Assembly: GCF_023055435.1 (NCBI RefSeq)
Contig: NW_025964112.1
Location: forward strand, 60,078,001 to 60,142,000
Origin: Haliotis rufescens
Taxonomy: Eukaryota
DNA: 64,000 nucleotides
Reading direction: 5' to 3'
This document shows positions 1 through 64,000 of this stretch, piece by piece. The position numbers were made by a program, and so were the translations under genes. The notes beneath the pieces were generated by a model. The model worked only from the letters and a program-made list of their open reading frames with translations. It was not told the origin of the DNA and did not search any database. How positions within the stretch are numbered: the first letter of the stretch is position 1; every line of letters starts with the position of its first letter.

Positions 1-1605
1 TCTTTGTATATGCCGGAGAGCTATAAGAAATTGCAACATGTTTATAGTTTGTATATGCATGAAAACTATAGGGATTTGTAATGTTTATAGTCTTTTGTAT
101 ATGCCGGACACCGATAAGGGAATTGTTATATTTTATAGTAATTTGTGTATCCCGGAAAGCTATAAAGAAACTGTTTTCGGTTCCATATTCAATCCTAGAA
201 AATACAAGGAAATTACAATATATCTACTGTTCTTTATATATGTCAGGAAACAACAGAAACTACAATAGACACCGCCGGCAAAAGGAACTATACACTAAAG
301 TTTGGGTGGTAACTGAACATGAAACAAACAAAAAATAGTTATTCGATGGTGATGGATATTCATATTAGCCAATTTACGTTATAAGGTTAGTAAGTTTTGG
401 CTCAAATCCTATTTTGAAGTTTATATTTTCTTTTGCCCCGCAGTTTAGTTCGGAAATGATTGTTAAGGTAAGTTGATTAACGACTATCACGTTTAATGTG
501 TATAGACACTTGTTCATTGAATCGAATACTTTGATAAAAAAATTATCTTTACAAATTGCATTGACTATATTTGCCATTCAAGTTAACAACTAAAATTGAA
601 GACAAAGATTTCGAAAACAGCATTACGGTAACTTTTCCAAACTGCATCTACAAAAAATCAAAAACGTTTTAACTCCTTTTTCATCAAGCAGCTAGTCCTT
701 GAAAGCGTTTGCCCTGAAGTGATGACAACTAAGTTAGGTGAATGATTTTATCCAACTCTCAACAATGGTACAATCAACTGAAACTCGTTAAAAGTCACTG
801 GCAAGAAAACAGTTAAGAGTAAAAGCACTTAAATGAGGCAGACTTTTGTGTACCTTGTGGCGGGGAAGCTCACTGAATTGATATTTTTCTGCATGTCAGC
901 ACCAGAATGATAAGAACAGAAATGTACATTCTGAAATGGGCCAGAATTATTGACAGGTATGCATGTCTACCCAAACATGTTCCTATAATAACGAGCTTAT
1001 CGCGTATTCTCAAGCTTCAAATTACTTAACAATATTCCAACAACCTCCGCTATGCTTCTTCAGTCATCTAACATATTTTAACAAAATGTCTCCTTAACTG
1101 TCATTTAACAAAAGACTAGAAAGTAACCTATATAGTGTTTACCCGTGTGCTGTGAATGGTTGTTATTGTCGGCGGGTTGAGAGATGTTTACCGTGTTTAT
1201 CCCCCGAGGGTAGATGACTGAGAGTAGGGGCATTGTAGCCAAACACAACCTTCAAAGTACCCCACTAACACTTCACATATTCAATTTCAAGTGACCCGTC
1301 GTAGGAAATTATTTCGACTAATGAAGTTCTCCTTTTGCCAAGCATCAATTGACGGAAGCCGCGAGACGGGAACGGTTGGGGAGGAATTATGCTGTTTGAT
1401 TGGTTGTTGAAAGAATGATTGACAGACGCTCCGCCCATTTTGGAGCGCAACTGTTGTAAGCTTGACAAGCATATTAGAGGTGATGATAGCATCCCTTCCA
1501 TCACGCGGGCAGATGCAGCATGGAGGCCTGACGCTTGCCCTTCAAACTATGGTTGCACAAAAACATTCATTTCAGTTGAAGATACATTCACAGGAGGAAC
1601 ATTTG

Positions 1606-1858
1606 ATGGTAAACACTGACGGACGAGACATGAAACACACGCGTTTCTTTGTGGAAGACATTCTCAGACCTGACTTTGGAAAAGGTAACACCCACCCGGT
1701 ATCACCAGACAGTCATCGGGGTGGGTCCCCTTCATCCTCCCCCGAGCACCCAGGTAGCCAAGGTTCCGAGCCGCACCGTCAGAACGAGGGGGAGGGGAAG
1801 GTGAACCTATGGCCTGCCTGGGTATACTGTACCCGATACTCCGACAGACCATCCGCAG
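1606..1858 (+). CDS. en: engrailed-class homeobox gene, coding exon 1 (EH1 and EH2 motifs)
   Basis: Reads MVNTDGRDMKHTRFFVEDILRPDFG (EH1 FxIxxIL Groucho-binding motif) ... LWPAWVYCTRYSDRPSA-G (EH2). Ends at a G|gtaagc phase-1 donor at 1858/1859. The start is uncertain: in-frame ATGs at 1483, 1513, 1549, 1606 and 1630. Confidence 0.93.
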
Positions 1859-4800
1859 GTAAGCCAAATACTTTATGTTATAGTGTTCGACGAGGTTTAC
1901 AAATAGTGCATTGATCATTTGGGCATTATCATAATATGCATATTGTGTGAACCAAGTATGTAAATACTACCTACACCATGGATGTGGCAGTGATATGACT
2001 TGATCATGAATGTAGGAATACACAAATGGATTATATGCAATAATAATTTATGAAAATTAATACACATAATATAATCTTTCCGTAGTGGAATTTGTTTTTA
2101 TAAATAAAACATTTTTAATCATGTTTTAAGTATGTGTCGTGATCACTAAACTCTCTTCATGTATATTTTAGGTGCTTACTATTAACAGGTGAAAACAAAT
2201 GCACCATTACTGATACCAAATATTTTAACATCATTCAACTCTTTAATTTATTAGAAAATAACTGTTTGACAAATGTCTTACTTCAAAATTAAATGAATTG
2301 TGTGAAGCTTAAAACATTGCTCATGATCACGAGTCATGAGTCGATATCGTTCAGTGGAGATTTCGTAGATTGTAAAAAAGTGTTGTGTCGCTTCCTGTAT
2401 TTCAATCAATGATGGGATCGAATTAATTGCACACCCAAAATTCATTTTGGTTACTATTGACTGTATTGCACATATTTATGTAAACAGTCACTTTCCGGAC
2501 ATTATTGTGCAGTATATCTACATGCCTGCAAATAATACTCATTGTGACTCAGTAATGAGATATGTTTTACAAATATCTTACAAAAGACCTGGAATTTACC
2601 ACGTCAGCCGATATCTATATTTCATCCTTCACACATTCCATGGCTTGAATTCCTTATTTCAGAATCCATCTCTCAATCTTCTCCTCCTACTTCTTTTCCC
2701 CAAAGAACTTATCTAAATGCATGTACTTCGCTACATGGCATGTCTTTGTCTGATGATCAAAGTCTCTCCAAAATCATGATGAATGGATGATCCTAACAGT
2801 CTATGAAAACTATGTCTTTTATCCACAGCGATAGCATTCTACACCAACAAAGGTATTCTTAGATAAAATGCTTATTAATATTAAAGTTACGTTCATTAGA
2901 AATGACATGCGTTAAAGGATACGCTCGCATTTTCCCGAACACCTGGTGCCATCACGATTTGATGGTGATTCAAAAACACATGCTTATGAAACAATAGGCA
3001 TCGTACGATGAACTGTGCTTTTAGCTGAGATCTCCGATGATTATGAGGAGGATTTTGTTCGTTACATTTATGTACTATGCCGCTGACAGTCTTTATAGGC
3101 TTTTAGCAGTTGGATGTATGACAAAGAGTATTATGGATAATAACTTCTTTATAATACAAACACAACGATTCTTGCCCAATAAGTTGTCTAGCGCTCTGAA
3201 ATGTTGCGTATGTATAATAAAGAATTTGTCATCTATAATTCTCCTTGTCATGACTACTGTGTTGCTGTCAACATATATTACAACATAATCTATTTTGGCT
3301 GAACTGCACTACATATGTCGGATCCTATCCCAGTGTTCGCAACATCTACAAGCATTCAAGGTAGGCACTTGTCGTTAAATAGATGTTTCTATTTCTACGA
3401 AGCATGTCTACAAATACTCAACATATGATTTCAACCCTCTGTTCCATATGTGTATTTGCTATTTACTTGTTTAAAAGGTATTATCTATCAATATTGGTTT
3501 CTTGAAAAAGCCATGTCTTCTAACTCATGTAATTTTCCGATGTTAACATACATAGAGGCAAAGACATAGAAAGCAATAAGTAAATCAAATAACGTGTTGA
3601 GGGCGTTATGCTATATGGACACGGAGAATGATTCGATCAACAGTGTCGTCAGTGGTACTGGATACTTGTTCGTGTCAGCTCTAAGAGGGGGAGTTTGACG
3701 AGAAAGATTCTGTAACGAAGATAAAAAAAAATGACCACTGATATCATCAAATATCTGTCACTCAACGCAAACCTTGTGAATATCCATCTGTGAAACGAAG
3801 AAGCATTTCTGCCTACAATGCATATATAGGTCTACAATACATGTATATATCTGTACTGGGCCCTGTACGTACTACTCTCCATATCACAACATTGAACATT
3901 ACTGTAAGTTTGTATTCAGTTTTTTCTTTCTTTATTTTTGTCATCATTAATTTAATTTTAATTTATATAATGTTCACAGCTATTTTGCCTTATACTTCAA
4001 ATGGAGTGTTTGTTTCGCCAGATGATTGAGGCTGATTATTCTCTGCCGTTGATGTTTTATATTTATGCATGATTTATGTAGACATTTAAAGTATCAATAT
4101 TCAACGTGTACAGGCAGCACGTTATAAATAATTAATCCTTAAATTAACCCTCCACCCCTTAATACAGAGCGACAATGAAGGACATGTTCTTCATTCGCTG
4201 TTTTTAATTTTCTCTTGGCAAAATCCTTACTGTAGAAATGAGGATGTTGATTTATATCGTTCAATATATTGATAACATTAAATGTAATAACTGATCCTGA
4301 TATGCGGTTAAAAATTACATTGTGTTTAGAATACACTTTTATGTATCATTTATTATAAACTTGATGTTTTTTCTGCACTCTAATATAGTTAAGAGAGCAT
4401 TTTTTGAACACCTTATAAAACGTTGAAATGTTGTGTCCATTGTAACAGCAACCATACTTAAATTATTTTCAAAGAAACAACGTCAAAAACATATATTTTG
4501 TTTTAATTAAAGAATTTAATTACTCAAACATTCACGTGAAACCAATCTGAAATAAACGATCATATTATCTGCTTCCTTGACATCCCCATATACGCATTGA
4601 TGCATCGTCATATCATTTCACAGTGGTGCATTTGCATATTTTGAAATTGGTAATATTACCCATCTCAACTTGAGAGAAGGGTTTTATATCTTCAGTGGTT
4701 AGAATAGGATTAACTTAATCCATCATTGTCATCAGCAACGTATTGTCGAGGACGAGATGTTAACAGATGCGATATAATTACAAAGTCATACGTGTTATAA

Positions 4801-6622
4801 ATCGACATATTTTTTAGCGATGTATCTGCATATCGTGCGTTCATCTTAGGCCTCCACTCTCCATCACTTTCACCATGCACATCAGGGAAGATTGGTATCA
4901 AGTTTGGTTTTAAGTAAAATGAACGATATTTTAAGGAGAATGCACTGAAATACAGACATTGTAGACACAAAGCGGGTCTGAGCCACCCAGGGACTCCATG
5001 TTGCTGATGTTGGCCACAATGCTTCTTCTCTCCTGTTGAGTTTGCAGTGATGTGTAACGCCCCTCTCAATACCGGGATAAGCGCACCGCTGATAGTTATG
5101 ATAAAGTCCATACAATGTATCTATTTTAAACTGCCGGGCAAAAGATAGTATACACCCAGTTTTCAGTGGTGATGTATTTGATACGAGTATCATAGGCGAT
5201 ATTGGACCTTAAGCTTGCTATATTTTGGCGACTGTTCAGCCTTGTGAAGGTTTGGTAACGTTTGTAATTATTTGGTCAAATACAATTTCCATGTGTGTGC
5301 TAAGTTTTTCTTTGGCCCCGCAGTTTATGTCAAAGGAAGCAAACAGGTATCCCTCAGACACGTTTAAATCAGCGTAGGATATTTGGGAAGAGAAAAATAT
5401 ACGTTATCAGAAGACTATGTGTTCACGGTATCCCCCTGCCAACAAAATGTGTCTAAAATACCGTGTTACAATGGAACATGAGGGTACGGAAAGGTATTTT
5501 TTGGAGATGAGAGGTATTTAGCCGTCGACAGAGAACATAACGCAAGATACAAGACGGAATTGCCGTGACAGTATTTGAATAGTATCTCAGTAATATTACC
5601 TCCGTTACATCACCTTCATGTGGGAGGAAGTCCCACGTGAAGCAGGTCTCAGACGTTTACCAGTTTTATGAAACCCACGAGCACGGGCATGGTGCTGACA
5701 ATCCTAAAATATAATCACGACAGGTAAAACTGAGAACGAACCTATGATTTCCTGACGCGCCTATGAGACAAAAATGTGTGGGGAATAGTGTAGACATTTC
5801 TCGTTATGTTAACGGGAAGACGGCTAATTTTGTTTCGAAATGTTTCATAAGAATGTCAGAGAGTGATGACTATATTTTGATACAATAGTGTCGGAAAGTA
5901 AGTGTAAGTCTGTTGTCATTATTTGTTCTTTAACGCCGCACGCCGCAGTAATCAGCATTCCATATATAAGGCGGCATATGAACAATAGAGTCTGGGCCAC
6001 ACAAACCAGTGATTGATATTATGAGCAACATCGTCGGGGTTCGATAACATGCATATAACCAAGTCATCGATCTTAACCGCGTCACAGATACATTTTATCG
6101 CCTCTTGCCACAGGCATAGGTTACTGGAGACGTATTCTAAGCCTCGGTCCCCACGGGGGGCTTCGTCATGTATATATGCTATTTTGTATGTAATGTTGAA
6201 CACAGGACCAGATGATAATTAAGTTACAATTGATTCCTAACTTCGCACAATGAAGGCATAATGGCTGGCATATTTATGTAGCATTTGAACTACATTAGTT
6301 ATGTATAAAGACGCTCCTGCCGGTTGTACTTGTCTCGTGTACCCATACGACATTCGCGTTTGAAATGAGATCCCTTCAATTATACTGACAAACAAAAAGC
6401 CTATAATAAAGAAATATGCCGACAACTGAGAATCGTGGCATTATGATAGCGGCCTGGGACTATTAATTACAGGGGAATGACAGGACGTACACTGGTCATG
6501 GACAGGGTGAATACAGGGGTAGACTTGAATATCTGATATATTACTGCACCCCTGGTAAAGAGCTGACCAACCTGCTATACCTGCGTCTCTAGGCGTTGCC
6601 GGGGAAGAAGGACAGGAAGCTA

Positions 6623-6975
6623 CATCATATCATTATATACCGTTTTATATACCCATCCTTACCCTTAGAATAATCGTATAAGAACGTCATCGAATCTGAC
6701 GCTTCGCAATATTGTCACAACCTATCTTTGACATCATCTCATATCATTAGGCTTTATATACCGTTTTATATACCCATCCCTACCCTTAGAATAATCGTAT
6801 AAAAACGTCATCGAATCTGACGCTTTTCAATATTGTCACAACCTATCTTTGACATCATATCATATCATTAGGCATTATATACCGTTTTATATACCCATCC
6901 TTCCCCTTAGAATAATCGTATAAGAACGTCATCGAATCTGACGCTTTTCAATATTGTCACAACCTATCTTTGACA
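6623..6975. repeat. 121-bp tandem repeat, about 3 copies
   Basis: cgttttatatacccatcc recurs at 6641, 6762 and 6883. Confidence 0.95.
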
Positions 6976-7989
6976 AAGAAGAGATAATTATGATGAAGAG
7001 ATGTACACAGTAAATAAAGTGGTTGTTATCCATAAATTATCTCTACTTTATCATCCGCCAACTTCTAAGTAATGCCTATCAAACAATTCAATTAATCTTT
7101 GCACGTGTTTTCCTCTTTGTATAATTATCAAAACTGTGCTTAACCTTTTACAACAATGTCACTCTCTGTTTGATAAGATATATTAAATAAAAAACAATAA
7201 AACTATGAAAACGGTTATATAAATTCTCCTTGACCCTTAAACGTTATTAAAAACGACTTAGACGTTTTACAATATCCCTGTTCTGAAAGTACTTTAATTG
7301 TATAAATATAGAAATCTATAAAACGATTTCACATACCAACCTTAGCCTTCGAATAATTTCAAAAAGGAATATGACGTATTACAGTAAAGTAACGATACGT
7401 TTCTGAATGCAATTTAATTACCACAACAAATACTAACTACAATTCAAGCTTATGGTAAGTTCAGCACCTCATGCATCATACACCAGACACACGTTCAGGG
7501 CAGCGCAATCACCATATGCTAGAAAGACTGATATTTGCACTCCCTTTCTGGCGTGGGGCAAACTTGCCCCTGATAGGCGCGTGTTGAGTGTGTATGTTAT
7601 AGAGCATTGTACTATCCCACCAGGCACCGCGCCATCATATGCCAGCGTCCAATTGTAGTGGAGGCATCGGAGGCTTGCAATGACACATGCATGAACTGTT
7701 TTCTCAAGGCCCAGCTTTCACTGAAGCGTGCATCCGTTAATAGGCAAATTATTTCTCTGCCACTTCTAGCACAGGATGACACTCACACAACTGGTTCCAA
7801 GCTGAAGTCAATTTGCTGCGCCTCTGTATCAACATGGGGTCATCCAGCTTCAAATTATCTCAATTATATGCCACGCATGTCGACAGTTGCGGGAGTATCA
7901 TATGAAAATTGCATCGCCTTGTCCGCTTGCTACCCAACAACACCAGAGCGACGTACCCTTCTCACAGTGGCAAACACTCATCTTCACAT

Positions 7990-8859
7990 AAACGTGTCTA
8001 GTCGCCAGTAAATGCTCTCACTACATAAGTTAGAAGGAACGTGTCTAGCCGCTAGTAAATACTCCCACAACATGAAGTGGAGGTAACGTGTCTAGTCGCT
8101 AACAAATGCTGTCACGACGCAAGGTGGAGGTAACGTGTCTAGTCGCTAGCAAATGCTCTCACGGCGTATGGTGGAGGTAACGTGTCTAGTCGCTAGCAAA
8201 TGCTCTCACGGCGTATGGTGGAGGTAACGTGTCTAGTCGCTAGCAAATGCTCTCACGGCGTATGGTGGAGGTAACGTGTCTAGTCGCTAGCAAATGCTCT
8301 CACGGCGTATGGTGGAGGTAACGTGTCTAGTCGCTAGCAAATGCTCTCGTGACGTCAGATAGAGGTAACGTGTCTGGTCGCTAGCAAATGCTCTCACCAC
8401 ATAAGGTGGAGGTAACGTGACTAGTCGCTAGCAAATGCTCTCACGACGTAAGGTGGAGGTAACGTGTCTAGTCGCTAGCAAATGCTCTCACGGCGTATGG
8501 TTGAGGTAACGTGTCTAGTCGCTAACAAATGCTCTCACGGCGTATGGTGGAGGTAACGTGTCTAGTCGCTAACAAATGCTCTCACGGCGTAAGGTGGAGG
8601 TAACGTGTCTAGTCGCTAACAAATGCTCTAACGACGTAAGGTGGAGGTAACGTGTCTAGTCGCTAACAAATGCTCTCACCACATAAGGTGGAGGTAACGT
8701 GACTAGTCGCTAACAAATGCTCTCACGACGTATGGTGGAGGTAACGTGTCTAGTCGCTAACAAATGCTCTCACGGCGTAAGGTGGAGGTAACGTGTCTAG
8801 TCGCTAACAAATGCTGTCACGACGCAAGGTGGAGGTAACGTGTCTAGTCGCTAACAAAT
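7990..8859. repeat. 47-bp minisatellite running into an N-gap
   Basis: ggtggaggtaacgtgtctagtcgctagcaaatgctctcacggcgtat with period 47. Confidence 0.95.
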
Positions 8860-9188
8860 NNNNNNNNNNNNNNNNNNNNNNNNNNNNNNNNNNNNNNNNN
8901 NNNNNNNNNNNNNNNNNNNNNNNNNNNNNNNNNNNNNNNNNNNNNNNNNNNNNNNNNNNNNNNNNNNNNNNNNNNNNNNNNNNNNNNNNNNNNNNNNNNN
9001 NNNNNNNNNNNNGCATACGCACATACACACACGCATNNNNNNNNNNNNNNNNNNNNNNNNNNNNNNNNNNNNNNNNNNNNNNNNNNNNNNNNNNNNNNNN
9101 NNNNNNNNNNNNNNNNNNNNNNNNNNNNNNNNNNNNNNNNNNNNNNNNNNNNNNNNNNNNNNNNNNNNNNNNNNNNNNNNNNNNNNNN
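8860..9188. other. Assembly gap/masked run (others at 37829-38156, 39514-39742, 51172-51390, 58035-58178)
   Basis: Runs of N. Confidence 1.
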
Positions 9189-10079
9189 TAATTACACACA
9201 CTTTACACAAAACAGTCCATTGTCGAATTACATTGACTCATCTAGCTGTAGTGAGTGAGTAACTTATTCAGAAGTCAACAAATGTTATCTCACACCGTCG
9301 GGGTACGATGCTACACAATCAACCAGGTCACACACCATGTGGTCCTCATGTGTTGGCCCTCGGACTGGCGTGGGTTACTGGGATCATATTCACACCCACG
9401 AGGCAGCTGTGTGAGCCGGACTGATCGCTGACATAGCCATGAGCATACATTTCACAGTTGCTACTGTGTAACAGCATCGCGGATACCAGTGAAACTCAAT
9501 TGCATTTTGGAATAATCTTCGAATCAAGGATGTTGGTATCTGACGTGGAAATCCATGGCTAATTACATAGAAAATAAACATGTTACTCTTGTACATTGAT
9601 AAATGAACTGATCGCGAAGCAGTAGATTGAGAAGTGAGAGCAACTGTGTGAGCGCAACAGCCTATTTGTCACGTTGTCGAGCTCACACATGTCAGCGTAG
9701 TTTGCCCTGATCACACAGATAAGGCACGACTGGCTTCAAACCATTTTCCTCAGACTAATTTCGATAGCAAAAACCCGTGATATATGTATAATATAGAAAT
9801 GCGAAATTTAAATCTGGAATTGTCATTCCTAAGAATAGTTTTGAATATAACTGCTTTATAATACTTGAGACATATTGATATTGGTTTTGGATATCCGCTG
9901 TTTTCTCGAATTAGACTTTTTTATGGATGAATTCGACATGTGTTGTTTGATCATATGCACATTATATTTTAGTCTTTTTTCTTCACATTAGGCTACTTCT
10001 AATTATATATTCCAAAACTTATTTAATAATCCGTTGTAACGATTGGATTTGTAAGAAAGAGAGTTAGGTATCTCTGTTA

Positions 10080-11550
10080 CAGTCAATGTCTAGAATTCGT
10101 CAATATGTATATATGTATTGACAAAAAGAATAAGTCAATTTGTATATTGATGTGCATATTGACTGAAATTTTCATTACACAGATTGCCTGAAAAATGAGA
10201 CTGGATGTAGGACAGATTGACTCAAATGAATTAGACGCCTTAATTTATTCTCCTCATTTTTATTTGGAGCTGTGTTGATCTTATGATGATCGAGGTAAGT
10301 TTTGAAAGTATATTTACACAATATGCTGGAAGCAATCTGATGTTATCTTCTCGAGACCATAAGAACTATTTCGTGGCTCAATGGTTGCACCATCACTTTC
10401 TATTACGAGTTACTTCATTCCTGTGTCCCGCACATTGACCAATCAGATTCCATCTCTCACATCACGTGCATGAAAAGATCTGTCAACGCCCAGTTGTCAC
10501 TCAGTCGATTGCAAGATTTGCAGAGCACGTGACACACGTGCTCTGCAAATCTTGCAATCGACTGAGTGAGTGAGTTCGGTTTTACGCCGCTTTTAACAGT
10601 GTTCCAGTTATATCACGGCGTGACAGCTTAATGTGGGAGGAAAGCCCGAAGTGATGCAATCGACTGAAATGTGCTTGGAGTTGCCATGTTGTTTACGAAC
10701 CGAATGTCGATTTCGTTACGCAATTTTGATTGGACTGTGCATTGCCTCGTTAGGCCAGCCAAAATATTACTCAGAAATTCCAGCCTAGTTCGGCAAGGGT
10801 TGAAACTGGATTTCTATGTTCAGTTAACTCCTTTGCCTCGGGGAGATGTTAATGAACGTCAATACATCACCAATTATTAATATTGTTTTAATAAATTATA
10901 AGTAACATAGATTAGACGCCCAATAGTTAATAGGTAGCGGTGACCTGAAGCAGTCTCCTCATCAAAGCAAATGCCCTGATTAGAAGCCAGATAATTACAA
11001 TAGTAACATGTCAAAACAGTAGGTGACAGTGGTCTATACGATAAAGTGGACCGAAATTCTATAAACTTTCCTCTATCAACTTTCGCAATGGCTACTTTAA
11101 TGGAAGCTTCGTTTCATGAACAGTTGTTGAAAAACAAAGTGTCTGATAAACATGTCCTTATTATTGACCAAGAACGAATATTTTGCGTCACTTGCGTGAA
11201 AGAAACATATATCTACGATATGTTCGACAGCATTAAGAGAGGTCTCGTTTCAAATTGTCATGATGGTCTTGACGAACAACACGTATAACAACACCGGGCG
11301 TAGTTGTCAAACCTATCATGTCCAAGGAGTTCGGATCGCGAGGCCATCTCATCATCAGATTAACGTAGATCCAAATTAAAAGTAGGAGATACAATTAAGG
11401 AGTCTAATTCATTTCAGTCAATCTGTCTTAAATCCAAAATTTCAGTCAATATGTTCATTGCCTGACTGAATCAGTCGATATACATATTGACTAATTTTTT
11501 AGTCGATATACATTTTGACTGAATTTCTTAGTCACTATACATATAGACAT
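10080..11550. mobile_element. Old long-TIR element with nested MITE inside the engrailed intron
   Basis: ggacagattgactcaaatgaattagacgccttaatt (about 10210-10245) is the inverse of aattaaggagtctaattcatttcagtcaatctgtct (about 11393-11428). Both ends carry gtcaatat/atattgac subrepeats. Confidence 0.55.
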
Positions 11551-11993
11551 CTATATTACTCAAAAACAATAACGTACTACCAGAGTTTTTCATATTGATA
11601 TAGTTAATATGGCAAAGGCCCGGCCATTTGTTGTATATATGCTGTATATATGTTTATAACGAACTACGGTTATTACGAACTAAAACTAGTTGTCCCTTGT
11701 GTTCGTTATAACCGTAGTTTATTGTAGTTATACGAAAGAATCGGGCGCTCCTAACTGTCTTTTTAGTTGTATAATTGGGTGTAATACTACCCTGTTTGAT
11801 TAATGATAATTAGCTCGGAAAAGTCCTTGTATAGAAGCGAGGACTTTATTGTTTTATATCTTCGGGTTGATCTTGTGTTTGTATTTTATTGCATCCTCAT
11901 ATGCCATTGATGTGTCATTCATAGTGAATGATTCAAATGACTCCAAGTTATATTAACTTACAGGAATGTAACGTGACTGTGTATGGGCCTTAA

Positions 11994-11994
<1 letters not shown>

Positions 11995-12066
<72 letters not shown>
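11995..12066. repeat. Compound microsatellite (GAC)n(GAT)n
   Basis: Direct reading. Confidence 0.95.
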
Positions 12067-13614
12067 CACTGATAATAACAGTGACAAATGTGTCTAATAT
12101 GATATTTATCTTGATGTCCGTTGTTTGTACATCGCTTTTGTCTACCTAAAACAAACAGAATTCTTACAGGATTCTATCTTTTTCCTCTGCTGGAGAATTA
12201 TTTTTAAAAAAGCTTCACGTTATAAATTATTAGGCCCTACAAACTATTTGCACTTTAACTATCTCCCAACTGTAATGTAACATCTACATCAAGGCGAAAC
12301 CTACTTATTTAAATGAACATTGAACAAATGACTTTCTTTATTTGTGTAAACATACCATTGTCTAAATATCCTTCCAATCACAAAACAGTTTTAGAAACAA
12401 GAAAAACAAACAAGCAGCTCCTCCCCGCCTATCTATCAAGTCTTATACTAGACAGGAAGTGCTCTGTCAGCCGTGTTGAAATACCCGCCTGGTAAGAAGA
12501 CAATTAATTTCTGAGGTCGCTAGTCTCGGGGTGAAATTAGACGAAAAGCCGAGGAATCACAGTTGGAGGGGAGTTTTTTCTCTTCTGAAAAGACGCACAG
12601 AGGTGTGGAGTGAATTCTGGAAACCCGCACACCGCGAGCTTTAATTGACTAATCACCTCCTCAGCGGTAGTCATGTTCTAACACCCAGTCCTTCATAAAC
12701 CCGTCACATTCGCTTTCACATACAGAAAAGTGAACGTTAGGGCTGAATTATAGCGTGTATCTCTATCGGTGCTTGTCTATCTCAACTATCAGTAGTTATT
12801 TTCGTCCTATTAATTTCTACAGAGATCTCTCGCCAGGCTGGGGATCCCCTGTCACAAGCTATTAACATGGTCATCTACCTGTCTGTTAAAGCCACATGTA
12901 GTTGTCATATCCAAATAGAAAGCATGTTTGTATATGCCTATTTGAACGTGGCCAAACACACCTGCAGAAATATTCCAGTGTTCATGCTTTGTGTAGAATA
13001 ACGGTATAGTAATAATAGTAGTATAATAACTTCACTGGAATACATTCACATTCTTCTCATTCCAAACATTGCAAGATTTGTCTTTAAATATATATAGGGA
13101 TAATTAGGTATGCACTGACCATCCTTGTCACTCTGTGTTAAATCGGCTGTAGAAATAGATTTAATAAAATATAAAGGGGTACTGTTCTCGACGAGTTTGT
13201 GCCCATATTCAGCCCAGGTCTACTGTTTAAATCTGGCGCCCCAGTTTGATATTTCCTTGTGGGATGGGAGTCTTGTTTTAAAAATAATTAGTTCCCAGAA
13301 TACTGGAAAATTGTATGCCCACTCCCAAAGCCCACCTCCGATAATATTACAAGGCCGGTGCTATAGTGCTATAAATAAACTTGAGACATTGTCTGAATGT
13401 AATAAGAATAACCCTACGGACCTTCTTACGGACCCCAGAGCATTTATTAAAAAAAAACAGTCTCGAGTATCTGCCGGTACAGTTCCATTTGGCCTAAGAG
13501 GCAAAACAATGGTAAAGGTTATATGACAGGATCGCTGAAAATCAGTAATGACAACAGGTGTTCGCGAAAAGAGAAACCAGGCTACCGGTGTGTAAACATT
13601 CACCCCATTCCATT

Positions 13615-13920
13615 CTCACCCCATTCCCAGTACTAGCACTAGCAGTCTACACTCACCCCATTCCCAGTACTAGCACTAGCTGTCTACACTCACCCCATTC
13701 CCAGTACTAGCACTAGCTGTCTACACTCACCCCATTCCCAGTACTAGCACTAGCAGTCTACACTCACCCCATTTCCAGTACTAGCACTAGCAGTCTACAC
13801 TCACCCCATTCCCAGTACTAGCACTAGCAGTCTACACTCACCCCATTCCCAGTACTAGCACTAGCAGTCTACACTCACCCCATTCCCAGTACTAGCACTA
13901 GCAGTTTATACTCACCCCCT
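13615..13920. repeat. 37-bp minisatellite, about 8 copies
   Basis: ctcaccccattcccagtactagcactagcagtctaca with period 37. Confidence 0.95.
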
Positions 13921-15986
13921 TTCAGATAAAAAATAAGAAGACTTGAGGGTTCCTCAATAATCGAGAGGACTTTTACAGATTTAGTTCATTTAGCCTCATG
14001 CATAGCTTTATTTTAGGGACTATATGTCACTTTAATGTGCATTATACAATGAGAAACGAGAGGGGTTTGAAAAAGCTTGAGGTAAACTTGCTGAGACTGC
14101 AAATTTATCTTGAGAATAATTCCCCATTAACATTCTTTGTGATACAATTTGTTTTCTATATGACATGACTCAAAGGTCAATGAAAAGAACATTAAACATA
14201 GTCTCTGCTTTTGCCGGGGTGTATTTTTTATTGGCTAAGCCTTATAAAGGCATCCTTACTGTTAAGATGTGATTTGTGCGTTTTGAAATTGGATTGTATG
14301 TCGATATGAGTGCATTAGACCGTCTCTCCGAAACTGCGTATAGATCACCTACCAGTGCCTTTCTCGTGAACAACTGTCAAAAAACAGAATTCAAAAAATA
14401 TCAACCGTAAAAAAATACTCTCATAAAGAATATCGCGTCACAACAAACAATAACTTGCAAACATTCAGTTTCTCACAAACGGCCATGATGTATTGCTGGG
14501 GGTCACGCCAAAAGCCAATCAGAATGATTTACAGCACATGTTGTCGCTTGTGACATGGACAAATATGTCGCTTAGATTGAGTTGTTGACAAGCGTTTCGA
14601 CAAAGCGACAAGCGAATTCACTGGAATGAAATTAACGCCCCGAAATTGACGTAGCGACTGTTGACTATGTCAGTGTTTTAATTGAGAGTTTAAGTCAAGC
14701 AGTGTTATTCACCATGTTAATTAAGAGTACGTGCCTCTTTATTCTCAACCTGTCATATGGACTATCTGTTCTGTCATTAGCAGCATTCCCGTTGTTTCTG
14801 CTGAAATATAGGATATGTGCCTGGATGGGAGATATGTCCTCCAACATGTTGCGTGCAGCTATTGGTGCATAACCCTTCCTACAGCATAACTGGTAGCATT
14901 CGGAACACTTACATTCAAACTGGTGGGACGGTAACGGTCTCTGTTTTGTTACAGTCGTGATCAATGTGTAACAAGTGGCTAAGTGTGCTAGCATAGGAAG
15001 CCTCAAACACTATATGCATTCATTTTCGTATTCATTTAATCCCTCTAGTTTTCAGTCACTGAATAAGGAAATTTAACATAAAAATATTTGGAATTAGTTA
15101 TCACCAAAAAATAATTGCACAGATTTCTGTCAGTTTGTAAAATGACTGAAATATTTAGGCATTTTGATAATTAAGAGTTATTTAACACTATAAGTTTCTA
15201 CTTACGAAAGAAAAACATGTTTATTTAATTACTTGCCATTAATAGACCATATTTATATTTTATCATAAAGCCTTATGTTTTTAATTACACATCGGACAAT
15301 TAGATAATTTCATGGTTACATTCAACTTGACCTTCTTTGCTGCTTTGATTCCCTATGTGAGTAATTTTCAGTGATTTTCAGTAAATTTTCCATTTATTCA
15401 ATTTTCAACACTAATTTGTCTTTTACGCCCAATTGAATCTGTTACGACAGAAATAAGAAACTAATTAGTGGAAAGTGGACATCAATCTTTACTTATATAT
15501 AGTGATCATACATTCCATTGACATTACACGTTTATTGTATAAACCTCAGATGATATGTTGCTTTATTGTGGAGACGTCAAGGGGCATTTTTTCGCCGGGG
15601 TATCTGACAACACAATTTCACGAATTACGTCATAGGGTGTTGTGACGTGTTTGAAAAGTTTGTGGTACTGTATTCCAAAGCTGGGCTCAGAAAGGTCTAC
15701 TTGAAACCAATTGCGAAACGTTAAATGTTCGTGATGTCATGTCCTGTCATGATGTCAATCACTCGATTGTCTAGCCCAGACACAATTACTTTGAGCCATC
15801 GTCAAACAGCTGGAATTGAGAGCGGCGTTAAACAACAAACAAACAAACAAACAAATACTGGGAGCCGTACCACCCTTAGTAAAGGTTTTTAACTTCTAAT
15901 TATCTATTAACCAAACAGACAAGTAAATAAAATCGAAGTGTACAAATGCCGACTTTCAACTCATGTGCAATATTTTATATCAACAG

Positions 15987-16291
15987 GTCCCCGTATTCGC
16001 AAGATGAGGAAGAGGGAGAAGAGCACGGAGGAGAAGAGGCCCCGGACAGCGTTCACAACAGAGCAACTGGACAGGCTCCGTGATGAATTCAACGACACCC
16101 ACTACCTGTCCGAGGATCGACGTCGTGTGCTGGCAAAACAACTCAGTCTCAACGAAACACAGATCAAGATATGGTTCCAGAATAAAAGGGCGAAGTTAAA
16201 AAAGTCATCGTCCTCCGAGAAACCTCTTGCCAGTAAGCTAATGGCAGAAGGGCTATACAACCACTCAACGTTCAAACCTGACGGAAGCTGA
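15987..16291 (+). CDS. en: engrailed-class homeobox gene, coding exon 2 (EH3, homeodomain, EH5)
   Basis: The acceptor caacag|GT joins exon 1 in phase (PSA-G-PRIRK). Homeodomain [16 protein letters not shown]...[15 protein letters not shown], then EH5 [19 protein letters not shown] at 16289-16291. Intron is 1859-15986. Confidence 0.97.
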
Positions 16292-18416
16292 CGTCAAGCG
16301 TTTCAGTGATGCCAAAGACATGTGCATTTAATGTTGCTGCGTTCTAGTTGTGCGCAGTATGATACAGGCTTAACGTTGTGGCCCAGTGCGTGAAGGTAAT
16401 AGTTGGGCCATTGGTGCATGATGCTAAAAACAACCTCTATTTCACGATAAGATTTTATGTATATAGAGCTTTTTCAATATTCATTGAATGATTCACCAAT
16501 AAGCAAGGGAACAATCGAACACTTCAGTTGTGTCGAAATACCGGGTGTTAACCAGGAAGAACAGCCAGAGACTGCACCCATCACCTGTGCGTTGACACCG
16601 GTATCCCAGTTCCCCGGCAGAACAGGTGTAACACCTCGAAGGAACAATGTACATATTATACACAACAGCTGTAAATTTGGTATTTTATCATTTCCAAGAT
16701 CTATATGTTATAAACCCTTATATGTAAACTCACATGTATTTGTGCATATGTTGAAAAGGATGAGGTTATGGCTCACTTGAAAAGTCAATTATAAATTTAC
16801 GGGAATTATTTACATATTGTTTTGAATGTTATTGGGCATGTTTATATGATAAGCACTGCTTTTTCTTTCTGTCGCTTGCAATGTTTAACCTTATGCAAAT
16901 GATATGGCTAAAATGAGTGAAGATTTCAACTGTAATAGAATGAGCATATCCGCTACCCAAGGGGAATATTTTACCATGTTTGTACTGACTTAGACTGCAT
17001 CTCAGAAAATCGGCCTAGGTCAAAGACATTCTTAAAGTGATGATAACGTTCATAACGTTTTCTGAGGATATGGCATATTTCTGATACACTACTCAACAAT
17101 TGATAGGGATAATCAACTACGTCATTTTATTTAAATGTACACGTGACGTGTAAGAATCATTTTTGTACATAAAAGAAAGGTTACAAATTTCCCTATCAAA
17201 AGCGGAGTAGCATATAATGGAAACGAAGTAGGTCCTTATCAAAGCTAGTTCTTTCGATGAATCATGACAAGCAATGTGTACGTACCGAATTATAGTGTAG
17301 TGCATTCTTCCTACGCAGTGAACTTTAACACGAAATACTAATAAATCATTTTGTAAAAAATATTTTTCCGAAGTTTTTTACATTTTCTATTTCCTGCATC
17401 TCGGACAAAATATTTCCAAAACAGACTTACTGGTTTTTACTTCGGCTCCCAGACAGGTTATCAGTGTCATAAAGATGTTGTGGTGGACCGCCTGTCCTCG
17501 AGATGTCCTCGAGATGAGGACACATCTTCCCTCCTTGGACCAAGCAACAAGCAATATTTGAATCCCAGTGTTTCTATGATGCTGTCTTTGATGAAATCGC
17601 CTCATCAGCAGCCAGACGCACTGAATTATCTCTTTACGAATAAATTACACTATTTCGACATGGTTTCTCGAGTTTTATTTTCAGAAAACGCCTTTCAAAT
17701 CTTGATAGTCGACCTTATCTGGATTTACTGACAGCATTGCTCTCGAATTAAATGGAAGATTTAGTGCGAGACGAAAAAGTTAATGTTTTTGTATAAAGCG
17801 ACTTGGTACAGGTAAAAGCCTACTTCTCAGAATCTGTTAATATCAGTATTGGATTACTTAACCAACACTGATGTTAAACGACCTTTGTCAGTTCGTATAG
17901 GAAGGAGAGCACAGCAAATGAAATGTCTTTGAATAAAATGGCTGATTAAATCATGAATTTTATCTTCTTCTGGTCGGACTCTGCGACAAACATGAAATTG
18001 TAATTTGAATATCTGGCATTACACTCTAATAGAATCAACAGCCCTGGAGCATATTTGGTTTGGATGATGAGGGATGATGGGGTTTTTTGCTTCTTTGTAA
18101 GATGGTAAGTGCATACATATGAAGCCAGAGCATGTATTTTAGTTCAAAGATCAAAGTACCGATAATAATTGACTGGATGGAAGTACATGTGGGCAATATG
18201 TGAAATGATGACAATGCAAAATAATTTACAAGATAATTAATCAGCATATGTACATCCTTTGTAATCTCATAATACATTTAAAATGTGATTTTACATTCCA
18301 TATCAACTTTATAACATTCATCAGTCGGTACCGTCCGAGTTTATCGACTTAACAATGACACTACAGCTGACGTTTCATTGACGTCATAATGACGTCATGT
18401 TTGTGTAACATTGACG

Positions 18417-19047
18417 TCACTTCCTCCCTGGGAGCCCTGGGATACTGCAGTGACAGGCGTCTCCACCCAGCTGGATCGAACATAGATAGTCGCATATGTC
18501 TGTCGTGATAACTGGCGCAGGTGTCGTCCCGGAGTGGTGAGTGAGGTTTTCCTGGGGCGCAGCCCGTTCCCGGATGTCTAGAGGTAAAGCGACATGAACA
18601 TAAGTAACAGTAAGAGGGTACAGGACGCTAGATTTTTAGGTTAGTGGACACGCTTCCCTCGTGATCTGAGGGAATGGAATCATTCAACCCATATAGTTAT
18701 TAACACAATTAACACAACTGATACACGTACGTGTATCTAATGCCTTACCACCTTGTATAACCAATTAGCTTTTTTTTGCAACTGTATGCATACACACACA
18801 TCGAAAGCCAAATTCTCCTTAAGGAAGAGCGAATTCCAATCTATAATAAGTACCAACCTTTAAATCTGATGATCTGTCCATGTTCATCTGTCCATCTCTC
18901 CACGTTCGCACAGTCGCAGTGGTCCATCTTCTTCATGGCGGGGAAGTCATCCCCTTGCGAACAGAAGATGAGGCACACAAGAGGGGAGGCGTAGACGTAG
19001 CACGCTGACAGTGCCAACGTTGTCAGGATGGGCACACACGACCGCAT
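18417..19047 (-). CDS. Secreted cysteine-rich precursor with C-terminal amidation signal (candidate neuropeptide/effector), 2 coding exons, 116 aa
   Basis: Exons 19047-18858 and 18577-18417 join in phase 1 (AAAG|gttggt ... ctctag|AC). Protein: MRSCVPILTTLALSACYVYA-SPLVCLIFCSQGDDFPAMKKMDHCDCANVERWTDEHGQIIRFKDIRERAAPQENLTHHSGTTPAPVITTDICDYLCSIQLGGDACHCSIPGLPGRK*. It has a hydrophobic signal peptide, two CxxxC..CxC motifs and a terminal G-R-K. An acceptor-like tttttatcccag near 19115-19126 suggests an upstream non-coding exon. Confidence 0.8.
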
Positions 19048-19271
19048 GCTTAGTTCAGCAGGACTCACCTCTGACTGAATTCGACAAACTTGTACGTAGA
19101 CTGTCGAATTGATCTGGGATAAAAACATATATACTTTACTTTTCGTTCAACTACAGAAGAAGAATTATGTCTTCTTACAAATACTCATTCTTAACAAATT
19201 ATCTATCCTGATGATGTAGCGTAGATTTCACTTCGAGGGTGCACTTGTTGACAAGTATGCATGCATGGCAA

Positions 19272-19438
19272 TATAGTAAAGTACGTTTATAACGAACACG
19301 CTTACAACGAACTGACGGATGTAACGAACTGATTTTTATGTCCCGACTTTTTGCTATAATTATGCTGTATATATATATGCTTATAACGAACTTAAGTTAG
19401 TGGTCCCTTTGAGTTCGTTATAACCGTAGTTTACTGTA
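19272..19438. mobile_element. Short MITE (Tc1/pogo-like ends)
   Basis: tagtaaagtacgtttataacgaac ... gttcgttataaccgtagtttactgta are inverted ends. Partial copy at about 11640-11727. Confidence 0.65.
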
Positions 19439-19552
19439 GTTGGTGAACAAGGAGTCGTCTGTGTAGATTCCGAAAAGCTTGTCCAAAGAGCCGACTGAAC
19501 ACCCGTTCTTCAAGCTTTGAACAACTGTTACGGCCGTCCTGACATTGCTGGA

Positions 19553-19623
<71 letters not shown>

Positions 19624-19665
19624 CACAAACGCATGCATGCACGCACTCACGCACTCACGCATTCA
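19553..19665. repeat. (GCAC)n/(AC)n microsatellite
   Basis: Direct reading. Confidence 0.95.
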
Positions 19666-20903
19666 CTCGATGTCACCTAACTATAAATAGACAATGCCTT
19701 TTAGAAAGTGGTCAAATGTAACGTATGCTGTATTTGGGATAAAACTTTCTTAGGAAAGTAAAAACTCTAGTCCCCAGAGTGAGTCGCTAATCGCTATTCA
19801 GTGTGCTGACGATAGGGTGCTTTACGCTGAGATTGTGGATTCGAATCCCGGATCTGACTCCACATAAACAAGTACTAGAATTTGTACTTTACCGAGGAAG
19901 TGTTGTCCCAGTACAGCATATGTCATATCTCTGTCATGGTCACACAACTTATACATGACACACAAGGCTCCCTAAATTATCATTATTTACTAAATGATAT
20001 AAAGCTATATAACTCAGAACCCCTTCACGTTTCAAGCAACCTAAAAAACGTAATTCACATGCCATGTGCCTCTTAAGAGTCAGCTGATATTATACCGAAC
20101 TTATTTATTTGTTTATGGCAGTGCCCGACAAGGTGAGGCAAGGCTCCTACCTTCCACAAACACACCGTAAATCAGGACACTACGCCGGGAGACAGAAAAT
20201 ACATTATCTGCTTGTAACCAAGAACCTTTGGTGGATCTTTATGTCTTAGGAGCTATGTAACACTAAGCCCGGATACACGGGTATGTTTGTGAGCTACTCC
20301 ACGGCGTGTAACGATGGCAAGGCCACTCTTGTTTATGATACTCGTAACGTGCTGTATTAAGTCCTTGTAAGGTGAGACACCACGTCCTGCCTGTCATTTC
20401 AACGTATACGGATTTGCATTGATGGTCCTGTGGTTGGAATTGCCATGTGTAACCCACGTGCGCACACCGTTAACAATACCAGGAGATTTGACCACAGTCC
20501 GCATGTACTGGAATCTATATGATTCTCAAGTAGTCGTATATGTCGTGGTAACAGCTCGCTGCGTTACAGAGCAGCTTGTTGTGTTTTTCAGTTGTTTATT
20601 TACAGCTTTATGTGTTAGGCAGGTTAACAAGCATACAGAATGACGTATCCTCTCGTTAGATACGTTTTGAAATACACGAGGCCTAATAAACACAGTATTT
20701 GAGGAGACACCTATGTAATTACTTATGAATTAATTTGGTAATTCAAAGACGAAAATGAGACATTAAATACTGTTTCCCAGTGATGAATGATACAAAATAA
20801 ACAAAAGTGACTCGACTAACTGACGTTAAAATAGTAAGTTTGCTGTACATTAGAGATAATTGATAACAATAAAATAATCGTGTCAAATGATGCGCTCAGG
20901 TAG

Positions 20904-21142
20904 GAGTGAGTGAGTGAGTGAGTGAGTGAGTGAGTGAGTGAGTGAGTGAGTGAGTGAGCGAGTGAGTGAGTTGGGTTTAACGGTGTAGGTCTCAGACGTT
21001 TAGCACTTTGGTGAAACATACGAGCACGGGTATGGTTTTGACAACCTAAAATCAAGGTCGGGGCGAACGGGATTCGAACCCACGATCATAGGTTTCTGGA
21101 GCGCCCAAAGGGACCTTAGACGACTTGGCCACCCGTGTCCCC
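20904..21142 (-). mobile_element. tRNA-derived SINE with long (ACTC)n tail
   Basis: Minus-strand head GGGGACACGGGTGGCCAAGTCG...GGGTTCGAATCCC. Related pieces at about 23100-23280 and 5620-5750 share caggtctcagacgttta...tgaaac. Confidence 0.7.
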
Positions 21143-21989
21143 TCAGTCACACTTATGAATACAATTACAGCTTAGTTACTTCGAGGCTGTAGTAGCAGTG
21201 ATCGTGTTGTGTATTAGAACCACGAAAGCCAAAATGCCCGTTTGTCTTTGCTGGATTAATCTGTACTGGCGATTACTTGGGATGAAGATAGTGAAGATGA
21301 AACTGTTCCAAATTCAAATTCAACCAATATCGTTTCTTTAAAGAAGTTTTAGTTAAATGCATGGATATTTCACTGTCATTTAGAAAAAGGAAGGGAAATG
21401 ACGTGTGTTGATTTCTCTTTTACATATCACTGAAAAGTGATTGTTGTGCATAATGCTTTCCACGCTTACTGGCTGCATCCGAAGCAAATAAATAACCAGG
21501 CAACATATTTCTGCTAGCATCAAAATGACTAGATATTAAAAAATGTCTACAGCTGTGTCATCAAGTATATCCAACTGAAAGGGCTAACTGATGCGGACAA
21601 GGTGTCACCGTTAGGGGATGATACTCCCTCTTTTGCCTCTGTTAAGAGGTGAGCAGTTGAGTTGAAGATGAGGAGGAGAGAGCATCGAGGGGAAGACCTT
21701 CAACCGCCACCAAGCAAATTTGATATTTTTTCTGCTTCAGCTGCAAAACCATTTTTTTTAATTAAAACTATGAGCCTAAATATTTTTCGTTAAAAAGCGT
21801 CTTGCAACAACGTTGTTTTTCAGGCTGACAATTTCTTTTTTTCCCAACAGCCTAAAGCATAATTCTTTTTCAAGCACTTTCTGTGACAACTTTTTTAAGA
21901 ATATCAACAGGTCACTGTGTACAATAATGTCCATGCTTACAGACTGCATCTAAAACAAATAATGTGTGTATCTCGCATGGTGGATTTCT

Positions 21990-22383
21990 CCTGTTGGACT
22001 ATCTCCCAAAAGGTCAGAACATTAATAACCAAAATATGCCAATCTGCTGAGAATATCAAAGCTAAACGTCGTGGAAAACTAAAGGTGTGATTATTCCAAC
22101 AAGTAATTACACCTGCGCATAGGTTTTCTGTCGCCATGACTACAAAACATGACTGTGGCTTTAAACTCATTGAACCTCCCCGTATTCACCAGATTTGGTA
22201 CCGTCTGATTCCCACATCCTCCCAAACTTGAAGAAAGAACTGTCTGGCAAGCATGATACAAATGGAGATACTTTCTGCTGGACTTATTAGAGGAATTATG
22301 TTGACAAAAGATTAATCAGCCACCAATTCCATCAACGCAGTTCATCAAAAATTGGCTCCAAACTTTTCAGTCACCCTTCCTAC
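21990..22383 (+). mobile_element. mariner transposase 3' remnant with right terminal repeat
   Basis: Frameshifted translation gives DYLPKGQNIN..YANLL..KRRGKL..PAHRFSVAM..DCGFKLIE.PYSPDLVPSDSHILPNLKKELSGK (mariner YSPDLAPxD motif), ending in aaacttttcagtcacccttccta. Confidence 0.8.
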
Positions 22384-22899
22384 TACATATTATACAGATC
22401 ATATTACGATACAGAACAGATACATGTTACTATATTGGAAGTACACATTACTAAATGAGAAGCACATGCTACTGTAAAGGAAATTCAAACTGTACGGTCA
22501 ACGAGAGAATAACTAGTGGCAAATATCTGCCGAAACAGTGGGTAAAGAAGTGTGAAAACTCCACGAAAAGGGCACAGTATGGGATAAGATCGCACATCAC
22601 ATTGACAATCGACGTGTCATATTTAGTAAATTCCTCTGAATTCTACAATATTTTTGGAACGATTTAGACAGGGCTTTGAACGTGCAACCTTGTTTGAAAA
22701 GCATAATTGCAATCAAATGTCCGTCTGAATAATTGTGCATGCGCTAAGAAGCATCATCACTAGACATATGCTGATATCCTGAGGTAGAGTTGATGTCATG
22801 TTGAAGTCACCCCTACTGTCGTGCAGCGGGATACTGAGGCTGCCATCATTATGCATTATACACAGTGGTCTGTCAGTTGGTCATCTATACATCTGAAAA

Positions 22900-24459
22900 C
22901 TGAATATGTGTTTTTTTTGTTACTGTATGAGAAGTGTAAGCTACTATATGGGATGTACGGTTTACTATATGGAAAGTCCACATTACTACATAGGAAGTAC
23001 CTGTTACTATATAGGAAGTCCATGTTACTATAGTGAAAGTTTATGTTACTATATGGATGAAGAGGCTATCATATGGGAAGCACAAGTTACTACATGGGCA
23101 GTGAGTGAGTGAGTGTGTTGGGTTTAAGGAAAAGGAAAGGAGGAAAGCCCGAAGTGATGCAGGTCTCAGACGTTTACCACTTCGGTGAAACCCACAATTA
23201 TAGGTTTCTGGCGTGGCCAAGGGACGCAACTCTGCACAAAGAATCGCGGCGCCCAAGACGAGTGGGCTACCCGTGCCCCCTATGTGCAGTGAATGTTACT
23301 CTATGGGAAGCACATGTTACTATAGGTATGTACAGGGTATTGTATGGGAAATGCAAGTCACTATATGGGACGCACATATTACTATATGGGCAGATAACCG
23401 TGAAGATCCGGGTTAGAATAGGTCTTCAGCAACCCATGCTTGCCGTAAAAGGCGTCTATGCTTGTCGTAAGAGGCTACTAACGGGATCGGGTGGTCAGGA
23501 TAGCTGACTTTGTGATGCATGTCAAAGTATCCCAATTGTGTAGATCGATGCTCATGATGTCAATCACTGGATCGTCTGGTCCAAACTCGATTATTTACAG
23601 ACCACTGGAATATATGGCTTAGTCCGGCGTTAAACAAACAAACAAACAAACAAAAAATATGGGCAGGTCATGTTACTGTATGGGAAGTGCATGTTGCTAC
23701 ATGGGTAGTACATGTTACCATATGGTAAGTATATGTAACTGTATGGGAAGTGCAAATTACTATGTGGGAAGTGCCTGTTACTATATTGGAAGTGTATGTT
23801 GCTGTATGGACAGTATTTGTTACTATATGGGAACTACATGTTACTAAATGGGAAGCGTATGCTGCTATTGGAAAGTGCATGTTACAATATGGACAGTGCA
23901 TGTTACTATTTGGGAAGCGCATCTCACTATATGTGAAATACATGGTACTGTATGGGAAATGCAAGTTACTATATGGGAAGCGCATGTTACTATTTGGGAA
24001 GCGCATGTCACTATATGTGAAATACATGGTACTATTTGAGAAACACATGCTACTATATGGTAAATACATGGTTCTGTATGGGAAATGCATGTCACTATAA
24101 GGGAAATACATGCTACTATATGGGAAATACATGGTATTGTATGGGAAGTGCATGTCACTATAAGGGAAATACATGGTACTATATGGGGATTACATGTTAC
24201 TATATGGGAAGCGCATGTTACTATTTGGGAAGCGCATGTTACTATATGGGAAGTGCATGTCACTATATGGGAAATACATGGTACTGTATGCGAAATGCAA
24301 GTTACTATATGGGAAGCGCATGTTACTATTTGGGAAGCGCATGTCACTATATGTGAAATACATGGTACTGTATGGGAAATGCAAGTTACTATATGGGAAG
24401 CGCATGTTACTTTTTGGGAAGCGCATGCTACTATATGGGAAATACATGGTACTGTTATG
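22900..24459. repeat. 21-bp satellite (catgttactatatgggaagcg-type), interrupted by SINEs
   Basis: 21-bp periodicity explains the repetitive ORFs in all frames. Confidence 0.9.
23397..23655 (+). mobile_element. Dispersed SINE-like repeat with (AAAC)n tail
   Basis: ccgtgaagatccgggttagaataggtcttcagcaacccatg...gcgttaaacaaac. Other copies at 40146-40410 (+), 15725-15855 (+, 3' part) and about 5905-6160 (-). Confidence 0.8.
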
Positions 24460-24471
24460 TTTTAGTAAATA

Positions 24472-24831
24472 GGTGAGGTGAAGTGAAATGGGGTTTAACG
24501 TAGCGTCCAAGATGATTATTGCACTTATATAGCGACGTGCATGTACGTGTGTGTGTTTGTGTGGCTGCTTGTACTAGTCCGGACCGATGCCGATTTATAG
24601 TGCTAGCCCACTGAGATACCATGCCGCAGTTTAACATGAATACCCCACTCTGACACAGTATACTGACTCCGAGCCGACCAGTCCTTGTTTTAGCCCCTTA
24701 ATGTCGAGCGCCAGAAAGGGTAACAACAAGTACCATATTTTAACGTCTTTTGGTATGACGCGGCCGGGGATCGAACCCCGGACCTTCCACTCTCCGGGCG
24801 GACGCTCTACCACTTGACCACGGAGGCGGTC
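24472..24831 (-). mobile_element. Full-length tRNA-derived SINE with 12-bp TSD
   Basis: Minus-strand head has an A box (GTGGTCAAGTGGTA) and B box (GGTTCGATCCC). Flanked by ttttagtaaata at 24460-24471 and 24832-24843. Confidence 0.85.
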
Positions 24832-25589
24832 TTTTAGTAAATACGTTTACTTACAAAAAGGACAGGTTACTATATAGATCACAGCTCTGGGAAGCAAACA
24901 TCATGTTACAGTATGGGAAGGACCTGTTGTATGGGAAAAGACAGGAGTTGTGGTATGCGAATAACATATCACTGTACATGTAGACAGGTAACTGTATGGT
25001 CATTAAAGGACATGGGTAGATGCATGGGCGTTATCATTAGAGCGAGACATTAGTGTGGTAATTTGTTGTCATCGTTGCAATATTACAATTAGGCTTGGGG
25101 GTAGGTTGTTTGAAATTGTGGCTCCAATTTCTGCTTTGGCCCTTTTCTCGTGAATTGTGCACGAGTCGGAATATCCATATGGCATCTGTGTTCTGACGTT
25201 AATGTTTCCAGAAAAAAACAGTATTTAAAGGGGCCAAGATTTACACAAGATTTGTTTTGAACCACAATATTTCAAATTTTAGGAACCACCCAATTTCATT
25301 TCCCTGTACGAAAGTCAATTATAATAATGTGTTGCAGAACTTGGACTTGGAAGCTTATGATGTAAATTCCTCTAGTTGTAGTTGTGGCTGCCAGTACTCA
25401 TGACACTTCTACGAACCTACTGGTCAATCTTTGCCCAACTTTATCGAAAATCCATTCCTTGTTCCTCGAGACATTTGTCACAAAATGTGGTGACCGTAGC
25501 TATAGTTGCATCTTTTTCTTCAAAGGTTCACGCCATTTTGTCAAAAGTGAACCAGTTGTAATCTGAAGTTTACTGAGAAAACTGTGTGA

Positions 25590-26340
25590 AAGCTGGACTT
25601 CCTCATTGATTGGATGTGAAATTGTGGGGTAGGATATTAAGTCAAGAAGTAGGCATCCCAATTTGCACCAGTTGTATTCCGATTCTTGCTGACCTGTTTC
25701 TTGATGACTTTATTAATAAAAGCAAGGGAAATTGTTGAACTTAACCATCAAGTATATCGAAATCGAAAGCGATATCGTTCAATAACCATCAAATAGGCAA
25801 TACCCTTCCGCGTATTTACTCACCTGAACCAGCGGCCTCACAGCCTCATCTGTTTCATATTTAGATCAATGCATAATAATTCAGAGTGATGAAAAAACAA
25901 GATTGTATGGCAAGGGGGATGACTTCAACTTCCCAACTGTCCCTTTATGTCGAGCAGCGCCAGGCGTTCGTGCCCGAATTCCACAACTTTGAGATAAAAT
26001 CCGGCGTGTTTTTTCTATGAAGATTTCAATACGACTCTTGCTTAAAAGTTGTTTGATCACGGTAAAAAAACCCATTCAAAGCCTTAGTAAAGCTTTCAAA
26101 ATGTTTTATGCTAGACTTGTGAAGGATTTCCAAATTTGACACCGCAGTAAACAAATCTGTATCCAATGCAATTCCCTGTTATGCCTTGTACCATATGTGT
26201 TTCAAGTGAAAAGTTGACTTGCCTTTGTATGTGTTTGTGACAGGTGCCACTGTTGCCCACCTTTACGCAAACACCTGGTGTCATTACTATTTTGATAGTG
26301 ATTCATAAACAAATTCTAATGATATCGTTGGAATCGTACA
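25590..26340 (+). mobile_element. Highly decayed reverse-transcriptase fragment, Penelope-like retroelement
   Basis: Fragments VGIPICTSCIPILADLFL (cf. GIPMGTNCAPLLADLFL) and RLYGKGDDFNFP (cf. KLYDKRDDFNFPIVNFP). The 3' segment aacacctggtg...gtgattca recurs at about 2938-3010. Confidence 0.6.
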
Positions 26341-50460: not shown

Positions 50461-53400
50461 GAACTTAACTACAGCCTTCACCCTCATGGTGTTATTGTGA
50501 TTGATAAATAAAATCTGACCACCATGCGCTTATTTTGTCCACTTCTACACTATTACGACAAAGATGCCTAGTCCATTTATGGTGCCCAAGATTCCTACAA
50601 TGTGGCCTATTCTCATGGCACTAAACACATTCTAGCATGGTCTAACATAACATGACATACATGCAAAGAAATCATAGCTACATGAATGATGCCATAAAGT
50701 GCAGTCTGCAGACACGAGTGTCCAATGGACACTTTAAAGGCTTACAACGAGCGAGACTGCTTCAGGTAGTCCAGTTAGGAATTTACCTACAACCTTAATC
50801 GTCATGGCATAGTTGTGACAGATACATAAAATATGACAACTGTGTGTTTATCTTGCCAACTTCCATACTATTATGACAATAATCCCTAGTCCATTTACAA
50901 TTTTCAAGATTCCCACAATCAAGTCAATTCTCAATCACATACCAGAAACATTTAACAATCTGTACAATTCCTGCTATACAATAAGCATATGGCTATGAAT
51001 CACTGTTCAACAAGGATGATACCGGGTGTTCGCGAAAAGCTTAACGTAGCCTGCCCCATCGGTGGAAGTCGTCACAAACACACACAAAGGCAATTCATTT
51101 GTTCAAATGATCAAACACTAGAATAAATTGCACGAATCAGTTGTCAGGACTAGTAGTATCAATCATTTGATNNNNNNNNNNNNNNNNNNNNNNNNNNNNN
51201 NNNNNNNNNNNNNNNNNNNNNNNNNNNNNNNNNNNNNNNNNNNNNNNNNNNNNNNNNNNNNNNNNNNNNNNNNNNNNNNNNNNNNNNNNNNNNNNNNNNN
51301 NNNNNNNNNNNNNNNNNNNNNNNNNNNNNNNNNNNNNNNNNNNNNNNNNNNNNNNNNNNNNNNNNNNNNNNNNNNNNNNNNNNNNNNNNNGTATGTAAGA
51401 GGGAGGATCACCCGGTCGTCTAAAGCAGCTGCAATTCGCTGGGCAAAGTTACGTCATTTCAGTTGTTCAAGGATCTGCTGATCCTGATTTTGAATCCCGA
51501 CTTCTACCCGAGGATCATCCTTGGTATGTCAGCACCATACCCATGTTCGTTGGATTCGCCGAAATGATGAATGCATCACTTTGGTTTATATACAGTCATA
51601 TTATGCTGAAACGTCGTGTTATATAGAGATTAATACACGAGTGTCTATCAGATACCATTCATCTTACAACGAGTGCAGTAATCTGTTTCTTACACACCCT
51701 AAAATCGCACCATTACAACATCGAATCGATGCATTTAGTCTATGTTCATGATGGCAATGGCGCATTAATACATAACACAACGGTCATGAATGACGTCATC
51801 CAACGTACTGCTTACTACTCATAAATTATTTGAGCCTACACAAAAAGGTTTCCGCCATATCTGTGGATTATCATGGCGATGATGATCATGCAAATTAGAT
51901 TAGATCAAAGAAAGAGTAATCATAATAGTTTCACCTCAAATAAATAGCTAAATATGAACAACAATGTTTATTCCGTATGTCAAAACTACTGGTGACCGAC
52001 TTTTGTCTAAATGGAGTGTTCACTGACAACAGTAAGCGGAATTTTCAGAGGAGGGTTTTCGTTGATCGATGGATTATATAATACATGTGTTATGTAAGTA
52101 ATCAGAAACAGTCTGACAATTTGCGTACTGTTATTTGTTTTTAGGTTTTCCAATAATACCAAGAGAATTAGTCAGATTAGCAGATAACTACCGTTGCCGT
52201 TGTGCGTGATTTTCCGTCAGTCATGGCGTCACAAAGGACGGAAACTTTTACGATTTCTGTTGAATTTACCTGATCATTGTTATGTATATATTTTTAATTC
52301 CATAATTCGTTGCTACGATATTCTTCCATTAAATATCCTCAAACACGTGAGCCAATGTATGCAACAATTAGACGAATGGAACTCTCAAAATAGGAGAAAG
52401 TGTTACACAGAGTAAATTCGGAATTTTGCTATAATTACATTTCAAACACGTACAGTTTTACTAGCACAGCGTTCGCTCCCACACCTAATTTATTTCGCTT
52501 GATTCCATCTAGAAACTTTGTTCGTTGTCATTTGATTCTAAAATGTATGAGCAATTCAGAGATTAGGAGTCGCAGCTGAATTTGAAGTATATGTGATGTT
52601 ATAGACGTCTCATAACCGGCACACATCAAACGTGATTTGCGGAAAGTACACTTCGAGGTTCGTGTATGCGTACTTTCCAAAATTCTAGGCTTATCGGCGA
52701 CGTTTCAGAATTACACCAGTCATCACAAATATGTTATTTTTCAAATTCAATTCAATTCGGAGTAAATCTCTTATATTCGATTTCTAAACCTACATTAAAT
52801 AACGCCGTGAATTGTGATTCTGTAATGTATCGAAAATGGCCACATTTGCAATGAAGCTTGGTACGCTATATTATCGCGGTTCTAATTTGTTATAGATCGT
52901 AATGCTGCACGCTTACAAACCTATAAAATATGTCATACGCAAAATGTTTCTTGTTATTTGTTCAGCCTTTATGACATATCAATCAGGAATGATCGATGCT
53001 GATTTTCGGTAAACAAAGTCGATTTTCAGAGCTCATTTTCAGTAAGTTTGTTTTGCCTAAAAGTGACAGTGATACATATCACACAACAGGTAACTTCCCA
53101 CAGAATTCAAAACTGTGATGTGTATTAGTGTGCGTGATGTATTTTGAATTTTATTGAAGTGTAGCATCCAGGGGGCACTCTAAAACCATAATGTTCAACA
53201 CAGGTGTAGGTGAACATTCGACTGGAGCATGAGAAACATCAATGACTTACGATCAGGAAAGTATTCCGTCATGATCTGACCTTAGGTCATAACCAAGAAG
53301 TAGCCAATCACAGGCCTGGAATTCGATCCACACATATGTCAGATTCCAGTTATCTCAAATTGGTTTCTCACCCACAGGTGTGTAAGAAACCCGAACCACA

Positions 53401-53639
53401 CATAGATGTTTTTCGATGGGTTGGGATGTTTCGTGTTAGCTGTTGATGTGTATTTCATGGTGTATACTATAATACATGTCACAGTGGATTTTATGACACA
53501 GTCCATGTGACGATGTGAATCATAGTGCATAGGGGTGGTGGGGTAGCCCAATTGTTAAACCATCTGCCTATGTGTGCCTCAGTGTATGGATTTCAGGGTT
53601 TATAGCATGGCTTTTGTTTCAGGGTGTAAGTCTTTGTAT

Positions 53640-54320
53640 GAGTCACAATGCATGCCATCGTGTGTCACAGTGTATGGCATGGTGTGTGTCACAGTGTGTG
53701 ACATGGTGTGTGTCACAGTGCATTACATGGTGTGTGTATTTCACTGTGTTTGACAGGATGTATGTGTGTCACAGTGTATGGCATGGTGTGTGTCACAGTG
53801 TATGGCATGGTGTGTATATTTCACTATGTTTGACAGGATTTATGTGTGTCACAGTGTATGGCATGGTGTGTGTATTTCACTGTGTTTGACAGGATGTATG
53901 TGTGTCACAATGTATGGCATGGTGTGTGTCACAGTGTATGGCATGGTGTGTGTCACAGTGCATGGCATGGTGTGTGTCACAGTGCATGACATGGTGTGTG
54001 TCACAGTGCATGGCATGGTGTGTGTCACAGTGTATGGCATGGTGTGTGTATTTCACTGTGTTTGACAGGATGTATGTGTGTCACAATGCATGGCATGGTG
54101 TGTGTCACAGTGCATGACATGGTGTGTGTCACAGTGCATGACATGGTGTGTGTCACAGTGCATGGCATGGTGTGTGTCACAGTGTATGGCATGGTGTGTG
54201 TATTTCACTGTGTTTGACAGGATGTATGTGTGTCACAATGCATGGCATGGTGTGTGTCACAGTGCATGGCATGGTGTGTGTATTTCACAGTGCATGGCAT
54301 GGTGTGTGTATTTCACAGTG
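53640..54320. repeat. ~22-bp satellite (gtgtgtcacagtgcatggcatg) inside the duplication unit
   Basis: Direct reading. The paralogous tract at 60560-61495 is longer. Confidence 0.9.
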
Positions 54321-55511
54321 CTTGCTATGATGTGGTGAAGCGTCACAGTTGTGACACAAAAGTATAGACGATGATTGCAACCTAATCATATTCACGACCA
54401 TGGCGCAACATCAGATACTTCTGACAATACATTTCTGACTTTGTTGATGATTGTCCATACCTACACTTTAACACTGTATGTAATACCATCTCAAAAACCC
54501 ACAGTACTTCTACAATAGACGATTAGGCTTTGAGCACACGTCGGATACTACAAGGAATCTACTTTGACGGAAGTACATGTACCTTGCTATTGCAATACTA
54601 TATCAACTGTTATACTACTACAATTGACCACAATGATAATAGTTACCACTGCATCACAATCGGAATACATCATAGTTACAATACCTTCAATGTTAACGCC
54701 AAACAATAACTACAGCATAAACTTGACAATTATATCATATGATCAACACTATTACTACAAGTAGCGGATATGATACAAGTACCTCATGTGTGGTCATATT
54801 GAACTTAAGTTGATGAGGACGGAATCGTACAATCGATTATGTTTTATGCAGAAATTTCGAATGATTATGGTAAAGGGTTTTGTTGCTTTTATTTATGTTG
54901 GAACGGACACAATGGTACCAGGGCATACATAGTATTTCGATGACTGAAGAATGTTCCCTAATCTATCTTAACTAGTTAATGGCGTGTTTCACCATCCGTC
55001 AGCGAGTCTTCATGCGTCAACCAATGGTCCGTGTTCGGAGAATATAAGGGATGCCTTCGGGAATAAACCTACAGATATTTGGTTTGTAAGTGATGGATTT
55101 GAGAGTTGCTAAAGCAAGATAAACAAATTCCTCAGAAAGTGTTAAACGACAAACGTCCCAAGCGAAATGTGTAGCATACCAGTGACTTTCCTTTCAAAAT
55201 GACAAATATATCTAATGTACAATATCGAAAAGAAATGCATTTATATAGATTGTTTAGATTTTCACGTCCCTTCGGGTCAAATATGCTGAATAATAATAAT
55301 AAAAATAATAATAATAATTATAATGCCATTTGCGTCTATTTCTCCTTAATTATAGAAGTTCAAACGTCTAAACGAACAGATTATAACAAAACCATACTTA
55401 CCTTTACTAATCTTATAAAACTATCAATTATATCAGCAAAAAAAGTTGTTTGTAACCATCTCAAAACCTCAGAACTGCATTTAAGCTGATAGAGAGGATC
55501 GAAAATCTGAC

Positions 55512-55861
55512 CATCAGTCTATAGATAATTGACTGCATATCTACACCCGATGGAGATCAATAAGAGGAGGCTGGCGAACCTGGGGGATTATCTCATCTGT
55601 TTCCATCACCCTGTCCGTGAGACCAAAGCGGTGGCCACTTGGCTCTTTGACATTGCCGTGGTAACTGACATGAAGATTGGATGATGATTATCTATTATTC
55701 TACGTGTGCCAGATGCAGGTGTAATCTTCCATCTGATCCACTAGACATGTCAGTCTCCGTGTGACAGCCCCCAACACGGAAGGACGTGTGTTTGTATATA
55801 AGGCATGGAACAGGAAGAGACGACACATTTTGTGAGTTCCACCTGATACAAGACATCTGCC
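55512..55861 (+). promoter_or_regulatory. Proximal promoter of array copy 3
   Basis: Homologous block with gtatataagg TATA upstream of ATG 55862. Confidence 0.65.
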
Positions 55862-57395
55862 ATGATGAAAGTCACATGTTTCCTGGTCGCTGCCGTGAGT
55901 TATTTCCATGCTTTTATTTTTTCCTTTTAATTCATTTGCACCTTTCATGTCTGAAAAAGATAACAAATCTAGCATGTTCGATTGTCCCACGCTTATACCC
56001 AATAGTATATAACTCACATCACATAAAATGTCTTATATATTATTCTTTTGATTTACTGTATATATCCCCAGTAACATATGTTGAAACTAATTGGGTGTTA
56101 GTCTGGTGCATCGTGTCTTATCAAGATTTAATGTTATATTTATCTGTTTTCAGCTTCTGGCATGCTGCGCTGCCCAGATGGGCCAATACTGTGGGGTAGG
56201 CTTTCAGAAATAATATAAACCATATGCACCCACTGTAGAATAAATGTAACGTTGATTACACCTAAACACATAGATTTCAATTTCTAAAATCGTTACCGAA
56301 ACCATGAAGCTTCTTTCATGTTAATATAATTGTGGCTATAAGTCGGTAGTCTATGTCTTTATACCATCCAACGATTCCCGACATATTTGGTGCCCCCTGC
56401 CGTGATATTGCTGGAATATTGCTACAACAGGCGTAAAACCATATTCACTCACTCACTCACTATATCATCCCAGAAAATTTCATTCTTCCATTATTCACAC
56501 AACTGTTAGACCCGAATAATCCAATGTTACTAGTTGAAATACATGTAAATAGAATTTGGAACAATCGACCAATTATTACATATATAGTGATCAAATCATT
56601 CTTGTATTTTTGTTACAGAATGTAATGTGCCCCCAAGGGTTTGAGTGTAGTTATTCCTCGATGGGCCAAAGCCAGTGTGTATGTGAGTATTTCTATGCCT
56701 GTATTACATTGTTATACATTGTCTTTCCCTGTAACAGAACTTCAAAACTCTGCCAGTATAGACATTCTTAAATCAACCACATCGACAAAGACTACTTCGA
56801 ATATGACATCTTCAGTTCAAGCAAGGAATGTTAAGTATAAGCATATATCTATGGCGTAAGCATCTATGTTTCTTGGTTTATAGATATTTATATTGTTTGG
56901 TGTTATAAATGCTTGGTACTCTTCTGCTTGGTTTTCCACTGGTCCAGATTGTTGTCATCATATATATCATTACATATCTGTGACATGAAGTAGCCCTTAC
57001 TATTGGGTCACTCAATAGCCATTCAAATACCATCTGTCATTCTTACACACAATTTACTCACGGCTATCTTCTGTATTTGTACTTAAACACTTAATCCAGA
57101 TTTCTGATCCTGAACGTTAACTTTCATCCCCTCAGCTAACAACTTCGTCTGCCCACAAGTCTGGATCTCCAACACCTATGACTTCAAGTCCTGTTCTGGG
57201 TTCGCCGGATGTGACCCTTACAGTGAGAAATGTTGTAATGGTGTGTGTATGAAAGGACCTTCTCTGGTGGCCTTCTCCAACAACGGCTGGGGAAGCGGCC
57301 CCGGCGGCCCCGGTAGCCCCGGTGGCCCCGGCATCCCCTATTCTGGTGCTGAGAAGACCTCGGAGGAGGGCAAGAAACCAACGGGGTCCAGATAG
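55862..57395 (+). CDS. Secreted FOLN-like/WAP-like cysteine-rich protein, array copy 3 (4 exons, 132 aa)
   Basis: Exons 55862-55894, 56154-56195, 56619-56682, 57136-57395, intact. Tail reads GSGPGGPGSPGGPGIPYSGAEKTSEEGKKPTGSR*. Confidence 0.88.
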
Positions 57396-60300
57396 GAACT
57401 TAACTACAGCCTTCACCCTCGTGTTGTAGTTGTGATTGATGAATAAAATCTTACCACCATGCGTTTATTTTGTCCACTTCTACACTATTACGACAAAGAT
57501 GCCTAGTCCATTTATGATGCCCAAGATTAAAATGAGCGAGACTGCTTCAGGTAGTCCAGTTAGGACTCAATCGTCATGTGTATAGTTGTGACAGATACAT
57601 AAAATCTGACAACCGTATGTTTATTTTGTCCACTTCCATACTATTATGACAATAATACCTCGTCCATTTACAATGTTTAAGTTTCCCACAATCAAGTCAA
57701 TTCTCAATCACATACCAGAAACATTTAACAATCTGTACAATTCCTGCTATACAATAAGCATTTGGTTATGAATCACTGTTCAACAGGGATGATACCGGGT
57801 GTTCGCGAAAAGCTTAACGTAGCCTGCCCCATCGGTGGAAGTCGTCACAAACACACGCAAAGGCAATTCATTTGTTCAAATGATCAAACACTAGAATAAA
57901 TTGCACGAATCAGTTGTCAGAACTAGTATTATCAATCATTTGATCTCCTTATGTGATATGTCAATCACGGCAATACCCCAATAACGCCCTGTTTGCGTGG
58001 AGCCGATGGAGCACATTTTCTTTATGTCTCCTGANNNNNNNNNNNNNNNNNNNNNNNNNNNNNNNNNNNNNNNNNNNNNNNNNNNNNNNNNNNNNNNNNN
58101 NNNNNNNNNNNNNNNNNNNNNNNNNNNNNNNNNNNNNNNNNNNNNNNNNNNNNNNNNNNNNNNNNNNNNNNNNNNNNNACAAACATACACACACGCATAC
58201 ATTTTGTGTCATTGTGTGTGCAAAGCTCATGTGATGGTATGTAAGAGGGAGGACCACCCGGTCCTCTAAAACAGCTGCAATTCGCTGGGCAAAGTTACGT
58301 CATTTCAGTCGTTCAAGGATCTGCTGATCCTGAGTTTGAATCCCGACTTCTACCCGATGATCATCCTTGGTATGTCAGCACCATACCCATGTTCGTTGGA
58401 TTCGCCGAAATGATGAATGCATCACTTTGGATTATATACAGTCATATTATGCTGAAACGTCGTGTTATATATTGATTCATACACAAGTGTCTATCAGATA
58501 CCATTCATCTTACAACGAGTTGTTTCAAAACGTATTTATTCAGATACGCTTTGAAACAACAACTTGTAAGATAAATGGTATCTGACAGGCACGAGTGCAG
58601 TAATCTGTTTCTTACACACCCTAAAATCGCACCATTACAACATCGAATCGATGCATTTAGTCTATGCTCATGATGGCAATGGCGCATTAATACATAACAC
58701 AACGGTCATGAATGACGTCATCCAACGTACTGCTCACTACTCATCAATTATTTGACCCTACACAAAAAAGTTTCCGCCATATCTGTGGATTATCATGGCG
58801 ATGATGATCAGGCAAATTAGATTAGATCAAAGAAAGAGTTATCATAATAGTTTCACCTCAAATAAATAGCTAAATATGAATAACAATGTTTATTCCGTAT
58901 GTCAAAACTACTGGTGACCGACTTTTGTCTAAATGGAGTGTTCACTGACAACAGTAAGCGGGATTTTCAGAGGAGGGTTTTCGTTGATCGAGTGAGTATA
59001 TGATACATGTGTCTTGTAAGTAATCAGAAACAGTCTGACAATTTGCGTACTGTTATTTGTTTTTATGTTTTCCAATAATACCAAGAGAATTAGTCAGATA
59101 AGAAGATAACTATCGTCGCAGTTGTGCGTGATTTTGTGTCAGTCATGGCTTCACACAGGATGGAAACGTTTACGATTTCTGTTGAATTTACCTGATCATT
59201 GTTATATATATATATTTTATCCCATAATTCGTTGCTACGATTCTCTTCCCTTGAATATCCTCAAACACGTGAGCCAATGTATGCAACAATTAGACGAATG
59301 GAACTCTCAAAATAGGAGAATGTGTTACACAGAGTAAATTCGGAATTTTGCTATATTTACATTTCAAACACGTACAGTTTTACTAGCACAGCGTTCGCTC
59401 CCACACCTAATTTATTTCGCTTGATTCAATCTAGAAACTTTGTGCGTTGTCATTTGATTCTAAAATGTATGAGCAATTCAGAGATTATGAGTCGCAGCTG
59501 AGTTTGAAGTATATGTGAAACGTGATTTGCGGAAATTACACTTCGGGCTTCGTGTTTGCGTACTTTACAAAATATTCGAAACAAGTCTACGCTTATCGGC
59601 GACGTTTCAGAATTATCAGTGGTGATTTGGTGAAAAACACACACCCGTCATCACAAATATGTTATTTTTCAAATTCAATTCAATTCGCTGTAAATCTCCG
59701 ATATCTCGATTTCTAAACCTACAGTAAAAAACATCGTGGATTATAATTCAGTAATGTATCGAAAATGGGCACATTTGCGATTAAGCATGGTACGCTATTT
59801 TATCGCGATACTTAATTTACAATGGATCGTAATGGTGCACACTTACCAACCTATAAAATATGTCATTCGCAAAATGTTTCTTGTTATTTGTTCAGGAATG
59901 ATCGATGCTGATTTTCTTTTGCGATATCGGTAAACAAAGTCGATTTTCAGAGGTCATTTTCAGTAAGGCTTAGTTTGTTTTGCCTAAAAGTGACAGTGGT
60001 GGATATCACACAACAGGTAACTTTACACAGAATTCGAAAGAATTCATTAGTGTGCGTGATGTATTTTGAATTTTATTGAAGTGTGGCATCCAGGGGGCAC
60101 TCTAAAACCATAATGTTCAACACAGATGTAGGTGAACATTCGACTGGAGCACGAATAACATCAATGACTTACAATCAGGAAGGTATTCCGTAATAATCTG
60201 ACCTTAGGTCATCACCAAGGAGTAGCCAATCACAGGCCTGGAATTCGATCCACACATAATAATGTCAGATTCCAGTTATCTCAAATGGGTTTCTCACCCA

Positions 60301-60559
60301 CAGGTGTGTAAGAAACCCGAACCACAAATAAGACGTTTTGCGATGGGATGGGATGTTTCGTGGTAGCTGTTAGTGTGTATTTCATGGTGTATACAATAAT
60401 ACGTGTCACAGTGGATTTTATGACACAGTCCATGTGACGATGTGAATCATAGTGCATAGGGGTGGTGGGGTAGCCCAGTTGTTAAAGCATCTGCATATGT
60501 GTGCCTCAGTGTGTGTGGATTCCAGGGTTTATAGCATGGGGTTTGTGTCACAGTGAAAG

Positions 60560-61495
60560 TCTTTGTATGAGTCACAATGCATGCCATCGTGTGTGTCACA
60601 GTGTGTGGCATGGTGTGTGTCACAGTGCATGACATGGTGTGTGTCACAGTGCATGGCATGGTGTGTGTATTTCACTGTGTTTGACAGGATGTATGTGTGT
60701 CACAGTGCATGGCATGGTGTGTGTATTTCACAGTGTTTCACAGGATGTATGTGTGTCACAGTTCACGGCATGGTGTGTGTATTTCACAGTGTTTCACAGG
60801 ATGTATGTGTCTCACAGTGCATGGCATGGTGTGTGAATTAACAGTGTTTCACAGGATGTATGTGTCTCACAGTGCATGGCATGGTGTGTGTCACACTGCA
60901 TGGCATGGTGTGTGTCACAGTGCATGGCATGGTTTGTGTCACAGTGCATGGCATGGTGTGTCACAGTGCATGGCATGTTGTGTGTCACAATGCATGCCAT
61001 CGTGTGTGTCACAGTGTGTGGCATGGTGTGTGTCACAGTGCATGACATGGTGTGTGTCACAGTGCATGGCATGGTGTGTGTATTTCACTGTGTTTGACAG
61101 GATATATGTGTGTCACAGTGCATGGCATGGTGTGTGTATTTCACAGTGTTTCACAGGATGTATGTGTGTCACAGTTCATGGCATGGTGTGTGTATTTCAC
61201 AGTGTTTCACAGAATGTATGTGTGTCACAGTGCATTGCATAGTGTGTGTATTTCACAGTGTTTCACAGGATGTATGTGTCTCACAGTGCATGGCATGGTG
61301 TGTGTCACACTGCATGGCATGGTGTGTGTCACAGTGCATGGCATGGTGTGTGTCACACTGCGTGGCATGGTGTGTGTCACACTGCATGGCATGGTGTGTG
61401 TCACAGTGCATGGCATGGTGTGTGTCACAGTGCATGGCATGGTGTGTGTATTTCAATGTGTTTGACAGGATGTATATGTGTCACAGTGCATGGTA
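60560..61495. repeat. ~22-bp satellite inside the duplication unit (expanded copy)
   Basis: Direct reading. Confidence 0.9.
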
Positions 61496-62715
61496 TGATT
61501 TGTATTAACTAGTGGACTGTGCACTTTGTTACACATTACCTCTAGGAACATTGATATTTTGTGGCAATAAAATAAAGTTAAATCAGCAACTTTAAAGTGT
61601 GATCATATCTCAGCATAAGGTAGATAACAAAGCCTTCCTCAAACAGAAAAACTTAACCTTGTGAGATGGACCGGGTGCCTGGGCTGTTCCAGAACGTTTC
61701 GGTAATGTAAATAAAATATTATCAATAACCGGAAACATTATTTACTCAAATATATTATTTCTAAAAGAATCGTTATCTGTGCTGTTTCATGGAGTCTGTT
61801 TCATTACATCCTTGTAGCTTCTTCTAATGAGGTATGTGTGTCACAGTGCATGGCATGGTGTGTGTATTTCACAGTGCTTGATATGGTCATAGTTGTGACA
61901 CAAAAGTATAGACGGTGATTTGCAACCTGATCATATTCACGACCATGCATATTCACGCAACATCAGATACTTCTGACAATACATTTATGACTTTGTTGAT
62001 GATTGTCTATCCATACCTACACTTTAACACTGTATGTAATACCATCTCAAAAACCCACAGTACTTTTGCAATAGACGATTAGGCTTTGAGCACACGTCGG
62101 ATACTACAAGGAATCTACTTTGACGGAAGTACATGTACCTTGCTATTGCAATACTATATCAACTGTTATACTACTACAATTGACCACAATGATAATAGTC
62201 ACTACTGCATCACAATCGTAATACCTCATAGTTACAATACCTCCAATGTTAAAGCCAAACAATAACTACAGTATCAACAAATATACCATATGATCAACAC
62301 TATAAATACAAGTGGCCGATATGATACAAGTACCTCAGGCGTGGTCATATTGAACCTAAGTTGATGTGGACGGAATCGTACAATCGATTCTGTTTTATGG
62401 AGAAATTTCGAATGATTATGGTAAAGGGTTTTGTTGCTTTTATTTATGTTGGAACGGGCACAATGGCAACAGGCCATACATAGTATTTGGATAGCTGAAG
62501 AAGGTATAATAATTATAATGCCATTTGCGTCTATTTCTCCTTTGAATTAATTATAGAAGTTCAAACGTCTAAACGAACAGATTATAACAAAACCATACTT
62601 ACCATAAAAAAATATTATAAAACTATCGATAATATCAGCAAAAAAAAGGTTTTGTGTAACCATCTCCAGACCTCAGAACTGCATTAAAGTTGAAAGAGAG
62701 GATCGAAATTCTGAC

Positions 62716-63064
62716 CATCAGTCTATAGATAATTGACTGCATATCTACACCCGATGGAGATCAATAAGAGGAGGCTGGCGAACCTGGGGGCTTATCTCAT
62801 CTGTTTCCATCACCCTGTCCGTGTGACCAAAGCGGTGGCCACTTGGCTCTTTGACGTTGCCAGGTAACTGACATGAAGATTGGATGATGATTATCTATTA
62901 TTCTACGTGTGCCAGATGCAGGTGTAATCTTCCATCTGATCCACCAGACATGTCAGTCTCCGTGTGACAGCCCCCAACACGGAAGGACGTGTGTTTGTAT
63001 ATAAGGCATGGAACAGGAAGAGACGACACATTTTGTGAGTTCCACCTGATACAAGACATCCGCC
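62716..63064 (+). promoter_or_regulatory. Proximal promoter of array copy 4
   Basis: Homologous block with gtatataagg TATA upstream of ATG 63065. Confidence 0.65.
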
Positions 63065-63598
63065 ATGATGAAAGTCACATGTTTCCTGGTCGCTGCCGTG
63101 AGTTATTTCCGTGCTCGTATTTCTTTTTTTACTTTATTTGCTCCTTTCATTTCAGTGGAACATAAGAAATCTGACGTGTTCGATGGTCCCATGCTTATAC
63201 ACAATAGTATATAACTTGCATCACCTAAAAATTCTTTTATATTATATTTTATAATTGCTCCATATATATCCCTGATCGGGTGCTTGTTTCAACAAAATCA
63301 GTAAATGCGCTATCGTGTCTAGTCAAGACTTGATTGTTTACAGGCCTTATGGTAGGAGTACTGCTGTAAGGCGTCAGGCAACAAAACACATACATATTGT
63401 GTAAGCTGCGGATGTTACCGATAGCGCAGGACATGCTTCCCTTTTAAACAACTTTCATTCAATCACTAGACAATAACAAAAAGAGAATTTTCCATGAAAT
63501 CTTAGTTATTTCATACGCACTTTATTGAATTTAATGTTATATTTGTCTGTTTTCAGCTTCTGGCATGCTGCGCTGCCCAGATGGGCCAATACTGTGGG
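63065..63598 (+). CDS. Array copy 4, exons 1-2 (gene runs off the window end)
   Basis: Exons 63065-63097 (MMKVTCFLVAA) and 63557-63598 (LLACCAAQMGQYCG). The window ends in sequence matching intron 2 about 25 nt before the exon-3 acceptor of copies 2 and 3. Confidence 0.85.
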
Positions 63599-64000
63599 GT
63601 AGGCTATCAGAAATAATATAAACTATATGCACCCTCTGTAGAATAAATGTAACGTTGATTACGCTTAAACTCATAGATTTTAATAGGTAAAATCGTTACC
63701 GAAATCATGAAGCTTTTTTCATGTTAATATAATTGTGGCTATTACTCGACAGTCTATGTCTCTATACCATCCCACGATTTCCGACATTTCTTGTGTCCCC
63801 TGCCTTGATATTACTGGAATATTGCTACAACAGGCGTAAAACCATACTCACTCACTCACGCACTCACTCACTCACTATATCATCCCATTCTTCCATTATT
63901 CACACAACTGTTACATCCGAATAATCCAATGTTACTAGTTGATATACATGTAAATTAAATTTGGAACAATCGACCAATTATTACATATATAGTGATCAAA

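Follow-up and report, generated by a model that had tools for sequence, protein, structure and literature searches.

A gene with two coding exons beside engrailed in the abalone Haliotis rufescens encodes a predicted amidated peptide precursor related to an Aplysia putative pheromone

The DNA considered here (the window) is a stretch of 64,000 nucleotides from Haliotis rufescens, numbered from its first base. On the minus strand it carries a spliced gene with a defined reading frame, whose two coding exons (19047-18858 and 18577-18417) flank a phase-1 GT-AG intron of 280 nt. The features of this gene and of its neighbour are the following:

19048..19113, minus strand: untranslated 5' stretch of exon A, preceded by an acceptor AG at 19115-19114 (from the sequence and the contigs of X1, X2, and X10)
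18858..19047, minus strand: coding exon A, 190 nt, with the ATG at 19047 and a phase-1 donor GT at its 3' end; it encodes a predicted 20-residue signal peptide, an N-terminal C-x3-C-x14-C-x-C unit, and the start of the linker
18578..18857, minus strand: phase-1 GT-AG intron, 280 nt; joint present in three of three presumed-RNA runs and in none of one DNA-like run
18417..18577, minus strand: coding part of exon B, following a pyrimidine-rich AG and ending with a TGA stop; it encodes a Thr/His/Pro-rich linker with an N-x-T sequon (residue 74), the C-terminal module, G-R-K, and the stop
18420..18500, minus strand: conserved C-terminal module C-x3-C-x4-GG-x2-C-x-C-x6-G-RK, with a predicted amidated product ending in Pro-amide
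17661..18416, minus strand: 3' untranslated region, from AATAAA at 17679-17674 and contig ends
15989..16291, plus strand: engrailed homeobox exon (Pfam Homeodomain, E 3.9e-22; Engrail_1_C_sig, E 4.2e-8), not part of the peptide gene

Contigs from four of the 24 listed sequencing runs (X1, X2, X10, and X17) were aligned to positions 15600-22400 of the window. X1, X2, and X10 come from three studies and are presumed, rather than recorded, to be RNA, and X17 is DNA-like. One contig each in X1, X2, and X10 joins 18577 to 18858 and skips exactly positions 18578-18857, whereas the X17 contig is continuous through the intron and has no splice joint. An earlier interpretation made from the letters alone (the sequence-only reading) had proposed this in-frame splice, which is thus borne out by the contigs; two alternative GT-AG pairings that reach the same stop were discarded, the joint 18858/18577 being the sole one among those listed. 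All three presumed-RNA contigs align up to the AG acceptor at 19115; their remaining 15-138 bases at the 5' end are unplaced on 15600-22400 and point to one more exon upstream. Since the 5' edge of exon A is an acceptor boundary at about 19113, the ATG at 19128 of the open-reading-frame track is intronic, and the same holds for position 19130, at which the sequence-only reading had placed the end of the feature. At the 3' end, the contigs of X1 and X10 stop at 17661 and 17672, beside the AATAAA, and that of X2 extends to 17158. The NCBI gene models of two congeners, P0001 of H. cracherodii (116 residues) and P0002 of H. rubra (110 residues), agree with this structure; P0001 differs from the 116-residue product of the window at four positions in a by-eye count. 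A degenerate pattern of the module matched once in the window and in none of 100 shuffles, which shows only the absence of a second copy, because the pattern was written to fit exon B.

The peptide gene and the engrailed homeobox exon are convergent, with 2,125 bp between their stop codons. The neighbourhood noticed in the sequence-only reading is confirmed by the Pfam matches; the only relation seen between the two is adjacency. Opposed AATAAA hexamers at 17639-17644 and 17674-17679 lie 30 bp apart (the hexamer is common, with 97 occurrences in the window) and, together with the contig ends given above, indicate that the 3' ends of the two genes may abut or overlap. Literature searches for synteny of engrailed and the peptide gene gave nothing relevant among the matches listed. 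Further upstream, a plus-strand exon at about 1590-1870 has no Pfam match and contains engrailed-type motifs, which we take to be the EH1/EH2 pattern; if it belongs to one gene with 15989-16291, the intron would span about 14 kb.

The joined exons encode 116 residues ending in G-R-K and a stop, in agreement with the C-terminus first read from the sequence and with the congener models. Cysteines are located at positions 4 and 16, within the signal peptide, and at 25, 29, 44, 46, 92, 96, 105, and 107, the signal peptide having been called from hydropathy and alignment. The sequence supports a precursor of the secreted type in which two CxxxC...CxC units are related to each other and the Gly-basic amidation signal at the end is conserved. 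The residues before the terminal Gly are P-G-L-P, and the module contains two Asp and zero Lys or Arg, unlike cationic defence peptides. No dibasic site is present in the linker between the two Cys units. KK, RFK, and RER are poorly supported as cleavage sites: KK (residues 39-40) forms part of the N-terminal Cys unit and is missing in H. rubra, which retains R61 and R68 but no other residue of RFK and RER. For the module, AlphaFold2 predicted a helix-loop-helix with modest confidence (pLDDT 71, pTM 0.39), and the model of the full precursor is weak (pLDDT 68). Pfam has no family for either exon, nor for the proteins P0001, P0016, P0034, and P0006, and P0004 gave two sub-threshold matches. A PDB sequence search yielded zero matches at E 10, Foldseek with the full model zero, and the VIA wide structural search with the module zero at Z>=2; as the models are weak, no new fold is claimed. 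The top score in the ESM Atlas was 0.83, for an arthropod cluster that serves as a lead only, and the module had no usable match there.

A first profile built from P0001 and P0002 was searched against 1.84 billion representative proteins (E<=0.001) and gave 43 matches, comprising P0002, an intron read-through form (P0003, in which exon A is read into the intron and which is excluded from the family counts), and 41 others. A second profile added eight relatives, including Dreissena, Crassostrea/Magallana, and Elysia, and a word-index search with P0001 alone returned Haliotis forms only. Of 30 relatives looked up, 19 are named to species, without exception gastropods or bivalves (Solemya, Saccostrea, Mytilus, Pinctada, Argopecten, Mercenaria, Mactra, unionids, Patella, Gigantopelta, Littorina, Babylonia, Aplysia, Lymnaea, Physella, and Bulinus); the named relatives include no cephalopod or non-mollusc, a result that argues only weakly for absence from these groups. 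The conservation of the Cys pattern and of the terminal Gly-basic signal on which the sequence-only reading depended was found in these proteins, 49 of 51 having the exact spacing C-x3-C-x4-GG-x2-C-x-C-x6-G. Among their 53 modules, 44 end with Gly plus a basic residue, eight end at Gly, and one does neither, so that 52 of 53 have a Gly-basic end or a terminal Gly; Pro directly precedes this Gly in 98% of the 48 unique modules.

Behind the signal peptide, 33 of the 51 family proteins have a looser, separate CxxxC...CxC unit, which in P0034, P0006, P0007, and P0012 is close to the C-terminal module; this resemblance supports the earlier suggestion that the two units are related. The linkers are mucin-like, with a mean of 30% Ser+Thr, and contain a dibasic site in nine of the 33 two-unit members. 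In P0004, P0005, and P0006, the module is repeated two to three times with every copy closed by G-K-R, and in several relatives (P0004, P0005, P0006, P0012, P0018) KR or a single R lies a few residues upstream of the module; such KR-flanked repeats resemble multi-copy prohormones. H. cracherodii and H. rubra share 19/20 residues of the signal peptide, 18/26 of the N-terminal unit, 21/41 of the linker, and 29/29 of the module. Over 24 non-Haliotis rows, mean identity was 0.72 for the module versus 0.21 for the N-terminal unit and 0.07 for the linker, a comparison that is biased because the relatives were retrieved via the module itself. From protobranch bivalves to pulmonates, the module is about 70% identical. 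Two proteins of Physella acuta (P0039 and P0071) have the same module behind a six-Cys N-terminal domain that database names describe as an LDL-receptor-like repeat. The Mactra paralogues P0026, P0044, and P0035 have consecutive locus tags, as do two of the Dreissena paralogues P0032, P0037, and P0025, and the family appears to have undergone tandem expansion in these heterodont bivalves.

Among the relatives looked up, the sole informative name is that of the Aplysia californica "putative pheromone" (NP_001191460 / Q06AD3, here P0016). The abalone precursor is identical to it at 24 of 32 C-terminal residues (75%, E 2e-16), and the profile matches it with E 5e-8 among 1.84 billion proteins. 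The Aplysia protein has 124 residues, namely a 23-residue signal peptide followed by 101 residues with eight Cys. Both precursors share the signal peptide, the eight Cys in two CxxxC...CxC units, the Thr-rich linker, and the terminal Gly with two basic residues; unlike the abalone linker, that of Aplysia contains an RR pair, and the loop of the N-terminal unit comprises 17 residues in Aplysia versus 14 in abalone, with no BLAST similarity in this part. On these features, the abalone gene is grouped with the Aplysia putative pheromone in one family. The earlier statement that it could not be assigned confidently to a named family can be sharpened by this grouping and by the scaffold shared with HFAamide (see below). 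The mature form of the Aplysia peptide Alb-1 reportedly has 101 residues and eight Cys, figures that the size and Cys count of P0016 fit. Reported sites of Alb-1 expression are the albumen gland, the atrial gland, and the ovotestis; in a rhinophore assay, its N-terminal fragment was reportedly active and its C-terminal fragment not. The title of the study calls it a candidate water-borne pheromone. Presumably, NP_001191460 is this Alb-1 of Cummins, Degnan and Nagle (2008). The accession is not mentioned in the searched literature, and the combination of Alb-1, Aplysia, and pheromone occurs there in three papers, in two of them as a reference-list entry and in one as a low-identity label.

This kinship raises the possibility of a chiefly exocrine function, as a water-borne reproductive cue of the Alb-1 type that leaves the animal with gametes or mucus and is conserved between sea hares and broadcast spawners. 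The closest named relative, with its 24/32 identities and the same eight-Cys two-unit layout, favours such a function, as do the title of the Alb-1 paper, the reported gland expression and active N-terminal fragment of Alb-1, the mucin-like linkers (30% Ser+Thr), and the tandem copies in Mactra and Dreissena. Species-signalling pheromones, however, usually diverge, whereas the module is about 70% identical across molluscs, and an albumen gland is not known from either bivalves or abalone. We therefore regard a mainly exocrine role as rather unlikely.

A second link leads to HFAamide, a neuropeptide of Platynereis and other lophotrochozoans with the same scaffold C-x3-C-x4-GG-x2-C-x-C-x6-G-basic and a predicted amide. 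In the available part of supplement 3 of PMC6425005, the spacing is the same, with KR following, in 18 of 18 precursors compared by eye, only the first of which is labelled Platynereis HFAamide. It is also the same in eight of twelve labelled rows in the accessible part of PMC8557429, the others being three phoronid rows with the Cys and amide spacing and without GG and one with a longer loop. The comparison with published neuropeptide sets that had been suggested earlier hence yielded an identical scaffold; the abalone-type family itself has no member in the available passages of the supplements of neuropeptide papers, including PMC6425005, where a name already given to it may have escaped detection, and its module motifs have zero occurrences in the main texts of the searched literature. 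Nor was kinship of the two families found stated in that literature.

HFAamide and the abalone peptide differ in several respects. The former ends with H/Y-F-A/T and is basic, whereas the latter ends with P-x-L-P and has an acidic module; HFAamide directly follows the signal peptide and precedes a long pro-region, whereas the abalone module is C-terminal and comes after a degenerate unit and then a Thr-rich linker. Since Solemya velum and Pacific oyster each have both HFAamide and the abalone-type family, the two would be paralogues. An identity of the abalone peptide with HFAamide itself is ruled out by the tail, the charge, the position in the precursor, the split in the tree described below, and the occurrence of both in one species. 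Traits resembling the abalone-type family are found within HFAamides in the available rows, a Lingula member ending with Ile-Pro-Gly-KR and Lineus members carrying GGDAC.

A pattern that fits both families was used to scan 120 of about 610 metagenome stretches and detected 21 unique HFA-type modules, which were picked by their tail and therefore have Phe at -2, and 17 other stop-free matches; no convincing member of the abalone-type family was among them, and the best-scoring match (L018/L053) was treated as a chance hit (no signal peptide, GC-rich DNA). At the unfixed columns, the HFA-type modules scored -30 on the matrix of the abalone family versus -52 for the 17 other matches and -47 (sd 10) for random sequences, and the abalone-family modules scored -26 on the HFA matrix versus -39 for other matches and -36 (sd 8.5) for random ones. 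This order was unchanged when the tail was omitted; the cross-family scores are negative in absolute terms and the decoys are of low complexity. When all six frames of the window were searched with a profile of the 21 HFA-type modules, the abalone exon ranked first (E 4e-4, the next being 0.21), and the bridging members P0034 and P0006 gave E 3e-6 and 2e-5 (Z=1e6), P0001 only 0.56. A tree from 26 columns separates the two sets by a long branch (100/99), the bootstrap not having settled. This branch, the differing tails and layouts, and the weak cross-scores would also fit a signalling peptide unrelated to HFAamide, with the shared spacing due to convergence on a small stable hairpin; the exact coincidence of seven fixed positions and the following basic residue, and the intermediate tails or loops in Lingula, Lineus, P0034, and P0006, make this highly improbable. 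Common ancestry of the abalone-type module with HFAamide is considered probable rather than nearly certain, given some circularity in these tests and the low complexity of the decoys. The abalone gene is likely a paralogue of HFAamide in molluscs that differs from it in tail and layout.

The function of HFAamide is listed as unknown, and it has been recruited into cone snail venom (PMC13542836); in the passages available for the oyster, its expression is mainly larval and low in ganglia (PMC8398477). One metagenomic precursor (L068:701-972) contains two HFAamide modules, and divergent tails of the HFAamide type (HFV, YFA, KFA, KFV, LFA, HFI) occur in contigs L002, L010, L012, L014, L022, L034, L064, L065, and L113. 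Such sequences suggest a lineage-specific expansion of HFAamide.

Several further families were compared with the abalone precursor and rejected. PXXXamide, iPTH, and QSamide resemble it by a Pro at position -4 from the predicted amide; for PXXXamide/iPTH, an upstream KR and a conserved N-terminal SD are described, and ligand cysteines are not mentioned, in the accessible part of PMC7224569, and the abalone precursor lacks this KR and SD. The C-terminal domain of the Marmite/neuropeptide B family is likewise secreted with four Cys near the C-terminus; its Cys are 9-13 residues apart versus 3-8-1 in the abalone module. The published primer of the haliotid growth-associated peptide (HGAP; 96 residues, 16-residue signal) has zero matches at <=3 mismatches, and five DREP families were also discarded. 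CS-alpha-beta defensins, which have six Cys, a helix with two strands, and a cationic character, do not correspond to an acidic precursor with four Cys per unit, two predicted helices, and no Pfam or fold match.

A role as a secreted peptide of defence or matrix, with a cysteine-stabilised helix on a mucin-like stalk acting in mucus, haemocytes, or mantle and with the amide as a stabiliser only, would account for the Thr/His-rich linkers, the tandem paralogues of bivalves, and the Physella form with its LDL-receptor-like N-terminal domain, and the CxxxC...CxC arrangement recalls defensin-type cysteine-stabilised helices. This explanation is nevertheless distinctly unlikely in view of the four rather than six Cys per unit, the acidic charge, a conservation far above that usual for defence peptides, the lack of a Pfam, PDB-sequence, or fold match, and the existence of KR-flanked multi-copy relatives.

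On balance, and with moderate confidence, we favour the reading that the module, predicted to be disulfide-bonded and amidated, acts as a receptor ligand within the animal and likely shares an ancestor with HFAamide. The signal peptide would be removed near residue 20, and each four-Cys unit is predicted, with modest confidence, to form two disulfides in a helix-loop-helix hairpin. A carboxypeptidase would then trim Lys116 and Arg115, and PAM would convert Gly114 to an amide on Pro113. This sequence of signal cleavage, disulfide formation, trimming, and amidation is very probable given the standard secretory pathway, and the Pro113-amide is further suggested by the conservation of the Gly-basic end. 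Processing at one of two lone arginines, R61 or R68, which H. rubra also has, would free a probably glycosylated C-terminal piece of about 45 residues; alternatively, the whole 93-residue chain would bear the amide. Calculated monoisotopic masses, for two disulfides and an unglycosylated chain, are 4611.13 for 45 residues (cut after R68), 2588.12 for 25 residues, and 2487.07 for 24 residues. The amidated tail may bind a G protein-coupled receptor in an endocrine or paracrine manner, and the exocrine use in Aplysia would then be a likely co-option. More specifically, we tentatively propose an uncatalogued gastropod-bivalve family of amidated hormones, arisen by duplication of the HFAamide module and having its own receptor, with Alb-1 as a member co-opted as an external signal, much like the recruitment of HFAamide itself into cone snail venom.

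The gene as such was already known, being modelled in congeners as "uncharacterized". New is its placement in a family of peptides that occur widely in gastropods and bivalves and whose amidation-ready end is strongly conserved, by which a little-studied candidate pheromone of Aplysia is tied to the orphan HFAamide neuropeptides. If the proposed function is correct, the list of molluscan peptide hormones would gain one family, and a defined ligand of 24-45 residues would become available for receptor screens, the module being useful to deorphanise a lophotrochozoan G protein-coupled receptor. It would also provide a case of a hormone reused as pheromone and a candidate regulator of spawning or growth in farmed abalone and oysters, without representing a new kind of mechanism.

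Elsewhere in the window, three alike small Cys-rich frames with a Gly-Pro-rich tail are found at about 41140-41460, 50190-50530, and 57110-57460, and the copy tested has no Pfam match. They apparently lie inside a larger tandem duplication, as the frames 48592-48959 and 55700-56199 repeat too. A transposase remnant in several frames is located at 44315-45282 on the plus strand (DDE_3, E 8.7e-8), and short high-copy interspersed repeats occupy 19275-19440 and 21010-21115, where thousands of contigs stack.
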